The translations under genes were made by a program, and so were the position numbers. Shown here in pieces: positions 1 to 64,000 of a DNA stretch of 64,000 nt (positions are counted from its first letter, which is position 1; the number at the start of each line of letters is the position of its first letter). The notes under the pieces were generated by a model. It was given only the letters and a program-made list of their open reading frames with translations. It did not search any database and had not been told where the DNA came from. Where the stretch lies: the IMG/VR virus record IMGVR_UViG_3300032236_001859, positions 62,001 through 126,000 of that record, one strand, 5' to 3'.

Positions 1-422
1 GAGTCAAACTCGCGCAATGGAAACGTGCTGGACTCCCGGTAGATCCACCGCGGAGGCGCCGGGGTCTTGGTGAGGGTGTCACGGATGACGAGTTCCCTTT
101 TGAGCCAGCACGACGGACACAGGGGGTGGCGACAGTACCCTTCGGTGTCGGCATCATGGATGATGTGGATACCTCTACAATGCTTTTTGGTGACGTCGCC
201 GAAGGCACGGGCATTGAAGGCTTGCTGCATGGCGCAGAACCCGCGTAGGAACTCACGGGTGAGGTTTTCGTGGTGGTTACCAATCATGTCCACGGCGAGG
301 TCATAATAAACCCCTAGAGGATCCTCTAGGGGTAGACAGTCATTCTCGGGGTTGTTCTTCTCGGAGCTCCGCTCACCCTTTTGGTGCTTGCGGGCCCCCC
401 AGGTTGGTGGTGGCGGTTTCAT
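1..422 (-). CDS. Hypothetical protein, runs off the left edge; CxxxxCPxC motif
   Basis: My own translation: the frame is open from ATG 422 (AAGGA upstream) to base 1, MKPPPPTWGARKH...YCRHPLCPSCWLKRE...; ATG 287 is an alternative start. Confidence 0.5.
   Translation of the reverse strand, partial: MKPPPPTWGARKHQKGERSSEKNNPENDCLPLEDPLGVYYDLAVDMIGNHHENLTREFLRGFCAMQQAFNARAFGDVTKKHCRGIHIIHDADTEGYCRHPLCPSCWLKRELVIRDTLTKTPAPPRWIYRESSTFPLREFD
310..333. repeat. Perfect 24-bp palindrome ACCCCTAGAGGATCCTCTAGGGGT
   Basis: Self-complementary sequence read directly; on the minus strand it is followed by TTATTATGAC. Confidence 0.8.
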
Positions 423-631
423 CGAGCCGTCCTTTGGGGTCCAGGCGACAGACCATGTTTGGGGTCCGGATGCGATCCGTGGACGCCACAGTGGGATCTG
501 AGAGCGGGGACCGATATCTCGGGGTGGGATAGGCGCGGTGGAGTACCGCACGAGGACTCTGTGATAAGTACATGGAAACAGTCTACAGCGTTGAGACTTT
601 TGGGCCAGCTATGAAGTTTTCGTAGCACTGC

Positions 632-1126
632 CTATGCGGAGATGAAAAGGCCTGTGCGACGATGAAAAGTACCCCCTTTGGCTAGATGAGCCTTAATGCT
701 GCGGCGAGTCATCGTCTCCTGTGCAAGAGACCACAGACCTCTATCTGGGTGGTAAACAAAGGCAACGCCTGCTTGGATATCCCTCCAGATCTCCTCGACA
801 TCTGTGACGAGAATGTTGACCTCTGGTCTGGGGAGATCAGGGCGTGGAATCGCAGTGGGTTCGTTGATCCCATTTTTGCGATCGACAAGATGACCATTGG
901 CATGCAGGCCTTCGGCGATTTCGCGTGCGCGCTCTTCGAGGACCTCGATGGCCACAGCGGTGAATGCAATTCGGAGCCCTGCGGCATTGGCGAGCTCCCC
1001 CAGCTTCTTGATGTAGGCCTCAAATGAGAAGCGTAATGCGTCGACGTCACAGCGGCGGTCGAGTTCGGCACGCAAGAGGTCCCCTGGGTACTTGGCGAGT
1101 TCATGCGGAATTGGTCTGTCAGACAT
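632..1126 (-). CDS. Hypothetical protein (164 aa)
   Basis: Strong SD (AAAGGAG) just before ATG; composition is protein-like. Confidence 0.8.
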   Translation of the reverse strand: MSDRPIPHELAKYPGDLLRAELDRRCDVDALRFSFEAYIKKLGELANAAGLRIAFTAVAIEVLEERAREIAEGLHANGHLVDRKNGINEPTAIPRPDLPRPEVNILVTDVEEIWRDIQAGVAFVYHPDRGLWSLAQETMTRRSIKAHLAKGGTFHRRTGLFISA

Positions 1127-1206
1127 GTGAGTCTCCTTTGAATAGAGTTTATAGAAAATCTGGGGTTGACTCGCCTAGTACGGCATAGGTGGGTCAACGG
1201 GGGCCA

Positions 1207-1341
1207 CTAACCCCTCCAGATGTGGCCACGGAAGCCAGTAAATGCCCAGCCGATGAATACCACGGCCAGGAAAATAAGGGCTAACTTGATTAGGATCTGT
1301 GCGAGTGCGACGAGCACGAGCACTTTGATGATAGTCGCCAT
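1207..1341 (-). CDS. Small membrane protein (44 aa)
   Basis: AAGGA before ATG 1341; MATIIKVLVLVALAQILIKLALIFLAVVFIGWAFTG is almost entirely hydrophobic. Confidence 0.6.
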   Translation of the reverse strand: MATIIKVLVLVALAQILIKLALIFLAVVFIGWAFTGFRGHIWRG

Positions 1342-1396
1342 ACGAGGTCCTTGCGGTGCAGGGCACCCAGGAGGTGAGGGCTCTGGCATCACTGCC

Positions 1397-3265
1397 ATGC
1401 CGGATTACCATGAGTCAACCATGGTAGAACTTGCATCCAAGGAAAACGTGAGTCTCGGGGGCGACGCCGCCCTACCGAGTTACAACGATGCCCTCGGACG
1501 TCTTAGCAAGGCAAGGCAAGCCAATCCTAATATGCCCTTGTCGGCTGCCTTGCCTCTGATTTTCAAATTGAAAGGGAAACCATACTCGATAGCGAATACC
1601 CATTTCCTGTTCGAGCACGAGTATGCCACCCACAACATCCCCCGCCGGCAAATCGATAAGGCGGGGCGTCAGCTCTCGAAGTCGACGAACAAGGCCGCTG
1701 GTGGGATCATCCGTGCGGCGAGTCACCCCTATTACAACATGCTCTCGGTGACCCCGCTGTTCGAGCAGATCCGAAAGTTCTCCAACAACTATGTCCGCCC
1801 ATTCCTCAAAGAGTCCATTGTACGTGCACGTCTAATGGATGAGAGCAGGGACCAACAGGTCCTGCAGCGCACTCTCGGTAACGGTAGCAATCTGTTCTAC
1901 AATTACGCAACAAACTCAGCGGATCGTATCCGGGGCACGTCCTGCGATGAGGTCGCTGTGGATGAGCTCCAGGACTTTGACATCGATGTTTTGCCAGTTA
2001 TTCAAAGTTGTTTAGACGCCTCCCCGTATAAACTCGAGAGGTACTCGGGAACCCCAAAAACATTTGACAACCCCATAGAGGTGTACTGGGAGCAGTCGTC
2101 TCAGGGCATCTGGCATATCCCATGTGAGGCCACGGGTTGCAAGCACGTCAATGTGTGCTGTGTCGACGGCGACATCCTGAACATGATTGGGGATAACACG
2201 CAGAGGAAGGATGGGTCCCCTCGCACCCTGATTTGTGCTAAATGCGGGGGTCCCCTGGATTCCAGAGGTGGCTACTTCATACACCGATTCCCAGAGCGAA
2301 GGCTGACCTTCTCGGGCTACCATGAGCCCCAGATCGTCTTCCCCATGCACTACAATTCTCCGTTGTCATGGGACAAGATTCTGGACACCCTGCGGAATAA
2401 ACCCAAGTACATCTTCTACAACGAAGTCCTCGGGGAGAGTTACGACACCGGTCAGAAGTTGATGACCATTAAGGATCTCACTGCGGCCGCAACTGCTAAA
2501 TACGTCAGACCGTCTCAGCTCGATAAGAGCAGATACAATGCAGTAATGCTTGGGGTCGACTGGGGTGGCAAGGGTCGTGAGAAAACCACTGACACCGAGG
2601 ACTTCATCTCAAACACCGCATTGGCTTTAGCTGGTATCAACGTGCACGGAATCGTGGATGTCATGTGGGGATATGCGACCCCATACATCGCGGATCACTT
2701 CCAGGAAGCCAGCATTGTTAAAGAGGCCGCGGCTACTGCAGGCGTCAATTACATATGTCACGATTTCGGGGGTGCGGGAAATATAAGAGAGTCCATATTG
2801 ACCCATATGGGGTGGCCGCTCTCCAAGCTGTGCCCGTTCACTTACATGGCACAACCCAACCAAGATATCATCAATTTCAGTCCGTCTGGTGAAGCAGGCC
2901 CACGGAACTATTGGTCCCTGGATAAGGCGCGTAGCCTCCTCATGCTGTGCGAACTCATCAAGTGCGGAAAGGTGCGCTTCGCCCCCTACGAGGGCCCCAT
3001 GCAGCACCTCATGAACGACTTTCTATCCATCTTCGAGGAAATCAGAGATAACCCGCGTGGGCGTGGGATGAACTTGGTGCACCGGATTCCCAAGCGACAC
3101 GATGACTTCGTGCATGCCGTGAACTATGCGGTCATGGGTCTCTATCATCACACCCAGTTCTGGCCTGACATGGCGCAGTCCTGGCATAAGATGCGAACCA
3201 TGGTGGCCTCTGACGGTACCACGGAATCCACGAATCGTCAGTGGCTCCCCGATGACGTCCTCTGA
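1397..3265 (+). CDS. terL: Terminase large subunit, GpA-like (start 1397 or 1421)
   Basis: Walker A-like KAGRQLSKST, Walker B VAVDELQD, coupling motif SGTPKT, Cys cluster (CEATGC...CAKC), nuclease motifs GVDWGG and HDDFVHA. Confidence 0.9.
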   Translation: MPDYHESTMVELASKENVSLGGDAALPSYNDALGRLSKARQANPNMPLSAALPLIFKLKGKPYSIANTHFLFEHEYATHNIPRRQIDKAGRQLSKSTNKAAGGIIRAASHPYYNMLSVTPLFEQIRKFSNNYVRPFLKESIVRARLMDESRDQQVLQRTLGNGSNLFYNYATNSADRIRGTSCDEVAVDELQDFDIDVLPVIQSCLDASPYKLERYSGTPKTFDNPIEVYWEQSSQGIWHIPCEATGCKHVNVCCVDGDILNMIGDNTQRKDGSPRTLICAKCGGPLDSRGGYFIHRFPERRLTFSGYHEPQIVFPMHYNSPLSWDKILDTLRNKPKYIFYNEVLGESYDTGQKLMTIKDLTAAATAKYVRPSQLDKSRYNAVMLGVDWGGKGREKTTDTEDFISNTALALAGINVHGIVDVMWGYATPYIADHFQEASIVKEAAATAGVNYICHDFGGAGNIRESILTHMGWPLSKLCPFTYMAQPNQDIINFSPSGEAGPRNYWSLDKARSLLMLCELIKCGKVRFAPYEGPMQHLMNDFLSIFEEIRDNPRGRGMNLVHRIPKRHDDFVHAVNYAVMGLYHHTQFWPDMAQSWHKMRTMVASDGTTESTNRQWLPDDVL

Positions 3266-3681
3266 CGCCAATTAGCCATGTTGTCGATTTCTCGGGCCCC
3301 TGCGGCGACAGCACCGGGGATCCTGACCGCTTTGATCCCATCAACGATGTCATCCCGGAACGGGGTGTAGACCCCGATCTTGAATATGTTGGGATGACTG
3401 GGCTTCCGGTAGATCCTGTAGGCGTGTCGGCTCATCCGGGTCACCAGGAGACCCCCATCCGTGGGCACCAACCAGACACAGTTGTTGAGTACCACCGCGC
3501 AAACCGTGAAACGCTCCCCGTACTCGGGGAACAGCTCACATGGGATCTTGATGTGTGTCTTCGTGATCTTGAGAAGCCCGTGATCCTTGCGAGGTCTTCG
3601 TGCACGGGGCGACCGGAGATCACTGAGGTTGAAGGCACCCGGGGGTAGCAGCTCCGACAGCCTGGAACTTTTTACGAGCAT
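3238..3681 (-). CDS. Hypothetical protein, start uncertain
   Basis: The C-terminal ~110 aa of the 173-aa ORF look protein-like and fill the gap between terL and the RNase H-like gene. Confidence 0.45.
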   Translation of the reverse strand: MLVKSSRLSELLPPGAFNLSDLRSPRARRPRKDHGLLKITKTHIKIPCELFPEYGERFTVCAVVLNNCVWLVPTDGGLLVTRMSRHAYRIYRKPSHPNIFKIGVYTPFRDDIVDGIKAVRIPGAVAAGAREIDNMANWRQRTSSGSH

Positions 3682-4081
3682 GGAGGGCCTCCTGGATAAT
3701 GGGGAGATGTTCATACCTGGATTCCCAGGTCCACGAGATCTCGTAGCCCCGGGTCTCAAACCAGGTGATGAACCTCCAGTCCGAGGCCAGGTTTCGCTTC
3801 CAGGGGTTCACACCAGCGGTGATGACATCGGGGGCATCGGTGATGCAGAGGACCTGGGGGCGCATGATCTCTGACTTCGAGTTGTGCGCGTTGTGCCACC
3901 ACTGAATCGCGGCAGCAAACGGCATGACATCGGCGTCGTCTTGGGTGGCCTCAGCGCTGCCATCCACGATCTTCTTACTCTCCCCGGTACTCGGGATAAT
4001 AATGAACGCAGCCCAGCCCACGGGGCCACCCCAACGGGCGCCCACGGCTCCACCAATCACGATGAGATCTGGCTGCGACAT
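3620..4081 (-). CDS. RNase HI-fold protein, catalytically degenerate
   Basis: GGPVGWAAFII, VLCITD, WKR and ISWTW follow RNase HI motif order; the first catalytic Asp position reads IVIGG. Confidence 0.6.
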   Translation of the reverse strand: MSQPDLIVIGGAVGARWGGPVGWAAFIIIPSTGESKKIVDGSAEATQDDADVMPFAAAIQWWHNAHNSKSEIMRPQVLCITDAPDVITAGVNPWKRNLASDWRFITWFETRGYEISWTWESRYEHLPIIQEALHARKKFQAVGAATPGCLQPQ

Positions 4082-4166
4082 GACTCCCAGTAAATCAGGT
4101 TTTCATTCGCTGTCTACCCCAACAGTCTCCAGCGTCGAGACTTTTTAAGACACGTGAGGTCATAGG

Positions 4167-4233
4167 TAAAGAAAACAACACGCCCTCCCCGATACCACTG
4201 GGTAGACCAGCGATATCAGAGAGGGCATGTGTT
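4167..4233 (-). terminator. Intrinsic terminator (imperfect long hairpin plus U-tract)
   Basis: Arms AACACGCCCTC...GAGGGCATGTGTT next to TAAAGAAAACAA on +, downstream of gene 4264-4449. Confidence 0.6.
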
Positions 4234-4263
4234 TAACATGGCATAACAAAGCCCGAGGGCTTA

Positions 4264-4449
4264 TTATGACCCGGGCTGTGCCGGGGCGGGCTCCAGCCCT
4301 GGTTTCGGCGCGGTTCGCCGGAGTTGCCATTTCGAGGCTTCACCTCGAGACATCTGGGTCCCATTGGGACCCTTCACGGCAACCCACTCGTATCCAGGTG
4401 GGTTGTTCGTGGGGGGATACTTCGACCACTGGACATTTCGTTGAATCAT
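4264..4449 (-). CDS. Microprotein with NPPGYEWV motif (61 aa)
   Basis: ATGA overlap with the upstream gene; a paralog lies at 6910-7023. Confidence 0.7.
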   Translation of the reverse strand: MIQRNVQWSKYPPTNNPPGYEWVAVKGPNGTQMSRGEASKWQLRRTAPKPGLEPAPAQPGS

Positions 4450-5249
4450 ACTGCCTCCGCTTCAACTCCCTGAGTGGAAAAAATCCGGAGAGCGTCGATG
4501 ACGCCAACCGGTGCGCGTCCCGTATTCAATGCTGCACGAATACGGGGCATGATTACTGCAATGAAGTCTTCCCTGGCGAGACCCAGTTTGGGGCGCGCCC
4601 CGAGGGCATCAGCCATCCGACGGAGCTCGAGGAGACGCATGGTCCCCAGGGCTTCTGGAGTCGCCACGTTCTCAAGAAGAGCACAGGCTTCTTCCTCACG
4701 GATCTCCTCCTCGGTCTTCGGGAGATCCGCGATATCCACGTATCCACGTGGCTGCGCCTTGGAGACCAAGGCGGCCCCAATGGCAGGTGCCCAGACGCGA
4801 TCTTCAGATCTCCGCTGGATGCGGAGACGGCGAGTTGCCATCTCGATACGCGGCGACGACCACAAGGCGACGAACTGATTCCCCGCGGGATCATTTTGAT
4901 CCTTGGCGAAGGCCTTGCCGGCTTCCAGAGTTCGTACGCGTTCGCCGACCAGGGTTTCCTTGCCGTCGACATCGGTTTCGGAGACCTGGTAGCCAAGATC
5001 GATGCCATCAGCATAGACCTTGTAGACCGTCAACTTGCCGAGGTGCGAGAGCTGCACCTTACCGGATTCCACGGGACGTGAGACGATGTGCTTGGCCCCG
5101 GAAGCCCGGAGCAGCATATCACTGCAGACCTGGATCTGGGGCTTACTGGACTTCATCCCCTTCTTCATGGTTTCCGCGGCAAGGCTGCGGAGGGCTGTGA
5201 CATCGTCACGGCGTGGGCAAATTGCATTTGAGTATATTAGTTTTTCCAC
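4446..5249 (-). CDS. Hypothetical protein with C-terminal Rho_N/HeH-like motif
   Basis: GTG start after AAAGGAG; LGTMRLLELRRMADALG...LAREDFIAVI matches the Rho N-terminal domain pattern. Confidence 0.75.
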   Translation of the reverse strand: MEKLIYSNAICPRRDDVTALRSLAAETMKKGMKSSKPQIQVCSDMLLRASGAKHIVSRPVESGKVQLSHLGKLTVYKVYADGIDLGYQVSETDVDGKETLVGERVRTLEAGKAFAKDQNDPAGNQFVALWSSPRIEMATRRLRIQRRSEDRVWAPAIGAALVSKAQPRGYVDIADLPKTEEEIREEEACALLENVATPEALGTMRLLELRRMADALGARPKLGLAREDFIAVIMPRIRAALNTGRAPVGVIDALRIFSTQGVEAEAV

Positions 5250-5256
5250 GGTAGAC

Positions 5257-5284
5257 TCCTTTGTGCGCACGAAGCGCATTGAGG
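5257..5284 (-). promoter_or_regulatory. 28-nt leader element, copy 1 (hairpin next to the SD)
   Basis: CCTCAATGCGCTTCGTGCGCACAAAGGA, 27/28 identical to 5927-5954. Confidence 0.75.
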
Positions 5285-5323
5285 TGATGCTGACCTCAGG
5301 AAAGCCCTGGGGTTGCAGCTTGG

Positions 5324-5548
5324 TTATATTTCCCGGACGTCGCCACCAAAACAGGTGACGAGGCCACCCACGGCGATGCCACCACCAATGGCAACCATCG
5401 CAATAGGAATGAATGCGCCTTCATCGGGACAGATCCCGACCACAGCACATGTAATGATGGCAACCACGAATGACACCCCTGCCATGACGGCGCAGTTGCA
5501 CCCCATGGTTTTCAGGGCTTCCAGTGTTGTGACGTCTTCCTCGCTCAT
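5324..5548 (-). CDS. Small protein with two TM helices (74 aa)
   Basis: Two hydrophobic segments; ATGA overlap with the upstream gene. Confidence 0.7.
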   Translation of the reverse strand: MSEEDVTTLEALKTMGCNCAVMAGVSFVVAIITCAVVGICPDEGAFIPIAMVAIGGGIAVGGLVTCFGGDVREI

Positions 5549-5919
5549 GGGAGAACACCACGGTTATGGCGTACCACAGCGAGATAAAGACGGGCAGCAT
5601 GGGTGGCTGCTTTGGTGGCCTGCGAAATCATGGCCTTGCGACCACGGACCCAGGCGGCACCACGGGGGTTATACGCTGGGGTGCCCTGCTTGCGGCGCAG
5701 GGAAGTCTCGGCGCCACGGACAACCCCATTGGCAAACGTCAACCTGGATTCCCAGTGGGGCATCCCTTTGCACTGGGGCTTCAACCCCACGGCGCGTTCG
5801 CAGCGCGCCACGGCTTCTTCAACGAGACCAAGGGCTTCACGGAACGCGATCTCGGGGTGTGCTCCGGGGAGCACTTCAACTAAGGATTCATGAGCGGATA
5901 GCAGGGCTTCAATCGACAT
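5545..5919 (-). CDS. Hypothetical protein (124 aa)
   Basis: ATG 5919 follows AAAGGA of the leader element. Confidence 0.75.
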   Translation of the reverse strand: MSIEALLSAHESLVEVLPGAHPEIAFREALGLVEEAVARCERAVGLKPQCKGMPHWESRLTFANGVVRGAETSLRRKQGTPAYNPRGAAWVRGRKAMISQATKAATHAARLYLAVVRHNRGVLP

Positions 5920-5926
5920 GGTGTTT

Positions 5927-5954
5927 TCCTTTGTGCGCACGTAGCGCATTGAGG
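5927..5954 (-). promoter_or_regulatory. 28-nt leader element, copy 2
   Basis: CCTCAATGCGCTACGTGCGCACAAAGGA. Confidence 0.75.
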
Positions 5955-6091
5955 GTTAGCAGGGGTCGACCACAACGGCGTGGTAGATTCCCAGAAGACT
6001 CAGGGGGACCACCCCTGATTCCCGGACTTGAGACCGGGTCCACTTTCGTGGAGGCCTTACAACTCAGGGGTGGGCGTTGAGTTGCTCTCGG

Positions 6092-6349
6092 CTAAAATCT
6101 ACGCTCTACAGTCAGCATCTCCTCGATCCCAGTGGGCCCCATGGCTTCCTCAGGCATGTCCTCGAGGATCTGGAATTGCTCCCTCACTGACAGCTTTCGC
6201 CAGAGATGGCGCAGCATGTGGTGTTGGGCATGCCCAGCTGACCACTTGCGGTCATCGGGATTCCTCTGGTAGTTCCTGTCAAACTCTTTCCAGCCTGTTA
6301 CGAAGGCCTGGGCCATCCCGCTTAGGGCTGGCGGTGTTGCTGTTTCCAC
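6092..6349 (-). CDS. Hypothetical protein (85 aa)
   Basis: GTG start after AAAGGAGAG; this is the 3' part of the 191-aa ORF, downstream of a terminator. Confidence 0.7.
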   Translation of the reverse strand: METATPPALSGMAQAFVTGWKEFDRNYQRNPDDRKWSAGHAQHHMLRHLWRKLSVREQFQILEDMPEEAMGPTGIEEMLTVERRF

Positions 6350-6410
6350 TTTACTCTCCTTTGCCCCATGGGGGCGTGATACCGGGATCCGCCGGCGCGG
6401 TTTATCAACT

Positions 6411-6446
6411 AAAAAGAAAACCCCGGGGACCACGTGGTCCCCGGGG
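6411..6446 (-). terminator. Intrinsic terminator; perfect 26-bp palindrome
   Basis: CCCCGGGGACCACGTGGTCCCCGGGG followed on minus by TTTTCTTTTT. Confidence 0.8.
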
Positions 6447-6515
6447 GCTTGGAGTCCTGGTTTCCCAGGGGCGAGCATGACACGTCTCCTTATTCCATTT
6501 CGCTGGTGTGACAGC

Positions 6516-6698
6516 CTAGGCTGCCACGGCAGGTTCGAGCTGGGCACGGAGCTCTGAGATCTCCTCTGAGATCTCAAAGGTGTCGAGGCCACGGTCGCTG
6601 CGGCGATCGTATTCGGCCTCGAGTTCAGTGATCCGCATGCCGATATCACGTCGGCGGAGGATGTCATCGACTTCTTCGCAGTTGTTTCTATATGACAT
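6516..6698 (-). CDS. Small charged coiled-coil protein (60 aa)
   Basis: SD AAGGAG; E/R-rich heptad pattern. Confidence 0.75.
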   Translation of the reverse strand: MSYRNNCEEVDDILRRRDIGMRITELEAEYDRRSDRGLDTFEISEEISELRAQLEPAVAA

Positions 6699-6753
6699 GA
6701 TTATTCTCCTTCTGAGTGTGGTGACTTCCTTTTGCCAGACAATGAGTCATAGC

Positions 6754-6827
6754 AAAAAAAGAAGTCACGCCCACTCAACTATGACCACCCCTTTCGGGGG
6801 TAGCCATAGTTGAGTGGGCGTGACTTC
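6754..6827 (-). terminator. Very long hairpin terminator
   Basis: Perfect 23-bp arms (6761-6783 and 6805-6827), inner stem with GAAA loop on minus, then T7. Confidence 0.8.
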
Positions 6828-6909
6828 AGATAGAAAGCCAAGTCTTGCGACTTAGAAATCTTTTATGGATTATCTTTAACGTCCCTCCAAGGGGGACAAG
6901 ACGACGACA

Positions 6910-7023
6910 TCAAAGTGGTTTGAGTTTCCACACCTTGCTGCCGTCGTCATTCTTCCTAACCTCTACCCAGTGATACCCGGGTGGGTTGGCGGGAGCAGTG
7001 CTCCCAATGTGGGTGCGCTTCAT
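6910..7023 (-). CDS. Microprotein with NPPGYHWV motif (37 aa; not in the ORF track)
   Basis: MKRTHIGSTAPANPPGYHWVEVRKNDDGSKVWKLKPL*, GAGAGGG upstream; similar to 4264-4449. Confidence 0.65.
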   Translation of the reverse strand: MKRTHIGSTAPANPPGYHWVEVRKNDDGSKVWKLKPL

Positions 7024-7264
7024 GGCGTACCCTCTCTGCCGCTTTAGGCCCGGCCGGCCAATGCGCTCATTGTTTTACACCTGGGGTGGCGCGGTACCAC
7101 GTCTTAGTGGCTCCGGGTTGGATACCAGATTCCCCTGACAACGACATCGTGAACTCGGAGGCGCCGGCACAGCGCGCTTCTCACCTACACCAAGGGGATG
7201 TCGACCCCTGGTTTGTGACCCCCTACCATCATTGGGGGTAGCTTATTTTGTGATGGTGGTGTGC

Positions 7265-7690
7265 TCAGAGGTGGCTCACCCAGGGGGCGATGTCCTCCTC
7301 CTCCTTGAATACGGGGAGGGCGCCGGTGCCCACCCATTTCAGGTGGATGAAGGTGGGCTTCCCACCTTCCGGGGAACGCATGGCATTCCATGCTTCCATC
7401 ATTTCCAGGCCTCGGTGACAATAGTCACCGGCACTGACCGCGGTGGTGGACCGCCTGTCAGCTATTGAGCGGAGTGCCGGGGGGAACACCCCGAACACAT
7501 AATCCGCTTTCAGCTCTCGTGCCGCCGCGGAGAGCAGGGCCAAGGTGGCCCTCACGTCTTCCTTGTTTTCGAGAGCCTTTTCAGCCCCCAGCCCCATGGG
7601 CTGGCACAGCTTGAGGCCCATGGCTTCAATCTGTGCCAGCTGATCCTGCGTTGGATTGTGACGTGAAAACCAGATAGCGTTGCTGTTCAT
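7265..7690 (-). CDS. Csx20/Csx15-like (CARF-related) protein, candidate ring nuclease
   Basis: WFSRHNPTQDQ, ADYVFG and EGGKPTFIHLKW; SD AAAGGGA. The gene itself is solid; the family call is tentative. Confidence 0.55.
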   Translation of the reverse strand: MNSNAIWFSRHNPTQDQLAQIEAMGLKLCQPMGLGAEKALENKEDVRATLALLSAAARELKADYVFGVFPPALRSIADRRSTTAVSAGDYCHRGLEMMEAWNAMRSPEGGKPTFIHLKWVGTGALPVFKEEEDIAPWVSHL

Positions 7691-7798
7691 ATAATCCCTT
7701 TCAGGTGAGGCCGATTCAGTCGGCGACGTCCTCTGCGTTTATAGGGGCTTGGAACCCTCGATCTGACATCAGACAGATCGGCCGCATTACGTCATACC

Positions 7799-7843
7799 AA
7801 AAAAAAACCGTGGGAGTCGCTGGCGTACCAGCGACTCCCACGG
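7799..7843 (-). terminator. Intrinsic terminator
   Basis: Perfect 16-bp stem with UACG loop on minus, followed by T9. Confidence 0.85.
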
Positions 7844-8592
7844 CTGAAAATTCATCAGGGTTGTTTCGGAGGCGCCATTCTCCCCCTCACCTGACTGGCT
7901 TTTTTGCATGGGAGCCGACCCACGTGTTGGTACCTCCTCTGGTCTTCGAGGGGGCCGTCATTTCCGTGACGTACACCAACAACCCTACCAACTGGGTTGT
8001 CAGCGTTGAGGGGGATCTGGACCCTCACCAGGCTACAGGCGCCGGCGCTATGCCGCGATTCCGACGAACCCGCTGTAGCGCGGTTTTCGCCGACTGACGG
8101 ATACGGGTGTACCGCTGCCGTCAGGACAGCCCAGATATTACTATCTGGGTTGACCTCCCCCGCTACGGAGAGGCGTATCATGAGTGCCCTTGTGGACATC
8201 CCGGATGGGCTCCGGTATCCCAGGAGCTTCCCGCCCTGGGCAAGTGTGTGGCTGTTATCACCACACACTATCCTTAACTAATGTTAAGGCAGTCAAACGT
8301 GGTGGTCCAGCAGTGTCCTACTGCCTGGGGGAATAGCGCCCCGTGACCACGTTTTTAGGCTTTTCCCTTTGAGGGGACCCAGCCATGACTGTTGGGGTAT
8401 CACCGCCTCTTTCCCTTTAAGGGGACCTGGCCGTGACCGTGGGAGGTCTCACCCTTTCCCTGCTGGGCATCACCCAAGCAGGTGGGACAACCCACATGTA
8501 AGACAACCCTCGCACAATAAAGTGCAAGGGTTGTCTTGGTGGGTGATGGAGATGTCGGTCTGGGGTGAGCCAGAACTACTTAGGTCCATCAC
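7844..8592 (-). ncRNA. Candidate large structured non-coding RNA (~750 nt)
   Basis: Near-continuous hairpins between an AT-rich promoter-like site (~8593-8612) and the 7799-7843 terminator; only weak ORFs are present. Confidence 0.4.
8362..8460. repeat. Degenerate tandem repeat, 45-48-bp unit (two copies plus a start)
   Basis: TTTCCCTTT(G/A)AGGGGACC..GCC(A/G)TGAC at 8362 and 8410; TTTCCC again at 8455. Confidence 0.7.
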
Positions 8593-8622
8593 TATAATAT
8601 ACGACAAAACGGGGTTTTATTT
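8590..8622 (-). promoter_or_regulatory. Putative promoter for the leftward early region
   Basis: AT-rich minus-strand sequence AAATAAAACCCCGTTTTGTCGTATATTATAGT containing -10-like hexamers. Confidence 0.45.
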
Positions 8623-8625
8623 AGC

Positions 8626-8833
8626 TAACCCCCCGGCAGGGGTTGGTTTACGCTTACAAGCCTTATTTTGGGTCCCATAAGGATCCCGACGTTAATCTAC
8701 CTGGATTAACGATACCCGTGATACCCCGGGATCCACCCGGGGGGGATCCCCCATCCTTATGGGATAAGATTTTTTGTCCCATAAGGAGTGTTCACCTGGA
8801 TAGGTTAATACCCCCCCCCTCGGCAGGGGTATT
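8626..8833. repeat. Cluster of direct and inverted repeats (origin- or operator-like)
   Basis: TCCCATAAGGA at 8673 (+), 8754 (-) and 8777 (+); CCCC..CGGCAGGGGT hairpins at both ends; three GGATCC. Confidence 0.6.
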
Positions 8834-11309
8834 AAGTGGTTTCAATGAATATCGAGGAATAGATATTCAGGGTGCGTTCCTCGATACCCCATTCCGTGGG
8901 GGTATTCTTGACCAGGAGGTTGGCCCTGACCAATAGGCGCTCAATAAACGCCATTTCCAGCCTGGGTAGCCCAGGGGTCATAAACAGCCTGGAAACCTCG
9001 GTGCGGTTAAATATGACGACGCCTTCTTTGGTTTCGACGTGGAGCCCGCCGGCTTCAACCCCGCTCCAGAGGTGGGCGAGGACAAGACCACCTGAGTTAT
9101 CTGGGGTCGCGAATACCCTGCCGAGATCGGAACCCGCTTGGAGCACCGCGGTGGGGTCCACTTTCCGGGCACGCAAGGCATTGGCGAGATCCCCGGCGAC
9201 CCTGCTGTAGAACCCAACTGGGTTGGTGTCAAACCCTGACTTCGATTTCGTGAGGAGATCGGGGAGGAGTAGGAATATCGTGTTCAGGTTCTCGACGCAG
9301 GGGACATCATAGATATCCAGGCATGCCCATCCCGGGTGTAACCGGAGCAGCTTGTGCTGGAGGCGATCCGCGGAGACCAAGATGTTCTTGGGACCATGGG
9401 GCTTCAAGGCGGCTTCCATGACTTCCTGGGAACTCCAGGTCACCGGCATCACCAGGGGGTTCTCGGCGTGTCTGGCCAGGGCGCCGGCGTCGGGATCGGT
9501 GACCACTGGGATCCCGAGGATCCCGGCAACCTTCTCGACGACGTGCTGGGCACTGTGGACCACGATCCCGGTGCCCCCGAGACCCTCACGGGTCCGCATC
9601 AGGTTACCGGTGAGGACAACTGCCATCGTGGCGAACTCGACGTAATCCCAGGCCGCCCATTGCCGGGATCCCAAGTTGACTGGGGCCTGGATCTGGGGTC
9701 CGCTGAGCCGGGATTCCGTCATGACTACCCCAGAGGGCAGCACGGAGAAGTGGGGCATACAGAGCACCCCGGAATCCCGCTGCCACCCATAGGTCGCCGC
9801 CAATGTGGATCTCGTCGGGGCATTGAATGCAGCTGCGATTCTGAGGAGCTCACGTGCCCATGCCGGCTTCATAAATGGGATATCGTTGCCACTCCTGAGC
9901 AGGATGAAGTCCTCGATCCATTTCGCCGGGTTCTTCCGGAGGGCATCGTAGTCGGCGTCGAGATTCCAGGTCTTCCCTTTGAAGGTCAGGGTGCCCGAGG
10001 CCACGTGGGTTTTCTTCACGGGATCCGTGGTGATCTCCTTGATAACCAGGATCACTGATGAGATCAGGGAGTTGCCGTGATACCAGCCATCGCTGCGTTC
10101 CGTGATAATCTTGCCGTCGATGTCCACGGAACGCGGGGCATCATCGGTAACAAAGAGTGCTTTGAGATCCCGGAGATCAGCGCCCTCAAAGTAGGTCAGG
10201 ATCTGGTTGCGGTGCGCCAGGGGTATCGAGTATGCAGCCACCATCTTCTGGGCCATCTTGATGTCCTGGGCGAGGAGGAGTCTCCCCATGGCCTCATGTG
10301 GCGGCAGCGATGCCCGGATCATGGAGTTCACAATACCTGAGGAGGTCAGCCCGGAGCGACCAAAGCCTTCGTAGAAATCGAAGATGATATGGGCATCCCT
10401 GGCATCCGGGGAATACCATAGACACCCTGCACCTAGAACCCCGAGTGCACCATGGAAGACCTCGGCGCGTTCGGCGAGGAGGCTGGGTACAAAGACGGGC
10501 TGGGTACCCGTGAGGTGGAACAGCGAGGGGGTCTCCGTGGCGACCACGAATGGGGCCTTGATACCACCATCGGCCCACTGCCGCATATTGAACCGAAAGG
10601 CCACCGAGGGATCCCTGACCACGAATGAGGTGTCATGATCATCGCCGACGAGGTTGGCGTACCCCATGGCCTTACCGGGATGGAGACTGAGGTAGGTCCA
10701 TGTCGCCAGGGTTTTGTCGGCGAGATTCGCCCTCTTGGGGAGGATCAGCCAGAACCCCACGATCTTCCACTCCGAGTATGCCGGAATCGCGATAGCCGCG
10801 TACTTCCCCCAGGTCTGCATCGCCGATTTCGCTGACTTCGGGATCTCGATGTCGTGATCCTCCAGCATCTGGGAAATCAGGGCGATGTGGTAGTTGGATC
10901 CCGCGCGACCCGCGGGTTCGCTGAACCAGCACCCGTAATCCTCGCAGATCTGTCGGATATTTCCTGGGAAATCTGAGTAGTAACTGCGGCCTGCCTTGAG
11001 GAGCCTACGAAGCCTGGCCTGTTCATCGGCGACGAAGAGGTAGTCGGCGACCTCCTGCCGGGTATCCGGGGTTACGGCTTCCACGATCTCCAGGGATGAG
11101 ATGGCGTCCGCGATGGATAGCTTGCGGACCCCGGCGAAGTAATGGATGGCGTCGCCGACGAACCCACAGTGGCTGCAGGCCAGATAGTGGGGGCCCCGGG
11201 TGGCGAGGCCGAGGTCGGTTTGACACATCAGACATCTCACCGAAGATGCAGCCATACCGACACCATGGGTGCCGAGCTGATCCAGGGTAGCCGTCAAGGA
11301 GATTCGCAT
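8832..11309 (-). CDS. Zn-finger primase/helicase-like replication protein (825 aa)
   Basis: CLMC...HYLACSHCGFVGDAIHYF...LSIADAI matches the CHC2/DnaG zinc finger; central YGWQ region resembles DUF927-type primase-helicases; start uncertain. Confidence 0.6.
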   Translation of the reverse strand: MRISLTATLDQLGTHGVGMAASSVRCLMCQTDLGLATRGPHYLACSHCGFVGDAIHYFAGVRKLSIADAISSLEIVEAVTPDTRQEVADYLFVADEQARLRRLLKAGRSYYSDFPGNIRQICEDYGCWFSEPAGRAGSNYHIALISQMLEDHDIEIPKSAKSAMQTWGKYAAIAIPAYSEWKIVGFWLILPKRANLADKTLATWTYLSLHPGKAMGYANLVGDDHDTSFVVRDPSVAFRFNMRQWADGGIKAPFVVATETPSLFHLTGTQPVFVPSLLAERAEVFHGALGVLGAGCLWYSPDARDAHIIFDFYEGFGRSGLTSSGIVNSMIRASLPPHEAMGRLLLAQDIKMAQKMVAAYSIPLAHRNQILTYFEGADLRDLKALFVTDDAPRSVDIDGKIITERSDGWYHGNSLISSVILVIKEITTDPVKKTHVASGTLTFKGKTWNLDADYDALRKNPAKWIEDFILLRSGNDIPFMKPAWARELLRIAAAFNAPTRSTLAATYGWQRDSGVLCMPHFSVLPSGVVMTESRLSGPQIQAPVNLGSRQWAAWDYVEFATMAVVLTGNLMRTREGLGGTGIVVHSAQHVVEKVAGILGIPVVTDPDAGALARHAENPLVMPVTWSSQEVMEAALKPHGPKNILVSADRLQHKLLRLHPGWACLDIYDVPCVENLNTIFLLLPDLLTKSKSGFDTNPVGFYSRVAGDLANALRARKVDPTAVLQAGSDLGRVFATPDNSGGLVLAHLWSGVEAGGLHVETKEGVVIFNRTEVSRLFMTPGLPRLEMAFIERLLVRANLLVKNTPTEWGIEERTLNIYSSIFIETT

Positions 11310-13038
11310 GTCACTTACCGATCTGCACGTGTTGCTTGGTGTAACCGGGCGTCCAAGTTACGTGAAAGCCGCCTCTGAACAAGTCGCCGAGGATGCCCCC
11401 GTGCTTCCCCAGGCCTGTGCAGACGGCATCAAGGGCACCCTGCCCTGTAACTCCAAGGAGGCCACGTTCCTGAGTGCTGCTAAAGTGGCCTCGGCACGCG
11501 CCGCCGGGAAACCCTATAACACGGAAACCGAACAGGGCATCATGAAGTTTGCTCGGTTCTGGCAGATCACCGACGACGTCGTCGCCGCCCAGAAAAAGAT
11601 CGCGGCGGCCGCGGAACCCCGAACCCTGGGCTCCAGTGACTTCGCACTCAACGAAGTCCACCAGGGCACCACGTTGAAAAAGTACGCGGCTTATGATGGC
11701 GACACCACGACTCGTGCGGCTTCCGCGTTCTATGACAACCGTCACAAGTATCCGTTGCCCTGGCGTCAGAAGACTGCCAAAGAACTCATTGCTCGGGCGA
11801 CTCGATTCGGAGTCATCGGTGACATCCCCGGCAATGTCAGCACCTATTTGCACAAAGCCGCGGGTTACGCGTTCCCTTCCCAAGAAGCCATCACGAACAG
11901 TTTGGTGTGCCGCCTCAATCGCCTCCCGGGTTCCAAGAAAGTGGCCTCTGAAAAACTCGCCGCTGCACTGGGTGCCATCGCGGATGCCCCACATCTCCGT
12001 TACAACCACGCCTTGGTTCAAGATGTCCTCACCCTCACGGATCGCTTCGACCACGAACTTAAACTTGCCGCGCATTATGGTGACGAAGACGTCACGCTCC
12101 CCGAGGAAATGCTGGATCTGACGACCCCAATGATCAAGCACGCCGGCGAAGTCCACCGTGGTGGTGAAGTCGACCTCCAGAATGGTAGCACAGTCAATGT
12201 CCACTTCCTGACCAAGGAAGCCCTGGAAGTCGTGGATCCCGAACTCGCCAAGATGTCGAAGCTCAAACTCGCCGGGGTTCTCCCCACGCTTCCCCGCCCC
12301 GACGCCGACTTGCTCTGCAAGGCCGCAGGGGTTCAGAAGAAAACCGCTGGTCTCATGAGTTCGATTGCCCAACGCCTCAATCTCACGAAATCCAAGGATC
12401 CCGTGAGTCCAGGTGCCAGCAACATCGGGAAACCCCCGACGAATGCTGAGCTCGCGAAAACCGCGGGTCCCCTGGAGACCCCTGGTCTCCCCGCCGGAGC
12501 TGGACCAGCCCCGATGGCACCCCCACAGGGCCAGCAGCCTGCACCGGGCCCCATGGACCCCGCTCAAGCCCAGCAAGCCGCGAGTGCCCCTGACGCCGGC
12601 CACGCCCCAGAGTTCACACAGAGCCCTGGTCAGGCCGCGACACCAACACAGCACCAGGGCTCCCCGAACTCCACCGGAGGCGGCCCACTTGGTGGTACTG
12701 GTGAAAACGCCATGGATCCCAATGCAGTCCAGCTCCCCAATGCTGGCCAAGGCATGTTTGATTCTCCCCTTGAAGACCCCGGTCACGCAGACCCCAGTAA
12801 CGGTGCCGGCAACATTCTCGAAGACCCCTCGATGGAAGCCGCGAGTCCCAGTGACACCGCGACGAGCCCCGCTGCCCTCCATGCCGGAGGTGCTGAATCG
12901 GGATCCGCGGCTCCCCTTGGACAATCCGTGGGTTCCCCGGATCCCGCTGCACACGCGGTCATCAAAGATCAGACCTCTGGGGTCCCCCAGGGTGCCAACG
13001 CCGGCCCGGGAACCGCGGCCTACGGCCTCGGGGTCTAA
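11308..13038 (+). CDS. Probable head-associated protein with many KxA motifs and a P/A/G/Q-rich tail
   Basis: SD AAGGAG, strong codon bias, about 12 KxA motifs. Function is inferred. Confidence 0.7.
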   Translation: MSLTDLHVLLGVTGRPSYVKAASEQVAEDAPVLPQACADGIKGTLPCNSKEATFLSAAKVASARAAGKPYNTETEQGIMKFARFWQITDDVVAAQKKIAAAAEPRTLGSSDFALNEVHQGTTLKKYAAYDGDTTTRAASAFYDNRHKYPLPWRQKTAKELIARATRFGVIGDIPGNVSTYLHKAAGYAFPSQEAITNSLVCRLNRLPGSKKVASEKLAAALGAIADAPHLRYNHALVQDVLTLTDRFDHELKLAAHYGDEDVTLPEEMLDLTTPMIKHAGEVHRGGEVDLQNGSTVNVHFLTKEALEVVDPELAKMSKLKLAGVLPTLPRPDADLLCKAAGVQKKTAGLMSSIAQRLNLTKSKDPVSPGASNIGKPPTNAELAKTAGPLETPGLPAGAGPAPMAPPQGQQPAPGPMDPAQAQQAASAPDAGHAPEFTQSPGQAATPTQHQGSPNSTGGGPLGGTGENAMDPNAVQLPNAGQGMFDSPLEDPGHADPSNGAGNILEDPSMEAASPSDTATSPAALHAGGAESGSAAPLGQSVGSPDPAAHAVIKDQTSGVPQGANAGPGTAAYGLGV

Positions 13039-13041
13039 GCG

Positions 13042-13695
13042 ATGTCTCAAGCAGGCCTAGATTGGCGCCGCAACGCCGCCGAGTTTCTCAGCGGCGCCAG
13101 ACCTGCTTTTGCGTCCACCTTGGTTGCCATTGTCTTGAAGTCCTACGGTGCCGAAGCCATGAATTGGGATCCCTTGACCCGGAGAACCCAGATCTCACAG
13201 GACTTCGGTGTTGACCTCGGCCGCCGGGAATATGAATCCCTGGAAGCCCTAATCAACGCGATGACCACGGATACCGTGTATAACTCTGTTATGGTTTTCC
13301 TGCGCACAGTGGCAGCCCTAAACCGGAAAGCGTTAGACCTCGATGAAACCCCTGATGCCGATGATGTCGCCTGGGCGGTTACCGAGGTCGTCATCAATGA
13401 TCCCGAACCTCCCCTGGCAGCACGCGCAGGATCCCCTTGGGGGCGTGATATCGCCAGGGTTGTCGGCTACGTCTTGGATTCCGAGGGAGTCCTCGGTGAA
13501 CCCCAGTGCCTGCGATTCGCGGATCGGGAACACCAACCCTTGGCGACGGATGCCAGCAATGATGTCGCCGCATTTGAGGGCGCCATGGCGTCCTCAGCTG
13601 CTCATGCCGACGAACTCGATGCCGATGTCGCCCGCAAGATGGCGGCGCTGACCCAGCAACTCGAGCTCCTGGGAATTGAATCGCCTAAACCCTGA
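13042..13695 (+). CDS. Hypothetical protein (217 aa)
   Basis: Starts 3 nt after the previous + gene; helical and acidic. Confidence 0.75.
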   Translation: MSQAGLDWRRNAAEFLSGARPAFASTLVAIVLKSYGAEAMNWDPLTRRTQISQDFGVDLGRREYESLEALINAMTTDTVYNSVMVFLRTVAALNRKALDLDETPDADDVAWAVTEVVINDPEPPLAARAGSPWGRDIARVVGYVLDSEGVLGEPQCLRFADREHQPLATDASNDVAAFEGAMASSAAHADELDADVARKMAALTQQLELLGIESPKP

Positions 13696-13981
13696 CCTGC
13701 CCTGATGTATAGGGGAGTATGATCTCGGTGACTCCGAGCTGCTGCTTCAACCTCGGGATCTCATTAGAATACGCGGCCTGCAGGGATGCCATGATGGCGT
13801 CTTGTTGGCCATCCGAGATACCATACCGCCGGCGTGGCGGACAGCTCGCACAGCCCTGGCGGACATCGCGAACCGTACGACCCCATCTCCGAATCGGTGC
13901 CAGGAAATTGTAACTGTTAAACCCCGAGTTCTCGACGAGAACATACAGGGTTTCCTTGCTCAGGATTATGGATTCGGTCAT
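13685..13981 (-). CDS. Small CxxC protein
   Basis: GCASCPPRRR; ATGA-coupled at the end of the tail operon. Confidence 0.7.
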   Translation of the reverse strand: MTESIILSKETLYVLVENSGFNSYNFLAPIRRWGRTVRDVRQGCASCPPRRRYGISDGQQDAIMASLQAAYSNEIPRLKQQLGVTEIILPYTSGQVRV

Positions 13982-14385
13982 GAGGACACCTCAATGGTCT
14001 GGGCATCACTTAGAGTGTTGTCCAGCCGGGCCATCTCCTCACTGAGGATTCTGAGCTCTTCAAGGATTTCATCGCGGATCTCATAGGCCAGGGTTTGTGA
14101 GGCAAAGACGAGGTCGAGGAGGTTCCTGCGGAAGAAGCCATCCCTGGGGGAGGGGTTCGTCGAGTAATCAACGATGTCAGCGGGGCTGCAAACACCGGTG
14201 AACAAGGCCTCCTCTGCATTGAGCTGTTGGTACCTAAAGATGTTGGCATCCCGATATCCGGACTTCACCGCGGCCGTAATTGCGATGCGGTAGCCTTGGG
14301 TACGTGCATCGACGACCACGGAGTTCTCGCGGTAGTCGAGGTTGAGGGCGTAGACAACTGGAGGTGGCGGTACGGGATCACTCAT
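13978..14385 (-). CDS. Hypothetical virion-associated protein (135 aa)
   Basis: Start MSDPV at 14385 gives ATGA overlaps on both sides. Confidence 0.75.
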   Translation of the reverse strand: MSDPVPPPPVVYALNLDYRENSVVVDARTQGYRIAITAAVKSGYRDANIFRYQQLNAEEALFTGVCSPADIVDYSTNPSPRDGFFRRNLLDLVFASQTLAYEIRDEILEELRILSEEMARLDNTLSDAQTIEVSS

Positions 14386-14684
14386 GTTAGAGCTGCCTTG
14401 GGTTGGGCCGCCGCGGTCTGGAGGACCCCGATGACGCGTTGGAGACTTGGGTTCGAGGCCACCAGGGTTCGGAGTTCCACGGCGATGGCGAGAAGTGCCC
14501 GGTGTGCTGAACGCCGGGCACAGGACGAACACCGTGCTGTATTGATGCCCCCAGCAACCTTGGTGGCCTTCTCCCGCAGTGGAATGAACTCTGGGGCGAG
14601 ACCATCAAGCTGGGGGGAATCGAGAACAACCAGAATGGCGAGGTTGGGATCAATGACTGGGGCCGGGGTGGTTTCAGGGGTCAT
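14382..14684 (-). CDS. Small CxxC protein
   Basis: RCSSCARRS; ATGA-coupled. Confidence 0.7.
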   Translation of the reverse strand: MTPETTPAPVIDPNLAILVVLDSPQLDGLAPEFIPLREKATKVAGGINTARCSSCARRSAHRALLAIAVELRTLVASNPSLQRVIGVLQTAAAQPKAALT

Positions 14685-15541
14685 GGGGACTCCACGTTAT
14701 AGTTTGTGATCTGGGGGGCGGGAAGCGGGGGTGGGGGTACAATGACTTGGATACGGATCCTGTCACCCCCATAGACGCGATCGTCTCCAACATTCACAAA
14801 AGTCATCATCGATGCGGGTCGAGAGGATCCTAACTCGGCACCAATAGTTCCAAGTACCCCAAGGGTGTCGACCACCAAGGGGATGTCGTCGCCGTTCTCA
14901 AATGCGCAGCTGTCAGCACAGCACCCCGTGGTATCCCAGTCCCATGCGGTTTCCGTGGCGCCGCCATCCGGACACTTCACGGTAAGGAATCCCAGAGGAG
15001 CCGTGGACTGAATGGTGCCGCCTCCACTGAGATCGGGGAGGTTTACATTCACCTTTACACCGATGTTGCAGCCTGACCCCGTGACGACATGGCTCGTGGA
15101 ACCAATGAGCCCGGCTCCAGTCATGAAGACGCCACCGTTGGAGAACGTCGGGAAGATACATGGGATGTTGAGGACATCCTTGATGTTGACGCAACAGGGG
15201 TCAGTGGGATCACAGGGCTCCATGGTCCGATTCCAACTCGGAGTCGAACCAGTGATCATGGAGACCTGGGATTGCGTGGACTTCAGGGTACTGCAGTGGA
15301 GGCCGATACCTGGTGGGATCGGGAACAGGGCTCGGATCCGCATCCAGGGGTATTTGAGCTGACCCAGTGGGGTCGTCGGCAGGGCGTAGGGACGTGCCCG
15401 GATGATGTGCTGTAGGGTTGGCGGCCAGCAGGGGCGTGCGGGGATAACGACGTCAATACATGTGGGGACATGATCGACGACGGGGTACGCCGAGGAGGTC
15501 AGATCAGGCAACGCGATGACGTTGAGATCAGGTAGCCGCAC
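14681..15541 (-). CDS. Cys/Pro-rich baseplate or fibre-associated protein
   Basis: In the operon; N-terminal AYPVVD echoes the paralog family. Confidence 0.65.
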   Translation of the reverse strand: MRLPDLNVIALPDLTSSAYPVVDHVPTCIDVVIPARPCWPPTLQHIIRARPYALPTTPLGQLKYPWMRIRALFPIPPGIGLHCSTLKSTQSQVSMITGSTPSWNRTMEPCDPTDPCCVNIKDVLNIPCIFPTFSNGGVFMTGAGLIGSTSHVVTGSGCNIGVKVNVNLPDLSGGGTIQSTAPLGFLTVKCPDGGATETAWDWDTTGCCADSCAFENGDDIPLVVDTLGVLGTIGAELGSSRPASMMTFVNVGDDRVYGGDRIRIQVIVPPPPLPAPQITNYNVESP

Positions 15542-16607
15542 CCTTTAGCCTTTCCGCGTTGAAGACGAGATAGATCCTGTGGTCGAGTTCTGATGCCAAG
15601 ACTTCAACATCGGTTCCCGCAACAAGTGTTAAACTTTCACTGTGAACCCCGTTCAGGGACTTCACAGTGTTCACTGCTTTGGTACCAGGGGAACACCCGG
15701 AAATGGGGTCACATGAGAACCCGTCACCACCCCCGAGTCGAAACTTGATAGTGATCCCACTGGGGGAATCATAGCCGAGATCGATGTTGTAACCCTCGGC
15801 GACTTCGGCGCCGCCTACAATTGCATCCTCGGTGACCTCGGCATCAAAACCGGGGTCAGCGGGGAGAGCATCCGTGATCATGGCATCATGGAGACTGATG
15901 GTGGTCACAGCCCCAGTGGCGAGCTCCGTGGTGGCCACTGAAGGTGGAACAATGGGGATGTCAGCGGTGGCGTGGCCCTGGGGATCCGGGGTTACCGCGA
16001 CCTGGGGTAATGGGTTCCCCGCAGATGGACTCCCCGGGGGATACAGCCCGATTTCAACACACCCCGGTATGGTCGTCGAGGTCACCCCGGTGTACGCGAT
16101 ATCACGGGTTGCCCCTGGGGTCTCCGCGAACACGGAATCGCCAAGACAAGGTGTATTCGCCACCCACATGCGTAGGGCACGGGAACTCTCGAGTAACCTG
16201 ATCGTGGATGCCACGACCTCGATGGTGACCCCAGTGGTCACCACGGGGAGCTCAGCGGCGATGCCCACTATGATGTATCCGTACCCCATCTCGGAGTGGG
16301 CGACATCACTGGGATCCACGAAGGCCACACTGACCCTTTGGAGGTCATCGAGGGCCTGTGGGGTCGACACGAAGGCCCAGCCGGCCAGGGGCCCACTGGG
16401 GATCTCGAAACGGAAGCCAACACCGGTGGAAACCACGATGTTGGATAGAACAAGTGGAATCGGCTGCGCGTAGATCTCGGCGTCCACGGTGATCACGAAG
16501 GCGGCATCGGCGAGCCAGGCGCGTTCGGATGCCGAACGATCTGGAGCAATGACGAAGGGGTAGTCCCGTGTCGTATTCGCGGCAAGGAATTGGTTGGCTC
16601 CGATCAT
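15528..16607 (-). CDS. Baseplate/fibre paralog
   Basis: NTTRDYPF...LADA at the N-terminus; VKSLNGV motif. Confidence 0.7.
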   Translation of the reverse strand: MIGANQFLAANTTRDYPFVIAPDRSASERAWLADAAFVITVDAEIYAQPIPLVLSNIVVSTGVGFRFEIPSGPLAGWAFVSTPQALDDLQRVSVAFVDPSDVAHSEMGYGYIIVGIAAELPVVTTGVTIEVVASTIRLLESSRALRMWVANTPCLGDSVFAETPGATRDIAYTGVTSTTIPGCVEIGLYPPGSPSAGNPLPQVAVTPDPQGHATADIPIVPPSVATTELATGAVTTISLHDAMITDALPADPGFDAEVTEDAIVGGAEVAEGYNIDLGYDSPSGITIKFRLGGGDGFSCDPISGCSPGTKAVNTVKSLNGVHSESLTLVAGTDVEVLASELDHRIYLVFNAERLKGAAT

Positions 16608-17311
16608 GTCGCCCCCTGGAGTTCGACACGAACACGACCACCCCCAAGTGGGTTCACGTTGACCCTGTGGGGGCCATCATGGGGTGACATCGCGATAAAG
16701 GAGATGTTACCTGCGGAGTCTGGGAGAACGCCGTTTATGGTTTTCAGGGCACGCCTGGCTTCAACACGGCCGGCGTAGGGGTCGCCTACCCCAGACACCG
16801 AGAACCCAGTTGGGGTTCTTTCCAAGCGGATGCCATTGGCACCGACGAGGTAGACATCACCGGTGAGCGTGGTGCCGTCGGGGAGGGTGACCCCGCGTCG
16901 CCACGCGGGATCCGAGACCACGACGACATGGGGGACCAGGGGAGCCGCGAACACATAGGTACGTGGGAACCAGGAACGCACGATCTCGGTGGCATCGGGG
17001 TCGACAACAATGAACCCAGTGGAGACCCCTTGAAACCTGACATCGACGCGACCACCACCGGTGGAGGGGAACACAGCGGTACCCACGGGATCCCCTGCGG
17101 AATCCGTGAAGGTCATCGTGATCCCACGTGCTGGGCTCACCGTGATTTCACCGAGAGCAGCACGTGATGTCGTCGATCTCATGAACAAGGCGGCGTCGAG
17201 AATGAAATCCGCGGGGATCCGGAGACCCTCGGATTCCGGGGGCTCCGAGGCCTGGAAGGGGTAACTGAGCCCCTTGAGACTGTCTTCCCATTGTTGGCCA
17301 TAGATGTTCAT
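16604..17311 (-). CDS. Baseplate/fibre paralog
   Basis: W...SYPF...ILDA; LKTINGVLPDSAGNI. Confidence 0.7.
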   Translation of the reverse strand: MNIYGQQWEDSLKGLSYPFQASEPPESEGLRIPADFILDAALFMRSTTSRAALGEITVSPARGITMTFTDSAGDPVGTAVFPSTGGGRVDVRFQGVSTGFIVVDPDATEIVRSWFPRTYVFAAPLVPHVVVVSDPAWRRGVTLPDGTTLTGDVYLVGANGIRLERTPTGFSVSGVGDPYAGRVEARRALKTINGVLPDSAGNISFIAMSPHDGPHRVNVNPLGGGRVRVELQGAT

Positions 17312-18060
17312 GCGCAGGCGTCTCCTGGATCCGACACGAATATCCTGCCGGGGACCCCTGAGTCGACAATGGAGACCACGGGCTCCCCAGGGGCCTTCAT
17401 GATGGTTACCGCGACGACTTCGAGGTTGCCATTGATGTCAGGGAGGACTCCGTTGATCTCACGAATCGGTGGGGTCCGCAGGGCCTCGGCTTCAGCTGAG
17501 ACCTCACAGGGATTCATGGCGACGAGTCGATTTGTTGCGATAAGCCCGATCTTGGCCACCGTTGTAGTCACAATCGAGGAGTCCTGGAGTCGGACCCGCA
17601 TGGTCTCCGCGGTGATCTCAACCCCGGGTCCGGCGACCATGGATACCCGGCCTCCAATGGGGATGCCATGCACGGTAACCGTGGGATCACTGGATCCCAG
17701 GGGATAAACTATAACACACTCGGGGAGCACGGCGAAGGCTCCATCGAGGCGCAGGCGACGACGCGTAATCCCGGATCCCAGTGTTATGGTCCCGGAGACC
17801 CCGGATACCACGGGTTCGAGATCCAGGGGGATCTGGACGATGTCTGCAGTGTTCTCCACGGTGATGTAAGCGATGACTTCACCACCAGCGGAGAGCACAA
17901 CGCTGACAACCAACGCAGTAACCGAAATCGAGGAGATCACGATATCCCCGAATCCACCGGGGACATGGATCAGGAGATCCACGATGACGTCGTGGTCGAG
18001 CCCACTGGAATCATCGACCAGGGGATACGAGATGAGTTCGTTGTTATCAAACCAGGTCAT
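17308..18060 (-). CDS. Baseplate/fibre paralog
   Basis: WFDNNELISYPL...IVDL; IREINGVLPDINGNL. Confidence 0.7.
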   Translation of the reverse strand: MTWFDNNELISYPLVDDSSGLDHDVIVDLLIHVPGGFGDIVISSISVTALVVSVVLSAGGEVIAYITVENTADIVQIPLDLEPVVSGVSGTITLGSGITRRRLRLDGAFAVLPECVIVYPLGSSDPTVTVHGIPIGGRVSMVAGPGVEITAETMRVRLQDSSIVTTTVAKIGLIATNRLVAMNPCEVSAEAEALRTPPIREINGVLPDINGNLEVVAVTIMKAPGEPVVSIVDSGVPGRIFVSDPGDACA

Positions 18061-19370
18061 GGGGTCACCGATGGGGAACTCAAGAGGTCAATGGCTGGGG
18101 TGAGATCCTTATCGATGGTTCCCGCGAGTTCTTGAACCGTGGATCCACTCATGAAGTGGATATCGGCGTGGAGGTGCCAGTGCCCGGTAGTCGGGGAACC
18201 AATAATCATGCGCTTGGCCTCTGAGTTGAGACCAACGCTGTCCTGGGCTTCGACATCGACAACAGCGGTTCCCGGGAATCCCGTGAAATCAGCGAAGGCT
18301 TCACCACCACTCAAGGTGTGCTGGACCAGCCATGAACTCTGTTGGGATACCAACTGAGCCGCGAGTCCGGCCGGCGTAATCGTCACGGTCATCGTGACGC
18401 GAATCTTGCGCTCCGAGTTGTTTACGATGGCGAGGTAGAGCTGGGTAAAATAGGGTCGATTGACAACTCGTTCGACAATCTCCAGGGGACCCGTGGGGGT
18501 CATGATGTCACCCCTGGCCTCGACCTCAGCGATTTTCTCGTTGGCCTTGGCGACGACGTGCTGGTATCTATTGAACTGGTTGTGGTAGATGGCGCCCAGG
18601 GACTGATAGTAAGTCGCCTGGTCTTCCAGCTTATCCTGTACCGTGGCGAGATCCTCGCACTTCACACAGGGATCACAGGTATTCTTGATGACCACTCGAT
18701 TCGGAAACAGGGGATCCACACTGGGTACGATTCTGTAACACGGTCCAGCTTCGACGTGCAGGCTACCCTGGGAATCCGCGATGGCTTGGCCCAGGGAGTA
18801 AGCGTGGTCGCAGGGCGTCGCCGAGCAGTCCACGCGATCCTCGGGATCCGAGAAAGCCACGGAGACCTGTTGACCTAGACTCGTCAGAGTCGAGTAGTCT
18901 TCGAGACGGATGACGACATCCCCGGTGAGGCCCTGGATCGAGGTGACGCCATGGAGACGCCGTGAGCACACCCGTGCCGCAAACTCGACTGGTGCTGCCA
19001 AAGCGGCGAGTCCAGTGATCCCAGCGGTACTCACGATAAGCCGGATTTGACCACCGGAGCCCTGGGCATCCAGACACCTGAAGCCTCCACCGAGGTCGAT
19101 AGAGGTCGCCACAGCGGTATCTATGAATACCCCGGTGGCCCCGGAGACCTGGATAACGGCGAGACCCAGGGGATCCACTGCCAGGGGGTCATAGTTGGGG
19201 TTGAAGGCTTCAAGGATGTAGGGGCCGTCTTGATCCCCGACAACAAGGGCATCGGCGACCACTGATGTGATGAGGACATCACTGGGGTCGGCACCAACGC
19301 TGATGGACTCCGTGGAGTCCACGAAGGGGTACGCGATGTCCAGGTTGGATTCCAGGAATCCTGTGGTCAT
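18057..19370 (-). CDS. Baseplate/fibre paralog with Cys knot and coiled coil
   Basis: NLDIAYPF...VADA; NTCDPCVKC followed by a coiled coil; ATGA overlap at 19370. Confidence 0.7.
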   Translation of the reverse strand: MTTGFLESNLDIAYPFVDSTESISVGADPSDVLITSVVADALVVGDQDGPYILEAFNPNYDPLAVDPLGLAVIQVSGATGVFIDTAVATSIDLGGGFRCLDAQGSGGQIRLIVSTAGITGLAALAAPVEFAARVCSRRLHGVTSIQGLTGDVVIRLEDYSTLTSLGQQVSVAFSDPEDRVDCSATPCDHAYSLGQAIADSQGSLHVEAGPCYRIVPSVDPLFPNRVVIKNTCDPCVKCEDLATVQDKLEDQATYYQSLGAIYHNQFNRYQHVVAKANEKIAEVEARGDIMTPTGPLEIVERVVNRPYFTQLYLAIVNNSERKIRVTMTVTITPAGLAAQLVSQQSSWLVQHTLSGGEAFADFTGFPGTAVVDVEAQDSVGLNSEAKRMIIGSPTTGHWHLHADIHFMSGSTVQELAGTIDKDLTPAIDLLSSPSVTP

Positions 19371-20245
19371 TGCTGCAACCACCCCTCGACGCCACGAAGG
19401 GCACTCTCGACCTGAGCCGCCTTGTTGGCGAGATCGGCGAGGAGTCTGTCGAGGTCTCGGGTAGCCGTGGCCACCGCAGTGATCTCGGCGTCGCCACAGC
19501 AGGGTTCAGCACAGCGATCCGTGAGTTTGAGTCCATTGGTGATCGTGGAGAGATCAGGGCAGCCCTCAGTAACCACTTCAAGGTTACCGTTGATGTCGGG
19601 GGTTACCCCGTTGATGCTTCTAATCGCGGCACGGTTGAGCCCACCGGGGTCTTCGCACCCACATGGGTTAATAACAACCCCGGACGTCATCCCGATCGTG
19701 ATCTCTTGACCAACCACGGTCATCTCGGCATTGGTACCCGGCATCACCGTGATGTCGCCAACAAGTCGAACCGTTCTGCCCAGGGCATCTATAACAGTCA
19801 GCGAGGTCACCCCGGTTTGACCCGGGGCTATCAGGGTTGGGATAATGCGAGTCGCCGCCAATGCGAACGTGTAATCGAGGACACCTGCGGCGAGGACAGC
19901 GGAGGCCCCGCCGAGCACAATGGTGCCGTTTACAGCGTATCCAATGAGACCAGTGACAATGTAACTCTGGTATTCCTCAGTGGAGATCGAGGGTACCGCG
20001 GTGGTCGCCACATCGACGCCATCACATGCAAAGGTCAGGAGCAGACCGGTGCCAAATGCCCGGATACGGGATAGGTAGAATTTGGTGGGGTCCAGGGATG
20101 CCGCCGCGGACAACCTGAGATCCACAATGAGGTCGTCGGGGAGCACGAAGCCCCCCTCGACGGCAGCACGTGATGCCGAATCCAGGAAAGGGAAGGCACG
20201 ATCTGAGTTGAGATCATACCAGTTGGGATTCGTGATTGTGGTCAC
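19367..20245 (-). CDS. Baseplate/fibre paralog with Cys knot and coiled coil
   Basis: WYDLNSDRAFPF...IVDL; IRSINGVTPDINGNL; DRCAEPCCG followed by a coiled coil. Confidence 0.7.
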   Translation of the reverse strand: MTTITNPNWYDLNSDRAFPFLDSASRAAVEGGFVLPDDLIVDLRLSAAASLDPTKFYLSRIRAFGTGLLLTFACDGVDVATTAVPSISTEEYQSYIVTGLIGYAVNGTIVLGGASAVLAAGVLDYTFALAATRIIPTLIAPGQTGVTSLTVIDALGRTVRLVGDITVMPGTNAEMTVVGQEITIGMTSGVVINPCGCEDPGGLNRAAIRSINGVTPDINGNLEVVTEGCPDLSTITNGLKLTDRCAEPCCGDAEITAVATATRDLDRLLADLANKAAQVESALRGVEGWLQQ

Positions 20246-20284
20246 ACGGCGCCCTTAGTCTCGACGTGGAGACTTTTTTAGAGG

Positions 20285-22066
20285 TCAGACGAGTTCGTAC
20301 TCCACTCGGAGTACGGTTATGTTTCCAGAGTAGCCATCTGCGGCATTCCGGGAGAGCCTGAGGACCACGGTGGATCCCCCGGGGACCCCAGGAAGTGTGA
20401 TAGCCTTGGTGACCTCGTATTTGCCCAGGCGAGGTGCGGGTCCGAGATCCGTGTTGGCATCAGTGAATGCCAGAAGGTTGGCCCAGCCCGGGATCACCGC
20501 AGGGGTCGTCGACGGGGGTACAACCTTGTAGTCGAGCTGCATGGGGATCCCCGTGGGCAGCGCGGCATCAGAGTTCACGAAAACCCAGAACTTGAGGTTC
20601 AGGGTGGACAGTACGAGACCAGGGGGCACAAACAGGGTCCACGTCGGCGCCGCGGTGCGCTGGGCCACCAAGGTGACACCCTGGAGCCCTGAGATGCTTT
20701 CGATCTTGGCATTGTTGAGATCAGCGATATCCGCGTTGCCCTGGGTGAGAATCGTGTTGCTCAGCGCAAGGGTGACATCGCCGTAATAACCCTCGGCGGC
20801 GTTGCCCTGAGTTCCCGTGACCACGATTCCAGGGGCACCCTTGATCTTGGCGATTACGGAGCCACGAACGAATTGCTTACCTGCAATGGTCTTCACGGCC
20901 AGCGCTGATGCCGGGATCGCGGGATCCGGAACCGGCAGGGCTTCCTTCAAGGATTTGATCGAGAGTTGGAGGGTGCCATCTGTGGCCGGGTTTCCACCGA
21001 GGTCGAGGAAGGCTGCCTCAAGTTCTGATGCCGGGCTCATGCTCAGGGAGCGCACGATGCCACCATCAGTGGCCAATAGGATGCGTGAAAACCAGAACTG
21101 GATGTTTTCTTCGTTGGCAGGATCTACCTGAACATTCTCCGACCACGGTGCCGCATTGGTGGCATCGTTCTTGTTCTGGGTCCACCAGATCCCGAACTCG
21201 TTGACCACAATACGCCCCATGGGCTGGAGCTCGGTGCCCCGGACGACCACAAAGGAGTCCACGGGTACCGGTGGGAACAGGGATCGCAGAGTGGCATCAG
21301 TGGGATGATCGAGATTGTACCAGAACGATGATGCAGCGGTGACCCCAGGAGGCACGTTTACCGCGGGTTGCGTTGTCGCCGGTAACCAGCCACGATACGC
21401 AGCGTTGGGTACCGTGATTGACCAGACGCCCAAGGTTTCCGTGATATCAGTGGCGACATCGGCTACTGCGGGCAGCGGGCTCAGCGTGAACTCGTGATGG
21501 GTGTGCGAGGCGTAATCGGGGTTTCCGGCGCGGATATCCATGGCACCCGAGGCACTGAGCTGACCAACGTAGACGCCGAGACCACTGGGGGTCAGGGTGA
21601 GGAATCCAGCTTGGGTTGAAGACAAATAATAGTGCCCGGGTACCGCGATACCGCCGACGAGATCCCTGGTTTCGATGTGAGCCGCCCACTGTGTTAAAGT
21701 GAGACCGGTGAAACGCCCGGTGACCCCGATGACCCCGTTGGTATCGGCTTCCTTGGCGACCAAGATGCCAGCAAAGAAACTCTGGGGTAACGCGGGGTTC
21801 CCGTTTTCCTGGGAACGCGTCGCCGAGATCGCGGGGAAATAAGTGTTCGTGGCGCCGTCGAGATATACAGGAGTACCCACTGTCATCCCGGGTTGCAGGA
21901 TGGCATCAGGGATCTCAAGCATCTGTGATGCCGCCAGGGCATCCAAGATCTCTTTGAGATTCTGGGTACGCGAGGCGAGATCCTGAGATGGCCTATTGGC
22001 CACCGCAGCATTCACGGGCTCGCCGTCCATGATGAAACGAATAAGTCTGGTGTATGGTGTCAGCAT
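20285..22066 (-). CDS. Tail fibre or baseplate structural protein (593 aa)
   Basis: N-terminal ANRPSQDLASRTQNLK is a fibre-anchor type motif; beta-rich. Confidence 0.65.
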   Translation of the reverse strand: MLTPYTRLIRFIMDGEPVNAAVANRPSQDLASRTQNLKEILDALAASQMLEIPDAILQPGMTVGTPVYLDGATNTYFPAISATRSQENGNPALPQSFFAGILVAKEADTNGVIGVTGRFTGLTLTQWAAHIETRDLVGGIAVPGHYYLSSTQAGFLTLTPSGLGVYVGQLSASGAMDIRAGNPDYASHTHHEFTLSPLPAVADVATDITETLGVWSITVPNAAYRGWLPATTQPAVNVPPGVTAASSFWYNLDHPTDATLRSLFPPVPVDSFVVVRGTELQPMGRIVVNEFGIWWTQNKNDATNAAPWSENVQVDPANEENIQFWFSRILLATDGGIVRSLSMSPASELEAAFLDLGGNPATDGTLQLSIKSLKEALPVPDPAIPASALAVKTIAGKQFVRGSVIAKIKGAPGIVVTGTQGNAAEGYYGDVTLALSNTILTQGNADIADLNNAKIESISGLQGVTLVAQRTAAPTWTLFVPPGLVLSTLNLKFWVFVNSDAALPTGIPMQLDYKVVPPSTTPAVIPGWANLLAFTDANTDLGPAPRLGKYEVTKAITLPGVPGGSTVVLRLSRNAADGYSGNITVLRVEYELV

Positions 22067-22067
22067 T

Positions 22068-22625
22068 TTAGGTGGCCTCAGTCATCCAGGTTGCCGCGAC
22101 TTGGCCAGAGCTGCCAACGTCGAGAGGTGTGGTCAGCTTGAACCTGGCATAGACGAGGTCATCCACGATTGTGGTCCCTGGTCCAGGTGAAGCCACGAGG
22201 CACAAGGCGAAGATTGTGGATCCCGCGGCAGCTGAGAATGCGAGCCCATTGATTTCACCCACGGCGCCCTGGGAGAGTGCATGGTAGGTGCCCCGGTTCC
22301 CCGTGTACTTCAAGGGGTCGGATGCCGCCAGTAAGGGCTGGGCGACCAGGGGACCCCGGATGATGTCACGGGTGCCCACTGCGGCGGCACGCACTGATGC
22401 CGAGGTATCATCGCGTGATGGTGTCGGGCTCGCGGGGCCCGCGTTGTCAAACTCAAACCACATCCGCGCCAACCGGAACCGGGCATCCCCGGAGAGCAGC
22501 TTGGCGACGATGTCGGCGCCCTGGTAGGTCACCAGGTTTAGCCCAGTGACAGCCCCCTTGGGGCTCTCAGGGCACCACACCCTGACCTGGCTTCGGAAAT
22601 CTGAGAGATCAAGAGATGACTTCAT
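22068..22625 (-). CDS. Baseplate or tail-collar-type structural protein
   Basis: NLVTYQGADIVAKLLSG motif; located after the wedge gene; ATGA overlap. Confidence 0.55.
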   Translation of the reverse strand: MKSSLDLSDFRSQVRVWCPESPKGAVTGLNLVTYQGADIVAKLLSGDARFRLARMWFEFDNAGPASPTPSRDDTSASVRAAAVGTRDIIRGPLVAQPLLAASDPLKYTGNRGTYHALSQGAVGEINGLAFSAAAGSTIFALCLVASPGPGTTIVDDLVYARFKLTTPLDVGSSGQVAATWMTEAT

Positions 22626-24109
22626 GCGTTCCACACTTTCGGCTCGTAGTCCGTGGTTGTAATTGAATCGTTCCCGATAGCCATTCCTGCGGTGATCTCG
22701 ACGAGATCCTGGGTACCCCCAGCACTTGCTGAGACCTGTTCAGGACTCCCGATTTCTGCCATGGAAAGGCTATCCTCAACGGGGTCCAGGGCAATCTGGG
22801 TGATAACCAGGACACCGGCGGGAAGTAATGATTTTATTCTACCCAGGAACCCGGTTTCACGGCTCAGGAAGTCCTGTGGTTTCACCTCAATGAAAACCAA
22901 GCTGCTGCCCAGGATGTTATCGAGCATGAACGCCAGGGGATTCACGGGGATACTGGCATCAACGAAATCCGCCAATGGTTTCCCAGCGGAGACCCCTCGG
23001 GCATGAACACGATCCCAGAACTCGGAGACATCCCGATCGCTCCCCAGGACCTCGAAGCGAACCTCGGGTTCACCATCACGGATGCCGAGCACACTCCAGG
23101 ACCCCAGACGGTTCGGGATCACCACGGTTCCCGTGATATCAGTGAGTTCAGGACTCAAGACGAGGCCGTTGATATTTGAGATATTGTCGGGGTTACCATC
23201 ACTGAAATCGGTGATCACCACGGTGTCGAATACGAAGTCACCTGGTTTCAGGTGATCCCCAACGCTGACCAAAGGGGTCGCCTTGGCGTGCCCACGATAC
23301 ACGGTCTTATCAGTGACGACGACGAGACCATCGATGTCGAGTTCGACGACTTCGACGACCTCTGTGCCCTCGACATACTTGAGACCCGCTGAGGCGAGAA
23401 GCCCGCGTTCCAGGGCTTCAACACTTGGACCCTGGAGGAGCATGGACCACGTGGCCTCCACGGTGTCAATGTAGGCCTGCGAGGATTCTCCACCGATGCC
23501 GACCACGGAGCCAAAGCGGAGATACGGGGTGCGTTCATCGATCTCGATGTCCCGCATCCAGAGCTTCAGACGGCGGTCCTGCCGAGTCGCCCCCGTGGCG
23601 TCTGTATAAGTCTTCGGGGTGCCATCAGCGTTATACAAGAGTTCAGAGGTAACTACCTCAAATGGGTTCTCTCTGAAACGGAGGACTCCAGCGGAGACAT
23701 CAAATACGAAGTTTGTGATATCCCAGATATAGGTCGGGGTCACAATTTTATCTGTGATGATCCCGATACTTCTGAGCTGAGATGGTGCTGGCCAGGCAAA
23801 GCTCGCCGCTGCGGTTTGCCCGTAAACAAAGCTGCCATCAAACCTGCGACCCTCGGACCCAAATACGATGATGTTGGGTTCCACGGTAAGCCCGGATTCC
23901 AGGAGTTCGAGGAGTCCCCATTGCCGGGTCAGATAGGGCTGAATGGTATGAATTGAGATCGCGGCGGTGAGATCCGTGTTCCTCAGATTGACATCCTCTT
24001 CGACCATGAGTTCCGCGAAGGTTTCCAAGGTGAGGAGATCGGCGTCACTGAGTTGCCTCTGCCAGAACTCTCCCAAGGCGTAGAACAACGCCTTGGAGTC
24101 CGTGGTCAT
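22622..24109 (-). CDS. Baseplate wedge protein
   Basis: Directly downstream of baseplate J; start MTTDSK at 24109. Confidence 0.6.
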   Translation of the reverse strand: MTTDSKALFYALGEFWQRQLSDADLLTLETFAELMVEEDVNLRNTDLTAAISIHTIQPYLTRQWGLLELLESGLTVEPNIIVFGSEGRRFDGSFVYGQTAAASFAWPAPSQLRSIGIITDKIVTPTYIWDITNFVFDVSAGVLRFRENPFEVVTSELLYNADGTPKTYTDATGATRQDRRLKLWMRDIEIDERTPYLRFGSVVGIGGESSQAYIDTVEATWSMLLQGPSVEALERGLLASAGLKYVEGTEVVEVVELDIDGLVVVTDKTVYRGHAKATPLVSVGDHLKPGDFVFDTVVITDFSDGNPDNISNINGLVLSPELTDITGTVVIPNRLGSWSVLGIRDGEPEVRFEVLGSDRDVSEFWDRVHARGVSAGKPLADFVDASIPVNPLAFMLDNILGSSLVFIEVKPQDFLSRETGFLGRIKSLLPAGVLVITQIALDPVEDSLSMAEIGSPEQVSASAGGTQDLVEITAGMAIGNDSITTTDYEPKVWNA

Positions 24110-24128
24110 CGTGGCGCGAAGGCTGGGG

Positions 24129-25730
24129 CTATCGGGAAACAATGGTTACCCCCACGTTCGCCGGCGGGCACGTAAAGAAGGTGTTCAGAGGAGAGAATCC
24201 CTTGGCGTAATCCGTGGGGATCGTGAGGAATGACGAATTGGCGAGGATCACGTTGGTGAGATCAGGTGCCAAGATGGTGGCGTTGAGGACGACGTCGGCG
24301 ACCTCCCCAGATGCGATCAAGGGGGATACCGCGGTGTAAATTGTATAGGGGCTCAGACGGGCAACCCCGAAGTTCAACGCATTGATTGCATTGGATACCG
24401 CGGTCTGGACTTCTGCGATAACCGGTGAGACCCCACCAGGTGGGATCTGGATCTCAAGGGACACCCCGACCATGCAGGGCACCCCGGCTCGAACATAGAT
24501 ATCGGTTCCAGAGGGGCGGACCCCGAGGGCGTAAGAGTAATTCCCGACGGCATCGATCGATGGCATGTAGAGGACATCGACGTCGTACTCTGCTGAGGAT
24601 CCCGCGGGGACATCCGTGGTCAGCGTGGTGTCCGTGAAGACAACGCGGAGATCAACGATGCCGCTGTAATTGAGATCTGAGGTCTTCAGTGTTGTCGGGG
24701 TAAAGACGAGGCCTTGCAGCTTCAGGGGGACCATGCTGACGGGGACGTCACCCTGCGCCCCGGGTGTATTGATTGGGCGGATGAACTGGACGCGATAGAT
24801 ACCTGCGGAGTCCGGGTTAAAGATCGTGAATGCGCGTTGGCGCCCAGTGGACGCCGCAGTAGCCGTGACTCTCAAAGTCTTCTGCACTGGAAACGCTGAG
24901 GTCTTGCACCAGATGTCTTCCTTGGAGCCCTGCGAGGTCCCAAAGACATTCCCACGATCCCGGGTCATCAGACCACTGCCGATGCCGATGACTGCGGTTT
25001 TGATTCCAGCAAACTGGGCATTCAAGGCGGCCTGGATGTGATCGGGACCCCCGAAGGTCTTCGCGGTGACACCATCCTGAGCCCTGGCCAAGAGTTCAGA
25101 TGTGGTCTCTGTATCCTGGCCACCCGTGAAGTCCGTGGCTGCCATGGCGGTTTCCATGCCATCGATGGGGGCCGTGATGGTCAACGCGGTACCCGCACTG
25201 ATGAGCCCAGCGCTACCCGATGTCGTCGCGATCACGGGAACCGTGAACTCGTATTTGCCATCGGCACGGGGGATCAGGATCTTTTGTGTTGAAGTCTCGG
25301 CGACCCCACTGCCGGCGCGGAGGACTCGAATGAAGTCAGATGTCTGATAGGTGACCCCATTGGCACCGAAGAGGTAGCCCGAGGGGATCACATAGGTTGT
25401 GTTGAGGTTGACAACGATGCGCACTGGACCCGACGCCGGGGAGGCCTGGCGTCGGGTGATGTAATAGTTTGAGATCAAGGAGTCCACTTTGGCGGCGTCG
25501 ACATCTACCAAGTTGTCAGCGATGGCCTGCAAGGAAAACGACTTGTTAAGGGCATCAAAGTTGGCGTCGTGAACCGCGGCCATCTGGGCTTCATTTTCGA
25601 CGACGAGACCAGAGATCGCGGAACCATCGGCGAGATCCAAGGTGGGATCACGTTCGATGAGCACTGCCTTCACGAACTCCTTGGCGGCCTGAAAGGTTTC
25701 AGCAGAGATCGGTGCGGTTAGGACTGTCAT
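24129..25730 (-). CDS. Baseplate J-like wedge protein
   Basis: ITRRQASPASG, GSAGLISAGT and FTGGQDTETTSELLARA are gpJ/gp6-family motifs. Confidence 0.85.
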   Translation of the reverse strand: MTVLTAPISAETFQAAKEFVKAVLIERDPTLDLADGSAISGLVVENEAQMAAVHDANFDALNKSFSLQAIADNLVDVDAAKVDSLISNYYITRRQASPASGPVRIVVNLNTTYVIPSGYLFGANGVTYQTSDFIRVLRAGSGVAETSTQKILIPRADGKYEFTVPVIATTSGSAGLISAGTALTITAPIDGMETAMAATDFTGGQDTETTSELLARAQDGVTAKTFGGPDHIQAALNAQFAGIKTAVIGIGSGLMTRDRGNVFGTSQGSKEDIWCKTSAFPVQKTLRVTATAASTGRQRAFTIFNPDSAGIYRVQFIRPINTPGAQGDVPVSMVPLKLQGLVFTPTTLKTSDLNYSGIVDLRVVFTDTTLTTDVPAGSSAEYDVDVLYMPSIDAVGNYSYALGVRPSGTDIYVRAGVPCMVGVSLEIQIPPGGVSPVIAEVQTAVSNAINALNFGVARLSPYTIYTAVSPLIASGEVADVVLNATILAPDLTNVILANSSFLTIPTDYAKGFSPLNTFFTCPPANVGVTIVSR

Positions 25731-26134
25731 GGGACTCTCTCAAGGGGGAACGTGATGACGACATCACCGTTTTGCGTCACAAGTCTGACAACCAGCTTCG
25801 TCGTGTAATCTGGGTTGACAGTGGCTGACTCGAGAACTGCACGGACGATCTGTTCATGATCTGGGTACCCGGATTGATCCCCGAGCTGCCTGACGACCTC
25901 AGATGCCGCCAGCGCGAATTGCTGACGTAGTTTAGCCGTGGTGAGCAAGCGGCCAGTGCGATACAGCCGCGGGAAATCGGTGCCGCGATCTCGGGTGGCA
26001 TTGAAGTCGGAGAAGAAGATGGAAGCAAAGCGGGTAATCAGTTTAGGTGAGTTCTCGAGAACACGCCCCGGAGATGCCCATGCCACCTGGGTAGCCGCAC
26101 CCTGTTCTCTGAAAATGGCGAGATCCGTGGTCAT
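25727..26134 (-). CDS. gp25/gpW-like baseplate protein
   Basis: 135 aa, immediately upstream of J; KLITRF...DRGTDF pattern. Confidence 0.65.
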   Translation of the reverse strand: MTTDLAIFREQGAATQVAWASPGRVLENSPKLITRFASIFFSDFNATRDRGTDFPRLYRTGRLLTTAKLRQQFALAASEVVRQLGDQSGYPDHEQIVRAVLESATVNPDYTTKLVVRLVTQNGDVVITFPLERVP

Positions 26135-26553
26135 ACCGTGGCTTCTTCAGTCTTCGGTGGGATGCCCTCGGGGGCATCGTTGTTGAGTACGAGAGTTTCG
26201 AGTTGGAGATCCCTGCGGGTGCCATCTTCGAGCTCACCCAGGAGTCTCGCAAGGGCATCGGCCCTGGACACCCTGACCACTGCTGCAGTTCTCTTCGCGG
26301 CCTCGAGGAGATGAAGCTGGGGGTAGGCTCCCAAGGGGTAGTCAATTTTGGTGCCTTGTCCAAGCACCGTATAGATCTCCCAGATCTCAGCCTGGATTCC
26401 AGCGGGATCGGGGTCCTTGCTGGAATCCAGCTCAAGTGGGGATGCAAAATCCCCGTTGTTGAGGCCTTGACGTGTGGCCTCCAAGAACTCCCGCCGCTGG
26501 GACATCCAGGCCTCGAAGTCCTTATGGATACCACGAATCTTGGGTTCAGCCAT
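26131..26553 (-). CDS. Hypothetical protein (140 aa)
   Basis: Start MAEPK at 26553 overlaps the sigma gene stop; ATGA overlap downstream. Confidence 0.65.
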   Translation of the reverse strand: MAEPKIRGIHKDFEAWMSQRREFLEATRQGLNNGDFASPLELDSSKDPDPAGIQAEIWEIYTVLGQGTKIDYPLGAYPQLHLLEAAKRTAAVVRVSRADALARLLGELEDGTRRDLQLETLVLNNDAPEGIPPKTEEATV

Positions 26554-27349
26554 GGAAAGCATCCAACCTTTCCTGGATCCTGGTGGCGCGTTGAGACACC
26601 GCACCAGGGGTGAGCTTGAGGCGTTTCGCTATGGCTCCGTTGGTGAGTTTGGGGGCTCCACGGTAACCGGTACGATACGATAGAATTACCTTATCGGTTT
26701 CATCGAGGTCATGATAAGTCGCATCAACCCATTCATCGTAGGGATCCGTGGATGATGTCGCGATCTCTGGGGTATCGTCATCATCATCACCGAGACCATC
26801 TTCGTATGCAGAAGACGAGATCCCCTTGCGCATGAGACCACGAACCTTGGTGATTCGCTTCACCGGGATCCCCGTGATCTCGGCGAGGCGTTCATCGCTG
26901 ACCTCGGTGCCGACGACATCGCCGGCTCGGGAGATCGCATCGATAAGAGCCCGGCTGTCCTTCCGCATGCGCTCCGGCATCGGTAAGGGGTCAGTGATCT
27001 TGGGACCCTCGTGCTGGAGCCTCTGGAGCTGCCGGAACACGTGGGTCTTGAGATCGACACCCACATTGGGGTTAAAGGACTTCACGGCCTCTGCAGCGAT
27101 GAGCCTGGCCCTGTGGGCGACCACGGGAGTCTGTACGGGGGCAAAGCTCGTCAGCGCCTTCTGGATCGTGGGCTGTAGGGTATTGACCACTGCTCTGAGA
27201 TTCTCAGGCCTGGGGTCTCCCTGATAAGCCGTGAAGCTCTCATTCCATGTATTTTTAGACGAAGTTGTCGGGGAACCCTTCGGGCTCTGGGGTAACGACT
27301 GTGACGGTTCCAGTCCCTTTTGCGGCGCCTTTGGGGGCTGTGCCGACAC
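26546..27349 (-). CDS. Sigma-70 family RNA polymerase sigma factor (FliA/SigF-like); start uncertain (27349 GTG, 27505 or 27538 ATG)
   Basis: Region 2 AEAVKSFNPNVGVDLKTHV, region 3 GTEVSDERLAEITG, region 4 HTH LTNGAIAKRLKLTPGAVSQ. Confidence 0.8.
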   Translation of the reverse strand: MSAQPPKAPQKGLEPSQSLPQSPKGSPTTSSKNTWNESFTAYQGDPRPENLRAVVNTLQPTIQKALTSFAPVQTPVVAHRARLIAAEAVKSFNPNVGVDLKTHVFRQLQRLQHEGPKITDPLPMPERMRKDSRALIDAISRAGDVVGTEVSDERLAEITGIPVKRITKVRGLMRKGISSSAYEDGLGDDDDDTPEIATSSTDPYDEWVDATYHDLDETDKVILSYRTGYRGAPKLTNGAIAKRLKLTPGAVSQRATRIQERLDAFHG

Positions 27350-29030
27350 TGATGAAGTTTGAACTGTATTTCGGCTTGGTTGGAGTTGATGCGATTGTGG
27401 TTGTTGGAGTGCTGGTTCCCCCGGCGACGGGGTGCTCGTCGAGTCGGCGTCCTGCGTAGGCTTCGGCCCATAGCGGATGCTGAAAGGTGATGCTTCTTTG
27501 GCCATCACTAGATCGAGTAAATCTAGTGGCCTCGACATCGGCGGCCTGATGTTGTTTCGACCTGACATACATGACCTCCAGTTGGGTACCCGCCTGCTTT
27601 GCAGCTGCATCGAGAATTAGCGTAATGCCTTCGACTGCCCCGTACATCGAGGTGCCCTCGTCGATTGGGGTACCTGCAATAGTTGGGTAAACCAACCGGA
27701 CGGGGGTACATAAACCGATATCCATCCGCAAAGGGCAGTCCACTGCAAGAAGACGTCCGACATAGGTCTGTCTTAGTGCGAGTTCTCTGGCGTATGGGTC
27801 CCCGTAAAAACGAAGGTCCCCGTCGGTGACACGCCCTATCAAGGGGCTCTTGAGCCATGCAGGGGCTGGGAGAGTCGTAAACAGCCCAACGGAGTTTCCG
27901 TTGGGGTCAATGGTATTCTTAGCCTGGATAACCCCTTTTCGGCGGAATCCACCGAGAATACTTACCGCCGAGGTATCCGCCCCGGCTTCACCAACCTGCC
28001 CATTGGGGTTATCAATAAACACGAGTCCAGCTACCACAGATGTGCTCTGCGTTACCCAGCTTGCTCTGATGATCGTGGATGGCCAAAGTGGTTTATGTAA
28101 ATCTGTGGGTGCGAATGGTGTGTACGGTACCACTCCTATCCCAGCGCCATGCTCAATTATTGAGAAAAAGAAGTCGTCTGCCAAGGCCTGTGACTTTGAT
28201 AGCATGCTTTGCTGCACAAGGTCTTTGTGGAACTCTGCGCTTAAATAGCCGTGAACGACTTCAGCCATGGTCTCGTTAAAAATACCACCTTTTAGACTGC
28301 CCTGTATCAGATCTAATGCGTTTTTCGCCGCAACTGTCCCAGGCACTGCCAAATAACTTTGAGCGGCCTCGGCAGCTGCGTCATTCCCCCCGTCTGCGAG
28401 AAAACGTACATACGCGTTCTGCAGCCCAAACTTATCCTGGGCCTGGTGATTCAATACAAATGAAAACGCGTCTGTTATACCTGCCCAGAAATCACGTTGG
28501 AATATCTCAAAATCAATAGACCCTTCATACGAGTTATTGGTTGTTTCCACTAACTCGTCTGTCCGCAGGTACGCGGACGTAGTGTTTGAAAAATGAAGGG
28601 CTCCCGTGGCCAGGTATAGTAAGCGTGAAACGATCACAACTCGTAAGTTGAACTTACCGTTGGCGAGATCACTGGGGCCTCCATCATCGACTACCCCAGT
28701 TATGAGATCATGGTCCCCTGCTTTTAGCAGGAGGTCAGATGACCCCTTGGGTCCGCGCAGTGAATAAACATCTGAATCGAAACGAATGACTACTGTTGCC
28801 GGGGTTCCCTTGACGAACACAAAGTCCGCTGGGATTGCCTTGGTGCCCTTTGGGTTTCTCGCATTAACGCCTACTGCGAGGTCAACCACCGCCTTGGTCT
28901 CAATACGTGAGTATCGAACCACTATTTTCACAGCAGCGTATGACTTACCATCAATCGTCACCCATGCTGAGAATGACGTGGGTACAGTCGGGAGATTCCC
29001 CTGCCGCATGTACTGGGTTAGGTCGGTCAC
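27255..29030 (-). CDS. Baseplate hub-like tail protein (591 aa)
   Basis: Position between tape measure and wedge genes; beta-rich ends of gpD/gp27 type. Confidence 0.55.
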   Translation of the reverse strand: MTDLTQYMRQGNLPTVPTSFSAWVTIDGKSYAAVKIVVRYSRIETKAVVDLAVGVNARNPKGTKAIPADFVFVKGTPATVVIRFDSDVYSLRGPKGSSDLLLKAGDHDLITGVVDDGGPSDLANGKFNLRVVIVSRLLYLATGALHFSNTTSAYLRTDELVETTNNSYEGSIDFEIFQRDFWAGITDAFSFVLNHQAQDKFGLQNAYVRFLADGGNDAAAEAAQSYLAVPGTVAAKNALDLIQGSLKGGIFNETMAEVVHGYLSAEFHKDLVQQSMLSKSQALADDFFFSIIEHGAGIGVVPYTPFAPTDLHKPLWPSTIIRASWVTQSTSVVAGLVFIDNPNGQVGEAGADTSAVSILGGFRRKGVIQAKNTIDPNGNSVGLFTTLPAPAWLKSPLIGRVTDGDLRFYGDPYARELALRQTYVGRLLAVDCPLRMDIGLCTPVRLVYPTIAGTPIDEGTSMYGAVEGITLILDAAAKQAGTQLEVMYVRSKQHQAADVEATRFTRSSDGQRSITFQHPLWAEAYAGRRLDEHPVAGGTSTPTTTIASTPTKPKYSSNFISVGTAPKGAAKGTGTVTVVTPEPEGFPDNFV

Positions 29031-29755
29031 GCGGCACCACCCAGGGTCGCCACGGCAGCTGACAACTTGTCGAGCGTTAATGGGGCTGCTCTGTATATCT
29101 TTTCGATTCGAGGCGACATCAACCCCAATAGGGGTGCCTCCACAGTTGGCAGCCGAGATACCGCCTCAAGCAACCACGGCGCCACAATGGCCTGACGGAT
29201 CAGAGTCCAGGTGTCATGCAGATGAAACTGCGTCCCGTAAAATGTGATAACACCCTTTTGATCTGGGAGTTCTATTACTGGTGACCTATCTGTGTATGAG
29301 AACGCAGACGTGGACTGGCGACCGCGATCATCCGAGATCCTGACCTCAGCGGTACCCGCACCGACTGAAATGGTCTCAATGAACCAAGAGCCGACATCTG
29401 GCGTTAGGGGGGATGTTCCGAAGACGAGAGTAGGCACCGGGGCAATGCCGCGCGCTGTAACAACGCCTGCGCTGACCGCGAATAGTGATCGCAGCGTCTC
29501 TGCCGTATAGGTTACCCGGACATCCCTTGCCAGGATGACCTCAGAGAGCGGGGAGTTCATGAGCCCATAGGTTAGCTGAACACAGCGTAGAAAATGCTCA
29601 CGTCTTCCGAGGCCGGAACCTATGATTGCGTTCCTTACCGCGGTCTCCGCCGACCCCATCGCACGTGGGGTAAAGGATGACCACACGATATCCCCTGGGG
29701 AACCCGCGATGTTGTCCAGCCTGACCAAAAAGTCGTTTATCATGCCATACTCCAT
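29027..29755 (-). CDS. Tail/baseplate hypothetical protein
   Basis: Coupled ORF within the tail operon. Confidence 0.6.
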   Translation of the reverse strand: MEYGMINDFLVRLDNIAGSPGDIVWSSFTPRAMGSAETAVRNAIIGSGLGRREHFLRCVQLTYGLMNSPLSEVILARDVRVTYTAETLRSLFAVSAGVVTARGIAPVPTLVFGTSPLTPDVGSWFIETISVGAGTAEVRISDDRGRQSTSAFSYTDRSPVIELPDQKGVITFYGTQFHLHDTWTLIRQAIVAPWLLEAVSRLPTVEAPLLGLMSPRIEKIYRAAPLTLDKLSAAVATLGGAA

Positions 29756-30225
29756 GCCGCGAATTGTAACTGGCTTCGCACCACGGTGCCTTCATGCGCC
29801 TGAGCATTCAAGGCGAGTTCTAGGAGGTACCCTGCGTAGACGTTCTCCCCTATCGCCAGTGTGAGCGGGTTTAACCTGCCATTCTGGAACTTGTTGGCCC
29901 CATACCAGGCCTGGATGGCCTTTACAGTATCAGTGGTTTCTGCCCCGTTTACACCACAGACCTTACCATGCACAAGCCCTACACTCATCATGCCAACATC
30001 ATCCCCAAATGGGATTGCGAATAAAGATTTATCTAGGGTGGTCTGGAACTGCGCCAGCACTTTCTCCCTGAGCTCAACTGTAGTCACGAACCCAGAGTTC
30101 TCGAACTTTCCGCCGGAACTGGCATCTCCTTGAATCTTGAGATTGAAGGTCTGCGCCTCGGAATCAGCATCTATGGCTACGATGCGACCCGGCATGGATG
30201 AGAAGATCGCTGTTCCGTTTGGCAT
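29740..30225 (-). CDS. Tube-like or tube-initiator protein
   Basis: 161 aa, beta-rich, right after the tape measure gene; similar in size and pattern to the tube protein. Confidence 0.5.
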   Translation of the reverse strand: MPNGTAIFSSMPGRIVAIDADSEAQTFNLKIQGDASSGGKFENSGFVTTVELREKVLAQFQTTLDKSLFAIPFGDDVGMMSVGLVHGKVCGVNGAETTDTVKAIQAWYGANKFQNGRLNPLTLAIGENVYAGYLLELALNAQAHEGTVVRSQLQFAAWSMA

Positions 30226-32735
30226 CAGTTATTCCCATTTACAAATGGAGTAAGTCTTTGGTATTTGATGTTGCTACTTAGATTTTCATTGCTGGCAGCC
30301 TGGTCCACTACCACCTCCGCATTCCACCCAGGAACCGGTGTCAATTTTATTGTCACCCCTACTTCCTGGCGTGCCGTCTTCTGTGCTTTCCCACCACTGC
30401 CATCGTCGTTTTTTGAAGCCTGTTCCATTGCGAGTTTTGTTAGCCCTGCCCCAGCTTTCTTCAATCCCTCGGCACCCCAGTTCTCCAGGCGGTCAAACAT
30501 CTCACCGCCCCACCTGCCAAGGAAAGACCCAGACCCCAGTGTCTTCAGTCCTAGTTTGTGCATCTCGCGTTCAGCGGCATGCAATCGAGGGCTGAGTGCA
30601 TCCAGCCGCTCCTGATCGCCCGTTGCCTTAGAAACCTCTACCTGCGTGTTGTAAAACTCGAGGAGGGTGGCACTCAGTTTCTTCCGCTGGCTCGCAGGGG
30701 CTCGCTCAAGGGTGTTTAGCACGTTCGCGCGATCTGCTGGCAGCATTAAATGTGAGGATTCCAACAACCCCATCAGTGCCTTGGAACTTGTAAGATCAGT
30801 TGTGCCACTCTTCAGATGGGCGAGCGCCTCGCCCATCCCGCTCACACTAAGAGTACCAGTCAGCAATGAAGCTATATTTTGCTTCATCACTTCTGCTTCC
30901 CTTTCTGGCCTAAGGTTTTCAGCTACACGCATGGAGTTCAGGCGATATATCGCAGCGTCGGCGCGGTGCCCATTCGCAGCAAAAACTGACTTGAGCTCAT
31001 CGTGCGAGAGATCCAACCCAGTTGCTTTTGCGGCGGCCGCGAACTTGGCCTCGTCATCTGCACTCAAGATGAGCTTGTTCCCTAGCCCATGTAAGACCTG
31101 CGCAGCATCGAGGTCCATACCCGCGAACTTCTGATATACACCTGCCAGGCCAATTCGCTTCCCCTTTACGGAAACGTACCCGGTTCGTTTAAGTGCTTGT
31201 AGCTGCCCCTCGCTGATCCCGCTATCCTCGAACCTTGAGAGGTCATACCCTGCGGCTGCCAACGCAGTCAAGGCATCTGTCATCTGTGCGGGGTCTGCTG
31301 CTCGACTGCGTGACAATAAAGCCCTGCCCTGCGCAGTCCCCAGCTTCTGCATCATCTTGGCACCCCCGTCAGGACTGTTCAGGGCGTCGCCAATGAAATC
31401 TTTGAAATCTGGGTCGGTATAACCCCAGGCCACAGCACGCATGAGATCAGAGCTCTGCGCTCTGACATTGTCCATCGCCATGCGGCTTCCCGCCGCTGCC
31501 AACGTGGAACTCACTCCATGTACCCCGGCATCATTGAGGGTCTGCCCGGTCAGTCGCATAGTAGCCTGTGACATCGAGGCAGTGGCAATGTTTATGAGTT
31601 GATTACCTCCGAACTGCCGAGTTATCACGGTGCCAGCATCCAGCATTTGTTTGGATGTCATACCGGCGGCTTCACCCAGCGCTTTCAGATTGCGCAGGAT
31701 GTCTTGAAAGTTTGCGGCATCGGCGCTGCTACCAGGGATCATCCCAAGTTGCGCTGCGAGTTCGCCTCGCTGTCCTACCGACATGCCTTCACCAAGAGTC
31801 GAACCCAGCGTGGAAATTACGCGTGCTACATTGGCACCCCCCTGCACAGTGGCCCCGGCGAGACGCAGGGCTTTCATCTCAGCCTCGAGATCCGCTGAAG
31901 AAAATTTCCCAGAACCAACACGCGCTGTCAACGTCTCAGTAGCCTTGTCCTTGAGATACTTCCCCTTCAGACTTCCCGAGTAATCCAGTGCGTTGAGATC
32001 CACTGCGATAGCCATTGTTTCAGCGAAGTCATCCATGTTCATGCCGGATGTAAGCACGTTATCCCGAAGCATGAAATCCCCGAGATCACCACCCGCATCT
32101 CCGTAATGTTGCCCCCGGTAGTTCAACCTTGAGCGCTCTTGCAACGTGTTCTTCAGATGCCCGGCCATCGCGCTATCAAGGCGGTGCATGACATTGCGCC
32201 CACGCTGAGCTGCGATTATCCCAGCGCCACCACGCCCAGTCATCAAATTAGGATCCACAAGTCGTGCAGCGTCGGATACCAGCCCACCAGTGAGTTGGTC
32301 TATCATGGGGGCGCCAGACATCAGTATGTTCGCAAACATACTGCCCTGCTGCAGCCCCAGCGCACCTACGGCAACCCTACCCAAATCCTGGGTGCCCAGC
32401 GACATCATGACTTGAGCGTACTCGCGTGACTGCACTTCTCGAATGGGGTCTGCGGTTCCGCGTGCCAAGTTAATACGATTTACAACATCTGCCCAATTCA
32501 GCCCACCTCCACTGGCGGATTGGAAGACCATGGGCAAGAGCATGTCACCAACCATGCCTGCCATTCCGGCGCCTTCGCCGAAACGTCCAAGTGTCTGGGC
32601 AAGACTGAAACCTTGCGATGCCGAGATATCCGGGGCAGTGAATCTTGGCCGATAATTCCCCGACGCAGATCCCGGGTTCTGCATGAGGCCTTGGAGCCCC
32701 TGGAGCATCTCAGGACTTAGACTGGATAGATCCAT
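30225..32735 (-). CDS. Tape measure protein (836 aa)
   Basis: A/G/L/M-rich and helical; follows the chaperone pair. Confidence 0.7.
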   Translation of the reverse strand: MDLSSLSPEMLQGLQGLMQNPGSASGNYRPRFTAPDISASQGFSLAQTLGRFGEGAGMAGMVGDMLLPMVFQSASGGGLNWADVVNRINLARGTADPIREVQSREYAQVMMSLGTQDLGRVAVGALGLQQGSMFANILMSGAPMIDQLTGGLVSDAARLVDPNLMTGRGGAGIIAAQRGRNVMHRLDSAMAGHLKNTLQERSRLNYRGQHYGDAGGDLGDFMLRDNVLTSGMNMDDFAETMAIAVDLNALDYSGSLKGKYLKDKATETLTARVGSGKFSSADLEAEMKALRLAGATVQGGANVARVISTLGSTLGEGMSVGQRGELAAQLGMIPGSSADAANFQDILRNLKALGEAAGMTSKQMLDAGTVITRQFGGNQLINIATASMSQATMRLTGQTLNDAGVHGVSSTLAAAGSRMAMDNVRAQSSDLMRAVAWGYTDPDFKDFIGDALNSPDGGAKMMQKLGTAQGRALLSRSRAADPAQMTDALTALAAAGYDLSRFEDSGISEGQLQALKRTGYVSVKGKRIGLAGVYQKFAGMDLDAAQVLHGLGNKLILSADDEAKFAAAAKATGLDLSHDELKSVFAANGHRADAAIYRLNSMRVAENLRPEREAEVMKQNIASLLTGTLSVSGMGEALAHLKSGTTDLTSSKALMGLLESSHLMLPADRANVLNTLERAPASQRKKLSATLLEFYNTQVEVSKATGDQERLDALSPRLHAAEREMHKLGLKTLGSGSFLGRWGGEMFDRLENWGAEGLKKAGAGLTKLAMEQASKNDDGSGGKAQKTARQEVGVTIKLTPVPGWNAEVVVDQAASNENLSSNIKYQRLTPFVNGNN

Positions 32736-33102
32736 CTTTCAAGGCCTTCTCGATGAGGTCGGGTCGGAACGTGAGATACCAATCCACGATATCGTCGATT
32801 GGCTCATACGCATTCTGTTGAGATCCCAGACGATACCAAGGCATCAGGGTTCCCCTGAACCCCTCGACCCCTTTGATCGCATACTCTTGGAGAACCGCGG
32901 GGCCTTGATCAGTACGCAGCGCCATCGTGGCGATCTGCCGGATTGCATCGATCTCGCCTACTTTATTTGTGAGCGTGCGCTCGAAAGCCTGGAGCCTGAA
33001 TCGCAGGCCCAGCCATTCCTTGTGTGTACCCCGCCATGACTTGAAATCTACGAAGCCGGCCCCGCAGGCGTGAACCATTAGGTAGCGGAATCGGCTTCCC
33101 AA
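32710..33102 (-). CDS. Tail assembly chaperone extension (T/E'-like)
   Basis: -1 frame opens at GGATTTTTGG near the end of the upstream gene; an independent ATG also exists at 33078. Confidence 0.6.
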   Translation of the reverse strand: MGSRFRYLMVHACGAGFVDFKSWRGTHKEWLGLRFRLQAFERTLTNKVGEIDAIRQIATMALRTDQGPAVLQEYAIKGVEGFRGTLMPWYRLGSQQNAYEPIDDIVDWYLTFRPDLIEKALKDGSIQSKS

Positions 33103-33899
33103 AAATCCGGGGATTCCGCCTGAGCGATGAGTTTGTAGACCAGGGACTCAAAGATGGAGTGGGAGGTTCGCAGCGCCGTCTTCATGGGGTTCGAGAGCTC
33201 TTCAAGCAAGGCGAGCCGGGCGTATCGCAAAGGGGTGTGGCCAGGGGTTCCCTTGAACTCTTCGGGGGGTCTCGTCTTCATGGCATCAAAGACTCGTGGG
33301 TTTGATCCCTTGAGATGGATGCTGTGCAGCGATGCCACGAACTGGTAGTCGTAATAGCGCTGGACTCTCAGGTGATTCCTGAGCTCGGATCCCGTGGTCC
33401 CAAAGGAACCATCGATTTCCTCGTCATAGAAGGCCTGACGGGAACATGCCTCATCCTCACCTGCCGTCCTGGTCTGGAAGACAACGGTGAGGGAGCCACC
33501 GAAGAAGGAATACGATTTCTGGAAGCGGGGGGCACCGAGGACGTGGGCGAGGAACGCGGCCTTGTCGACTTTGTCGATCTCGGACTCCACGGGTTCCACG
33601 GGATCCACCGCTTTGACCTCGCCTTGTTTCAGAACAGTTTTGCCGTCGGCGTCCTTGGCTTCATAGCTGGATCCCTCGAGGGCCTGCTGGGCCTTGATGC
33701 GGGCCTCAGCACGCTGGACAACATCTGCGGTGGGTTCCGGTGCGGGGACAACCCTGCGGGTTCCCCCGGGAATCGTTGATGGTGCCTGTGGTGCTGCCAC
33801 GGGGACCTCAGCACCGGTTGGGGTCAGTTTGCCGGCGGCCTCGAGATCTGCGATCTCTTCAGGGGTCAGCTGATTCAATGGGATTTGGGTGGACATCAC
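33078..33899 (-). CDS. Tail assembly chaperone
   Basis: Upstream of the tape measure gene; ends in PDFW with a slippery run. Confidence 0.6.
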   Translation of the reverse strand: MMSTQIPLNQLTPEEIADLEAAGKLTPTGAEVPVAAPQAPSTIPGGTRRVVPAPEPTADVVQRAEARIKAQQALEGSSYEAKDADGKTVLKQGEVKAVDPVEPVESEIDKVDKAAFLAHVLGAPRFQKSYSFFGGSLTVVFQTRTAGEDEACSRQAFYDEEIDGSFGTTGSELRNHLRVQRYYDYQFVASLHSIHLKGSNPRVFDAMKTRPPEEFKGTPGHTPLRYARLALLEELSNPMKTALRTSHSIFESLVYKLIAQAESPDFWEADSAT

Positions 33900-36232
33900 G
33901 GGCTCCTGACGAGTTTGCTGAGATTTGCGGCCGCCGCAGCGGGAACCACTGCACCGGGATCCGCTCCGGGTTGACTCAGAGTAGAGGTCGCTGTCTTGAT
34001 GTCAAAGTAGAGGCCCTCGGGGGACACCAGGTATTGACCTGAGTTCGCCCAGATCTCGTAACCCGGGTACGCCGCAGTCGGGGTACCACCCTTGGAGTCC
34101 ACCTTGCGCTCTTCCCAGGGTGTCCTGGTCAGGCTGCGCTGTTGCCACCTCATCTCGGGTAACGCAAAGTTGAAGTCTCCGGGGAGACCATAATCCACAC
34201 TGCGGATAAACGAGAACCCGTAGGCGTCGAGCTTCAGGGTTGTCATGGGAACATCACGGTTAATGAACTCGGCGACGACTTTGCGGGAAGGCTTCGCTGA
34301 AGTCTCGAATGCGGCCACCGCAGATTTGATTGCTGTGGTATTCGCGGTGATCTGGGTTTCCAGAGACCTCGCCGCTGCGGGGTCCTTGGAGACATCACTG
34401 ATACCATTGGCGACCACAGTCTTCCCAGTGGCCAGTTGTCCGCCTATAACCGCGTTGGAGTTGATCAGCATGCTCTTGAAGCCCACGAAGTCGCCTTGGG
34501 CCACGATATCACCGGAGACACTGAGAACGCTCTTGTCGGGGTCGACCCCCAAGGCGAGCAGGGGGCGATCGGAATCCGCGAAGACTTGGAACTGGCTGGT
34601 TACCTTGAAGGCCAGAGCAGGGGCATCCAGAATGCAGGTATCCAGAGCTCGAATCGCAACCCTGTTTTCAGAGAATACCCCGACATCTGCCTTCGCCGCA
34701 GCATAGATCCCGGATTCACTGAGGATGACGACACCACCAACGGAACCATCGAGGCCGTCACCGGCACGACACGTCGGCGCCGTACTCTTGGATTCGATGA
34801 GGACGCCTTCTTCGCCGCCATCATTGCCACCTAGGATGCTGAGTTGGCGTTCTGCCTTGAGATCCAGGCGCCCCGTGTTCGCTACAACCTGGACGTGCTC
34901 GTAGCCCTTGATGACGACATTCTTCGAGGCATAGGTGAGCTTGGAGCCCCCGCAGAGCTCGATGATGTCACCAGGAGCACTGAGGACGATGTTGGGGCCC
35001 GCGGCCATGATCTGGGCACCATGGGCGTTCTCGATGACCACGTTGCCGTCGGGAAGCAAGGCAACCACTGATCTGCCCACGTAGAACTTCTTTGTCTTCT
35101 CGGGACCCACGGCGATCTCAACTGTTGCGGGGAGGTCTCCCCACATCTTGCCAGTGGGGACCACGAGTTGGGATTCCGGGGGTAGCCTGTCCTGAGTCCA
35201 CCTCTGTTTCACGGTATCTACTGCATTCCTGGCTCGGTAAGATGTCACGCTATCAATGATGTCGAAGACGCTCTGTGCCGAGGTCACCGCGGCAACGATA
35301 CCGGCGAAACTCAGGGGATCCCTTGGAGACTTCAGGGACGCCGCGAGTTCCTTGCCTAATTCAGTGGGATCACTTGGTGTGATCTCCTCGGGGACATCGA
35401 GATCGATGCGGCGTTCCAGGATGACACCGCCGGCCGCCGAGATAACCCTGACCCCGTTTTCATCTACGTGGTCTGACCACAGCGCACGCCGTGGGGTCTC
35501 GCGTTGACCCGGGCCGGCACCATAGAGGTGTGATCCCAGATGCCCTGGACCCGCTTGTTCAATGAGTCTTGGTAGTGCATCGGTATCCACGGCTTCAGCG
35601 GGGGTCCAGAATCGCTTCGAGGTTTTCTCAGCGAAGGCACCTATGTAAGTATCTGCGCTTTGCGACATCAGGGTGTCGTGTTCCCACTGCATTGCCCGAA
35701 GTCTTCCAAGTTGGGTATCCGTGAAGAATGACAGCTCGGCCATGGGGCCGGCGCCCAACCAGGACCGGAAGTGTTCAACACCAATGCCAGCACCAAAGTA
35801 TGACGACTTTGCCCATTCCCCGGGAACAAGGTCTATGATGCCGTCGTTTCGGGATTCACGGAGCCCACGTAGAATCTTACCCTGGAGGAGCTGCTTGGAT
35901 AAACTGCCCTCCCAGTACCCGGAGACCGGAGTCTGTAAGATGGATCTCGGGAGGTAGAGATCAACGCTGGGATCCGTATGGATTTGATCCACACATATGA
36001 TGCGCGAGGGGTTGTCCCCGACTGCCAAGGCGAAGAGGACCAGGGTACCCACGGCGAGACCACCGGATCCCCGGACCCCAGTGGTCCCCGAACCATCTCC
36101 GAACCAGGTGGCCATAACCGTGCAGTAGGGTCCGGCGAGGCGATAATAGTTGGTGCCCGCGTAGGCTTCGATGACACGACCGGGGTAAACGTCGAATGGC
36201 ATGGCGGGGATCCTATCTGGGGTGGTGCTCAA
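33896..36232 (-). CDS. Baseplate central spike (gp5/VgrG-like)
   Basis: OB-fold-like N-terminus (GRVIE...AVGTLVL), followed by repeated short beta strands (beta-helix-like). Confidence 0.6.
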   Translation of the reverse strand: MSTTPDRIPAMPFDVYPGRVIEAYAGTNYYRLAGPYCTVMATWFGDGSGTTGVRGSGGLAVGTLVLFALAVGDNPSRIICVDQIHTDPSVDLYLPRSILQTPVSGYWEGSLSKQLLQGKILRGLRESRNDGIIDLVPGEWAKSSYFGAGIGVEHFRSWLGAGPMAELSFFTDTQLGRLRAMQWEHDTLMSQSADTYIGAFAEKTSKRFWTPAEAVDTDALPRLIEQAGPGHLGSHLYGAGPGQRETPRRALWSDHVDENGVRVISAAGGVILERRIDLDVPEEITPSDPTELGKELAASLKSPRDPLSFAGIVAAVTSAQSVFDIIDSVTSYRARNAVDTVKQRWTQDRLPPESQLVVPTGKMWGDLPATVEIAVGPEKTKKFYVGRSVVALLPDGNVVIENAHGAQIMAAGPNIVLSAPGDIIELCGGSKLTYASKNVVIKGYEHVQVVANTGRLDLKAERQLSILGGNDGGEEGVLIESKSTAPTCRAGDGLDGSVGGVVILSESGIYAAAKADVGVFSENRVAIRALDTCILDAPALAFKVTSQFQVFADSDRPLLALGVDPDKSVLSVSGDIVAQGDFVGFKSMLINSNAVIGGQLATGKTVVANGISDVSKDPAAARSLETQITANTTAIKSAVAAFETSAKPSRKVVAEFINRDVPMTTLKLDAYGFSFIRSVDYGLPGDFNFALPEMRWQQRSLTRTPWEERKVDSKGGTPTAAYPGYEIWANSGQYLVSPEGLYFDIKTATSTLSQPGADPGAVVPAAAAANLSKLVRSP

Positions 36233-36264
36233 ACAAAGACCCCGGCCTCGACGAGACCGGGGTC
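36231..36264 (-). terminator. Intrinsic terminator after the tube gene
   Basis: GACCCCGGTCTC-GTC-GAGGCCGGGGTC then TTTGTTT. Confidence 0.75.
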
Positions 36265-36289
36265 ACAACAATCCAATTCCCACGATGCA

Positions 36290-36796
36290 CTAGGACTTAT
36301 TACGACGCAGAGATGTGAACATCATGGCCAACGATGAATTGATAACGAACTGTTGGGCATCGGCACCAAAACTGATTCCAGTGGAGATCGCACCCCACAG
36401 GGTAAGCGAGAGCACCGGCGGCGTGTTACCGCTACCCTTGTTCCAACCCACGCATTCCGAGCGTTCATTGGCAGTCAAGGTGAGACCACGGTTGTTCAGG
36501 GTGCAGAGGTCAGCGAGGACTTCGACGAGTTCATCGACGAGGCCCTGGGGGCCGACGATGCGTGCCAAGGTGCCCTGGCCTTCGGTGCGACCTTCGATGT
36601 AATACTGCTTCTGGGTGCCCAGCGCCCAGAATCGAGTGATCTGGCGTTGGTAGTTGAGTTGCAGGTTCTGGACCAAGGCGCCCTCGAAGTTGACTTCAGT
36701 GCCGGCGCCATTCTGACCAGAGATGGCCATCGTGAACTTATTGCCTTTGAAGACCCCACCGAGACCACTATCGATTCCAAAGATGTCGCCAGCCAT
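36290..36796 (-). CDS. Tail tube protein
   Basis: 168 aa directly after the sheath gene; LVQNLQLNYQRQITRFWALG; SD AAAGGA. Confidence 0.8.
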   Translation of the reverse strand: MAGDIFGIDSGLGGVFKGNKFTMAISGQNGAGTEVNFEGALVQNLQLNYQRQITRFWALGTQKQYYIEGRTEGQGTLARIVGPQGLVDELVEVLADLCTLNNRGLTLTANERSECVGWNKGSGNTPPVLSLTLWGAISTGISFGADAQQFVINSSLAMMFTSLRRNKS

Positions 36797-36825
36797 GATT
36801 GATTCCTTTTTGGGTTAAACTGGGT

Positions 36826-39516
36826 TCAGACCACGAGATCCATTTCACCATTGTTCAACGGGATCGGGATCGTGGCATTGATGCGGACGACGACGCGATC
36901 GAGGAGAACGGCGTGAGGGCGGATGTATTGAATCTCGGCATCAGTGAGCTGACCACCGAGTTCGTCAGTAGCCGTGTCGGTGACGAGATGTTCGATACCA
37001 CGATTGATCGAGGTCTCGATGAGCTTCAGTGCACTGGGGACCACGTTGGCCTTGCCAATGTACCGGCCGAGTAGACTCAGGAAGTAGTACGAGATCGAGT
37101 CCACGTTGACGGTTGCGGAGTCTTCAGCCTTCTTGGTATCCGAGAGATCAGTGGTGAGCTGCTTGCGGATGAAGGCGACGCCATCGGGGGTCTGGGTGAC
37201 AATGTAGACCCCGTAATTGGCGATGCGATCAAGCTGGTTGGCAAAGGTGACCGTGGACTCACTGAAGTCATCCCAGTCGGTGACTTCGGCGTTGGTGAGG
37301 CCTTGGTGGGGCAGCGAGGCCCCACGGTATGCGGCGAGACCAGCGGCGAGGAAGTAGTTGGCGACTTTGACACCACCGCGACCGGGGTTCGGGGGGAACA
37401 CAACGGTGACGCGACGGTTGGCGTGGTGAGCGGCGCGGCGACCATAGTCGTCGGCTTGTTCATCCACGGTCATGGGATGCCAGATCTCGTAGAGCGAGGG
37501 GACGCCGGATGGGGTCGTCGCGGATTCCACGAGGTTGATGTCTTCTTCGGAAACCACGGAGTCGACTGTGAAGGTCGAGTAAGTGGTGCCACCGAAACCA
37601 TCACTGGTGTACTTGGCACGGACGATGTCACCGGGGATGATACCCTTGGTGATGAACTGGCCATCGACGTCGTGGAGACGGTTGTATTGGGTGCCACCCA
37701 GGGGATCCGTGATCGTGGCGAAACTCTGGGTTTGATCAGGACCACCGATGATGGCCTTCTCGGTCACCAGGGCTTTGCCGTACATCGCGGTGGCCCAGCG
37801 GCCAGCGGTTGCTGTGCTACGACGGTTGATCTCGGCATCCACGGCAGCGTGAACACTTTCATCATGGGTCTGGGGAACGATACGATAGAAGTCGTCACGA
37901 TCCTTGAGGGTAGCCAAGGCAGCCTGATACCCGGCGAGGTCATCGGATGCAATGGGGAGAACTTTGACAACCATTCCAGAGGCCATGGCGAGGGCACGGC
38001 GGACACCGTAGCCGAGGACACCGTCGACGAGGTCCGCACCGACCAGAGATTGGGCAGTGGATTCATCGGCGACATCATGGGTCTTGTTCGCGATTGCCGT
38101 GTTCAAGGCGCGGGTGTCGATAACGGCGTCACCGGCGACAACACTCAGGGCCAGGGCACCGCCGCGTTGATGCGTGGTGGTAATCCCGGCTTGGAGCGTC
38201 AGCGCAGTGGCCGAGGTCACCCAGTTCTTGTTCGGGGGACTCGACAACCGATTCGCGGGGATCTCGAGATCTCCGATAATGGCGAGTTCGACTTGGAGGT
38301 CGACACCACGGAAAGCAGTGGGCAGCGTGTTGGCCAAGATGAGTTCGTTGACATCACCAATGGCTACTGCGGTGGCATCCAGGGTCCATTGATCCCCGGC
38401 GACCAAGACGGCGTTGCCAGCACTGAATGTGAAGCTGACACCTTTGGTACCAATGGGAACCGCGGTGGCCCCGACGACAACGGGAACCCCGGCGTCAGTG
38501 GCATCCGTGGTGGACACCGTGATTTCGGGACGGTTGGCGGCAGCGGGGTCAGTCCATTTGCCACCACGGGTTACGGTGACCACGTAAGTGGTACTCGTTG
38601 CCCCGGAGTAGGAGCCCGCAGGGGTAATCGTGGGGGAGGTGTAGGCCTGGGTGATCGCCCAGCTCCAGGAGTTTCCAGTTTTGAAGTCGTCAGTGAAGTC
38701 ACCGGGGGTGGAACCATCAGCGGTGAACACGATGGAGGCGCCACGGGAACCAATCGGGGTCGAGACCCCGTAAGTGATGCCAGTGATGATTTGTTCGGGG
38801 TCTGTTCCACTCAGGGAGGTCACCCGGAGGCGAACATTAGCGAGCAGATTACTTTCAGAGCCCACGAGGACTTCGATGAGATAGGTCTCGTGCATGGCGC
38901 GGGCACCCTGGCCGGCGTAATTCACTGCCGAGGGGGTCGCGACGACCACTGAGGTGTTGCCCGCATGCGGGGTCAGCGTGGATGCCGCACCTTGGGTGGC
39001 CACGTTGGAGCCCCCAACAGCGACGATACCGGGTCCACCGACACCGGGGATCGGGGTGTTGGGATCCACGGATCCATCGAAGCCCACGATTGAGGTCACG
39101 AAGGCGGCGGAGCCATTGTTGACGCGGACCCAGTCACCGACAACGGGATCAAATGGGATTTCAGCGGCGCGAGAGAACAAACCGTTGTTGACCCAGTTGA
39201 AGGTGCCAACACTGGCTTTCAAGCGATTCGCCTTGCCAGCCACGGTACCAATGTTTTCCGAGGCTGGGATCAGACTATAACGCTGAGCCGCATTTCGGAG
39301 TTCAACACTGGTGTAGGCTTGATCAACGATATCACCAGCCTGCTTATTCGGCCAAGGAAACGCGACCTGGCTTCCAGCATAGGCGCCCAGGGCAACCGCG
39401 AGCTGGACTCGATACGCGGGTCCGAGGACCAAGGCGCGGAGTTGGCGAGTCGTCGCCGAAGCAGACGCCGTGAAGAGCTGATTGATCGCCCACTGCGGCA
39501 AGATTTGATCGACCAT
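36826..39516 (-). CDS. Tail sheath protein (896 aa)
   Basis: Sheath C-terminus: RKQLTTD...NVDSISY...YIGKAN...DRVVVRINATIPIPLNN. Confidence 0.85.
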   Translation of the reverse strand: MVDQILPQWAINQLFTASASATTRQLRALVLGPAYRVQLAVALGAYAGSQVAFPWPNKQAGDIVDQAYTSVELRNAAQRYSLIPASENIGTVAGKANRLKASVGTFNWVNNGLFSRAAEIPFDPVVGDWVRVNNGSAAFVTSIVGFDGSVDPNTPIPGVGGPGIVAVGGSNVATQGAASTLTPHAGNTSVVVATPSAVNYAGQGARAMHETYLIEVLVGSESNLLANVRLRVTSLSGTDPEQIITGITYGVSTPIGSRGASIVFTADGSTPGDFTDDFKTGNSWSWAITQAYTSPTITPAGSYSGATSTTYVVTVTRGGKWTDPAAANRPEITVSTTDATDAGVPVVVGATAVPIGTKGVSFTFSAGNAVLVAGDQWTLDATAVAIGDVNELILANTLPTAFRGVDLQVELAIIGDLEIPANRLSSPPNKNWVTSATALTLQAGITTTHQRGGALALSVVAGDAVIDTRALNTAIANKTHDVADESTAQSLVGADLVDGVLGYGVRRALAMASGMVVKVLPIASDDLAGYQAALATLKDRDDFYRIVPQTHDESVHAAVDAEINRRSTATAGRWATAMYGKALVTEKAIIGGPDQTQSFATITDPLGGTQYNRLHDVDGQFITKGIIPGDIVRAKYTSDGFGGTTYSTFTVDSVVSEEDINLVESATTPSGVPSLYEIWHPMTVDEQADDYGRRAAHHANRRVTVVFPPNPGRGGVKVANYFLAAGLAAYRGASLPHQGLTNAEVTDWDDFSESTVTFANQLDRIANYGVYIVTQTPDGVAFIRKQLTTDLSDTKKAEDSATVNVDSISYYFLSLLGRYIGKANVVPSALKLIETSINRGIEHLVTDTATDELGGQLTDAEIQYIRPHAVLLDRVVVRINATIPIPLNNGEMDLVV

Positions 39517-40295
39517 TACTGGACTCCTTGTGGTGATGTACCCAGGGTAAAGGCTTTGAGACGGGGCGCTAGAGCCTGGAGGGTCCAGGCATATTCGTAG
39601 ACGTATTTGAGGTCAACTGCGATGCCGACCTGAGAAGCCGTATCATTTAAGGCACCTTCTTCGCCCATTCCGGTGACCGCGAAGTCATGGAAGGGAAGGC
39701 TATCGCGAATCGCAGGAGACATGAACGAAAGGAAATCGAAGACTTCTTGGGCGAGATCCTCGGCTTCGCCACCGACATCGGCGATGCAGAAGATACGATG
39801 GGCACCCGTGATGAACCTGCTGTGCTGCGTGATCCCCTGCATTTGTTCCGTGCTGTGATCCAGGCTGCGGCTCTGGGTGAGGTCATCCATGCTATGTCTC
39901 GTGGATTCCAGGGCGAGACGCTTGACGACCAACGCAGGATACTGCCCGGATCCCGAGGGATCAAAAATCACGGATTTCACGATACGAATCTTGGATTCAG
40001 CAACCTTCTCGGAATACACGAATTGACGGAGATTGGGAGTAAGGATCAGGCTGGGATCTGAAAAGTGGTCCTTGAGGAACCGCATGATCAACCCAGTCAT
40101 TGTGCGTGGAGTCAGCCCTACCGCACATAGATTCCGGACCTTGTCGAGGTTGTGACGCCAGATCCAGCCACCACCAGGATTATCCGGTACAGTACCCGCC
40201 TCTATCGCACTGGAGGGCGTATCGATTTGCTCACCAAACCCTGTCATCGGGGGTAAGCAGCTCTCATTGCCGGTTTGTGCGTTGCTGGCAGTCAT
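39516..40295 (-). CDS. Tail terminator/completion protein
   Basis: Immediately upstream of the sheath gene; YPALVVKR...EAEDLAQEV pattern. Confidence 0.6.
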   Translation of the reverse strand: MTASNAQTGNESCLPPMTGFGEQIDTPSSAIEAGTVPDNPGGGWIWRHNLDKVRNLCAVGLTPRTMTGLIMRFLKDHFSDPSLILTPNLRQFVYSEKVAESKIRIVKSVIFDPSGSGQYPALVVKRLALESTRHSMDDLTQSRSLDHSTEQMQGITQHSRFITGAHRIFCIADVGGEAEDLAQEVFDFLSFMSPAIRDSLPFHDFAVTGMGEEGALNDTASQVGIAVDLKYVYEYAWTLQALAPRLKAFTLGTSPQGVQ

Positions 40296-40477
40296 GTGAG
40301 TTTGAGTACCGATCGAATCGGGAGGCGTGACATCGTGGCCGTGCAGATCTTCTCGATCCCTTTGGACTCAGCAACACCCCTGGAGTCTCCAGGCTGGAGA
40401 CTATTCAGATCCAGGGTCTGGGGTGCCGGGATCGCGGCGAGCCCACGTGGCTTACGAATTATTGGCTTGGGAGGCAT
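40292..40477 (-). CDS. Small basic protein (61 aa)
   Basis: MPPKPIIRK...; fills the gap and overlaps both neighbours. Confidence 0.45.
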   Translation of the reverse strand: MPPKPIIRKPRGLAAIPAPQTLDLNSLQPGDSRGVAESKGIEKICTATMSRLPIRSVLKLT

Positions 40478-41393
40478 ACGTGCTCTGGTTTGGCAACGGA
40501 ATCTTGTAGGCGACATGGGTTGTCGGGAGTTCGAGTAACCGGAGCCCCAAGATGACATCGACGCCGCGATGTCTGGCCAGCTTCTCGATGTCGCCCTGAA
40601 TCATGTACCGGGTATCCCCGACTGTGCTCGCCCAGATATCCGCGGCTTCTGGAGCCGGGTGGGCCAGGCATCTCACGGATTCGATGACCACGGTGCGGGT
40701 CTCCCCGGTCTCCGCGATCTTGACTGCACGGAGTCCAGGCTGCTGGATCACCCAATACTCCAGGGGATCATAGAACCCCTTGGTAACCCCGGTGCCCAAG
40801 CAGATCGGGCAATTGGAATCCGTGGCCGTCGCCGAGTTCTTGTCGAGGCAGCGCGGGCAGGGGTCTCCGAATTGGCGGGCCTTGATCAGCCAGCCCTTGG
40901 TACCTGCACCACGTGCTCTGGCCTGACCATTGCGGACCCCTTGGATCAAGAGTTCCTTGCGAACGATTTCGCGAACTAGACGCCAGTCATTGTGATTCCA
41001 GATGACATCAAAACTTACGGGGTGCCCCCAGTAGATGACCCCGTTGCCATCGGTGATCTTGAGACGGTAGTACATACTGCGCTCATGCGGCCGCAGCAGT
41101 GGTCTGTTGTCGTACAACCATGGGCGATCCACGATTTCCGAGATCTTCTCCCAGTTGTCATCATTGATGGCGCGCCCCCGGTAGAGCTCGAACTTGTAGG
41201 GGCCAGGCTCCACGAAATCAGGCTTCATCGCCCAGGACACCTTAATAGATTTGTCCACGGCGAGATGATAGCACCCCTCGACCACCATTCGTTTAATGGG
41301 GTCAAACAATGAATCCGTGTTCTTTGGTGGTAGCGCACCAAAGGAAACCCCGGATCCCGGGTAATTGACGACATCAGGTGTGGAGTTCGCCAT
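40452..41393 (-). CDS. Neck/head-closure protein with Zn ribbon
   Basis: CPRC...CPICLGTG..GFYDP motif in the neck position. Confidence 0.65.
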   Translation of the reverse strand: MANSTPDVVNYPGSGVSFGALPPKNTDSLFDPIKRMVVEGCYHLAVDKSIKVSWAMKPDFVEPGPYKFELYRGRAINDDNWEKISEIVDRPWLYDNRPLLRPHERSMYYRLKITDGNGVIYWGHPVSFDVIWNHNDWRLVREIVRKELLIQGVRNGQARARGAGTKGWLIKARQFGDPCPRCLDKNSATATDSNCPICLGTGVTKGFYDPLEYWVIQQPGLRAVKIAETGETRTVVIESVRCLAHPAPEAADIWASTVGDTRYMIQGDIEKLARHRGVDVILGLRLLELPTTHVAYKIPLPNQSTYASQANNS

Positions 41394-41394
41394 G

Positions 41395-42282
41395 TTATAG
41401 GTAGTAGTTGGTGGACCAGGCCCGGTTCATGTTTTGACGCCGCTTCTCCATCTTGAACCACTCATCGAACTCTTTGAAATCATCGTTGGCGATCTGGAGG
41501 TACTCAGCTGCTTTGTTCTGGTCATCAATTGTTATACCCCCGGCTTGGTAGGCCAGCCGGTTTCGGGCGTAACGCTTCGCAGCCATGCGCAGGAGCTCAA
41601 TGCAGGTGCCCTTGAGCCACCAGTACCGGAAGGGGAAGTTGAAATAGGAGTAGGTGTCCACTGGGGGTGGCGTGTTATTCCAGCGGTCGACAACCCATCG
41701 AATCGCCATGGCGATCTCGGTATCATCGAACTCAAAGGAATCGAGAAGGTTGACTTCGCCTTGAGTGGAGTCCCCAAGCGCAGCCCGGATCTCAGCCAAG
41801 GTAATCATTCCCCTGGCCTGGAATGGGCTCAGCAGATTCGGCTCAATGGCGAGGTAGGCGGGATAGGCGTCGACTTGGTAACCGCCATGAACAAACCGGG
41901 AGATCTGTGCCTTGTAGATCCCGGGGCAGAAGTCCTGGCCGGCTTCGAGCTTGAACTCGACGACTCCCTTGCAGTCCTGGCATTCCTTGCTGTCCGGGAT
42001 GAGTTCACCGAGGACATCGAGGAGAAGCCGGTTGCTTTGTTCACCGGGGACCTCGTCGAGGACAAGGAGTCGAATCGCCACGGTCCCCGCGGCCACCTCG
42101 GTTTGATAACCAAACTGAGGTTTCGCCGCTGGGATATTTTCGGGTTCCTTGGCGAGGTCGACAGGTCTGCCTTCCTCATCAACGATGCGGACGACGACTT
42201 GCTTGCGGCTTCCGTTCAACCATCGAATGGTCTTCCAGGTCTCCGCTTTGGATGATGGCCTGATCTCGACGGGATCGATCAT
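41395..42282 (-). CDS. Neck/head-tail adaptor protein
   Basis: EIRAALGD...EFDDTEI...WNNTPP...RNRLAYQAGGITIDD. Confidence 0.65.
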   Translation of the reverse strand: MIDPVEIRPSSKAETWKTIRWLNGSRKQVVVRIVDEEGRPVDLAKEPENIPAAKPQFGYQTEVAAGTVAIRLLVLDEVPGEQSNRLLLDVLGELIPDSKECQDCKGVVEFKLEAGQDFCPGIYKAQISRFVHGGYQVDAYPAYLAIEPNLLSPFQARGMITLAEIRAALGDSTQGEVNLLDSFEFDDTEIAMAIRWVVDRWNNTPPPVDTYSYFNFPFRYWWLKGTCIELLRMAAKRYARNRLAYQAGGITIDDQNKAAEYLQIANDDFKEFDEWFKMEKRRQNMNRAWSTNYYL

Positions 42283-42285
42283 GGT

Positions 42286-43815
42286 TCAGACCTGACGGGC
42301 CGTGCGTTGGCCGAGGACGACGTGACGGTCTTGGGTACGCAGGATGCCCAGGGCGAGACCAACTCGCTCCGTGACGACCTCCAGCCATTCCGCGGCGGCC
42401 ACAGCGGCCTGATCGGGGTGACCGGGTACCAAGAACTCTTTTTCAACCATCATGCCGGTGACCAGACTTCGGATGTCCTGGTACAGGAAGACGCCTTGGA
42501 TGTTTTCTGGGGTGGCCCCGAAGGTGCCACCGAAGTCAACATTGGCGGGGCCATAGCGATCGACGAGGAGGCGGTCGATGAAGTTGAGATCAATCCCTAC
42601 CTTGGCCCATACCGAACCCTTCTTGGGTTCCAGGGGTTCACGGACCACAGACGACAACGGGTAGTCTGAGTTCGGGGTCCCAATCTTGGAGGCATTGACG
42701 ACCTCGAGATCCTGAATCGATTTCAGGGGGTAGCCACTGGAAGTCCAGTCGCCAACACTGGCATCATAGGTGAGTAGGACGGTGTCATCGTAATCAAATG
42801 AGTTCGCAAAGGTGACGATGAGATCGCGGGGGTCCTGGCCCTCGATGACCCCAGTTGGCGCAACAACCAAACCATTAACCGTGAAGCTGAGACCCACAAT
42901 GTAATCCGTGGAGACCACGGGGAACGAGAACGACAGGGTGAGGACTTCGGGGTCAATCTTGTTGAACGCGATCACGGCGGCCTGTAGCGTGGCGTGATTC
43001 GAGATATTGGTGGCCACGTAATCCGTGAAGGTCACCAGTGGGAATGAACCCGTGGCATTGGTGAGGTCGCCCTTGGTGTCGTCGTAATTGGCCTTAACGG
43101 TGTCCCGATCACTGATGACCCCAGCCATGGTGAGGCGGAGCAAGGAGTCCGTGATGAACACGGCATCGTCGGGATACGCGGCGACACCATTAACGGTGAT
43201 ACGGAAACCTTCGCCATCTCGCCCCGTGGGGGATCGGATTGGTTGATCAAAGGTGATGTCGATCTCGGTCTCCCGAGCCGTGATGTCGACGACCACTGGC
43301 GAAGCCGCGACACGGTGGACAACCTGGATGGTAGTGGCCACTGAGGCACCCGCATCATTCCAAACCACGACGGCGTAGTAATGGGTTTCCGGGGTCAGCG
43401 GGATCGGGGCACCGACGACATGAACGAAATAGATGTCCTCGGCTAAATTGTCACGACTGAACTGCGTGGTGCCCACTGGGGGTAGCCCATAGATGGATTC
43501 ACCCACCGCGATCCGCGGTGCTGCCTCGTCGACGAGCACATTGGTGTTCGATGGCAGGCCACCGTAGTTCACCGGGGGTACCGCTGGGTTCAGTATGGGA
43601 TCCAGCGGCGGAGGCTGAATGGCCAATGCAGCGAGATGCGCAGAGATATCTGCGTTGGCCTGAGCCAGGACATCCGCCAGACTTACCACACTGTGGAAGT
43701 ATTTATACCCCAGGATCTCTGGGAATACTCCTGTGGGCTCATCGTGGCGAAGGGTAATCGAAGAAACGTAGTCGCTGCTCGCAGTAAGCCGCGTGACTTG
43801 GGAAGGAACCGACAT
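42286..43815 (-). CDS. Virion protein with tandem Ig-like/SwmB-like repeats
   Basis: Two repeats of F(R/T)xTVNG...DTVxxxYD; SD AGGAG. Confidence 0.6.
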   Translation of the reverse strand: MSVPSQVTRLTASSDYVSSITLRHDEPTGVFPEILGYKYFHSVVSLADVLAQANADISAHLAALAIQPPPLDPILNPAVPPVNYGGLPSNTNVLVDEAAPRIAVGESIYGLPPVGTTQFSRDNLAEDIYFVHVVGAPIPLTPETHYYAVVVWNDAGASVATTIQVVHRVAASPVVVDITARETEIDITFDQPIRSPTGRDGEGFRITVNGVAAYPDDAVFITDSLLRLTMAGVISDRDTVKANYDDTKGDLTNATGSFPLVTFTDYVATNISNHATLQAAVIAFNKIDPEVLTLSFSFPVVSTDYIVGLSFTVNGLVVAPTGVIEGQDPRDLIVTFANSFDYDDTVLLTYDASVGDWTSSGYPLKSIQDLEVVNASKIGTPNSDYPLSSVVREPLEPKKGSVWAKVGIDLNFIDRLLVDRYGPANVDFGGTFGATPENIQGVFLYQDIRSLVTGMMVEKEFLVPGHPDQAAVAAAEWLEVVTERVGLALGILRTQDRHVVLGQRTARQV

Positions 43816-43882
43816 CTTGATCTCCTGACGACGTGTATCTTGGTAAATGCTTCATCTATGGAATAGCCAACCCCATGGCCTA

Positions 43883-46800
43883 TCAGGATCCCGATATGCA
43901 GCCTGAATGCCAGTAACCAACGGCGTCTTCATACCTTCGGCCCCATTGATCCCATGGGGGTCCGTACTTACGCCACTGCATGATATCTGGAATCGTAAAT
44001 GTACCGATATCGACTGTTTGTCCGGCACTGATGACCGCCGACGGTGTCCCGACTATAGACGCTATTGCGTAAACATTGTATTGCTCGCCATAGTCGAGAG
44101 AAATTAAAGCGGATGCGTTTATTGGTGGACCTCTATCCTCTGGCCTAAAACATGATGCAATTGTGGTCATCCACCCCGCTGAAACATTGCATTTCGCCTG
44201 AACCTGATGACAGACCTGGACACCACCCTGTGTTAAGTTCCTTATGTAGTTACCTGAGCTTGGGGTACCCCCATCTGCGATTAACCACTGCCAGGCCCCA
44301 CATAGTGCTGGATAACTCCCGGCCTCGGAATCGCAGAAATGATTAGTGATTAGATGATGCCCGGATCCATCCACCCCATTTTCTATTCCCAGGGTGATCA
44401 TGGATACCACTGACGGATTCGGGATAACGCTGAATACATCTGAATAAGTCCCGTAAGTCGACCATTGTATGGGCGGTGCCGTGATTATGAAGCCTTGTGA
44501 GCGACCCCATGCACCTTCTAACCCACCCTCCCCGCTAGAAGACATCGAAGACGCGTAGTCCATTAAGGGGAACGATAGCACTACTGGGGTGTCACCTACA
44601 TCGGCGGTACCCGAGGATTCGTTACACAGGTATGGATTTTGAACCCCAAAGAAACTAAGTGTCCAGTTTGCTTTACGCAGTCTTCCCTTGTAATTACATC
44701 CTCTCAAGGCGATTTGAACACGTGCAGGACCATAGTTTTGTAGGTACTCTCTTCTGCCACCTGAACCGTTGTTGGGTCCCATATACGTATTGTCGAGTGC
44801 TGTAAATGTAAAACCAACATTATTCCTGTCCCGACGAATAGTGTCCATGAAGTATGACGGGGGTTCTGGGACCTCGAGGCGATCACACGTGAACATGGGA
44901 TGTCCGGGGTTTATATCGCACTTAATCACTTCATTGAGAGGGACATACTTTTTCACAAGTGTCAGCCGACTAATATACCCCTGACAATTACAATCCTGCT
45001 TGGTGTCGTCATAGTTGACCTGCTGCACGCTTCTGAGGCAGTTTACGACTTGGCCTTGAGTGAGTAAGTCGGCACACCCAGTACCGGAGCCCGCAGCCCC
45101 TGGGCATCTGTACAACTCGGGTCCACAACACGACACATCGATATGACCGGCGGATACCCCAAAAGTACCCCACCTGCCTGAGTAATAATTTCCATCTCCT
45201 TCATTATAGTAACCATAGAAATACCCAATGAACATCTTGGAGTCTTCCTCAACCTTCTCCCACGTGGAGTCATCGTCATCGGAGAGATACCAGGTATCGC
45301 TCTGAAACACATAAACGTGTTGACTACAGTAATCAAACTCACAGTCACAGGTAAGGGGCTCCTCGGAACCCCCTGCGCAGGGCGCACCGCGGACAAACAG
45401 TCTGGCAATGCTCGAGGATCCATTTGACCAGAGTTCAACTTCTTCGGGGTTGTATTCATACCCCCCAACACAAATCGAGGATGCCACGACTTCAGCGGCA
45501 TCTGTGCAATCTGTCTCAATGATGCCATCTACGGTAACACTGGTCGGAGTGATATCCACTGCGGAGTGTGTATGACTCTCACAATCCGCACAGGTATCCG
45601 CTGGTGGCGCGCATGTTGCCCCAGTGGGGCCTCGTGGGCCAGTATCACCTGCTCGGGAGTCAGCGCCAGGCGTACCCTGTTGACCGTCTATCCCCTTGGG
45701 GCCTTCGGCGCCTGGATATACATTTCCAGGGGCACCACGGGGACCAATGGGTCCCCTGTTACCATAACTTCCAGGTGGGCCCTGTGGACCCGGATCACCA
45801 TCGGGGCCCTGTAGACCCGTGGGCCCCATGGGGCCATTGATATTTCCACCAGCGGGGCCCACGGGACCCGCGGGACCACGCGGTCCCACTGGACCCGGAA
45901 CACCCTTGTCCCCGGTTTCTCCGATTTCACCGTCGGGGCCCTGGACTCCAGTGGGTCCAAGCAGTCCAAGGGGTCCGGCGTCGCCTTGAGGACCAATACC
46001 ACCGGCTACACCTGCGGGCCCTTTTTCACCTTGTGGACCCGGGATTCCCTGGACGCCTCGGGGTCCCTTGGGACCATCGAGTCCAGGGGCTCCTGGCTTC
46101 CCGGCTAAACCGGGGTCTCCTTTGATTCCACGTACCCCAGGTAAACCTTCGGGCCCCGTGGCACCCTGGGGTCCGATAACCCCTGTAATTCCCTGTGGTC
46201 CCGTTGCGGCTACACCAGTGGGGCCCTGTTCACCCTGGGGGCCCTGGACGCCTTGTTGCTGGGGTCCTTGGGGACCCTGGGGTCCCGTGGTACCTTGAAT
46301 ACCAGTGATGCCATGTGGTCCCGTGAACCCCCGGGGCCCCGTGGCCCCCGCGGCTCCTGGAGTCGTCCCCGGGATGCCCTGGGGACCCTGTGGACCCTGG
46401 GGTGCCCAGGCCTGAGATGACCACGTGGAAAGTGCAGTGCGTGTATAAACAACGGCGACATCAACGGCAAGATAGGTGTACCCCGTGGGTACACTGCCCG
46501 CAGATGGTCGCCCAGAAAGATTACCAACTCCGTTCAGAGCCTTGGTTCCATCGACACCACGGGGTCCCATGACCCCAGTGGCCCCCGCTGGGCTGATACC
46601 AGTGGGACCCTGGATGCCACGTGGCCCCGGTACTCCGACTGGCCCCTGCAGACCCGTGTAACCCAGAGGACCGCTTGCACCCAGTACACCCTGGACCCCA
46701 GGGGCTCCCTGGAGTCCTTGAGGTCCCGCTATACCCTGCGGCCCGGTATCACCAGGGAATCCCTGTAAACCCAGGGGGCCCTGTGGACCCGCGAGGCCTG

Positions 46801-47479
46801 GTCCAGTGATGCCCTGTGGACCCCTTGGGCCACTCAGGCCTTGTGGACCCGTGGCCCCAACGCCGATCTCAGTCCAATCCGCAATAGTATTGGTTCTCGT
46901 GTTTGCCGTGCATAACCACAACGAGAAGTTTCCGGCGTCCTCAATCCAGCGGTCACCCTGAGAATACTCTCTGGCGAGAACCCAACTCCGTGGGCATCTC
47001 CATTCCTTGAATGGGGCAGACAGCGACAGCGGACTCGGGTATATCTTTGCTGCGATTACCCATGAGTGCACGAACCAAATGAAGAGCTCATTGAGGTCGG
47101 TGTCATACCATCTAAAACCGGTGTCAGATCTACTCAAAGAAATCGCGAGTCGTTGTGTTGTCGGCCCAAACTGGACCTGGAGCTCGGAGATATGCCCAGC
47201 GGTGACCACGAGCCCCACGAGTTCCTGGGCAGCGTGGAGAACCGCTGTGGTGCCCTGGAGACCACGTGCTAACCCATGCAGGAATCTTCCAGATATCGAA
47301 GAGTATCCGATGACTTCACTGGGTTCCCCTACGAAACCAGTACCAACGGCGACGACGCCCCCATTGGGGTCGAGTCGCGTGGTATCCATGACTTCAACGT
47401 AGGAATCGGGACCCTCGGCATCAGCGAGAAGCACGGTGGCCAGTCGAGTAATCGTGTTGTTTTGAATTGGCAGAGCCAT
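43883..47479 (-). CDS. Collagen-like fibre with Cys-rich tip (1198 aa)
   Basis: Shared LPIQNN base domain, long GXY runs, HTH sequence motif (His-Thr-His), Cys/Tyr/Trp-rich C-terminus. Confidence 0.85.
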
Positions 47480-48514
47480 TCAGTACCCCAATAGAGTCTT
47501 GGTGTCACCGCAGGTCTCAACTAGAGTAGGCCCAGCAGACCTGCCGGCAACTATGAGCGACCCCGCACGCAAAATAGTAGTATCGAGGACTTGAGTGAGT
47601 GTTGTCACCGCTTTGACATGAACGGGTGATAATGTATCGCCGGCGTGGTCGTGATTACATGGGGGCTGCGCCGGCCACGTCGAGGGATCACAGGGCCCCG
47701 TAGGTCCAGTGGGGCCCTGGGGTCCCGGGATGACTCTGCCAGGGTTCCCTGGGGATCCCATGTCTCCAGTGGGCCCCTGGGGGCCTACTGGACCGATGCC
47801 GCCATCATAACCTTGAGGCCCCTGGATGCCACGACCACCCGGAGGTCCCTGGGTTCCAGCTGGACCCAGGGGTCCCTTGTTGCCCTGTGGGCCCTGAGGG
47901 CCTTGTGGCCCCGTAGAAGTTTTCCCTGTGGGCCCACGTGGTCCCTGGATTCCGCGTGGACCAGTGGGACCAACTCCAGTGGTACCTCTTGGACCCCGTG
48001 CACCCTTGGCTCCCCTGGGACCACGATCACCTTGATGCCCGCGTGGGCCCTGCTCACCCTGAGGACCCGGGATTCCGTTTGGACCCGGGTCGCCCTGGGG
48101 ACCCCATGGGCCCTGAACTCCCTGGGGTCCAATGTCGCCAGGAGGCCCCTGTAAACCGTCGCGTCCACGGTTGCCGTCTTTTCCTGGATCCCCGACATCG
48201 CCTTGGGGTCCCTGGACACCCTGTCGAAGCGGACCAGTGGGCCCCTGCGGACCCTGGATACCGCGTGGTCCCGTGACCCCATTAAATCCAGGTATCCCGG
48301 TTATACCTTGAATACCAGTGATCCCCTGGGGGCCCGTAGACCCCGTGATCCCCTGAGGGCCCCGTGGACCCTGGATACCCTGGGGACCCCCTGGACCAGA
48401 TAGACCCCGGGGCCCCTGACCGCCGACGACACCACGTGGTCCCGCGGGGCCTTGTGGCCCCTGAGGACCCGCGACGCCTTTACCAGGAAGAGGGCCTAAC
48501 CAGAGATCAGCCAT
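47480..48514 (-). CDS. Short collagen-like fibre (344 aa)
   Basis: About 260 aa of GXY repeats, then CNHDH and a short beta domain. Confidence 0.85.
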
Positions 48515-48547
48515 GATGACACCACCTTGATTTCACTATCACAGAGT

Positions 48548-51500
48548 TCATGCAATGAGATCCCATTCGATCACTGTGGACTCCCAATTCGTATTATCCC
48601 CTGTACCACGTGCAGTGTTATCCGATTTCAAACACAGGTAGTGATCTGTCCCCGCCGCGATCTTTGCAGCCGGAGCAAGTGCCGCGATGGAAGCCCCAGT
48701 GGATACTAGGGACCCATCTGCTTTACGCCCAAACGTCACGAGTCTGCCGCATGCGATCTCAACAATCCCTGTCCAGGCCCCGACGTTGCATTGCCCCTGT
48801 GCATTGGATCCCGTGGCCACAACGGTGCCATCAGATTTAAGGCCTACAGAGTGCTGATACCCCGCTGCGATAGCGGTAACTCCGGTCCAGCCCGAGACGT
48901 TACACTGCCCCGATGAGTTCAACCCAGTGGCGACGACAGTGTTATTTGATTTAAGGCCCAGTGTAAAGAAACCAGTATAACTCGCTGCGATCGATATGAG
49001 TGTTGTCCAGGACCCAATGTTGAGCTGCCCATTACCATTGGACCCCACACCAATAGCGGTGCCGTCTGCTTTACGACCCACTGAGAAATTGGGCCCACTG
49101 GATACCTGAGCAATGGTGGTCCAGCTACTGACATTACATTGCCCCGATGTATTCAACCCCGTGGCAACGACACCTCCCGTGGACAGTCTTCCCAGGGTGG
49201 TCTGCTCGCCACACGCGATCTGGGTGACACCTGTCCAGGCCCCTACATTACATTGACCGACATCATTATTGCCCTTGGCTACAACAGTGCCGTCTGAACG
49301 TAGAGCCACTGTGTTCCTGTAACCACCATCGATATCAATCAGGCTATGCCACCCCGCATTGAACTCGAGCTCGCCATAATAGCTGTACCCACCAAAGGCG
49401 TAGACAAGTGTCCCATCTGATTTGACACCGACGACGTCATAGAGGCCTACTGAAATCGCGACGATACCCGTCCACCCCGAGACGTTTAGCATTCCTCTGC
49501 CATTGTCCCCAACGGCGACAACGGTGCCGTCACCTTTCAAACCAACAGTGCAATACCTCCCACATTTAACAGCTACCATTCCGGTCCAGGTCGAAACATC
49601 GGTTTCACCATAGAATGATGAACCCGTGGCGCGTGCTGTACCATCTGCGAGAATAGCAACTAAGTGGTGGTCCGCGAGATCGAAATCTACGACATCCACA
49701 AACGCTGAGATATCAAGCATCGCACCTGGTTGGTAGTAACTGGAGTCTGCACCAGTAGTTGCCAATAAGGTTCCATTTGATTTCAGGGCGACCACGCACA
49801 TCTGCTTGGCATGAATCTTGGTGATCCCTGAAAACGGAAAAATCGAGATCTGGCCATCAGTGTTGTTACCCACGGCGACAACGGTGCCATCTGGTTTGAG
49901 ACCAATTGTATGCGTGGGTCCACAGGCCACCGCGGAGATCCCGGTCCAGGAAGACACATTGGTTTGCCCATCTGTGTTTTGCCCAGTCGCCAAAACGGTG
50001 CCGTCTGACCTCAAGCCCACGGAGTGGTTTCGACCACAAGCCACGGATACCACATCCGCCCAAGGGATAAAAGCTCGAAGACCAATATCATTCGTGCTCA
50101 CCCCAACAACGGAGCCATCTGCTCGGCGTCCTACGAGGTGGTATGGCCCCGCATGTATCTCAACAATCCCTGTCCAAGAATTAGCGGCGTATAGGGGGTT
50201 GCCTGGATCCGATGGAGTCACCACTACGGTGCCGTCGGCACGCAATCCCGCCGCGAAGTAGTACCCGGCCGCGATGGCCGTTATCCCTGACCACGTGTAC
50301 ACTGCATTATAGACTTCAGAGTACCAGGTGTCTCCTGCGTACCAGACATATCCATCGTAAGTGAGCGCTAGAGAAAAATCTGCTCCTGCGGCTATGGCAA
50401 CAATTCCATAATTCCAATAAAAATTAAGCTGACCCGAGTAGTTATTGCCCACTCCACGTACGGTGCCGTAATAATCTAGTGCTAGGGTGTGGTAAGGCCC
50501 CATGGCGATGGCGTCAATGTTGGACCACGGGTACTGGTACCCATAGTAGTCGTCAAAAAGGTTCAATTGGCCAGAATCATTGTTACCTGCGGTGACCACG
50601 TTGCCGTAGTCACCATATATCCCTATGGTGGATTGCTCAGCACAATAAATCTTTCTGACATCCGCCCATAAAGAGACTTCGCACTGTCCATAGTTATTCA
50701 GACCCGCGGCATGCCCGACCCCGGAAACGATACCGACAACGTGCCCGTTACCGCTTGCGATTGGCCACACACCTGGGCCCCACGTCGGTATCGCAGTGAG
50801 CTGCCCATAGGCATTACTGCCCAGGGTGTGATAATTACCGAGGTCATCTGTCGCGATTACATTCTCATAACCACATGCGATATGAAACTGAGATATCGAA
50901 GTCCACCCTGCGGTGCTAGTTTGTCCATACGAGTTATCCCCTGTACTCACCACGGTTCCGTCTGTTTTAACTCCAAGACTGTGTTGGTCCCCACACGCGA
51001 TATCAGTGATGCCACTCCACCCCGAAACCGTGATCTGATTATTGACATTACTCCCCGCCCCGACGACGGTGCCATCTGATAGCAGCCCCAATGAGTGGGC
51101 ACCACCACCGCTAACCTTGGTTACCCCAGCCCAGGATGAGATATCGATCTGCCCCGATGTATTCAGCCCAGTGGCCACCACGGTATGATCTGCGAGAAGC
51201 CCTAAGGTGTGGTTATAGCCACATGCAACCTGAATAAGTGTCAGCCATGATGTCACCGCGCATTCACCATTTGTGTTGTACCCAGTACCCACCGCGGTGC
51301 CATCTGCCTTGAGACCGATGGTGAACTCAAGCCCGCATGCGAGCTGGGAGATATTTGACCACCCCGTGGTGTTCAGTTGTCCGTTGACATTTCTGCCCTT
51401 GGTGGCCACGGTACCATCATCTTTGACACCAACTGTGCTCTGGTTACCCGCGGCGATCTGATTCACGAGTAACCACCCCGCCAGGTTTCGTTTTCCCTGC

Positions 51501-52864
51501 CCAGAATCCCCTGCACTTACCAGGGTTCCATCGGCACGTAATCCAACTGAAAGCGCGTACCCAGCGGAAACCGCGATGATCTCAGACCACGTGGAAACAT
51601 TACATTCCCCGTAAGCATTGTAGCCCACTGCAATGGCGGTGCCATCTGTCTTCAAACCTAGGACATGGATGCCATTAGAGGATATACCTTTGATTCCTGT
51701 CCACGCCGCACAGCCGGCTTCACCATAATTGTTGTTACCTGCATATAGAACACCGCCGCTGGGGGTCACCGCTGCGGTGTTCTGTTGATTACCGTTCGCT
51801 GAAATCTTGGCGTCATAACTGACGGTTGCTGATGACCGGAACCAGACCTGATCAACGGCGATATCCCACCACATGAACCCAACTGGCTGTGAATCATAAT
51901 TGGAACGAGGGCCATCCAATGAGGTCGCACTGGCCGTGGTGCCCCCACGTGGCCCCACTGGTCCTTGCGCCCCCTGGGGGCCCGTGTGCCCTGCGATTCC
52001 AGGGATACCTTGTTGCCCCGGTGTTGTTCCCGTGGGACCCCGGGTGCCCCGAGGGCCCTGACCACCACGTGGACCCATCGGACCCAGTGGTCCCGTGATT
52101 CCCAGTGGTCCCGTGATTCCCTGGGCACCCATGGCTCCCTGGTCCCCACGAATCCCACGTGGACCCACTGCGCCCTGTGGACCCTGGAGTCCAGTTAGCG
52201 GGGCGACACCCTGGATACCACGTGGGCCTGGTTCGCCGGTTGGGCCAGGGGCACCTGTGGCACCTGAGACGGGTACCCAGTCTGCCAGAGTACGCGTTCT
52301 CGGAGAAACCACGCATCGCAGGAGTTCATTGGTATCCGTGTTTACCCAGCGGTCACCACCATTGTAATCAGCGTTAGTCAGTATCTCGGTGACACCACCG
52401 ATGAACTCCTGAACAGCGACCCCAGTTCCTGCAACACGGTCCAATAAGGGGACTACCCAATCGGAACCAGTCCACTCATAGAACTCGTTGTCATAGGTAT
52501 CGAACCAGGTCTTCCCGACATCCTGTGCAGTCAGGGTTTCCCCAAGAAGCAGTCTTGCAATGGTGTCACCCTCACCGACTTGAAGCTCCGTGATGTGCGC
52601 TGCTAAAACGCTGAGACCACAGTAAGCTCCGACTGGGTGCAAGATAATAGGGGTGCCCATGATTCCACGCGCAGATAACATCAGTGCGTGGTCCGTTTTA
52701 GAACTGTAACGTGCGATCTCGGTGATACCCGGGTTCGATGTCGCGATGACGACGACTCCCTGAGATGGGAACTCCGTGGTATCTGCGAGATGCGCGATGG
52801 TATCCCCGGTGTCGAGCACAGAGGTCAACTTGGTGAGCGCATTGTTGGATACAGGTAGCGGCAT
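48548..52864 (-). CDS. Collagen-stalk fibre with RCC1/BLIP-II beta-propeller repeats (1438 aa)
   Basis: About 28 repeats of W-x-x-I-x-x-I-A-x-G-x-x-H-x-x-G-L-K-x-D-G-T-V-V-A-x-G-x-N-x-x-G-Q. Confidence 0.9.
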   Translation of the reverse strand: MPLPVSNNALTKLTSVLDTGDTIAHLADTTEFPSQGVVVIATSNPGITEIARYSSKTDHALMLSARGIMGTPIILHPVGAYCGLSVLAAHITELQVGEGDTIARLLLGETLTAQDVGKTWFDTYDNEFYEWTGSDWVVPLLDRVAGTGVAVQEFIGGVTEILTNADYNGGDRWVNTDTNELLRCVVSPRTRTLADWVPVSGATGAPGPTGEPGPRGIQGVAPLTGLQGPQGAVGPRGIRGDQGAMGAQGITGPLGITGPLGPMGPRGGQGPRGTRGPTGTTPGQQGIPGIAGHTGPQGAQGPVGPRGGTTASATSLDGPRSNYDSQPVGFMWWDIAVDQVWFRSSATVSYDAKISANGNQQNTAAVTPSGGVLYAGNNNYGEAGCAAWTGIKGISSNGIHVLGLKTDGTAIAVGYNAYGECNVSTWSEIIAVSAGYALSVGLRADGTLVSAGDSGQGKRNLAGWLLVNQIAAGNQSTVGVKDDGTVATKGRNVNGQLNTTGWSNISQLACGLEFTIGLKADGTAVGTGYNTNGECAVTSWLTLIQVACGYNHTLGLLADHTVVATGLNTSGQIDISSWAGVTKVSGGGAHSLGLLSDGTVVGAGSNVNNQITVSGWSGITDIACGDQHSLGVKTDGTVVSTGDNSYGQTSTAGWTSISQFHIACGYENVIATDDLGNYHTLGSNAYGQLTAIPTWGPGVWPIASGNGHVVGIVSGVGHAAGLNNYGQCEVSLWADVRKIYCAEQSTIGIYGDYGNVVTAGNNDSGQLNLFDDYYGYQYPWSNIDAIAMGPYHTLALDYYGTVRGVGNNYSGQLNFYWNYGIVAIAAGADFSLALTYDGYVWYAGDTWYSEVYNAVYTWSGITAIAAGYYFAAGLRADGTVVVTPSDPGNPLYAANSWTGIVEIHAGPYHLVGRRADGSVVGVSTNDIGLRAFIPWADVVSVACGRNHSVGLRSDGTVLATGQNTDGQTNVSSWTGISAVACGPTHTIGLKPDGTVVAVGNNTDGQISIFPFSGITKIHAKQMCVVALKSNGTLLATTGADSSYYQPGAMLDISAFVDVVDFDLADHHLVAILADGTARATGSSFYGETDVSTWTGMVAVKCGRYCTVGLKGDGTVVAVGDNGRGMLNVSGWTGIVAISVGLYDVVGVKSDGTLVYAFGGYSYYGELEFNAGWHSLIDIDGGYRNTVALRSDGTVVAKGNNDVGQCNVGAWTGVTQIACGEQTTLGRLSTGGVVATGLNTSGQCNVSSWTTIAQVSSGPNFSVGRKADGTAIGVGSNGNGQLNIGSWTTLISIAASYTGFFTLGLKSNNTVVATGLNSSGQCNVSGWTGVTAIAAGYQHSVGLKSDGTVVATGSNAQGQCNVGAWTGIVEIACGRLVTFGRKADGSLVSTGASIAALAPAAKIAAGTDHYLCLKSDNTARGTGDNTNWESTVIEWDLIA

Positions 52865-52884
52865 GTTCTATCCAGAGGTGTGAG

Positions 52885-55800
52885 TTAATTCTCGGTGACG
52901 TCTGAACCAAGTAGGGGGTTACCGGGGAGTCCAGCCCCTGGGGTCTTGGTATAAAACTTGCAGTCAGGTAAATGTCTTTCGAGAACCCAAGTAGTTACCT
53001 TACCGCTGATCACAATCACCAATGTAGCAAGGCAGTCGTTGGTGGCATCAAATGTTAGACTAGCGCGAAGAACCTTCCCACCACCTGCTAATCCCTCACA
53101 AGTGAGATCAAAAGATCCTGCTTCCAGTGTCCACTTCCTGGGATCTGCGGTCTGTATCAACCTCAGATTGAGTCCACAGTCCCCTATAGAAGGGATGTTT
53201 GTGATCGTGAATCCAAAGTTGATTTCCGTACCCGGCATATCGCACCCACACTGCTCATACGGCGTACTGGACCCACTGGAGTGATGCGATGAACCACTGG
53301 AATGATGTGATGATCCGCTGGAGTGATGTGAACCACTGGAGTGATGCGACGACCCACTGGGGAGGTGCGAACCGCTGGAGTGATGGGAACTCGCATGACT
53401 CGACCCATGCCCAGACGACTTGCCAGACGGTGGTGGTTTCCCACTGGATCCCATGTGACTCGACGTGTGGCCAGACTTGTGCCCAGACGATCTGCCAGAT
53501 GGCTGATGTTGCCCACTGGAGGTATGGCTGTGCGGCTGACTATGTGGATGGCTGTAGGGGTGGCTACCACAGCATCGGAGGTAGTCGAACCCTGGAGGTG
53601 GATTTGTGTTGGGGTCCGGTGGCATCCCGGCCGCAGGTGACACCTCGCGCATCGTGAAGAGGTCACAGTCAAACTGAGTGCAGGGATCCACTACCACTGA
53701 CTTGATGTAAACGAAACGACATGGATCCGGGTCGAGAACTGGATAGAAGACTATATCGTTGACATGAACACCTTCCCCGCCGCTGTGGTCGCAGACCACG
53801 CAGGTACCAACACAACGTATTCTACCACCGGTGTCGTTGAACACCGCTGTCCCCACAACCTGGATTTCAGCACCGGGGTACCACCCATCGGGGACATCCC
53901 TAAATGGACCGGCCCATACCACTCTATCCGTGAGATCCCATGCCATGGTGTCACAGTTGAACGTGAACTCGCTGATTACGAGCTCCTTCATGAGCTCGCA
54001 GTTGCATTCACATGGATGGCTGTAGGGGTGACTGTATGGGTGACTGTGCTTCCCGCTGGAGTGGTGTGACGACCCCGAGTGCTTGGCGGAGTGATGTGAT
54101 GACCCCGAGTGTCTCCCACTGGAATGATGCGATGACCCCGAGTGATGTGCGGACCCCGAATGATGCGAAGACCCTGAGTGCTTGGCAGAGTGATGCGATG
54201 AACCCGAATGATGTGATGAGCCCGAGTGTTTCCCACTGGAATGATGCGATGAACCCGAGTGGTGTGACGAACCCGAGTGGTGTGACGAACCCGAATGATG
54301 TGACGAACCCGAATGATGTGACGAACCCGAATGATGCGATGATCCCGAATGATGCGATGATCCCGAATGATGCGATGATCCCGAATGATGTGACGAGCCC
54401 GAATGATGCGATGACCCCGAATGATGCGATGACCCCGAATGATGCGATGACCCCGAGTGGTGTGACGACCCCGAATGGTGTGACGACCCCGAATGGTGGG
54501 ATGACCCACTGGAACCACTGGAACCACTGGAACCACTGGAACCACTGGAACCACTGGAACCACTGGAACCACTGGAACCACTGCTGCCGCTGGACCCACT
54601 GGACCCACTGCTACCATTGGACCCACTGGACCCACTGCTACCATTGGACCCACTGCTACCACTGGACCCACTGGAACCACCACCACTGCTGGCTCCACTT
54701 TGTGTGGGGCACTCGGTGACTTCACAATCACATGCTGGTCTGGGATCGCATTGTTTAAGAACCCCGATGCACTTGAACCCAGTAGCAACGCAGGCCTTGA
54801 TGACATCCGGGCACCAACCCACCCCACCAACATCGAGCGCATTCGTCGAACACAGCACTGTATCCATCGTGGAGGTGCAATAGTTTTGTGCAATGATTCC
54901 TGCCGGAGAAATCACGTCACCGCCATCTTTGGGATCCCCTCTACCGAGAACCCCATCACAAACACAGTTACTTACACAGTGTTGATGAGGTTGGCATGCC
55001 GGTTTACCCTGGGAATCACCGAAATCGCCCTGGGGGCCGCGCGGACCCGTGGGACCATCTGGCCCAACGGGGACTTCAGCATCGGGTCCTGCGGGGCCCT
55101 GCGGACCCCTTTCACCTTGAGGACCATCTAACCCGGGGACTCCATCGTATCCCCGTGGTCCCGCTGGACCCTGTACGGTTCCCGCGGGGCCCTGCGGACC
55201 CTGGGGCCCGATATCTCCGGCTTCTCCCTTTAGCCCAGGGATGCCTTGCGGACCCGTGCTACCATCTGGGGGGCCGTCGTAATCACTGCCACGTGGACCA
55301 ATGGGTCCCGTGTGACCACGTGGTCCAGTAACAGATATTCCAGTTAAACCTTTATCACCGGGTTCACCCTGATCACCAGTGGCACCCTGGGGTCCCACTG
55401 GACCCGGGTCGCCTCGAGGCCCCTTGATCACGGCTCCCATGGGTCCGCGGTCACCCCGGGGCCCCTGTGGACCCGGGAGTCCCTGTGGACCCTGTGGCCC
55501 CTGGATGCCGGGGTTGCCTGGTAGCCCGTCTACACCAGGGGCGCCTTGTTGACCCTTGATGCCCTGGGGACCCTGTGGCCCTGGAGTAGTCTGCGCTGGC
55601 CCCTTGGGCCCCATGTAGCCCTGGGGTCCAGTGGGGCCGATCCCAGTGCTCCCCTGTGGACCCGTCGGACCCTGGGGGCCTGGATCTCCTGGGGGACCCA
55701 CTGGCCCCTCGACTCCGGTGTTTCCAGCGATGCCCTGAGTGCCTTGAGGCCCCACGGCACCATCGACACCACGTGGTCCCGTGTACCCCCGTGGACCCTG

Positions 55801-56787
55801 GGCACCCTGGATCCCTTGGATTCCACGGTCGCCTTGACGTGCGGTGAATCCTGATCCCGTGGCACCCTGGGGACCAGTGATACCTTGGGTACCCCGGGTT
55901 CCCGTGGCACCACGTACACCTGGGATGCCTTGCGGTCCCGTTAAACCCTGGGATCCATCGGGGCCCTGATAGCCCTGTGGACCACTGGGTCCACGCGGAC
56001 CACTGGGACCCAATGCAGTTGGTGTGGCGCCAATTGGACCCTGGACACCAGTGGGTCCAATGTCACCCGTTGGTCCACGGGGTCCTCTGGGACCCGTGGC
56101 CCCTGGGGTCCCCGGACCCTGGTCTCCTCGTGGACCCGTGGGGCCCAGAGGACCCCGTGGACCCGTGGCCCCCACAAGAATAGGCGACCAATCGGAGAGC
56201 TGGCCGGAAGGTGTGTGATCGCAGATGTATAACAAGTTGGTGTCGGTATCTAACCAGCGATCACCAAATGAATATGGAAGGACTACGATGTCCTCTGCAG
56301 GCGCAATGAAATCCTTGATACCGCGACTTGGTCCGGTGAGGCCGCCCCCATGGGTGAGTACGGCCGCATTGAACTTGAAGCCATCCCATCGCGTGAAGAC
56401 ATCGCCAGGAGTATCCAAGTAGATGTAACCACGCTCACGTAAACTCAGGGTCAGCGCGGCGCGCTGCTCTGGGGTCATCTCGTGAATCCGGAGTTCCTGG
56501 ATGTGCTCTGCGGTGATCGTGGACCATATCTTGGTACCAGTATCCCATGCCTTGGGAGTTGTACCCCCGAACCCACGACCATTAAGGGGGAGCAGTTCAA
56601 CGAAGAGGAGTCCCGCGCCAACATTCTTGTTTGATAGCCGGATGAGCTCAACACCAGTGGATCGAGACCCCAGAGCAACAATGATCGGGGTCTCGATCTT
56701 GGAGGCATCGCTGACTTCAATCACTGTACCCGAGACCCCAAGTGGGGCCGTAAGGGTAACAACGGCATTGTTCTGAATCGGTAGCAC
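52885..56787 (-). CDS. Collagen-like fibre with GSS and SGSSHH repeats and Cys-rich domains (1300 aa)
   Basis: Base domain, GXY runs, then (GSS)n and (SGSSHH)n. Confidence 0.85.
54012..54690 (-). repeat. Coding tandem repeats: 18-bp (SGSSHH) and 9-bp (GSS)
   Basis: Units such as GAATGATGCGATGACCCC and CCACTGGAA, read directly. Confidence 0.9.
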
Positions 56788-56798
56788 AGGTGCCCCTA

Positions 56799-57119
56799 CT
56801 AGATCATGGTTGCCACGAGAATCTTGGTTTTCCTGACATCGTCGACATACCCACGCATCACGATTTTATTGCGGTAGGTATCCCCAGTGGCAATAACGCG
56901 GAACCGGATTATGGCTTGCGTGAACCCAATAATGGGGTCGACAACATTGGCCAGGGAGAACACGAAGAGCCCGGGGTCAAGTGGGCACTCCACGGCCTGA
57001 TTGTCGGAGACCGCGACTTCTGTCATGGTCTCCAGATTGATGATCAGGACCTCCACGGGTCCTAGACCCGTGGGGAGTTCTGCGGCAACAATGGGTGTTT
57101 CACGATCAGAGTAGCGCAT
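56799..57119 (-). CDS. Hypothetical virion-associated protein (106 aa)
   Basis: Fills the gap in the operon; [10 protein letters not shown] resembles NKLVFGGGED of 61609-62604. Confidence 0.7.
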
Positions 57120-57122
57120 GGT

Positions 57123-59834
57123 TTAATCCCATTCGAGGCGACGGGCGCCCATGGTTGTTGAACCGCCACCGTTGACGTTGACCACGAAGGCAAGACGAGA
57201 AGTCGCGTGGCCAGGAGCGTTACCACCAGGGGCGTTGTCCTCGTCGACCACGGTAAGTGCAACTACGGCGTTGCGGCCATTATCGGCCTGTGGATAGGTG
57301 TGCGAGAAGCTGGGACCAGTTCCCGTGTTATCCTGTCTTGCCAGGTTCCACCACGTCGGGAACGCGGGGTCATTGACACCCAGAGGAGGCAACGCGGTCA
57401 TCGATGACCTGAGCTCCCAGGCATAGGAGGCAATGGCAGCAGGGGTACCCCCGGATTCAATTTCGTAGTCGTTGGCGGTACGGAAGTGTTGAACCCCGGC
57501 ACCATAGGTGATGTTCGCACCAATCACTGAGGTATCCAGCCAAACCTTGGTGGGGTTCGTGGTATCGATGTCCACGATGGGGATGACTTTGGTGATCGCC
57601 CCGGCGAGATCGGTGAGGACGAGAACAGCGTGTCCACCAGTGCGGAGCCCACCATTGATGAGATTGGGATCCGTGAATGCAATTGAGGGATGCCCGGCGA
57701 GAATGGTGCCCGCGGAGGCCAGAACGGGGTCGACACCCAGGGGGTCACCTTGGATCCAGGAGACATCAGTACCATAGGAGCGACGCCCATCGAAGACGTA
57801 AGTTTTAGCACTACCCGGAACCGATGCTGGTGAGGGGATAATCGCAGCGGGGTTCAGGTTGTCCACTGCTCCGGTTTGAGTGTAGACCACAGGGGTGGCT
57901 CCAAAGAGTTTCCAGGGCATCCCGATGGTATCTGACCACCCCGATGTCGACTTCACAGTGGCACGGACATCAAGGGCGTCGTTGACGCTCTGTGGCCATT
58001 TCAGTGGCTTCGAGGGGAACCCAATTGCGATGGTATCTGTGGGTTGCACGAGCCCTGGCAGGGGAGAGCCCACGACTAAAACGATTTGATCGTCACTGGG
58101 CACACTTGCGATGGGGTACCAGCCGCGCATGCCACCGTTGACGACAACGAAGAAAGACCCCGGCCAGGCATGAAGACCAATACCGGGTGAATTGATGGTT
58201 ACCCCGGGGCCCACGGCGCTTCCGCCGAGCTGGGCGTATCCAAGCCCCACACTTTCCCATCCGAATCCGCCGGCATTGATCTCCCACTCCCAGCTCGTGT
58301 GGTTACCACCACCGGGTTCATTGGAGATGAAGAACCAGTCAGATGACGTGTAGACCTGGGTGGAACCCGTGACCGCGATGACGATGGAATCCACGGATGC
58401 CGAGGCCACGATTGGATAACTGTGGAGAATTGGAGCGGCGACACCGCCACCTGCGGGGGTCTGGGTAACAATGTTGAGGAACCCACGGATCTCCCCAGCG
58501 GCGAGATCACCGGCTTGGATGCCTCGCCCAATGTTGGTGACGTTAATAGTGAGGTTGCCACCAATGGCAGTGCTGAGATCAATGGTGCCCGTGAATCTCG
58601 AATAGATCTGCCCAGCAGACCAGGGGTCATTGCGAACCGCGACGCGCCCGGTGCCATTGAGGGCGACCACAGAACCCGCGGGGGCGTCCTGGTATCGTGC
58701 GGCGACAACGATGGTGTTGTCTGCACCGGCGAGCACTGGGCTCACCCTGGCGACGTCACGGATCGTATTTGGGGCCGACGATGAAAACACTGGGGATCCC
58801 GAACTCGCGACGAGGTCATTCCAGGATGCCCACTCGCGTGCGGCAAAACTGAATCCAGGTGCACGGTAGGTGGTTCGCAGATAGAACGTCGCCGTTGCAG
58901 TACGTGCCGGGTTGAGCTCCCCGGGAGCCCCGATACCAGCGTCATCCTTGGAGGTCAACTGAACCGGCCACTTATCGATGTGGTTCCAGGTATGGGTTTG
59001 ACTTGGAAACCCAGGGCCAGGGTAAACGACTTCGGTGCCGCCGACCACGGTACCACTGGGTCCGGCGACCAGGGTTCCAAAGGAGTTGCCATAGAGGGAA
59101 CCATTGGAGAAAGCGAAGCGGGTGCCGTCCACTGGGGAGCCATCTGAGGTCTGGACGCCACCACTGGGACGATGAGCACCCGAGATCTGCTCGAAGAGGA
59201 CCTGGGCGAACTCGGAGTAGAACTGCCCTGTGGTGCGGCCGCCTGCGGTGACCCGGTTCTCGTTATCACTGGAACCATTGCCGAGGATCCTGGCAACGGC
59301 ACGTGAGATATCCGTGGGATTCACGGGATCCAAGCTGACCCCGGTGATAATCGCACTGGGGCCCTGATTGAGCTGGAGGTCAATGTTGCCATTGATATCG
59401 CCGACTCCACCGCCATCTGGGGTCGCATTCCAGGCATCCCCGGTCAACGTGAAGAGAACACTGGCGAATTGGTCTGCGGTGGCATAGTTGGCGACTGCAG
59501 AGGCCCCATTGTCATACTTGAGCCCGAGGAGGTGGTCACCCCCGCTACCATCTGTCGGAGACTGGTTTTCATACGCGGAACCCGGGGGATCCACGGGGGT
59601 GACATCACTCTTGCGCCAAAACAAGACCACGAGTTTGTCACCGTTCTGGCAAACCCAGTTGGTGCCCATAAAGTTGTCTTCACTGATCGCAACCTGGTAG
59701 ATACCAGCGTTATCAGTTAAACGAACCACACGTCGCCAACGTGTTACATTTCCTGGACGCGAATAAATCGCGGTGTAATAAACCCCAGGAGTATTGACCC
59801 CTGCAACCTTGACGAAACCTTGGGCGGTGGCCAT
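57123..59834 (-). CDS. Large beta-rich virion protein with PKD-like domain (903 aa)
   Basis: FDGRRSY...IASYAW...FSHTY...LTVVDED; SD AGGAG. Confidence 0.7.
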   Translation of the reverse strand: MATAQGFVKVAGVNTPGVYYTAIYSRPGNVTRWRRVVRLTDNAGIYQVAISEDNFMGTNWVCQNGDKLVVLFWRKSDVTPVDPPGSAYENQSPTDGSGGDHLLGLKYDNGASAVANYATADQFASVLFTLTGDAWNATPDGGGVGDINGNIDLQLNQGPSAIITGVSLDPVNPTDISRAVARILGNGSSDNENRVTAGGRTTGQFYSEFAQVLFEQISGAHRPSGGVQTSDGSPVDGTRFAFSNGSLYGNSFGTLVAGPSGTVVGGTEVVYPGPGFPSQTHTWNHIDKWPVQLTSKDDAGIGAPGELNPARTATATFYLRTTYRAPGFSFAAREWASWNDLVASSGSPVFSSSAPNTIRDVARVSPVLAGADNTIVVAARYQDAPAGSVVALNGTGRVAVRNDPWSAGQIYSRFTGTIDLSTAIGGNLTINVTNIGRGIQAGDLAAGEIRGFLNIVTQTPAGGGVAAPILHSYPIVASASVDSIVIAVTGSTQVYTSSDWFFISNEPGGGNHTSWEWEINAGGFGWESVGLGYAQLGGSAVGPGVTINSPGIGLHAWPGSFFVVVNGGMRGWYPIASVPSDDQIVLVVGSPLPGLVQPTDTIAIGFPSKPLKWPQSVNDALDVRATVKSTSGWSDTIGMPWKLFGATPVVYTQTGAVDNLNPAAIIPSPASVPGSAKTYVFDGRRSYGTDVSWIQGDPLGVDPVLASAGTILAGHPSIAFTDPNLINGGLRTGGHAVLVLTDLAGAITKVIPIVDIDTTNPTKVWLDTSVIGANITYGAGVQHFRTANDYEIESGGTPAAIASYAWELRSSMTALPPLGVNDPAFPTWWNLARQDNTGTGPSFSHTYPQADNGRNAVVALTVVDEDNAPGGNAPGHATSRLAFVVNVNGGGSTTMGARRLEWD

Positions 59835-59893
59835 TCGTGATCTCCTGTAGTCTTGATACTAAGTCAGTGTTGCCCGGGGAGAAGCCTGTGCTC

Positions 59894-60931
59894 TCACGCC
59901 GCAAATGGGCTGGGGAGGTTGTCGTCACTCTGTCGATTCGCACGTCGAGTGGACTTGGAACCCTCGTCGTGGTAGATCCCCGTGGTGCGATTCTTGGTCT
60001 CGTTAATAACCGTGTTGATGCAGTTCTCGACCCGAATCTTGGTGGAGCCTACCCGACGACTCACGGCATCCTCGGAATGATCCGAGCTCTCCGATGCCGA
60101 CACCAGCATCTCACGGATCAGGGACCAGATGAGATCAACGGTTTCATAGGAGCCGTCGGGGTGACTCCCAAAAAACAACTTGTGGTCGATGGATAGCTGG
60201 TAGTTGGCGAGGCCACGTTCGGCATGGAAGAAAATAGAGTTGAGATCTTTGCAGACTCGATCCGTGATATATGGAGCCTCTTTTTTCCAATTGTTCTTTT
60301 GAATCGAAATCGTGACGACATCAAAGACCTGCGGTTTCACGGAGCGCTCGAAACACTCTTCGATGATACGAATCGAGTCGGCGACGTTGATGACTCCCTT
60401 TTGGCGATCCAGGAGTTCACGTAACACGGATTGCAGATTGCCAAAGGTCTGGTCTAGCCTGCGTTCTCTGGTGTTCTCGCGTTCCGCACTGGTGCGATCA
60501 TGTGCGGCCAAAGATGTCTTAAACGCCTCGGCCTGGGATGTCGTCAAAGTCTCCAGTTTGGTGCCGTGCTCCACCATGTCCTTGCGGAGCCCATGGATCT
60601 CTCTGCCGAGGCCCTCGATGCAGGCGCCATGCTTCTGCAACCCCCGCATGACGAGCTCGTTGGAGTTCGTGATCGCCTTGGCGATGCTCTCATTGGACGC
60701 CGCGATGAGTTCGGCTCGATGTGTCTTGCCTTCTTGCTCGATCTCGAGCTTCTTGTTCTCCGCTGCCTTGGCATCCTTCTTGGAGCGCAACCACAGCCAG
60801 AACGCGATGACCCCGAGGACGAGCACGATGACCAAGAACACGATACCGCCGGTTTCCAAGCGGTTAGCAGCGTTCATGATACGTTCAGATGCCGCCGCGG
60901 CATCCGCTGGATTCGTGGGTATGTCTGCCAT
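59894..60931 (-). CDS. Single-pass membrane protein with coiled coil (345 aa)
   Basis: GGIVFLVIVLVLGVIAFWLWL followed by RSKK. A lysis (holin-like) role is only a guess. Confidence 0.7.
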   Translation of the reverse strand: MADIPTNPADAAAASERIMNAANRLETGGIVFLVIVLVLGVIAFWLWLRSKKDAKAAENKKLEIEQEGKTHRAELIAASNESIAKAITNSNELVMRGLQKHGACIEGLGREIHGLRKDMVEHGTKLETLTTSQAEAFKTSLAAHDRTSAERENTRERRLDQTFGNLQSVLRELLDRQKGVINVADSIRIIEECFERSVKPQVFDVVTISIQKNNWKKEAPYITDRVCKDLNSIFFHAERGLANYQLSIDHKLFFGSHPDGSYETVDLIWSLIREMLVSASESSDHSEDAVSRRVGSTKIRVENCINTVINETKNRTTGIYHDEGSKSTRRANRQSDDNLPSPFAA

Positions 60932-60993
60932 GCTGTTTCCATGCTTAGTGGTGTCGCCACAGAATACCGGATATCCAGGCTACGCCAATGGGC

Positions 60994-61599
60994 TCACCAC
61001 GGCGAAGTCGTCTCGTCGAGACCAGCATTATTCAGTCGAATCAGGACTCGACCACTGTCAACCAAGGCAACCGGGGTATGCGTGGTGCCCAAGGTGATAC
61101 GGACTCCGCGGGGCTCCCACCTGTGATCACCGTCGTCATCCCAGAATAAAGGGAAGTTGGCTTGCGAGTTCAGAGGTGTAGCCCCTGGGAAGAAATCCCA
61201 TACCGTGGCCGCTTTCTGGTCGATCATGGAGCACCGCGTCACGATGTCTCCGGAGACCACAGGGCTGAGGCCTTGGCGCTGATTGATCTGGATGATGAGG
61301 TTGTGAACCGTGGTAACCAGACCCCAAAAGGGGTGGGGTGCCAATCGAGTAATCCAGCCACCGGGGTGCCCGGATGCCGCGATGACCACTGCTGGATCCC
61401 ATTCCATTTCCGCGGTGCTGAAGTCACCAATAGTGATCAGGGGGAGGGTGACCTCTGAGGTCCGCTGGACCCCGCCGGGTTCGATGGGGAGCCAGAGCAC
61501 GTTGTCCTGCCCATCACCCCCGGGTCCCGCATCAGGGATCTGGTTGTGGGCCGCCAACGAATGGATGAATGGCCCCTGGAGGCCCTGAAGGGTTGGCAT
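60994..61599 (-). CDS. Virion-associated protein, paralog of 62656-63582
   Basis: Shared WxxFPGATPxNS...DD.DGD...RG motif. Confidence 0.7.
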   Translation of the reverse strand: MPTLQGLQGPFIHSLAAHNQIPDAGPGGDGQDNVLWLPIEPGGVQRTSEVTLPLITIGDFSTAEMEWDPAVVIAASGHPGGWITRLAPHPFWGLVTTVHNLIIQINQRQGLSPVVSGDIVTRCSMIDQKAATVWDFFPGATPLNSQANFPLFWDDDGDHRWEPRGVRITLGTTHTPVALVDSGRVLIRLNNAGLDETTSPW

Positions 61600-61608
61600 G
61601 TCGACCTC

Positions 61609-62604
61609 TCAGACGTCGTTCTCACGGAAGAGGAATTGATGGGTGCTGATATACGAGGCACCCTTCCAGGTCACCGACACCTTAACAGTGTAGTTGGTCT
61701 CGAAGACGAGATCACTGGCACCTGTTTTGACAATCTTGAAGATACCGCGGGCATCGGCCCCAGTGATCCAGACCTCGGCGCCAGCGCTGTGAGCAGCACG
61801 TGTGGTCCCCAGAGAGGCTCGGGTTACGGTGACTAAAGTGGGGGAGTCCACGGTAACCACGGTCATGAGTTCGCTGTCGCACGCCAAGATCTTGCCGGCG
61901 GTGAGCCCAGTTGTGGATGCAATGCTGAGCTGGACAGCACCTGCACCGCTGCCCAGTGGGGCGCTGAGAAGTTGGGAGTACAGTGGGGTATCGGTGCCCA
62001 CAAAGATCGGGGAGACCCCATCGACTTCATAGAGTTCAACAGTGGCGTGATGCAAGAACTTGTCGGTGATCGCGGCGCCGTTGACTTGAAGCGAGGGGTA
62101 AAAGCCGATGAGATCGTTGGCGGGCACCCCAGTATCCGTGTACTCGAAACCAAGGAGACACATGGACACCGTACTGGAGCCCAGGCGATTGTAGATCTGG
62201 GTGAGGTCGCGGTGGTCATCCCCGGTGATCGCATCGATTTGGTCTTCGCCACCACCGAAGACAAGTTTGTTGAGATCCCTGTTCTCCGCATTGGCGTCGT
62301 CGTAGATCTCGACGAGCATGGCGTGTTCTTCATAGGGAGGGAACTTGACGGCAAAGGTACCCGCACCATTGGCACTCTCGTAGGCCGAGGCGACATCGAT
62401 GCTGTAACAACGCAGGAGGACTTCAGGGGTGCAGACATCGTAACCCGTGATATCCAGGGCCTCACCGGTGAGCCCCCCAGGAATCAGTTTAAGGAGACGT
62501 GCACGCACGGTGCCCACGGGGGCACTGGGGAGGACGCCAACACAGGGGTGCCCAGCATTCAGGGTACCCGCGGTGACATTGTTCACAAAGGATGGATATT
62601 TCAC
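61609..62604 (-). CDS. Virion-associated protein with fibre-base module
   Basis: ELMTV...VTRASLGTTRAAHSAGAEV; GTG start after GGAG. Confidence 0.7.
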   Translation of the reverse strand: MKYPSFVNNVTAGTLNAGHPCVGVLPSAPVGTVRARLLKLIPGGLTGEALDITGYDVCTPEVLLRCYSIDVASAYESANGAGTFAVKFPPYEEHAMLVEIYDDANAENRDLNKLVFGGGEDQIDAITGDDHRDLTQIYNRLGSSTVSMCLLGFEYTDTGVPANDLIGFYPSLQVNGAAITDKFLHHATVELYEVDGVSPIFVGTDTPLYSQLLSAPLGSGAGAVQLSIASTTGLTAGKILACDSELMTVVTVDSPTLVTVTRASLGTTRAAHSAGAEVWITGADARGIFKIVKTGASDLVFETNYTVKVSVTWKGASYISTHQFLFRENDV

Positions 62605-62655
62605 GTGTAATCTCCGATGCTGGAAATCTTGGGATTAGATGGGGGCTGACAATGC

Positions 62656-63582
62656 CTACCAGGCCCAGAGCGTGGTCAGCGGGTTGAGATGAATGATGAC
62701 TTCACCGGCGTCACGCAGTGCGCTCGGGTTGGCTTCTCGCGTGATCTCAATGGTGAATCCCCTGGATTCCTTGTCACCGTCTTCGTCGTCAACAATGGGC
62801 ATCCAGTTCGGGATCGAGTTCACTGGGGTGGCCCCAGGAAAATAGGTCCATCTCGATTTTTCATAGGCGCTGCCACGTGGGCCGCCTACTGTATCCACAC
62901 GTGTCACCGTGTAGGGGTGATAGGGGTTGCAGTAGGCATCATAGATCACGGAGGCCCCCGCGGGGTGATAGCCCGCAGTGGTCCCGAATCGAGATCTCAC
63001 GACCTGGATCTGATGCCCGGATACCGCGATAACCTTCACGGCTTCATAGCCCACAACGGCGTAGTTTCCAATGATAAACAGCCCGTTCACTGGTGCCGTA
63101 AAGTTGAACACGGTATCTGAGGGTAGAATAGTTCCGGAGAGAATACGATTTCCCAACGGGGCGGCGTGGAGGACCCCAATGGAACGATGGTTGGTTTCAT
63201 CCCCGGGGCGCCGGTAGTGAATGTTAAGTTGACGGACAACATCAGAGATTCGAGTCGGCATCCGTGGCCAGACATCAACGGGATATGCGGGGTCACTCCC
63301 AGTATTGATGTCCGAGTATCCCCAGGATCTGGAATCGTCATCCCACTTCATCATGGCCAGTGAAATCGTCTCCGCACCCAGGGGTTGCGGGAAGCATGCC
63401 GCAGGGATCGAGATGTCGTGTGAAATGTTGACATCGGCGCCAATGGCGTCACGGAAGCCCTCGGGGAGCACGATATCAAGGGTTCCGCAATACTGCACTT
63501 CAGGGGGCTCCGTGAGGGGAAGGCCAGCAAATGTGGCGTTATCGGTAAGCGGGAGGGCTCCGGGTATAATGTTCATGGCCAT
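62656..63582 (-). CDS. Virion-associated protein with fibre-base module
   Basis: EAVKV...VVRSRFGTTAGYHPAGASV. Confidence 0.7.
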   Translation of the reverse strand: MAMNIIPGALPLTDNATFAGLPLTEPPEVQYCGTLDIVLPEGFRDAIGADVNISHDISIPAACFPQPLGAETISLAMMKWDDDSRSWGYSDINTGSDPAYPVDVWPRMPTRISDVVRQLNIHYRRPGDETNHRSIGVLHAAPLGNRILSGTILPSDTVFNFTAPVNGLFIIGNYAVVGYEAVKVIAVSGHQIQVVRSRFGTTAGYHPAGASVIYDAYCNPYHPYTVTRVDTVGGPRGSAYEKSRWTYFPGATPVNSIPNWMPIVDDEDGDKESRGFTIEITREANPSALRDAGEVIIHLNPLTTLWAW

Positions 63583-63583
63583 G

Positions 63584-64000
63584 TCAGGGCCCCATGTTCA
63601 GCACGCGGGTCACCGACACCAGGGTTTCAGAAAGAGGCGTGGAATCCACGGGTGCCCAGGCATAGGTCAGGGTGAGCACGGCACCATCACGAATCCTCGT
63701 GATCTGCTTGGTGTGGACCATCCCACTTGGCAGCCAGGTATAGGAAATAACGAATAGTGTTGCCGTCTTAGTGGAATCCGAGTAATGCGTCTTCGTGAGG
63801 AGATCACCGGTGACGGCATCCCAGGTGTACTCAGTATAATAGGCCTGGTTGTCAACCTCGAACTCGATCTCTAACCCGATTTGATCGCAGCAATCACCGC
63901 TTGGTGTGGGCCCCGGACCCCCAGAGGTCGCCCCCGGAGAGTAAGTCAGGACGCCCTTAATAGCCGTGATCTCACGAGGAGTCTGGGAATCGAAAACCCC
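63584..64000 (-). CDS. 3' end of a virion/fibre-type protein (5'-truncated)
   Basis: My own translation: open frame ...YYTEYTWDAVTGDLLTKTHY...TRVLNMGP*, with YD-like beta hairpins. Confidence 0.7.
   Translation of the reverse strand, partial: GVFDSQTPREITAIKGVLTYSPGATSGGPGPTPSGDCCDQIGLEIEFEVDNQAYYTEYTWDAVTGDLLTKTHYSDSTKTATLFVISYTWLPSGMVHTKQITRIRDGAVLTLTYAWAPVDSTPLSETLVSVTRVLNMGP

What the first reader, a model, noticed from the sequence alone, without database searches (positions are those of the whole stretch)
7265..7690. Phage-encoded Csx20/Csx15-like protein: candidate ring-nuclease anti-CRISPR
Seen: N-terminal WFSRHNPTQDQ, central ADYVFG, C-terminal GLEMMEAW..RS.EGG..TFIHLKW. Known, recalled from memory: Csx20-type proteins show FSHxLTxxQ...GDYVL...GLxxVYA..R...DG...FxHxxF and, with Csx15 and Csx16, are CARF-related ring nucleases of type III CRISPR loci. 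Inference: a stand-alone viral version in its own early cassette that degrades or sequesters cyclic oligoadenylate, distinct from AcrIII-1/DUF1874.
Basis: partly seen in the sequence, partly recalled or inferred. Interest (0 to 1): 0.72.

Follow-up and report, generated by a model that had tools for sequence, protein, structure and literature searches.

The report
Phage Csx20-like gene behind a twister ribozyme
A 216-kb soil/freshwater jumbo phage carries a small gene from an unannotated, virus-only protein family that is a distant relative of the CRISPR ring nuclease Csx20, so it is a plausible but untested anti-CRISPR; the gene sits as a swappable cargo just behind a self-cleaving twister ribozyme and a new ~750-nt structured RNA.

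Summary
Window 7265-7690 (minus strand) is a 141-aa ORF with the quoted motifs, and about 200 homologue clusters conserve them (W7, S9, R10, H11, Q17, G67, N102, R105, F114, H116). No Pfam, NCBIfam, PADLOC or PDB sequence model detects it. The family was found only in viral and metagenomic contigs.

I fetched genuine Csx20 (M. jannaschii MJ1673, next to Cas10) for comparison. The link is remote but consistent:
- MJ1673 is the best Swiss-Prot fold match.
- Profile-profile alignment is full-length and collinear (P 9e-4; shuffles score far lower).
- The motifs fall on the same structural elements.
- A symmetric homodimer is predicted (0.79, best control 0.01).

It is therefore a new divergent viral branch of a known ring-nuclease kind. 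Cyclic-oligoadenylate cleavage is inferred, not shown. Phage Csx20 homologues as candidate anti-CRISPRs are already published.

Unexpected context: the ORF is a discrete cargo in a slot that varies between related phages. Upstream lie a ~750-nt conserved non-coding structured RNA (seen in lake metatranscriptomes), a strong terminator and the genome's only twister-P1 ribozyme (E 5e-12). A related phage has a pistol ribozyme plus a MYG1-like gene at the same junction.

The parts
7265..7690 (-). Csx20-like ORF, 141 aa (P0001). Predicted b1(3-8)-a1-b2-a2-b3-a3-b4(95-102)-b5(116-125) Rossmann-like fold. Conserved S9-R10-H11 / T14..Q17 after b1, G67-V68-F69-P70 after b3, W101-N102..R105..G109..P112 after b4, and F114-x-H116 in b5.
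   Evidence: ORF; family and conservation; AF2, pLDDT 93.8; homodimer; link to Csx20
7695..7700 (-). Shine-Dalgarno-like AAGGGA, 4 nt before the ATG
   Evidence: read from the sequence
7725..7793 (-). Type-P1 twister self-cleaving ribozyme in the gene's 5' leader. By homology, cleavage is expected at the U^AA step (between 7789 and 7788). That would leave a 5'-OH mRNA carrying the ribozyme body plus a 34-nt leader.
   Evidence: Rfam RF03160, 63.5 bits (curated cut-off 67.2), full model 1-68. E 4.9e-12 for the whole window, with alignment. It is the only significant copy in the 216-kb genome.
7806..7845 (-). Strong intrinsic terminator (18-pair stem, T9 tail) ending the upstream RNA, 12 nt before the ribozyme
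   Evidence: I8. A soil relative shows paired changes 7810 G>A and 7841 C>T.
7850..8636 (-). Conserved non-coding element, a candidate large structured RNA (~750 nt), preceded by a promoter-like TTGTCG...TATATTATAGT and a hairpin after the 825-aa gene
   Evidence: 84.6% nt identity to the gene-free stretch L117 3948-4755. Substitutions are not 3-periodic (29/30/22, against 261/98/49 in a coding control). RNAalifold predicts 225 pairs, 13 compensatory and 0 broken. It has the only metatranscriptome contigs on window 6400-9400. No Rfam family at E<=1.
7031..7256 (-). Conserved non-coding module directly downstream of the ORF; it forms the left border of the variable slot
   Evidence: 90% nt identity to L117 6763-6987. 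Relatives X2 and X7 align at 7000-7256 and break off at 7256. Substitutions are 6/8/6, not periodic, and the overlapping + strand ORF 6981-7241 is interrupted in L117.
6761..6827 (.). 31-nt-arm inverted repeat (94% complementary), conserved in the related phage
   Evidence: I1; window 6723-6828 is 88% identical to L117 7229-7335

Best explanation
The ORF encodes a small homodimeric Rossmann-like (CARF-related) protein. It founds a virus-only family that is a distant, previously unrecognised branch of the Csx20/Csx16 ring-nuclease group.

Most likely mechanism (inferred): the dimer binds a cyclic oligoadenylate (cA4, possibly cA3) in a pocket on the two-fold axis. The pocket is built from the loops after b1 (Ser9-Arg10-His11, Thr14, Gln17) and after b4/b5 (Asn102, Arg105, His116). 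The dimer then cleaves the ring without metal, by in-line 2'-OH attack, with the histidines and arginines acting as general acid and transition-state stabilisers. This would silence type III CRISPR (or cA3-CBASS) effectors in the host.

Shown here: the ORF, the family, the fold prediction, the dimer prediction and the remote likeness to Csx20. Inferred: the ligand, catalysis and the anti-defence role.

Expression is probably by read-through from the promoter of the upstream ~750-nt RNA. The twister ribozyme would then cut the cargo mRNA free (inferred from the layout).
For: - Family and conservation of polar residues.
- AF2 model: pLDDT 93.8, five strands and three helices. This is the core described for Csx16/Csx20 (PMC12409355).
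- Fold search: the best Swiss-Prot fold match is MJ1673 (E 1.6e-3, probability 1.00, TM 0.49/0.53, ten-fold ahead of the next hit). AFDB cluster hits include 'CRISPR-associated protein' domains and a Csx16-labelled C-terminal domain.
- Protein-atlas neighbours: they are viral clusters carrying PF27247 'MJ1673'.
- MJ1673 identity: I fetched it beside Cas10. It is Csx20 by PADLOC (E 1e-63) and by NCBI names.
- Profile-profile alignment: hhalign of the family against 42 Csx20 sequences gives score 26.9, P 9e-4, over 111 collinear columns. The reversed profile scores 11.6 and 40 column shuffles score at most 18.2.
- Aligned motifs: FS(R)H.xT..Q, G.F after b3, and F.H..aromatic in b5.
- Homodimer: score 0.79 with best control 0.01. 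That mark was reached by 20 of 30 proteins solved as pairs of one chain and by 1 of 23 solved as single chains. The interface uses a3, b4 and b5, next to W101/N102/R105/H116.
- Literature: Csx20 and Csx16 are proven cA4 ring nucleases. Csx20 occurs in phages and in acr operons (PMC12409355; PMC13551039).
- Cargo behaviour: the gene is a fast-evolving cargo in a variable slot (55% aa identity against 78-91% for neighbours), as is typical of counter-defence genes.
- Neighbours: in other phages they include a MYG1-type phosphoesterase and an overlapping NUDIX gene, which suggests nucleotide substrates.
Against: - No sequence model of Csx20, Csx16, Csx15 or CARF detects the protein or any of 129 relatives. 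None of 112 relatives carries the precomputed PF27247 label that all Csx20 proteins carry.
- The family HMM finds nothing in 40 Methanococci genomes that include MJ1673.
- hhalign probability is only 23%.
- Several Csx20-invariant residues (D19, Q74, D76, K100, R124) are absent.
- The host and its CRISPR type are unknown.
- No family member was seen in a CRISPR locus.
- The closest homologue (P0003) has lost R10, H11 and the N102-R105 loop.
Confidence: 0.5

Rival explanations
1. Cyclic-nucleotide sponge: the dimer binds cOA or another defence signal tightly but does not cleave it, as was first considered for Csx15.
For: Same fold and dimer evidence as above. In the first study Csx15 showed almost no ring-nuclease activity against cA3, cA4 or cA6, and a sponge role was proposed for it (PMC12409355).
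Against: Two histidines, two arginines, a serine and an asparagine are near-invariant across about 200 clusters. That looks catalytic, like H47 of AcrIII-1 or H15/R112 of Crn4 (PMC12830947). Sponges usually need high expression, and nothing here indicates that.
Confidence: 0.12
2. A different nucleotide or RNA-end enzyme of the same fold, for example one acting on 2',3'-cyclic phosphate or 5'-OH RNA ends, or on other nucleotide signals, together with partners such as MYG1-like or NUDIX hydrolases.
For: A MYG1_exonuc gene sits directly upstream of the closest homologue. A NUDIX gene overlaps the 3' end of another member in two contigs. Fold and feature searches also return MYG1-family 'metal-dependent hydrolases' whose C-terminal ~100 residues resemble this protein. 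The gene lies next to ribozymes that make exactly such RNA ends.
Against: The partner genes are not conserved across the family, and this phage has no MYG1 gene. Ribozymes were absent from 14 other family loci. The nearest characterised relatives by fold, motif and profile are ring nucleases.
Confidence: 0.2
3. An unrelated small Rossmann-like protein whose likeness to Csx20 is convergent; function not connected to defence signalling.
Against: Independent lines agree: structure search, language-model features, profile-profile score well above shuffles, and the same motif order on the same secondary-structure elements.
Confidence: 0.15

Closest known systems
Csx20 (MJ1673 family, Pfam PF27247; PADLOC Csx20), a type III CRISPR-associated cA4 (and weaker cA3) ring nuclease
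   Same: Size (about 120-140 aa) and a five-stranded sheet flanked by helices. Motif order is also shared: b1 then F-S-(R)-H-x-x-T-x-x-Q, G-x-F after b3, an Arg after b4, and F-x-H-x-x-aromatic in b5. It is the best fold match in Swiss-Prot, and the profile alignment is full-length. Both are predicted homodimers. Both occur in phages.
   Different: Not detected by any Csx20 HMM. One extra residue (Arg) lies between Ser and His. It lacks the Csx20-invariant D19, Q74, D76, K100 and R124. It has its own invariant W7, N102, G109 and P112. The b4-b5 connection is about 8 residues shorter. It was never seen next to cas genes and was found only in viral or metagenomic contigs.
Csx16 (VVA1548 family) ring nuclease
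   Different: No sequence signal: one of 129 members hit the PADLOC Csx16 model at E 0.044, which is noise. I did not compare profiles directly.
AcrIII-1 / Crn2 (DUF1874) and Crn4, other viral ring nucleases
   Same: Proposed role (viral degradation of cOA). All are small homodimers with His/Arg chemistry at a two-fold pocket (PMC12830947).
   Different: Different folds. No Pfam DUF1874 hit and no PDB sequence hit. Crn4 is mostly beta with a wrapping hairpin, whereas this protein is a/b.
Type-P1 twister ribozyme (Rfam RF03160) and Pistol ribozyme (RF02679)
   Same: The leader element matches the whole twister-P1 model with all conserved nucleotides. The related phage has a pistol ribozyme above Rfam's cut-off at the same junction. 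From my own knowledge (Weinberg et al. 2015), self-cleaving ribozyme classes tend to occur near each other and in phage-like DNA.
   Different: Here two different classes occupy the same position in two related phages: after a conserved large RNA and before a variable protein-coding cargo. That points to a processing or insulating role. I know of no description of this arrangement.
Large 'ornate' bacterial/phage RNAs (GOLLD, ROOL, OLE, HEARO)
   Same: Size (~750 nt), phage location, dense conserved helices, and apparent abundance in RNA libraries.
   Different: No Rfam match at E<=1. Only two full sequences are known, so its class is open.

Membership tests
Csx20 (PF27247 / PADLOC Csx20) | Match to the family's sequence models | tested here: not met
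   P0001 has 0 PADLOC hits at E<=10. None of 129 relatives hits a Csx20 model at E<=1. None of 112 relatives carries PF27247, which every Csx20 protein carries. MJ1673 itself scores E 1e-63.
Csx20 (PF27247 / PADLOC Csx20) | Five-stranded a/b (CARF-like) core fold | tested here: met
   AF2 model with pLDDT 93.8 and b-a-b-a-b-a-b-b topology. The MJ1673 model is the top Swiss-Prot hit, covering residues 1-121 against 1-125.
Csx20 (PF27247 / PADLOC Csx20) | Invariant residues S9, H10, Q16, D19, Q74-G75-D76, R101, F118, H120, R124 (MJ1673 numbering) | tested here: inconclusive
   Equivalents of S, H, T, Q, G, F-x-H and one Arg are present. D19, Q74, D76, K100 and R124 are not. The register around the Arg after b4 is ambiguous.
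Csx20 (PF27247 / PADLOC Csx20) | Homology detectable by profile-profile comparison | tested here: inconclusive
   hhalign probability 22.7%, P 9e-4, 111 columns. The score is clearly above 41 shuffled or reversed controls but below the usual acceptance level.
Csx20 (PF27247 / PADLOC Csx20) | Location in or next to type III CRISPR-cas loci | tested here: not met
   About 25 member-carrying contigs were fetched and all look like phage DNA. Gene and Pfam tables for 11 places show no cas gene. The 17 IMG/VR loci were identified as viral contigs only; I did not annotate their genes. No relative was found in 185,579 species genomes by the pattern scan. A viral copy need not sit in such a locus.
Csx20 (PF27247 / PADLOC Csx20) | Cleavage of cA4 to linear products | not testable with these tools
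   Needs biochemistry.
CARF/SAVED superfamily | Structural similarity to solved CARF or SAVED domains | tested here: inconclusive
CARF/SAVED superfamily | Two-fold homodimer with the ligand site on the axis | tested here: met
   A symmetric dimer is predicted, score 0.79 against a best control of 0.01. That mark was reached by 20 of 30 proteins solved as pairs of one chain and by 1 of 23 solved as single chains. The interface uses a3/b4/b5, next to the conserved b4-b5 residues. This is a prediction only, and the pocket itself could not be inspected.
Twister-P1 ribozyme (RF03160) | Covariance-model match with the conserved core nucleotides and stems | tested here: met
   63.5 bits, E 4.9e-12 in 64 kb, full model. 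UAA, GCC, GGU.CCAAGCCC, UAAA and GAGG are all present. The score is 3.7 bits under Rfam's curated cut-off.
Twister-P1 ribozyme (RF03160) | Self-cleavage | not testable with these tools
   No RNA reads covered the site.

The most novel reading that the evidence does not exclude
In this phage lineage, a conserved non-coding scaffold acts as an expression slot for exchangeable counter-defence cargo. The scaffold consists of a promoter, a new ~750-nt ornate RNA, an interchangeable self-cleaving ribozyme (twister in this phage, pistol in a relative) and a 3' non-coding module. The Csx20-like protein in the slot would be the first member of a new, HMM-invisible viral ring-nuclease family that switches off cyclic-oligoadenylate immunity.
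Probability: 0.3. Interest if true: 0.8.

Novelty: new variant of a known kind. Interest (0 to 1): 0.6.

Why it matters
- **Hidden counter-defence family:** if the protein cleaves cyclic oligoadenylates, about 200 sequence clusters of phage proteins that current Cas and anti-defence models miss would join the viral counter-defence repertoire. Surveys that count ring nucleases in phages (6 of 28,114 genomes for Csx16 plus Csx20 in PMC12409355) would then be large underestimates.
- **Catalytic core:** the family's own conserved residues (Ser-Arg-His, Asn..Arg, Phe-x-His) give a natural comparison for working out what the Csx20/Csx16 catalytic core needs.
- **Ribozyme function:** two different self-cleaving ribozymes sit at the same junction in related phages, between a large structured RNA and a variable gene. 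This is a rare natural case that makes the long-open question of what twister and pistol ribozymes do directly testable.
- **New large RNA:** the ~750-nt RNA is a candidate new large phage RNA.

Tried and rejected
**Searches with P0001 that found nothing useful**
- Pfam, NCBIfam and PADLOC gave no hit, and PHROGs gave only noise. The same was true for 129 relatives against Pfam, PADLOC and NCBIfam.
- PDB by sequence and by profile gave nothing.
- GenBank phages by tblastn with three members gave no match.
- No source gives any family member a name.

**Crn4** was considered because of its T-x-H...R signature. I rejected it: it has a different, mostly beta fold, and there was no PDB sequence hit.

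**Getting Csx20 sequences**
- The Makarova 2020 CARF paper and the supplements of the ring-nuclease papers are not held.
- Guessing a PADLOC accession returned Csm6.
I then located Cas10 and MJ1673.
- Widening the Csx20 profile failed: 0 of 401 Bacillota genomes had a match.

**Direct HMM tests between the families**
- The family HMM against 40 Methanococci genomes gave only noise.
- HMM-to-sequence cross searches between the two families scored at most 13.5 bits.

**More copies of the large RNA:** four exact 20-22-mer scans of the viral and metagenome collections found none.

**Ribozymes near other family members:** none in 14 loci in E-value mode, and none in 13 loci at gathering thresholds.

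**The + strand ORF 6981-7241 (CxxC...CxxC)** was considered as a convergent gene. I rejected it because it is interrupted in the related phage and its substitutions are not periodic.

**A promoter of the gene's own:** only 12 nt separate the terminator from the ribozyme. The consensus scan found one promoter-like site in window 6000-9200, far upstream at 8296-8267 inside the large-RNA element, and no more than chance would give.

Full report
**1. The observation**

The window is bases 62,001-126,000 of a 216,043-bp virus record with direct terminal repeats, rated complete. It encodes a large terminase at 1220-3265. G+C is about 57%.

The flagged interval is exactly an ORF on the minus strand, 7265-7690, 141 aa.

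The protein has no hit in Pfam, NCBIfam or PADLOC even at E<=10, and only noise in PHROGs. It has no hit among PDB sequences or in 50,697 GenBank phage records.

**2. A real but unannotated, virus-only family**

- An exhaustive HMMER scan of 1.84 billion cluster representatives found 199 relatives at E<=1e-3 and 65 at E<=1e-10. Nearly all are 110-150 aa single-domain proteins.
- In a 129-sequence alignment Q17 and G67 are invariant. W7, S9, R10, H11, V68, N102, R105, G109, P112, F114 and H116 are >=90% conserved (a 21-sequence view is).
- None of 112 relatives has a name or a precomputed Pfam domain.
- A pattern scan of one genome per prokaryotic species found no relative. IMG/VR gave 17 viral loci.
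- The protein-atlas neighbours are almost all viral.
- Runs that hold this phage or its kin come from soil, wetland, freshwater, sediment and lake metagenomes.

**3. Structure**

AlphaFold2 with the family alignment gives pLDDT 93.8 and pTM 0.87. The topology is b1(3-8) a1(15-23) b2(26-30) a2(43-60) b3(62-67) a3(71-87) b4(95-102) b5(116-125).

The conserved residues all sit at the C-terminal edge of the sheet:
- S-R-H...T..Q directly after b1.
- G-V-F-P after b3.
- W-N..R..G..P after b4.
- F-x-H in b5.

This is where Rossmann-like and CARF domains bind ligands (established knowledge).

A homodimer is predicted with score 0.79 against a best control of 0.01. That mark was reached by 20 of 30 proteins solved as pairs of one chain and by 1 of 23 solved as single chains. 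The symmetric interface uses a3, b4 and b5 (residues 70-90, 99-104, 117-124). It lies beside W101, N102, R105 and H116.

**4. Fold searches**

- Against solved structures there is nothing clear. Foldseek finds no hit below 1e-3; cA4-bound Cam1 is at rank 7.
- Against predicted structures the picture is sharper. In Swiss-Prot the single best hit is 'Uncharacterized protein MJ1673' (E 1.6e-3, probability 1.00, TM 0.49/0.53, residues 1-121 on 1-125), ten-fold ahead of the next.
- In AFDB clusters the top rows are uncharacterised 111-124-aa proteins (E about 1e-5). Several 'CRISPR-associated protein' entries and the C-terminal domain of a 'Csx16' fusion follow.
- The language-model search returns viral clusters carrying Pfam PF27247 'MJ1673'.

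**5. Is MJ1673 Csx20, and is our family related to it?**

The local Pfam copy lacks PF27247, so I fetched the protein itself.

- I then located Cas10 with TIGR02578 and read the 129-aa ORF immediately upstream of Cas10 in a genome whose coordinates fit M. jannaschii.
- That ORF hits three PADLOC Csx20 models (best E 1.1e-63).
- Its homologues are named 'CRISPR-associated protein Csx20' and carry PF27247.

Our family is not caught by these models. Its HMM finds nothing in 40 Methanococci genomes. Cross HMM-to-sequence scores are at most 13.5 bits.

Profile against profile, hhalign aligns 111 columns end to end with score 26.9, P 9e-4 and probability 23%. The reversed Csx20 profile scores 11.6, and 40 column shuffles score 8-18.

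The alignment pairs these motifs:
- AiWFSRH.PT..Q with fLLFS-H.LT..Q.
- FGVFP with QGDFG.
- F.H..W with F.H..F.

Differences:
- An extra Arg lies between Ser and His.
- Csx20's D19, Q74, D76, K100 and R124 are absent.
- The family has its own invariant W7, N102, G109 and P112.
- The b4-b5 link is shorter.

I conclude that this is probably (about 0.75) a distant homologue of Csx20. It is a separate family, not a member.

**6. What is known**

- Csx16 and Csx20 are experimentally confirmed cA4 ring nucleases. Csx20 also cleaves cA3 at higher enzyme concentration. They share a five-stranded a/b core.
- Csx20 was found in four and Csx16 in two of 28,114 phage genomes (PMC12409355).
- csx20 homologues lie in anti-CRISPR operons controlled by Aca14 (PMC13551039).
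- Crn4 is another ring nuclease, with a new fold, that also occurs in phages and plasmids (PMC12830947).

A phage Csx20-like candidate anti-CRISPR is therefore not a new idea. The new part is a large divergent viral family that existing models miss.

**7. Genomic setting: an exchangeable cargo**

The closest homologue, P0003, lies in a 24-kb contig of a related phage (L117). It is 61% identical by phmmer and 55% by tblastn.

- Flanking genes are 78-91% identical in protein, but this gene only 55%.
- P0003 has lost R10, H11 and the N102-R105 loop.
- Between the conserved 825-aa gene and the Csx20-like gene, L117 carries extra genes: a 276-aa gene and a 310-aa MYG1_exonuc gene. Both are absent from this phage.
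- In two further relatives seen in DNA runs, the flanks align up to 7256 and from 7706. The ORF between them is replaced by sequence less than 80% alike. One of them keeps a 45-nt piece over the EGGKPTF motif.

The variable slot is therefore essentially the ORF plus its ribosome-binding site.

Elsewhere the family sits among short hypothetical phage genes. In two contigs it overlaps a NUDIX gene.

**8. Ribozymes and a large RNA (found in passing, but part of the gene's anatomy)**

*Twister ribozyme.* An E-value-mode Rfam scan found a type-P1 twister ribozyme at 7725-7793 on the gene's strand, 34 nt before the ATG.
- It scores 63.5 bits, matches the full model with all core nucleotides, and has E 4.9e-12 for the whole window.
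- It is the only significant copy in the genome.
- The gathering-threshold scan missed it, because it is 3.7 bits under the cut-off.

*Terminator.* Twelve nucleotides upstream is an 18-pair terminator with a T9 tail.

*Large RNA.* Upstream of the terminator, about 8636-7852 has no conserved ORF, yet it is 84.6% identical to a gene-free stretch of L117.
- Substitutions there are not 3-periodic (29/30/22). Two coding controls give 261/98/49 and 60/23/12.
- RNAalifold on the two sequences predicts 225 pairs, of which 13 change on both sides and stay paired and none is broken. With only two sequences, and a structure derived from them, this is suggestive and not proof.
- In two lake metatranscriptomes the only contigs that lie anywhere on window 6400-9400 are three pieces inside this element: 7861-8011, 7972-8125 and 8352-8535. 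DNA carry-over cannot be excluded.
- No Rfam family matches at E<=1.

*Pistol ribozyme in the relative.* In L117 the same RNA is followed not by a terminator and twister but by a pistol ribozyme (36.5 bits, cut-off 34.5), and then by the MYG1-like gene.

*Downstream module.* Downstream of the ORF, 7031-7256 is again conserved (90%), non-periodic and without an intact ORF in the relative.

Fourteen loci of other family members have no ribozyme. The ribozymes therefore belong to this lineage's scaffold and not to the protein family.

*Inference.* The cargo is transcribed by read-through from the large RNA's promoter. The ribozyme then separates the two RNAs, giving the large RNA a defined 3' end and the mRNA a 5'-OH end with a structured cap-like leader. 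In the folded leader the Shine-Dalgarno region stays largely unpaired.

**9. Mechanism and confidence**

- Best explanation (0.5): a homodimeric, metal-independent ring nuclease for cA4 or cA3 that blunts type III CRISPR (or cA3-CBASS) signalling.
- Rivals: a sponge (0.12); another nucleotide or RNA-end enzyme working with MYG1 or NUDIX-type partners (0.2); an unrelated a/b protein (0.15).
- The host and its defence systems are unknown, so nothing here shows that the phage meets type III immunity.

**10. Verdict**

- Novelty: a new variant of a known kind.
- Interest is moderate to high. The main reasons are that the family is invisible to current models and that the twister/pistol swap next to a new large RNA is unusual and testable.

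Noticed in passing
window 7725-7793 (-): Type-P1 twister ribozyme (RF03160, 63.5 bits, E 4.9e-12, full model) in the 5' leader of the flagged gene. It is the only significant copy in the 216-kb genome. The gathering-threshold scan missed it because it scores 3.7 bits under the cut-off.
   Followed up: yes
L117 4802-4863 (+), equivalent to the window junction at about 7800: The related phage has a Pistol ribozyme (RF02679, 36.5 bits, cut-off 34.5) at the same junction where this phage has a terminator plus twister. A MYG1_exonuc gene (L117 4965-5897), absent from this phage, follows it.
   Followed up: partly
window about 7850-8636 (-): Candidate new large structured RNA of ~750 nt. It is 84.6% identical to a gene-free stretch of the related phage, with non-periodic substitutions. 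RNAalifold predicts 225 pairs, 13 compensatory and 0 broken. It holds the only metatranscriptome contigs on this 3-kb stretch. No Rfam match. Only two full sequences were found.
   Followed up: partly
window 7031-7256 and 6723-6828: Two more conserved non-coding modules downstream of the gene (90% and 88% nt identity to L117). The second holds a 31-nt-arm inverted repeat (6761-6827). Relatives in DNA runs break off exactly at 7256.
   Followed up: partly
window 5257-5284 and 5927-5954: A 28-nt direct repeat (96% identical) covers the start codons of two minus-strand ORFs (4446-5279 and 5545-5949), so both begin MR(F/Y)VRTKE. This may be a duplicated translation-initiation or regulatory region.
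   Followed up: no
window 8362-8443: Tandem 34-nt direct repeat (82% identical, spacing 48) inside the large RNA element. Each copy forms a CCCC....GGGG hairpin in the predicted structure.
   Followed up: no
L121 5381-5740 and L122 3238-3597: A 119-aa NUDIX hydrolase gene overlaps by 4 nt the end of a family member (P0013) in two independent contigs. This is a possible functional partner.
   Followed up: no
window 8832-11309 (-) and most ORFs of the window: The 825-aa neighbour and nearly all nearby ORFs have no Pfam or PHROG match. The phage is very poorly covered by current families. Several very long minus-strand ORFs (1198-1438 aa at 43.8-56.8 kb) were not examined.
   Followed up: no

What the first reader, a model, noticed from the sequence alone, without database searches (positions are those of the whole stretch)
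7844..8592. Candidate ~750-nt structured RNA with its own promoter and terminator
Seen: at least a dozen consecutive stems, for example CAGCCCAGAT/ATCTGGGTTG, AGTGTGTGG/CCACACACT, CCTTAAC/GTTAAGG, CTGACGG/CCGTCAG, AAGACAACCCT/AGGGTTGTCTT, and multi-branch GTTGGT...ACCAAC and AAACGTGGT...ACCACGTTT. They are bounded by an AT-rich promoter-like site and a perfect terminator. The ORFs here lack the strong SDs of neighbouring early genes. At the 5' end, segment 8541-8550 can pair with either 8585-8592 or 8468-8476, which are mutually exclusive. I did not recognise tRNA, tmRNA, RNase P or intron motifs. Inference: an undescribed large phage ncRNA, first in the early region and directly upstream of the ring-nuclease-like gene.
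Basis: partly seen in the sequence, partly recalled or inferred. Interest (0 to 1): 0.68.

Follow-up and report, generated by a model that had tools for sequence, protein, structure and literature searches.

The report
New large structured phage RNA cassette
A 216-kb soil and freshwater phage carries an optional stretch of about 650 bases (about 800 as a full transcript) that encodes no protein but keeps some twenty RNA hairpins through matching double mutations, so it is probably a previously undescribed large non-coding RNA, though no RNA data exist yet to show it is made.

Summary
Window 7691-8831 is a gene-free gap in a 216-kb phage genome and is one of its most structured regions (MFE z about -10 on either strand).

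- The 137-aa frame 7855-8268 is broken in L011 by frameshifting indels and four stops.
- Base pairs are kept: 11 compensatory events against 1.9 expected (0 of 5000 permutations).

No Rfam family matches inside the element at E up to 10.

Anatomy on the - strand:
- promoter-like motif TATATTAWAG, invariant across relatives;
- a two-hairpin leader (8592-8500) shared by all relatives;
- an optional module of about 650 nt and about 20 hairpins (8499-7853), present in four haplotypes and absent in four;
- an intrinsic terminator (7845-7797);

In L011 a pistol ribozyme sits at the same relative place.

Best reading: a discrete, accessory, probably trans-acting structured RNA of a new family. Transcription, strand and function are inferred, not shown. 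The "ring-nuclease-like" neighbour and the conserved 5' switch are not supported.

The parts
8592..8622 (-). Conserved AT-rich promoter-like element AAATAAAACCCCGTTTTGTCGTATATTATAG. Its core TATATTATAG lies at 8601-8592.
   Evidence: It is invariant in window, L004, L007, L011, L018 and L019. L008 has TATATTAAAG. TATATTAWAG occurs only three times in the 216-kb genome. It does not match the sigma-70 consensus. Promoter activity is inferred.
8543..8592 (-). Leader hairpin 1: GUGAUGGA...UCCAUCAC, with an inner hairpin CUGG/CCAG.
   Evidence: It is found in the MFE and alifold structures. It is present in all relatives, with or without the module. L008 keeps it through G-U pairs. L004 has one A-C mismatch.
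8500..8537 (-). Leader hairpin 2: a 16-bp stem, AAGACAACCCUUGCAC / GUGCGAGGGUUGUCUU. It is the last element shared with relatives that lack the module.
   Evidence: Repeat I2. L004 and L008 show two compensatory pairs (GAC..GUC to GGA..UCC). Similarity to the module-less relatives ends at about 8500-8505.
7853..8499 (-). Optional structured module of about 647 nt with about 20 hairpins. It includes two copies of a 27-34-nt stem/internal-loop/stem motif (8443-8410 and 8395-8362) and an invariant GUAA-loop hairpin (8148-8131).
   Evidence: Homologous in L007, L011 and L018. Absent from L004, L008/L009, L019 and X7. Compensatory changes. No conserved reading frame. No Rfam match at E up to 10.
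7797..7845 (-). Intrinsic terminator: an 18-bp stem with a UACG loop, followed by a U run.
   Evidence: Found. One compensatory pair, 7810 G>A with 7841 C>T, occurs in the soil and wetland variants.
7725..7793 (-). Type-P1 twister self-cleaving ribozyme in the 5' UTR of the 141-aa gene. Cleavage is predicted between U7789 and A7788. The site is placed from memory of the family, not tested.
   Evidence: Rfam RF03160: 63.5 bits (gathering score 67.2), E 1e-13, model positions 1-68 of 68. The same element is in L007 9432-9500. It is 97.6% identical in L019.
7265..7690 (-). 141-aa accessory gene downstream. It is a variable cassette, not a conserved partner of the RNA.
   Evidence: It is replaced by other genes in L007, X2, X4, L018 and L019. 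Only one distant homologue was found. The Atlas gives a lead to the viral MJ1673 family, PF27247.

Best explanation
Window 8592-7797 (- strand) is read as one non-coding transcription unit of about 800 nt.

Anatomy and proposed working:
- A phage-lineage promoter motif (TATATTAWAG) drives a 93-nt two-hairpin leader that all relatives share.
- In about half of the known haplotypes the leader is followed by a 647-nt module of about 20 hairpins. This module is a new family of large structured RNA.
- The transcript is ended by a strong intrinsic terminator. Read-through RNA is severed from the downstream mRNA by a self-cleaving ribozyme: twister-P1 here, pistol in L011.
- The module is an optional cassette. 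It keeps its sequence and pairs while the genes after it change.
- It therefore most likely acts on its own as a folded RNA in trans, as a scaffold or decoy for a host or phage factor, rather than as the 5' UTR of a particular gene.
- Candidate binding sites are the two repeated stem/internal-loop motifs and the many invariant loops.

Shown: the region is non-coding, base pairs are conserved with compensatory change, the module is present in some relatives and absent in others, and the terminator and ribozyme motifs are there.

Inferred: transcription, the - strand, discrete 5' and 3' ends, and action in trans. The biological role (accessory host-takeover or anti-defence RNA) is a guess, at about 0.3.
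For: Structure:
- MFE z is -10. The region is one of the most structured in the 216-kb genome.

Non-coding:
- Gene callers leave the region empty in L006, L007 and L011.
- The 137-aa frame is destroyed in L011, and substitutions are even over codon positions.
- A library-wide protein search with that frame finds only spurious ORFs laid over the same DNA.

Pairing is selected:
- With window-derived pairs and three sequences there are 9 compensatory and 13 one-sided changes against 21 broken. Slid controls give 0-1, 2-6 and 40-47.
- With four sequences there are 11 compensatory events against 1.9 +/- 1.3 (0 of 5000), and 31 broken pairs against 48.5.
- Hairpins 8289-8272 and 8269-8243 have 96.8% of cells paired and 5 pairs changed on both sides. 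Only 1 of 500 shuffles reaches this.
- Paired columns change less than unpaired ones (9.2% against 14.8%, window against L011).

Sequence constraint:
- The module diverges 11.3% between window and L011. Fourfold sites of the neighbouring 798-aa gene diverge 33.7%.
- Between window and L007 the figures are 2.1% and 8.7%.

Discrete unit on the - strand:
- The conserved motif upstream, the terminator, the twister or pistol and all neighbouring genes point the same way.

Independent of the downstream gene:
- Four different 3' contexts were found.

Accessory:
- The module is absent from L004, L008/L009, L019 and X7.
- It is absent from the whole 171-kb record of L019, which is 79% complete.
Against: - No RNA-seq run holds this phage, so there is no direct evidence of a transcript, its ends or its strand.
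- Covariation and folding energy do not tell the strands apart. MFE and G-U counts are similar on both.
- Only four distinct sequences, falling into two clades of one phage lineage, are known. R-scape-grade statistics are therefore out of reach.
- Long-range helices differ between predictions, so only the local hairpins are secure.
- The lower divergence of the module could partly reflect recent recombination in this mosaic region rather than purifying selection.
- The promoter does not match sigma-70.
- Nothing links the RNA to a partner protein or target.
Confidence: 0.68

Rival explanations
1. The module is a very long cis-acting 5' leader, that is an attenuator, a riboswitch-like sensor or an RNA-stability element. 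It would control read-through of the terminator at 7845-7797 into the ribozyme-processed accessory genes, and would not be an RNA with a job of its own.
For: - It lies between a promoter-like motif and genes on the same strand.
- A strong terminator directly follows it in window, L007 and L018. That is the layout of conditional terminators.
- An 11-nt perfect complement exists between 8097-8087 and the start of the 141-aa gene's UTR (7726-7716). Only 5 of 1334 background windows pair as well.
- A 10-mer identical to the terminator's 3' arm lies at 8445-8436.
Against: - The module keeps its sequence in front of four different downstream arrangements, including one without that terminator (L011, pistol).
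- The putative antiterminator 10-mer does not co-vary with the terminator. In L007 both terminator arms change together and the 10-mer does not. L011 and L018 rewrite it.
- The second UTR complement is not significant, and a 3-nt insertion breaks it in L007.
- At 650 nt it is far larger than known leaders, and no riboswitch family matches.
Confidence: 0.15
2. The stems work at the DNA level, for example as hairpins in single-stranded DNA at a replication origin, a packaging or recombination site, or an N4-type hairpin promoter. No functional RNA would be involved.
For: - Folding energy and covariation are equally good on both strands, as expected for DNA hairpins.
- The region is a recombination and assembly-break hot spot.
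- Palindromes and repeated TCCCATAAGGA sites lie just upstream.
Against: - The module is dispensable: half of the close relatives lack it. An origin or packaging site would not be.
- It is framed by signals that work only in RNA, all on one strand: an intrinsic terminator, then twister or pistol.
- Several conserved helices contain G-U pairs on the - strand, which would be A-C mismatches on the other strand.
Confidence: 0.07
3. The region is not one RNA fold. It would be a string of independent small elements, such as separate protein-binding hairpins, small RNAs or terminators, that happen to be adjacent. It could include CRISPR-repeat-like or antitoxin-like decoy units.
For: - Only local hairpins are robust. 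The long-range closing helices differ between predictions.
- Two units of about 30 nt, 48 nt apart, are 82% alike and end in GGGAAA(G).
Against: - All hairpins are inherited together, in the same order, and are gained or lost as one block with sharp ends at 8499 and 7853.
- There are no internal U-run terminators or promoter motifs.
- The repeated unit occurs nowhere else in the genome or in IMG/VR.
Confidence: 0.08
4. The region encodes a protein, either the 137-aa ORF 7855-8268 on the - strand or one of the overlapping + strand ORFs.
For: - An open frame of 137 codons exists.
- A gene caller called a 114-aa version in one wetland contig, and 97-aa and 195-aa versions elsewhere.
Against: - L011 has six frameshifting indels and four stops in that frame. 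Substitutions by codon position are 16/19/13.
- The other ORFs fail in the same way.
- The called 'proteins' differ in frame and extent between contigs.
- There are no family, PDB or wider homologues.
Confidence: 0.02

Closest known systems
ROOL, GOLLD and OLE: large 'ornate' bacterial and phage non-coding RNAs (PMC5737381; PMC12286853)
   Same: - Length is 550-800 nt, with many stems.
- The RNA is non-coding and carried by phages or prophages.
- It is a stand-alone gene of unknown function.
- It is accessory rather than universal.
   Different: - No covariance-model match was found at E up to 10.
- There are no neighbouring tRNA genes.
- It is known from a single phage lineage.
- Multistem junctions, pseudoknots and oligomerisation, which define those RNAs, are not established here. 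The secure part is a row of local hairpins.
Ribozyme-associated phage gene neighbourhoods, with twister, pistol, hammerhead and hatchet (Weinberg et al. 2015, as cited in PMC4604425 and PMC6765202)
   Same: The locus carries twister-P1 in the window. Relatives carry pistol and sub-threshold twister-P5 matches between small phage genes. This is the kind of setting in which new RNA classes were found before.
   Different: The 647-nt module itself matches none of the ribozyme models. A terminator follows it, which argues against self-cleavage as its own function.
Structured RNA motifs followed by terminators: drum, DUF3800-I, skipping-rope, FuFi-1 (PMC5737381)
   Same: A conserved structured RNA ends in an intrinsic terminator, is not a typical 5' UTR, and lies in mobile or phage-like contexts.
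   Different: Those motifs are much shorter, and some of them associate with a particular protein domain. This module is about 650 nt and has no conserved protein neighbour. No Rfam family matched in this region.
Phage RNA decoys: CRISPR-repeat mimics (Racr) and pseudo-ToxI antitoxin repeats. This comparison rests on my own knowledge and was not tested.
   Same: These are accessory, non-coding, repeat-containing RNAs in variable phage regions. This module holds two units of about 30 nt with a small hairpin.
   Different: There are only two copies, 82% alike, embedded in a much larger conserved fold. The host, its CRISPR repeats and any toxin are unknown.

Membership tests
Known large structured RNAs in Rfam 15 (GOLLD, ROOL, OLE, HEARO, raiA, group I and group II introns, RNase P, tmRNA, 6S) | A match to the family's covariance model | tested here: not met
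   There is no hit at gathering score in the whole window. No hit at E up to 10 lies inside 7853-8499 on either strand. No hit lies inside the L007, L011 or L018 copies at E up to 0.01. ARAGORN finds nothing.
Self-splicing intron (group I or II) | It interrupts a gene whose exons join into one frame, and it has a conserved catalytic core | tested here: not met
   The module lies in an intergenic slot. Relatives without it go from leader hairpin 2 straight into intergenic sequence or other genes, not into a restored ORF. No intron model matches.
Conserved structured non-coding RNA (generic) | Base pairs are kept through compensatory substitutions more often than chance gives | tested here: met
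   There are 11 compensatory events against 1.9 +/- 1.3 (0 of 5000 permutations). Slid controls give 0-1. Two hairpins reach a score matched by only 1 of 500 shuffles. Only four sequences are available.
Conserved structured non-coding RNA (generic) | No conserved reading frame | tested here: met
   Frameshifts, stops and an even codon-position spectrum are seen in L011.
Conserved structured non-coding RNA (generic) | It is transcribed as a discrete RNA | not testable with these tools
   No RNA run holds the sequence. The ends are inferred from the conserved motif, the terminator and the ribozymes.
Twister ribozyme, type P1 (RF03160), for 7793-7725 | A covariance-model score at or above the curated gathering score | tested here: not met
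   The score is 63.5 bits against 67.2. The match is nevertheless full-length (1-68 of 68) with E 1e-13, and most of the consensus's capital-letter positions are present (UAA, GC.GCC, CCAAGCCC, UAAA, GAGG). The two departures (C>U in GGUCCC, G>A in GAGGG) may pair with each other in a pseudoknot. That point is from memory and untested.
Twister ribozyme, type P1 (RF03160), for 7793-7725 | Site-specific self-cleavage | not testable with these tools
   This needs in vitro transcription of 7800-7715 and a cleavage assay.
Pistol ribozyme (RF02679), for L011 10178-10239 | A covariance-model score at or above the curated gathering score | tested here: met
   The score is 36.5 bits against 34.5, over model positions 1-68 of 68.
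Intrinsic (Rho-independent) terminator, for 7845-7797 | A G+C-rich stem-loop directly followed by a U run | tested here: met
   It has 18 pairs, 12 of them G-C, a loop of 4, and a U run on the - strand. A compensatory pair is seen in variants.
Sigma-70 promoter, for 8592-8625 | -35 and -10 hexamers with a 16-18-nt spacer | tested here: not met
   The scan gives no site there. TTAGCT lies 21 nt from TATATT. The element is instead defined by conservation and by its recurrence.
CRISPR array or solitary-repeat RNA anti-CRISPR | Repeats that match a host CRISPR repeat, in array-like spacing | not testable with these tools
   There are two units 48 nt apart and 82% alike. The unit is absent from the rest of the genome and from IMG/VR. 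The host is unknown.
Ring nuclease (Crn or AcrIII-1), for the 141-aa neighbour | Sequence or fold similarity to a known ring nuclease | tested here: inconclusive
   There are no PHROG, NCBIfam, PADLOC or PDB sequence hits. The Atlas gives a lead to the viral MJ1673 family, PF27247 (score 0.86-0.88, TM 0.61). The AlphaFold model has pLDDT 50, too poor for a fold search.

The most novel reading that the evidence does not exclude
The module is the founding member of a new class of large, complex-folded phage RNA on the scale of ROOL and GOLLD. It would be made in quantity from the first position of a hypervariable, ribozyme-rich accessory region of a jumbo phage. It would act by itself, either as an RNA decoy or scaffold against a host factor or defence system, or as an RNA with its own catalytic or assembly activity.
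Probability: 0.3. Interest if true: 0.8.

Novelty: new member of a known kind. Interest (0 to 1): 0.62.

Why it matters
Very few bacterial or phage non-coding RNAs longer than 500 nt are known, and none of the phage-borne ones (GOLLD, ROOL) has a known function.

This one has three useful properties:
- It is an optional cassette with natural isogenic-like relatives that lack it.
- It sits behind a conserved promoter motif.
- It is framed by a terminator and interchangeable self-cleaving ribozymes (twister here, pistol in a relative).

That gives clean boundaries for cloning. It also gives a built-in comparison for asking what a large phage RNA does. The locus further shows self-cleaving ribozymes acting as cassette-boundary elements in a jumbo phage's variable region, which bears on the open question of what such ribozymes do in bacteria and their phages.

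Tried and rejected
Searches for more copies:
- A distant blastn of 7700-8850 against GenBank phages found nothing.
- Exact-motif scans of IMG/VR with two module motifs found nothing.
- The metagenome scan returned only an unrelated AT-rich phage terminator sharing 22 nt (L017).
- The genome scan returned only a chance 21-nt match in Streptomyces (L021).
- Relatives cannot be drawn for a virus record.
- A terminase-based search found only the two IMG/VR relatives already known, then hits at 27% identity.

Coding:
- The 137-aa frame gave only spurious ORFs laid over the same DNA, plus low-complexity hits.

Strand:
- MFE, alifold energy and G-U counts do not discriminate the strands.

Ideas rejected:
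- An antiterminator at 8445-8436 against the terminator arm shows no three-way covariation.
- The module-to-UTR complementarity has one arm that is suggestive (5 of 1334 windows as good) and one that is not significant.
- CsrB-like GGA-loop sponge: by eye, only one loop carries GGA, so I dropped the idea.
- The hairpins are not a repeated MITE or REP family. Their motifs are unique in the genome.

The 141-aa neighbour:
- The single-sequence AlphaFold model was too poor (pLDDT 50) to search by fold.

Full report
**Setting.** The window is bases 62001-126000 of a 216,043-bp IMG/VR phage record with terminal repeats. A long - strand operon of tail-fibre and baseplate genes ends with an 825-aa gene of unknown function at 8832. 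The next called gene on that strand is a 141-aa ORF that starts at 7690. The 1141 bases between them hold the finding. Downstream on the - strand, small genes run to about 3600, next to a + strand large terminase gene.

- Window 7800-8600 folds at -391.8 kcal/mol on the - strand, against -299 +/- 9 for dinucleotide shuffles (z -10.0). The + strand gives z -9.6.
- In a GC-corrected scan of the whole genome in 200-nt windows, 7701-8901 supplies six of the 17 most stable windows.
- The single most stable window, 6701-6900, is a separate 31-bp perfect terminator hairpin.
- The terminator at 7845-7806 plus its U run is found by the scan.
- No sigma-70-type promoter is found at 8590-8625.
- Rfam at gathering thresholds and ARAGORN find nothing in the window.

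**Relatives.** No GenBank phage matches. I reached relatives through the neighbouring 825/798-aa protein, its 90% clusters and their contigs. I also used contigs laid on the window, a spurious ORF called over the region and the leader motif.
- Four distinct haplotypes carry the region: the window (L006 is identical), L007 (soil; the same variant occurs in wetland run X4 and soil run X6), L011 and L018.
- Four haplotypes carry the same upstream motif and the first two hairpins but not the rest: L004, L008/L009, L019 and freshwater run X7. Their similarity stops at about 8500-8505.
- A search of the whole 171-kb record of L019 (79% complete) finds no copy elsewhere.

The unit therefore splits into two parts. 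The first is a universal leader: the motif plus hairpins 8592-8543 and 8537-8500. The second is an optional 647-nt module, 8499-7853. The slot after hairpin 2 is a cassette site. L019 has a 109-aa ORF there, and L008 goes straight to the first small gene. Many assemblies break within 0-350 nt after the 825-aa gene. That fits a hot spot of population diversity.

- Between the window and L011 the module differs at 11.3% of aligned bases.
- The 137-aa frame 7855-8268 acquires six 1-2-nt indels and four in-frame stops. Substitutions fall 16/19/13 on the three codon positions. The + strand ORFs fail in the same way.
- The neighbouring 798-aa gene shows 98/49/261, as a coding sequence should.
- Gene callers mostly leave the region empty. 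Where they call something, its frame and extent differ between contigs.

Base pairs are kept.
- Using pairs from the window's own MFE fold, and so not fitted to the relatives, three sequences give 9 compensatory and 13 one-sided pair-preserving changes against 21 broken. Partners slid by 1-3 columns give 0-1, 2-6 and 40-47.
- With four sequences I shuffled 3' partners among pairs of the same type. Compensatory events are 11 against 1.9 +/- 1.3 (0 of 5000). Broken pairs are 31 against 48.5 +/- 2.3 (0 of 5000).
- RNAalifold on four sequences lists 14 compensatory events in eight local helices and one long-range helix.
- For hairpins 8289-8272 and 8269-8243, the count of structure pairs gives 96.8% of cells paired, five pairs changed on both sides and a covariation score of 0.406 against 0.156. 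Only 1 of 500 shuffles reaches this.
- Leader hairpin 2 shows two compensatory pairs in L004 and L008. The terminator shows one in the soil and wetland variants.
- Paired columns change less than unpaired ones. The module diverges three to four times less than fourfold-degenerate sites of the adjacent gene: 11.3% against 33.7%, and 2.1% against 8.7%. Recombination in this mosaic region could contribute to that last figure.

**What frames it.** A permissive Rfam search finds a full-length type-P1 twister ribozyme at 7793-7725 on the - strand. It scores 63.5 bits against a gathering score of 67.2, with E 1e-13. It lies five bases after the terminator's U run and 35 bases before the 141-aa gene.
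- L007 has the same element. L019 has it at 97.6% identity in front of a different gene.
- In L011 the module is followed, after a 48-nt hairpin segment, by a pistol ribozyme above its gathering score (36.5 against 34.5). A MYG1-exonuclease-like gene comes next.
- In L018 the module is followed by a hairpin and a U run, then a 193-aa gene.
- Sub-threshold twister-P5 matches lie between small genes further downstream in L004, L009, L011 and L018.
- Self-cleaving ribozymes are known to cluster with each other and with phage genes, and their role there is unresolved (PMC4604425, PMC6765202).

So the module always ends at a signal that terminates or cuts RNA, on the same strand as the genes. The gene behind it changes.

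**Promoter.** The 31-nt element ending in TATATTATAG (8622-8592) is invariant in six relatives. L008 has TATATTAAAG. TATATTAWAG occurs only three times in 216 kb. The other two copies form a divergent pair at genome positions 61274 and 61456, both as TATATTAAAG. This fits a phage-specific promoter, but activity is inferred.

**Strand.** Energies, covariation and G-U counts are nearly symmetric between the strands. I assign the - strand from context: motif, terminator, ribozymes and genes. Some C-to-U changes opposite G in the two best hairpins preserve pairing only on that strand.

**What it is not.**
- No Rfam family, including GOLLD, ROOL, OLE, HEARO, raiA and the introns, matches inside the module in any copy.
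- Its motifs are unique in the genome.
- A possible antiterminator (the 10-mer at 8445-8436, identical to the terminator's 3' arm) does not co-vary with the terminator.
- An 11-nt complement between 8097-8087 and the downstream UTR is unusual, with only 5 of 1334 background windows as good. A second complement is not significant, and L007 breaks it.
- The 141-aa protein has no support as a ring nuclease. It has only an Atlas lead to the viral MJ1673 family.

**Most likely working.**
- A conserved promoter motif starts a transcript whose first 93 nt are a shared two-hairpin leader.
- Where the cassette is present, about 650 nt fold into about 20 hairpins. These include two copies of a stem/internal-loop/stem motif and several invariant loops, one of them a GUAA tetraloop.
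- The RNA ends at the terminator. Read-through is cut off by the ribozyme, so the module RNA and the downstream mRNA become separate molecules.
- Because the module is optional, under constraint and indifferent to what follows it, I read it as a stand-alone accessory RNA that acts in trans as a scaffold or decoy.
- I put about 0.7 on 'discrete structured non-coding RNA of a new family' and about 0.3 on the trans-acting accessory or anti-defence role.

**Rivals.** A giant cis-acting leader (0.15), a string of independent small elements (0.08), a DNA-level element (0.07) and a protein-coding gene (0.02).

**Novelty.** This is a new family within a known and very small category: large structured phage-borne non-coding RNAs such as ROOL, which averages 581 nt, and GOLLD (PMC5737381, PMC12286853). 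It is known so far from one phage lineage, in soil, wetland and other environmental metagenomes from several studies.

Noticed in passing
window 7725-7793 (- strand): A full-length type-P1 twister self-cleaving ribozyme lies between the terminator and the 141-aa gene. It scores just under Rfam's gathering score (63.5 against 67.2 bits, E 1e-13). Its two departures from the consensus might compensate each other in a pseudoknot. That point is from memory and untested.
   Followed up: partly
L011 10178-10239; L004 10026-10087; L011 13236-13298; L018 1729-1791; L009 9870-9940: Relatives carry a pistol ribozyme (above the gathering score) at the place where the window has twister-P1. They also carry sub-threshold twister-P5 matches between small genes further downstream. 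Ribozymes seem to mark cassette boundaries in this variable region.
   Followed up: partly
window 6760-6828 (- strand): A 31-bp perfect hairpin followed by a U run sits after a 37-aa ORF. It is the most stable 200-nt window of the whole 216-kb genome (z -9.5 against shuffles).
   Followed up: partly
window 8640-8831: Between the stop of the 825-aa gene and the promoter-like motif lies a cluster of inverted and direct repeats: TCCCATAAGGA three times, GGGATCC palindromes, and TTAATACCCC/GGGGTATTAA. These may be operator or terminator sites. In L004 and L011 a reverse-strand ORF (363 and 276 aa) that looks HNH-endonuclease-like by eye is inserted here. It has no family hit (L011 ORF).
   Followed up: no
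L010, L012, L013, L014, L015, L016 (contig ends): Six independent assemblies end within 0-350 nt after the 825/798-aa gene. This suggests strong population-level variation, that is cassette shuffling, right at this locus.
   Followed up: no
genome positions 61274 (-) and 61456 (+), just left of the window: The only other two TATATTAWAG sites of the genome form a divergent pair. They share flanks (TTAGATATATTAAAGGACC.TATGTGATGC) and are probably promoters of the same class.
   Followed up: no
window 7855-7878 (- strand): A seven-codon mini-ORF, AUG GCG CCU CCG AAA CAA CCC UGA (MAPPKQP), lies behind a purine-rich stretch. It ends 9 nt before the terminator stem. The only change in L011 and L018 is synonymous. 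A ribosome-dependent effect on termination is conceivable but untested.
   Followed up: no
window 8087-8097 and 7716-7726: An 11-nt perfect complement links a module hairpin with the first bases of the 141-aa gene's UTR after the twister. The duplex energy is -23.8 kcal/mol, and only 5 of 1334 genome windows do as well.
   Followed up: partly
window 7265-7690; L011 10341-11273 and 11377-11766: The 141-aa protein has one distant homologue in the protein collection. By Atlas features and structure it looks like the viral MJ1673 family (PF27247). In L011 a 129-aa relative sits behind a MYG1-exonuclease-like gene. Atlas clusters also mix MJ1673 with MYG1_exonuc.
   Followed up: partly
window 43883-56787 (- strand): Three very large adjacent genes (1198, 1438 and 1300 aa) match tail-fibre families with collagen-like repeats. 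The middle one also matches RCC1-like repeat families.
   Followed up: no

What the first reader, a model, noticed from the sequence alone, without database searches (positions are those of the whole stretch)
26546..27538. Sigma factor embedded in the baseplate operon and overlapping the hub gene
Seen: a complete region 2-3-4 sigma factor between the hub and gp25/J genes. There is no in-frame start between the hub stop (27255) and the first conserved-looking helix, so it must overlap the hub gene by 95-284 nt, or be reached by a +1 shift at GTC-TAA-AAA. The longer N-terminus reads MAKEAS (a KxA motif) followed by a P/S/Q linker. Inference: a late-expressed, possibly virion-packaged sigma delivered at infection to fire the TATGAC early cassettes.
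Basis: partly seen in the sequence, partly recalled or inferred. Interest (0 to 1): 0.62.

Follow-up and report, generated by a model that had tools for sequence, protein, structure and literature searches.

The report
Sigma factor gene overlapping baseplate hub
A large phage that carries its own RNA polymerase keeps its only sigma factor gene inside the tail-baseplate operon. The gene starts about 314 bases inside the preceding hub gene in another reading frame, and both frames appear to be translated.

Summary
Window 26546-27610 (-) holds a sigma-70-family gene with domains 2, 3 and 4, lying between a Mu gp44/T4 gp27-type baseplate hub (27255-29030) and a Baseplate_J gene.

No start codon lies between the hub stop and the first sigma helix, so the gene must begin inside the hub, in the +1 frame. 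About 140 relatives keep the order hub, sigma, ~140-aa gene, ~135-aa gene, J.

Independent assemblies from several studies show the same frame offset, so it is not an assembly error.

The best-supported start is ATG 27568, giving 340 aa and a 314-nt overlap:
- It has the strongest Shine-Dalgarno site in the region.
- It sits in a TAT-G of the hub motif YVRS that is kept in all long-overlap lineages checked.
- It is followed by a sigma-frame motif (P-DLLD-x-V) conserved through synonymous changes that alter the hub frame.

A +1 frameshift at GTC-TAA-AAA is not supported.

The 216-kb phage also encodes a bacterial-type RNA polymerase (beta fused to part of beta') and no other sigma. A fold model places sigma domain 2 on the phage beta' clamp helices.

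Virion packaging is plausible. A distant cultured relative, Salmonella phage Arash, has sigma, beta and beta' in its particle proteome. It is untested here, and so is the TATGAC link.

The parts
26546..27568 (-). Sigma factor gene, best-supported reading: 340 aa plus stop, starting at ATG 27568-27566
   Evidence: ORF. Start chosen from the SD, cross-lineage conservation and the downstream conserved motif.
27575..27579 (-). Shine-Dalgarno GGAGG, 6 nt upstream of ATG 27568, built from hub codons Leu-Glu-Val
   Evidence: Duplex with the anti-SD is -10.0 kcal/mol, the minimum over all hub positions tested; every other candidate start is -2.7 or weaker. GGAGG or GGAGA is kept in 7 of 7 lineages of the close subclade.
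27255..27568 (-). 314-nt out-of-frame overlap: hub residues 488-591 and sigma residues 1-104 (sigma frame = hub frame +1)
   Evidence: The frame is kept open in 11 lineages despite indels.
27506..27529 (-). Sigma-frame N-terminal motif P-L-D-L-L-D-L-V (residues 14-21), a short predicted helix
   Evidence: D-L-L-D is invariant in 7 lineages, using 5 and 4 different Leu codons. The same bases read as variable residues in the hub frame. AF2 predicts a helix at residues 17-23. A similar motif, PSIL(G/D)DV, lies 9-26 residues from the Met in non-overlapping relatives.
27257..27490 (-). Disordered Pro/Ser/Thr/Gln-rich linker of sigma (residues 27-104). In the hub frame it covers the conserved HPLW...RLDE block and then a disordered tail.
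   Evidence: AF2 pLDDT about 45-50. The hub model has pLDDT about 35 from residue 539. Linker length varies from 25 to 90 aa among relatives.
26984..27250 (-). Sigma domain 2 (residues about 107-195)
   Evidence: AF2 helices 107-192 with pLDDT above 90. PDB profile and fold matches. Predicted contacts with the phage beta' clamp helices.
26795..26974 (-). Sigma domain 3 (residues about 199-258), followed by an acidic disordered loop (259-275)
   Evidence: (Sigma70_r3, sub-threshold).
26561..26743 (-). Sigma domain 4 with helix-turn-helix (residues about 276-336)
   Evidence: (HTH and Sigma70_r4, sub-threshold).
27255..29030 (-). Baseplate central hub gene, 591 aa
   Evidence: AF2 pTM 0.80. Foldseek matches MuSo2 43-kDa tail protein, Mu gp44, T4 gp27 and VgrG at E 1e-11 to 1e-7. 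No Pfam or PHROG hit.
26131..26553 (-). Conserved 140-aa gene directly after sigma; its ATG overlaps the sigma stop by 8 nt; function unknown
   Evidence: No family or atlas hit.
24129..26134 (-). Downstream baseplate genes: a 135-aa gene in the gp25/W position (unconfirmed) and Baseplate_J (533 aa)
   Evidence: PF04865 E 7e-18 and PHROG 6. The 135-aa protein has no hit.
27240..27320 (-). Hypervariable patch at the hub stop and the end of the sigma linker; net indels stay a multiple of 3

Best explanation
This is a functional sigma-70-family gene with domains 2, 3 and 4 and no region 1.1. It is the only recognisable sigma of a 216-kb phage that encodes its own bacterial-type RNA polymerase.

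It is transcribed as part of the baseplate operon. It is translated from an internal start, ATG 27568 with a GGAGG Shine-Dalgarno site, that lies 314 nt inside the hub gene in the +1 frame. The same DNA therefore encodes the last 104 residues of the hub and the first 104 residues of sigma. Those sigma residues are a short conserved acidic-hydrophobic motif followed by a long disordered linker.

Shown here:
- the gene is real and under purifying selection;
- the frame offset is genuine;
- both frames carry their own constrained blocks;
- the start context is conserved.

Inferred:
- the sigma serves the phage-encoded beta/beta' enzyme rather than, or besides, host core;
- being made together with baseplate proteins, it is loaded into particles for the next infection, with the N-terminal motif as a possible tether. 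I put packaging at about 0.4.
For: Sigma identity.

Purifying selection on the core: 19 of 22 differences from the closest relative fall on sigma third codon positions.

No start after the hub stop, and conserved residues upstream of GTG 27190.

Same +1 offset in independent assemblies from other samples and studies.

Start site:
- SD of -10.0 kcal/mol only at ATG 27568.
- The hub Tyr codon is TAT followed by G in 10 of the 11 long-overlap lineages and TAC or TTC in 5 of 5 adjacent-gene lineages. The eleventh long-overlap lineage (L013/L069) has TAC and a GTG two codons on.
- In L007, L067, L068 and L070 a stop just upstream makes this the first possible ATG.

Dual coding:
- D-L-L-D is invariant with many synonymous Leu and Asp codons while the hub frame changes. 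The adjacent hub motif HPLW...RLDE is conserved with hub-synonymous changes.
- Hub codon identity at conserved residues is 0.55 in the overlap against 0.40 upstream.
- An open frame of this length has P of about 0.004.

Operon context: about 140 loci keep hub, then sigma, then about 140 aa, then about 135 aa, then J. There are no more promoter- or terminator-like sites than chance.

Phage polymerase:
- Rpb2_6, Rpb1_1/2 and Rpb1_5 domains are present.
- 4 of 5 related complete contigs also have Rpb2_6.
- There is a single sigma in the genome.
- Complex model: ipSAE 0.76 against a best control of 0.00. That mark was reached by 51 of 78 solved complexes and 2 of 108 mismatched pairs. The runs agree in at least 57% of contacts, and the partner pLDDT is at least 74. 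Contacts run from beta' 1675-1742 to sigma 121-159 and 190-201.

Arash particle proteome: sigma Gp10 with 100% coverage and 24 unique peptides, alongside phage beta and beta' (PMC10585845).
Against: No protein-level or ribosome data exist for any member, so the start is inferred.

ATG 27538 also precedes the conserved motif and cannot be excluded for this genome.

The complex model may pass from memory of solved sigma-beta' complexes, and it does not discriminate phage core from host core.

The Arash list of 116 'particle' proteins includes many enzymes, so contamination is likely. Arash Gp10 is only about 27% identical over about 55% of the query.

The low divergence of 27320-27490 between the two closest genomes could partly reflect a recombination boundary rather than dual constraint.

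The likeness of P-DLLD-x-V to PSIL(G/D)DV is a resemblance, not demonstrated homology.

Some relatives have a 3-4-residue leader with no motif at all.
Confidence: 0.62

Rival explanations
1. A programmed +1 ribosomal frameshift in the hub gene, at GTC-TAA-AAA or elsewhere in the overlap, makes a hub-sigma fusion protein. Sigma has no start of its own.
For: The sigma frame is +1 to the hub in every overlapping lineage, and no start follows the hub stop. A fusion would put sigma physically on the baseplate.
Against: The hub stop lies at different positions and in unrelated sequence in relatives (TAA here, TGA 15 nt further on in the closest relative), with no re-pairing potential and no conserved slippery site. 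A conserved ATG with a strong SD lies upstream. In most of the family sigma is a separate gene with its own ATG next to the hub stop. The conserved motif sits 14-20 residues from the proposed Met, as in free-standing relatives.
Confidence: 0.05
2. The gene is as described, but translation starts at a later in-frame codon: ATG 27538, ATG 27505 or GTG 27349.
For: These codons exist in frame. ATG 27538 still precedes the conserved motif and is kept in the three closest lineages.
Against: None has an SD (-2.5, +0.3 and +0.9 kcal/mol). GTG 27349 is GCG in the closest relative. ATG 27538 and 27505 are absent in L007, L067, L068 and L008. Starts at 27505 or 27349 would leave the selected D-L-L-D block untranslated.
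Confidence: 0.18
3. It is an ordinary phage late or middle sigma that redirects host core RNA polymerase (like SPO1 gp28/gp34 or T4 gp55 in role). It is not packaged, and its place in the baseplate operon only sets its timing.
For: Phage sigmas that use host core are the known rule. A recent review states that jumbo-phage multisubunit polymerases lack sigma homologues and that sigma homologues occur in polymerase-less jumbo phages (PMC13282480). The sigma profile is closest to bacterial group 1/2 sigmas.
Against: The genome and 4 of 5 related complete contigs encode their own beta/beta'. It is the only sigma available for that enzyme. The model places it on the phage beta' clamp helices. A sigma needed to switch on late genes would not be expected inside a late structural operon in about 140 genomes. 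The Arash homologue is abundant in particle preparations.
Confidence: 0.25
4. Artefact: an assembly indel near 27250 splits one gene, or sigma is a 5'-truncated pseudogene.
For: The junction 27240-27320 is locally very divergent and indel-rich.
Against: Contigs from four runs of four studies span the site, and their indels sum to a multiple of 3. Seven further assemblies keep the offset. Substitutions in the sigma core are almost all synonymous.
Confidence: 0.01

Closest known systems
Salmonella phage Arash Gp10 ('RNA polymerase sigma factor RpoS'), OQ632216, PMC10585845
   Same: A distant homologue (about 27% identity; E 7e-6 to the window, 7e-12 to a family member). It lies in the same place: after the hub-like lysozyme protein and before a small protein and the baseplate genes. 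The phage also encodes beta and beta'. Sigma, beta and beta' were all detected in particle preparations.
   Different: The gene does not overlap its upstream neighbour. The paper gives no analysis of the sigma beyond its annotation. The Arash hub region is organised differently (a 1165-aa lysozyme-bearing protein plus a 96-aa protein).
mReC lineage of Caudovirales encoding multisubunit RNA polymerase (Weinheimer and Aylward 2020, PMC7481178)
   Same: Large uncultured tailed phages of about 100-230 kb from water, soil and engineered habitats that encode beta and beta' homologues, as this genome does.
   Different: The paper never mentions a sigma factor (0 occurrences). Membership of this genome in that clade was not tested by phylogeny here.
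Virion and non-virion RNA polymerases of phiKZ-like and AR9 phages, with gp68/gp226 as specificity subunits; N4 virion RNAP
   Same: The concept of a phage-encoded polymerase whose parts are made late, packed into particles and injected to transcribe early genes, with a dedicated promoter-specificity subunit.
   Different: Those enzymes have no sequence-recognisable sigma-70 homologue (PMC13282480). Here the factor is a classical domain 2-3-4 sigma. Packaging is not shown here.
T4 gp55, SPO1 gp28/gp33-34 and other phage sigmas acting on host core
   Same: A phage-encoded sigma-70-family protein that gives promoter specificity for phage genes.
   Different: T4 gp55 has only a domain-2-like part, whereas this protein has domains 2, 3 and 4. 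Those phages have no polymerase of their own, and their sigma genes are not in the baseplate module and do not overlap a structural gene (from established knowledge, not tested here).
Long out-of-frame overlapping genes (overprinting) in phages, e.g. phiX174 and lambda Rz/Rz1
   Same: Two proteins are read from one stretch of DNA in different frames. The downstream gene starts at an internal SD plus ATG, and each frame has its own constrained patches.
   Different: Here a transcription factor overlaps a virion structural protein by 95-356 nt. The overlap is conserved over a clade down to about 38% sigma identity, while sister lineages keep the two genes merely adjacent.

Membership tests
Sigma-70 family | Domain 2 (regions 2.1-2.4) homologous to bacterial sigmas | tested here: met
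   The family profile hits SigA/SigB/RpoD/RpoS from profile position 69 at E 1e-14 to 1e-10. AF2 helices 107-192 have pLDDT above 90. Foldseek prob 1.00 to sigma chains.
Sigma-70 family | Domains 3 and 4 (helix-turn-helix for the -35 element) | tested here: met
   Profile and fold alignments extend over about 220-268 columns including domains 3 and 4. PHROG 351 covers residues 174-351. An HTH is modelled at residues 310-336.
Sigma-70 family | Single sequence passes Pfam gathering thresholds for Sigma70_r2/r3/r4 | tested here: not met
   r3 scores 14.7 bits against a cut-off of 25.3, r4 scores 14.0 against 24.1, and r2 is not detected. Relatives carry PF04539. The member is divergent, and identity rests on profile and fold evidence.
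Sigma-70 family | Binds the beta' clamp helices of a multisubunit RNAP core | tested here: inconclusive
   Model only: ipSAE 0.76 against a best control of 0.00, with the canonical interface on the phage beta' part. The pass may reflect memory of solved complexes. No biochemical test.
Sigma-70 family | Confers promoter-specific initiation | not testable with these tools
   No transcript or TSS data. No RNA run holds the locus.
Programmed +1 ribosomal frameshift (prfB-type) | A conserved shift-prone site at a fixed place, usually at a poor stop or rare codon with re-pairing in +1 | tested here: not met
   The position and sequence of the hub stop differ between relatives, and neither GTC-TAA nor GCA-TGA can re-pair.
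Programmed +1 ribosomal frameshift (prfB-type) | The downstream frame lacks its own initiation signal | tested here: not met
   A strong SD plus a conserved ATG sits at 27568.
Dual-coding overlapping gene pair | Both frames stay open across diverged relatives despite indels | tested here: met
   11 lineages, overlaps of 95-356 nt, always +1. P(open) is 0.004-0.05 for the four longest.
Dual-coding overlapping gene pair | Purifying selection detectable in each frame | tested here: met
   Sigma frame: D-L-L-D is invariant with synonymous codon turnover. Hub frame: HPLW...RLDE is conserved with hub-synonymous changes. Hub synonymous variation is reduced in the overlap, 0.55 against 0.40 codon identity. 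The sample is small and the pairs are not independent.
Virion-packaged transcription machinery (phiKZ vRNAP / N4 vRNAP kind) | The protein is present in purified particles and injected | not testable with these tools
   Literature only, and for a distant homologue: Arash Gp10, 24 unique peptides, in a list of 116 proteins (PMC10585845).
Virion-packaged transcription machinery (phiKZ vRNAP / N4 vRNAP kind) | Gene expressed with late or structural genes | tested here: inconclusive
   Same strand, overlapping or adjacent starts and stops, no excess of promoter- or terminator-like sites. No expression data.
T4 gp55-type late sigma | Minimal sigma with a domain-2-like part only | tested here: not met
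   Domains 3 and 4 are present.

The most novel reading that the evidence does not exclude
The phage carries a complete bacterial-type transcription initiation kit. This is a beta/beta' enzyme plus a classical sigma-70-family factor, made with the baseplate, loaded into the particle through the conserved N-terminal motif and long flexible linker, and injected to start the phage's own transcription.

This would be the first classical sigma shown to be a virion component. Its N-terminal tether is encoded by overprinting on the hub gene.
Probability: 0.3. Interest if true: 0.8.

Novelty: new variant of a known kind. Interest (0 to 1): 0.62.

Why it matters
Current reviews state that phage multisubunit RNA polymerases work without sigma homologues, and that phage sigma homologues belong to phages that borrow the host enzyme (PMC13282480). 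This widespread group of large phages appears to have both. It keeps the sigma gene inside the baseplate module, which suggests how such phages could become independent of host transcription from the first minute of infection.

The overlap is also a clean natural example of a regulatory protein overprinted on a structural gene, with interleaved constraint in the two frames. It also shows a practical annotation problem. Gene callers either truncate this sigma at an internal GTG (214 aa, as in one database entry) or call starts inconsistently.

A single silent change in the hub (TAT to TAC) would test the start directly in a cultured relative.

Tried and rejected
- **DNA search against phage records:** a blastn of the 6-kb region found nothing.
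- **Single-sequence Pfam:** only sub-threshold sigma hits.
- **Downstream 140-aa gene:** Pfam, PHROGs and the atlas search gave nothing.
- **'gp25' label:** it could not be confirmed for the 135-aa protein in the window or in five relatives.
- **Hub sequence profile against the PDB:** nothing. Only the fold search identified the hub.
- **RNA data:** no RNA run holds the locus, and all holders are kept as contigs. Expression, transcript ends and read-level variants could therefore not be examined.
- **TATGAC:** the hexamer is not enriched in the genome (26 and 49 occurrences against about 50 expected per strand). Only four hairpin/T-run/TATGAC cassettes exist. No link to the sigma could be tested.
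- **Low divergence of 27320-27490:** I considered it as proof of dual coding and rejected it as proof. A mosaic boundary between the two closest genomes lies at the same place. The claim rests instead on comparisons with more distant lineages.
- **Rejected outright:** GTG 27190 as the start, a +1 frameshift, and an assembly error (see the rival explanations).
- **Tree:** the careful tree search did not finish, so only the quick tree is cited.
Full report
**What is there.** On the - strand an open frame runs from 27610 to 26546. The preceding ORF, 27255-29030, ends at TAA 27257-27255 within GTC-TAA-AAA, and the sigma frame is +1 relative to it. The window is bases 62001-126000 of a 216,043-bp virus record with direct terminal repeats.

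**Is it a sigma factor?**
- A single-sequence Pfam scan gives only sub-threshold Sigma70_r3, Sigma70_r4 and HTH hits. PHROG 351 (RNA polymerase sigma factor) matches at E 1.5e-8.
- A profile of 67 family members hits SigA, SigB, RpoD and RpoS chains of the PDB at E 1e-14 to 1e-10 over profile positions 69-230.
- The AF2 model of the 340-aa reading is confident (pLDDT above 90) from residue 107 to the end, apart from an acidic loop at 259-275.
- Its best Foldseek matches are all sigma-70-family chains, aligned over about 220-268 columns.
- It therefore has domains 2, 3 and 4 and no region 1.1.
- Between the window and its closest relative, 19 of 22 substitutions in the core fall on sigma third codon positions. 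The gene is under purifying selection.

**Is the neighbour a hub?** Sequence methods are silent. The AF2 model (pTM 0.80) matches the MuSo2 43-kDa tail protein, Mu gp44, T4 gp27 and VgrG at E 1e-11 to 1e-7. Baseplate_J is confirmed downstream (PF04865, E 7e-18). The 'gp25' label of the 135-aa gene is not confirmed.

**The start problem.**
- After the hub stop, the only in-frame ATG/GTG/TTG is GTG 27190.
- It lies in the middle of helix 2 of domain 2 (V127).
- The residues upstream of it are conserved in relatives, with synonymous changes.
- Relatives with ordinary starts begin just before the first helix.
- A database entry of 214 aa that starts at this GTG is therefore a mis-call.

**Not an artefact.**
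- Contigs from four runs of four studies span the junction. The presumed source is identical.
- The other three differ by indels that sum to a multiple of three.
- Seven further assemblies (L002, L004-6, L007, L008, L067, L068, L070) keep the same +1 offset.

**Family and synteny.**
- Fifteen protein homologues were found, then about 140 loci in viral and metagenome contigs, many of 100-226 kb.
- Where context was read, the order is a hub of 520-620 aa, then sigma, then a gene of about 140 aa, then one of about 135 aa, then J.
- In most loci the hub stop and the sigma ATG are adjacent or overlap by 4 nt, with a sigma leader of about 30 aa.
- In one part of the tree the hub stop lies inside sigma, always with sigma in frame +1. 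This covers the window, L002, L004, L008, L007, L067, L068, L070, L013, L078 and L080, at 38-100% sigma identity.
- On a quick tree these lineages cluster (0 of 500 label shuffles as low). At least 2-4 changes of state are needed, so one gain with a loss, or several gains, are both possible.

**Where translation starts.** Several observations point to ATG 27568.
- *Shine-Dalgarno site.* It has a GGAGG six bases upstream. The duplex energy with a generic anti-SD is -10.0 kcal/mol, the minimum over all hub positions tested. Every other candidate is -2.7 or weaker. SD cores precede 44% of long-ORF starts in this genome against 10% of internal positions, so the phage uses SD-led initiation.
- *Codon choice.* The ATG is made from the Tyr codon and the next base of the hub motif YVRS. 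That codon is TAT followed by G in 10 of the 11 long-overlap lineages, and TAC or TTC in 5 of 5 lineages with adjacent genes. The eleventh long-overlap lineage has TAC and uses a GTG two codons on.
- *First possible ATG.* In L007, L067, L068 and L070 a stop codon lies just upstream in the sigma frame, so this is the first possible ATG.
- *Later candidates are not conserved.* GTG 27349 is GCG in the closest relative. ATG 27538 and ATG 27505 are missing in several lineages.
- *Residual doubt.* ATG 27538 cannot be excluded for this genome.

**Both frames are read.**
- Downstream of the ATG, the sigma frame carries P-x-D-L-L-D-x-V. Across seven lineages D-L-L-D is invariant, while the two Leu positions use five and four different codons and Asp alternates between GAT and GAC.
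- The same bases read in the hub frame give RFTR, RSTG, GLAG, GPFG, GPIG and GPLG. That is purifying selection on the sigma frame.
- Immediately after it, the hub motif HPLW...Y.G.RLDE is conserved with hub-synonymous changes. The sigma frame there simply reads the shifted codons: the 'YGP' and 'DSTS' strings are hitch-hikers.
- Hub codon identity at conserved residues is 0.55 in the overlap against 0.40 upstream, and at or above the upstream value in 33 of 36 pairs. The pairs are not independent.
- The +1 frame elsewhere in the hub has 27 stops in 532 codons, so 104 open codons have P of about 0.004. The other long overlaps give 0.006-0.05.
- After RLDE the hub tail varies from 0 to about 80 residues among relatives and is modelled as disordered. 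The sigma linker over the same DNA is also disordered and varies from 25 to 90 residues.
- The closest relative and one run carry a 27-nt tandem duplication there.

**The N-terminal motif.** In non-overlapping relatives, a motif of the type PSIL(G/D)DV..PF lies 9-26 residues from the Met. A strict pattern is present in 25 of 61 leaders, against 1.4 expected from shuffles. The subclade's P-DLLD-x-V sits 14-20 residues from the proposed Met and forms the only predicted helix of the extension. I read this as the same kind of short linear motif. That is a resemblance, not proven homology, and some relatives with 3-4-residue leaders lack it.

**Frameshift rejected.** The place and sequence of the hub stop differ between relatives. 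Neither GTC-TAA nor GCA-TGA offers +1 re-pairing. A conserved initiation signal exists. In most of the family sigma is a free-standing gene.

**Which polymerase?**
- The genome encodes a 1975-aa protein with Rpb2_3 and Rpb2_6 (beta), interrupted by an intein with a LAGLIDADG domain and followed by Rpb1_1 and Rpb1_2 (the N-terminal part of beta').
- It also encodes a 634-aa protein with Rpb1_5.
- Four of five complete related contigs also carry Rpb2_6.
- No second sigma is detectable in the genome.
- A complex model of sigma 105-340 with residues 1450-1975 of the fused protein scores ipSAE 0.76 against a best control of 0.00.
- That mark was reached by 51 of 78 solved complexes and 2 of 108 mismatched pairs. 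The runs agree in at least 57% of contacts, and the partner pLDDT is at least 74.
- Contacts join beta' 1675-1742 to sigma 121-159 and 190-201, the canonical domain-2/clamp-helix interface.
- This shows likeness to known holoenzymes, not binding, and it does not exclude host core.

**Packaging and timing.**
- The gene has no more promoter- or terminator-like sites around it than chance, and it is embedded among overlapping structural genes.
- The only experimental hint comes from Salmonella phage Arash, a distant homologue in the same gene neighbourhood.
- Arash Gp10 sigma was found in particle preparations with 100% coverage and 24 unique peptides, together with phage beta and beta' as top hits. 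The list holds 116 proteins, including many enzymes (PMC10585845).
- The paper that defined RNAP-encoding Caudovirales never mentions sigma (PMC7481178).
- A 2026 review states that jumbo-phage polymerases lack sigma homologues (PMC13282480).
- I put packaging at about 0.4.

**TATGAC.** The hexamer is not enriched. Four hairpin/T-run/TATGAC cassettes lie at window 305, 4164, 6751 and 7796 on the - strand. Three of them lie 84-108 nt upstream of small ORFs; for the one at 305 no called ORF lies within about 1.1 kb. Nothing ties them to this sigma.

**Verdict.** The feature is a new variant of known kinds: a phage sigma, an overprinted gene pair, and possibly virion transcription machinery.

Noticed in passing
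G000:C1:145031-150958 (-), outside the window; locus L150:5031-10958: The phage RNA polymerase beta homologue is fused to the N-terminal part of beta'. It is interrupted by an intein with a LAGLIDADG homing-endonuclease domain (residues about 616-1032). The rest of beta' (Rpb1_5) is a separate 634-aa gene at 140137-142041.
   Followed up: partly
window 27240-27500 and flanks; L002: There is a mosaic boundary between this genome and its closest relative. The hub and the genes upstream of it are about 80% identical in protein, with saturated synonymous sites. Sigma and the downstream baseplate genes are 97-100% identical.
   Followed up: partly
window 27240-27320: An 80-nt patch at the hub stop and the end of the sigma linker is about 40% divergent and indel-rich between otherwise near-identical genomes. 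Net indels stay a multiple of 3 in three independent contigs.
   Followed up: partly
window about 27353: A 27-nt tandem duplication is present in the closest relative and in one lake-water run, and absent here. It lengthens both the hub tail and the sigma linker by nine residues.
   Followed up: yes
window 305, 4164, 6751, 7796 (- strand): There are four cassettes of a GC-rich hairpin, a T-run and TATGAC. Three lie 84-108 nt upstream of small ORFs; for the one at 305 the nearest called ORF is about 1.1 kb away. They look like terminator-promoter units. The hexamer alone is not enriched genome-wide.
   Followed up: partly
window 26131-26553 (-): A conserved 140-aa helical protein always follows sigma, with its ATG overlapping the sigma stop by 8 nt. 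No family, PHROG or atlas hit was found. Its Arash counterpart, Gp011, was reported in particles. It could be a baseplate part or a sigma partner or anti-sigma.
   Followed up: partly
window 25727-26134 (-): The 135-aa gene in the gp25/W position gives no Pfam or PHROG hit, here or in five relatives. The gp25 label rests on position only.
   Followed up: partly
protein P0001 (214 aa) and other database entries: Gene callers treat this sigma inconsistently. Entries start at the internal GTG (truncating domain 2), at the YVRS-embedded ATG (295 and 334 aa), or at proximal starts (228 and 244 aa).
   Followed up: yes
L004:1181-1186 and L008 about 4001: Two lineages with the long open overlap also have a proximal start just before the first sigma helix; in L004 it follows a GGAGGAG, while no SD was examined for L008. 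They may make both a long and a short sigma form.
   Followed up: no
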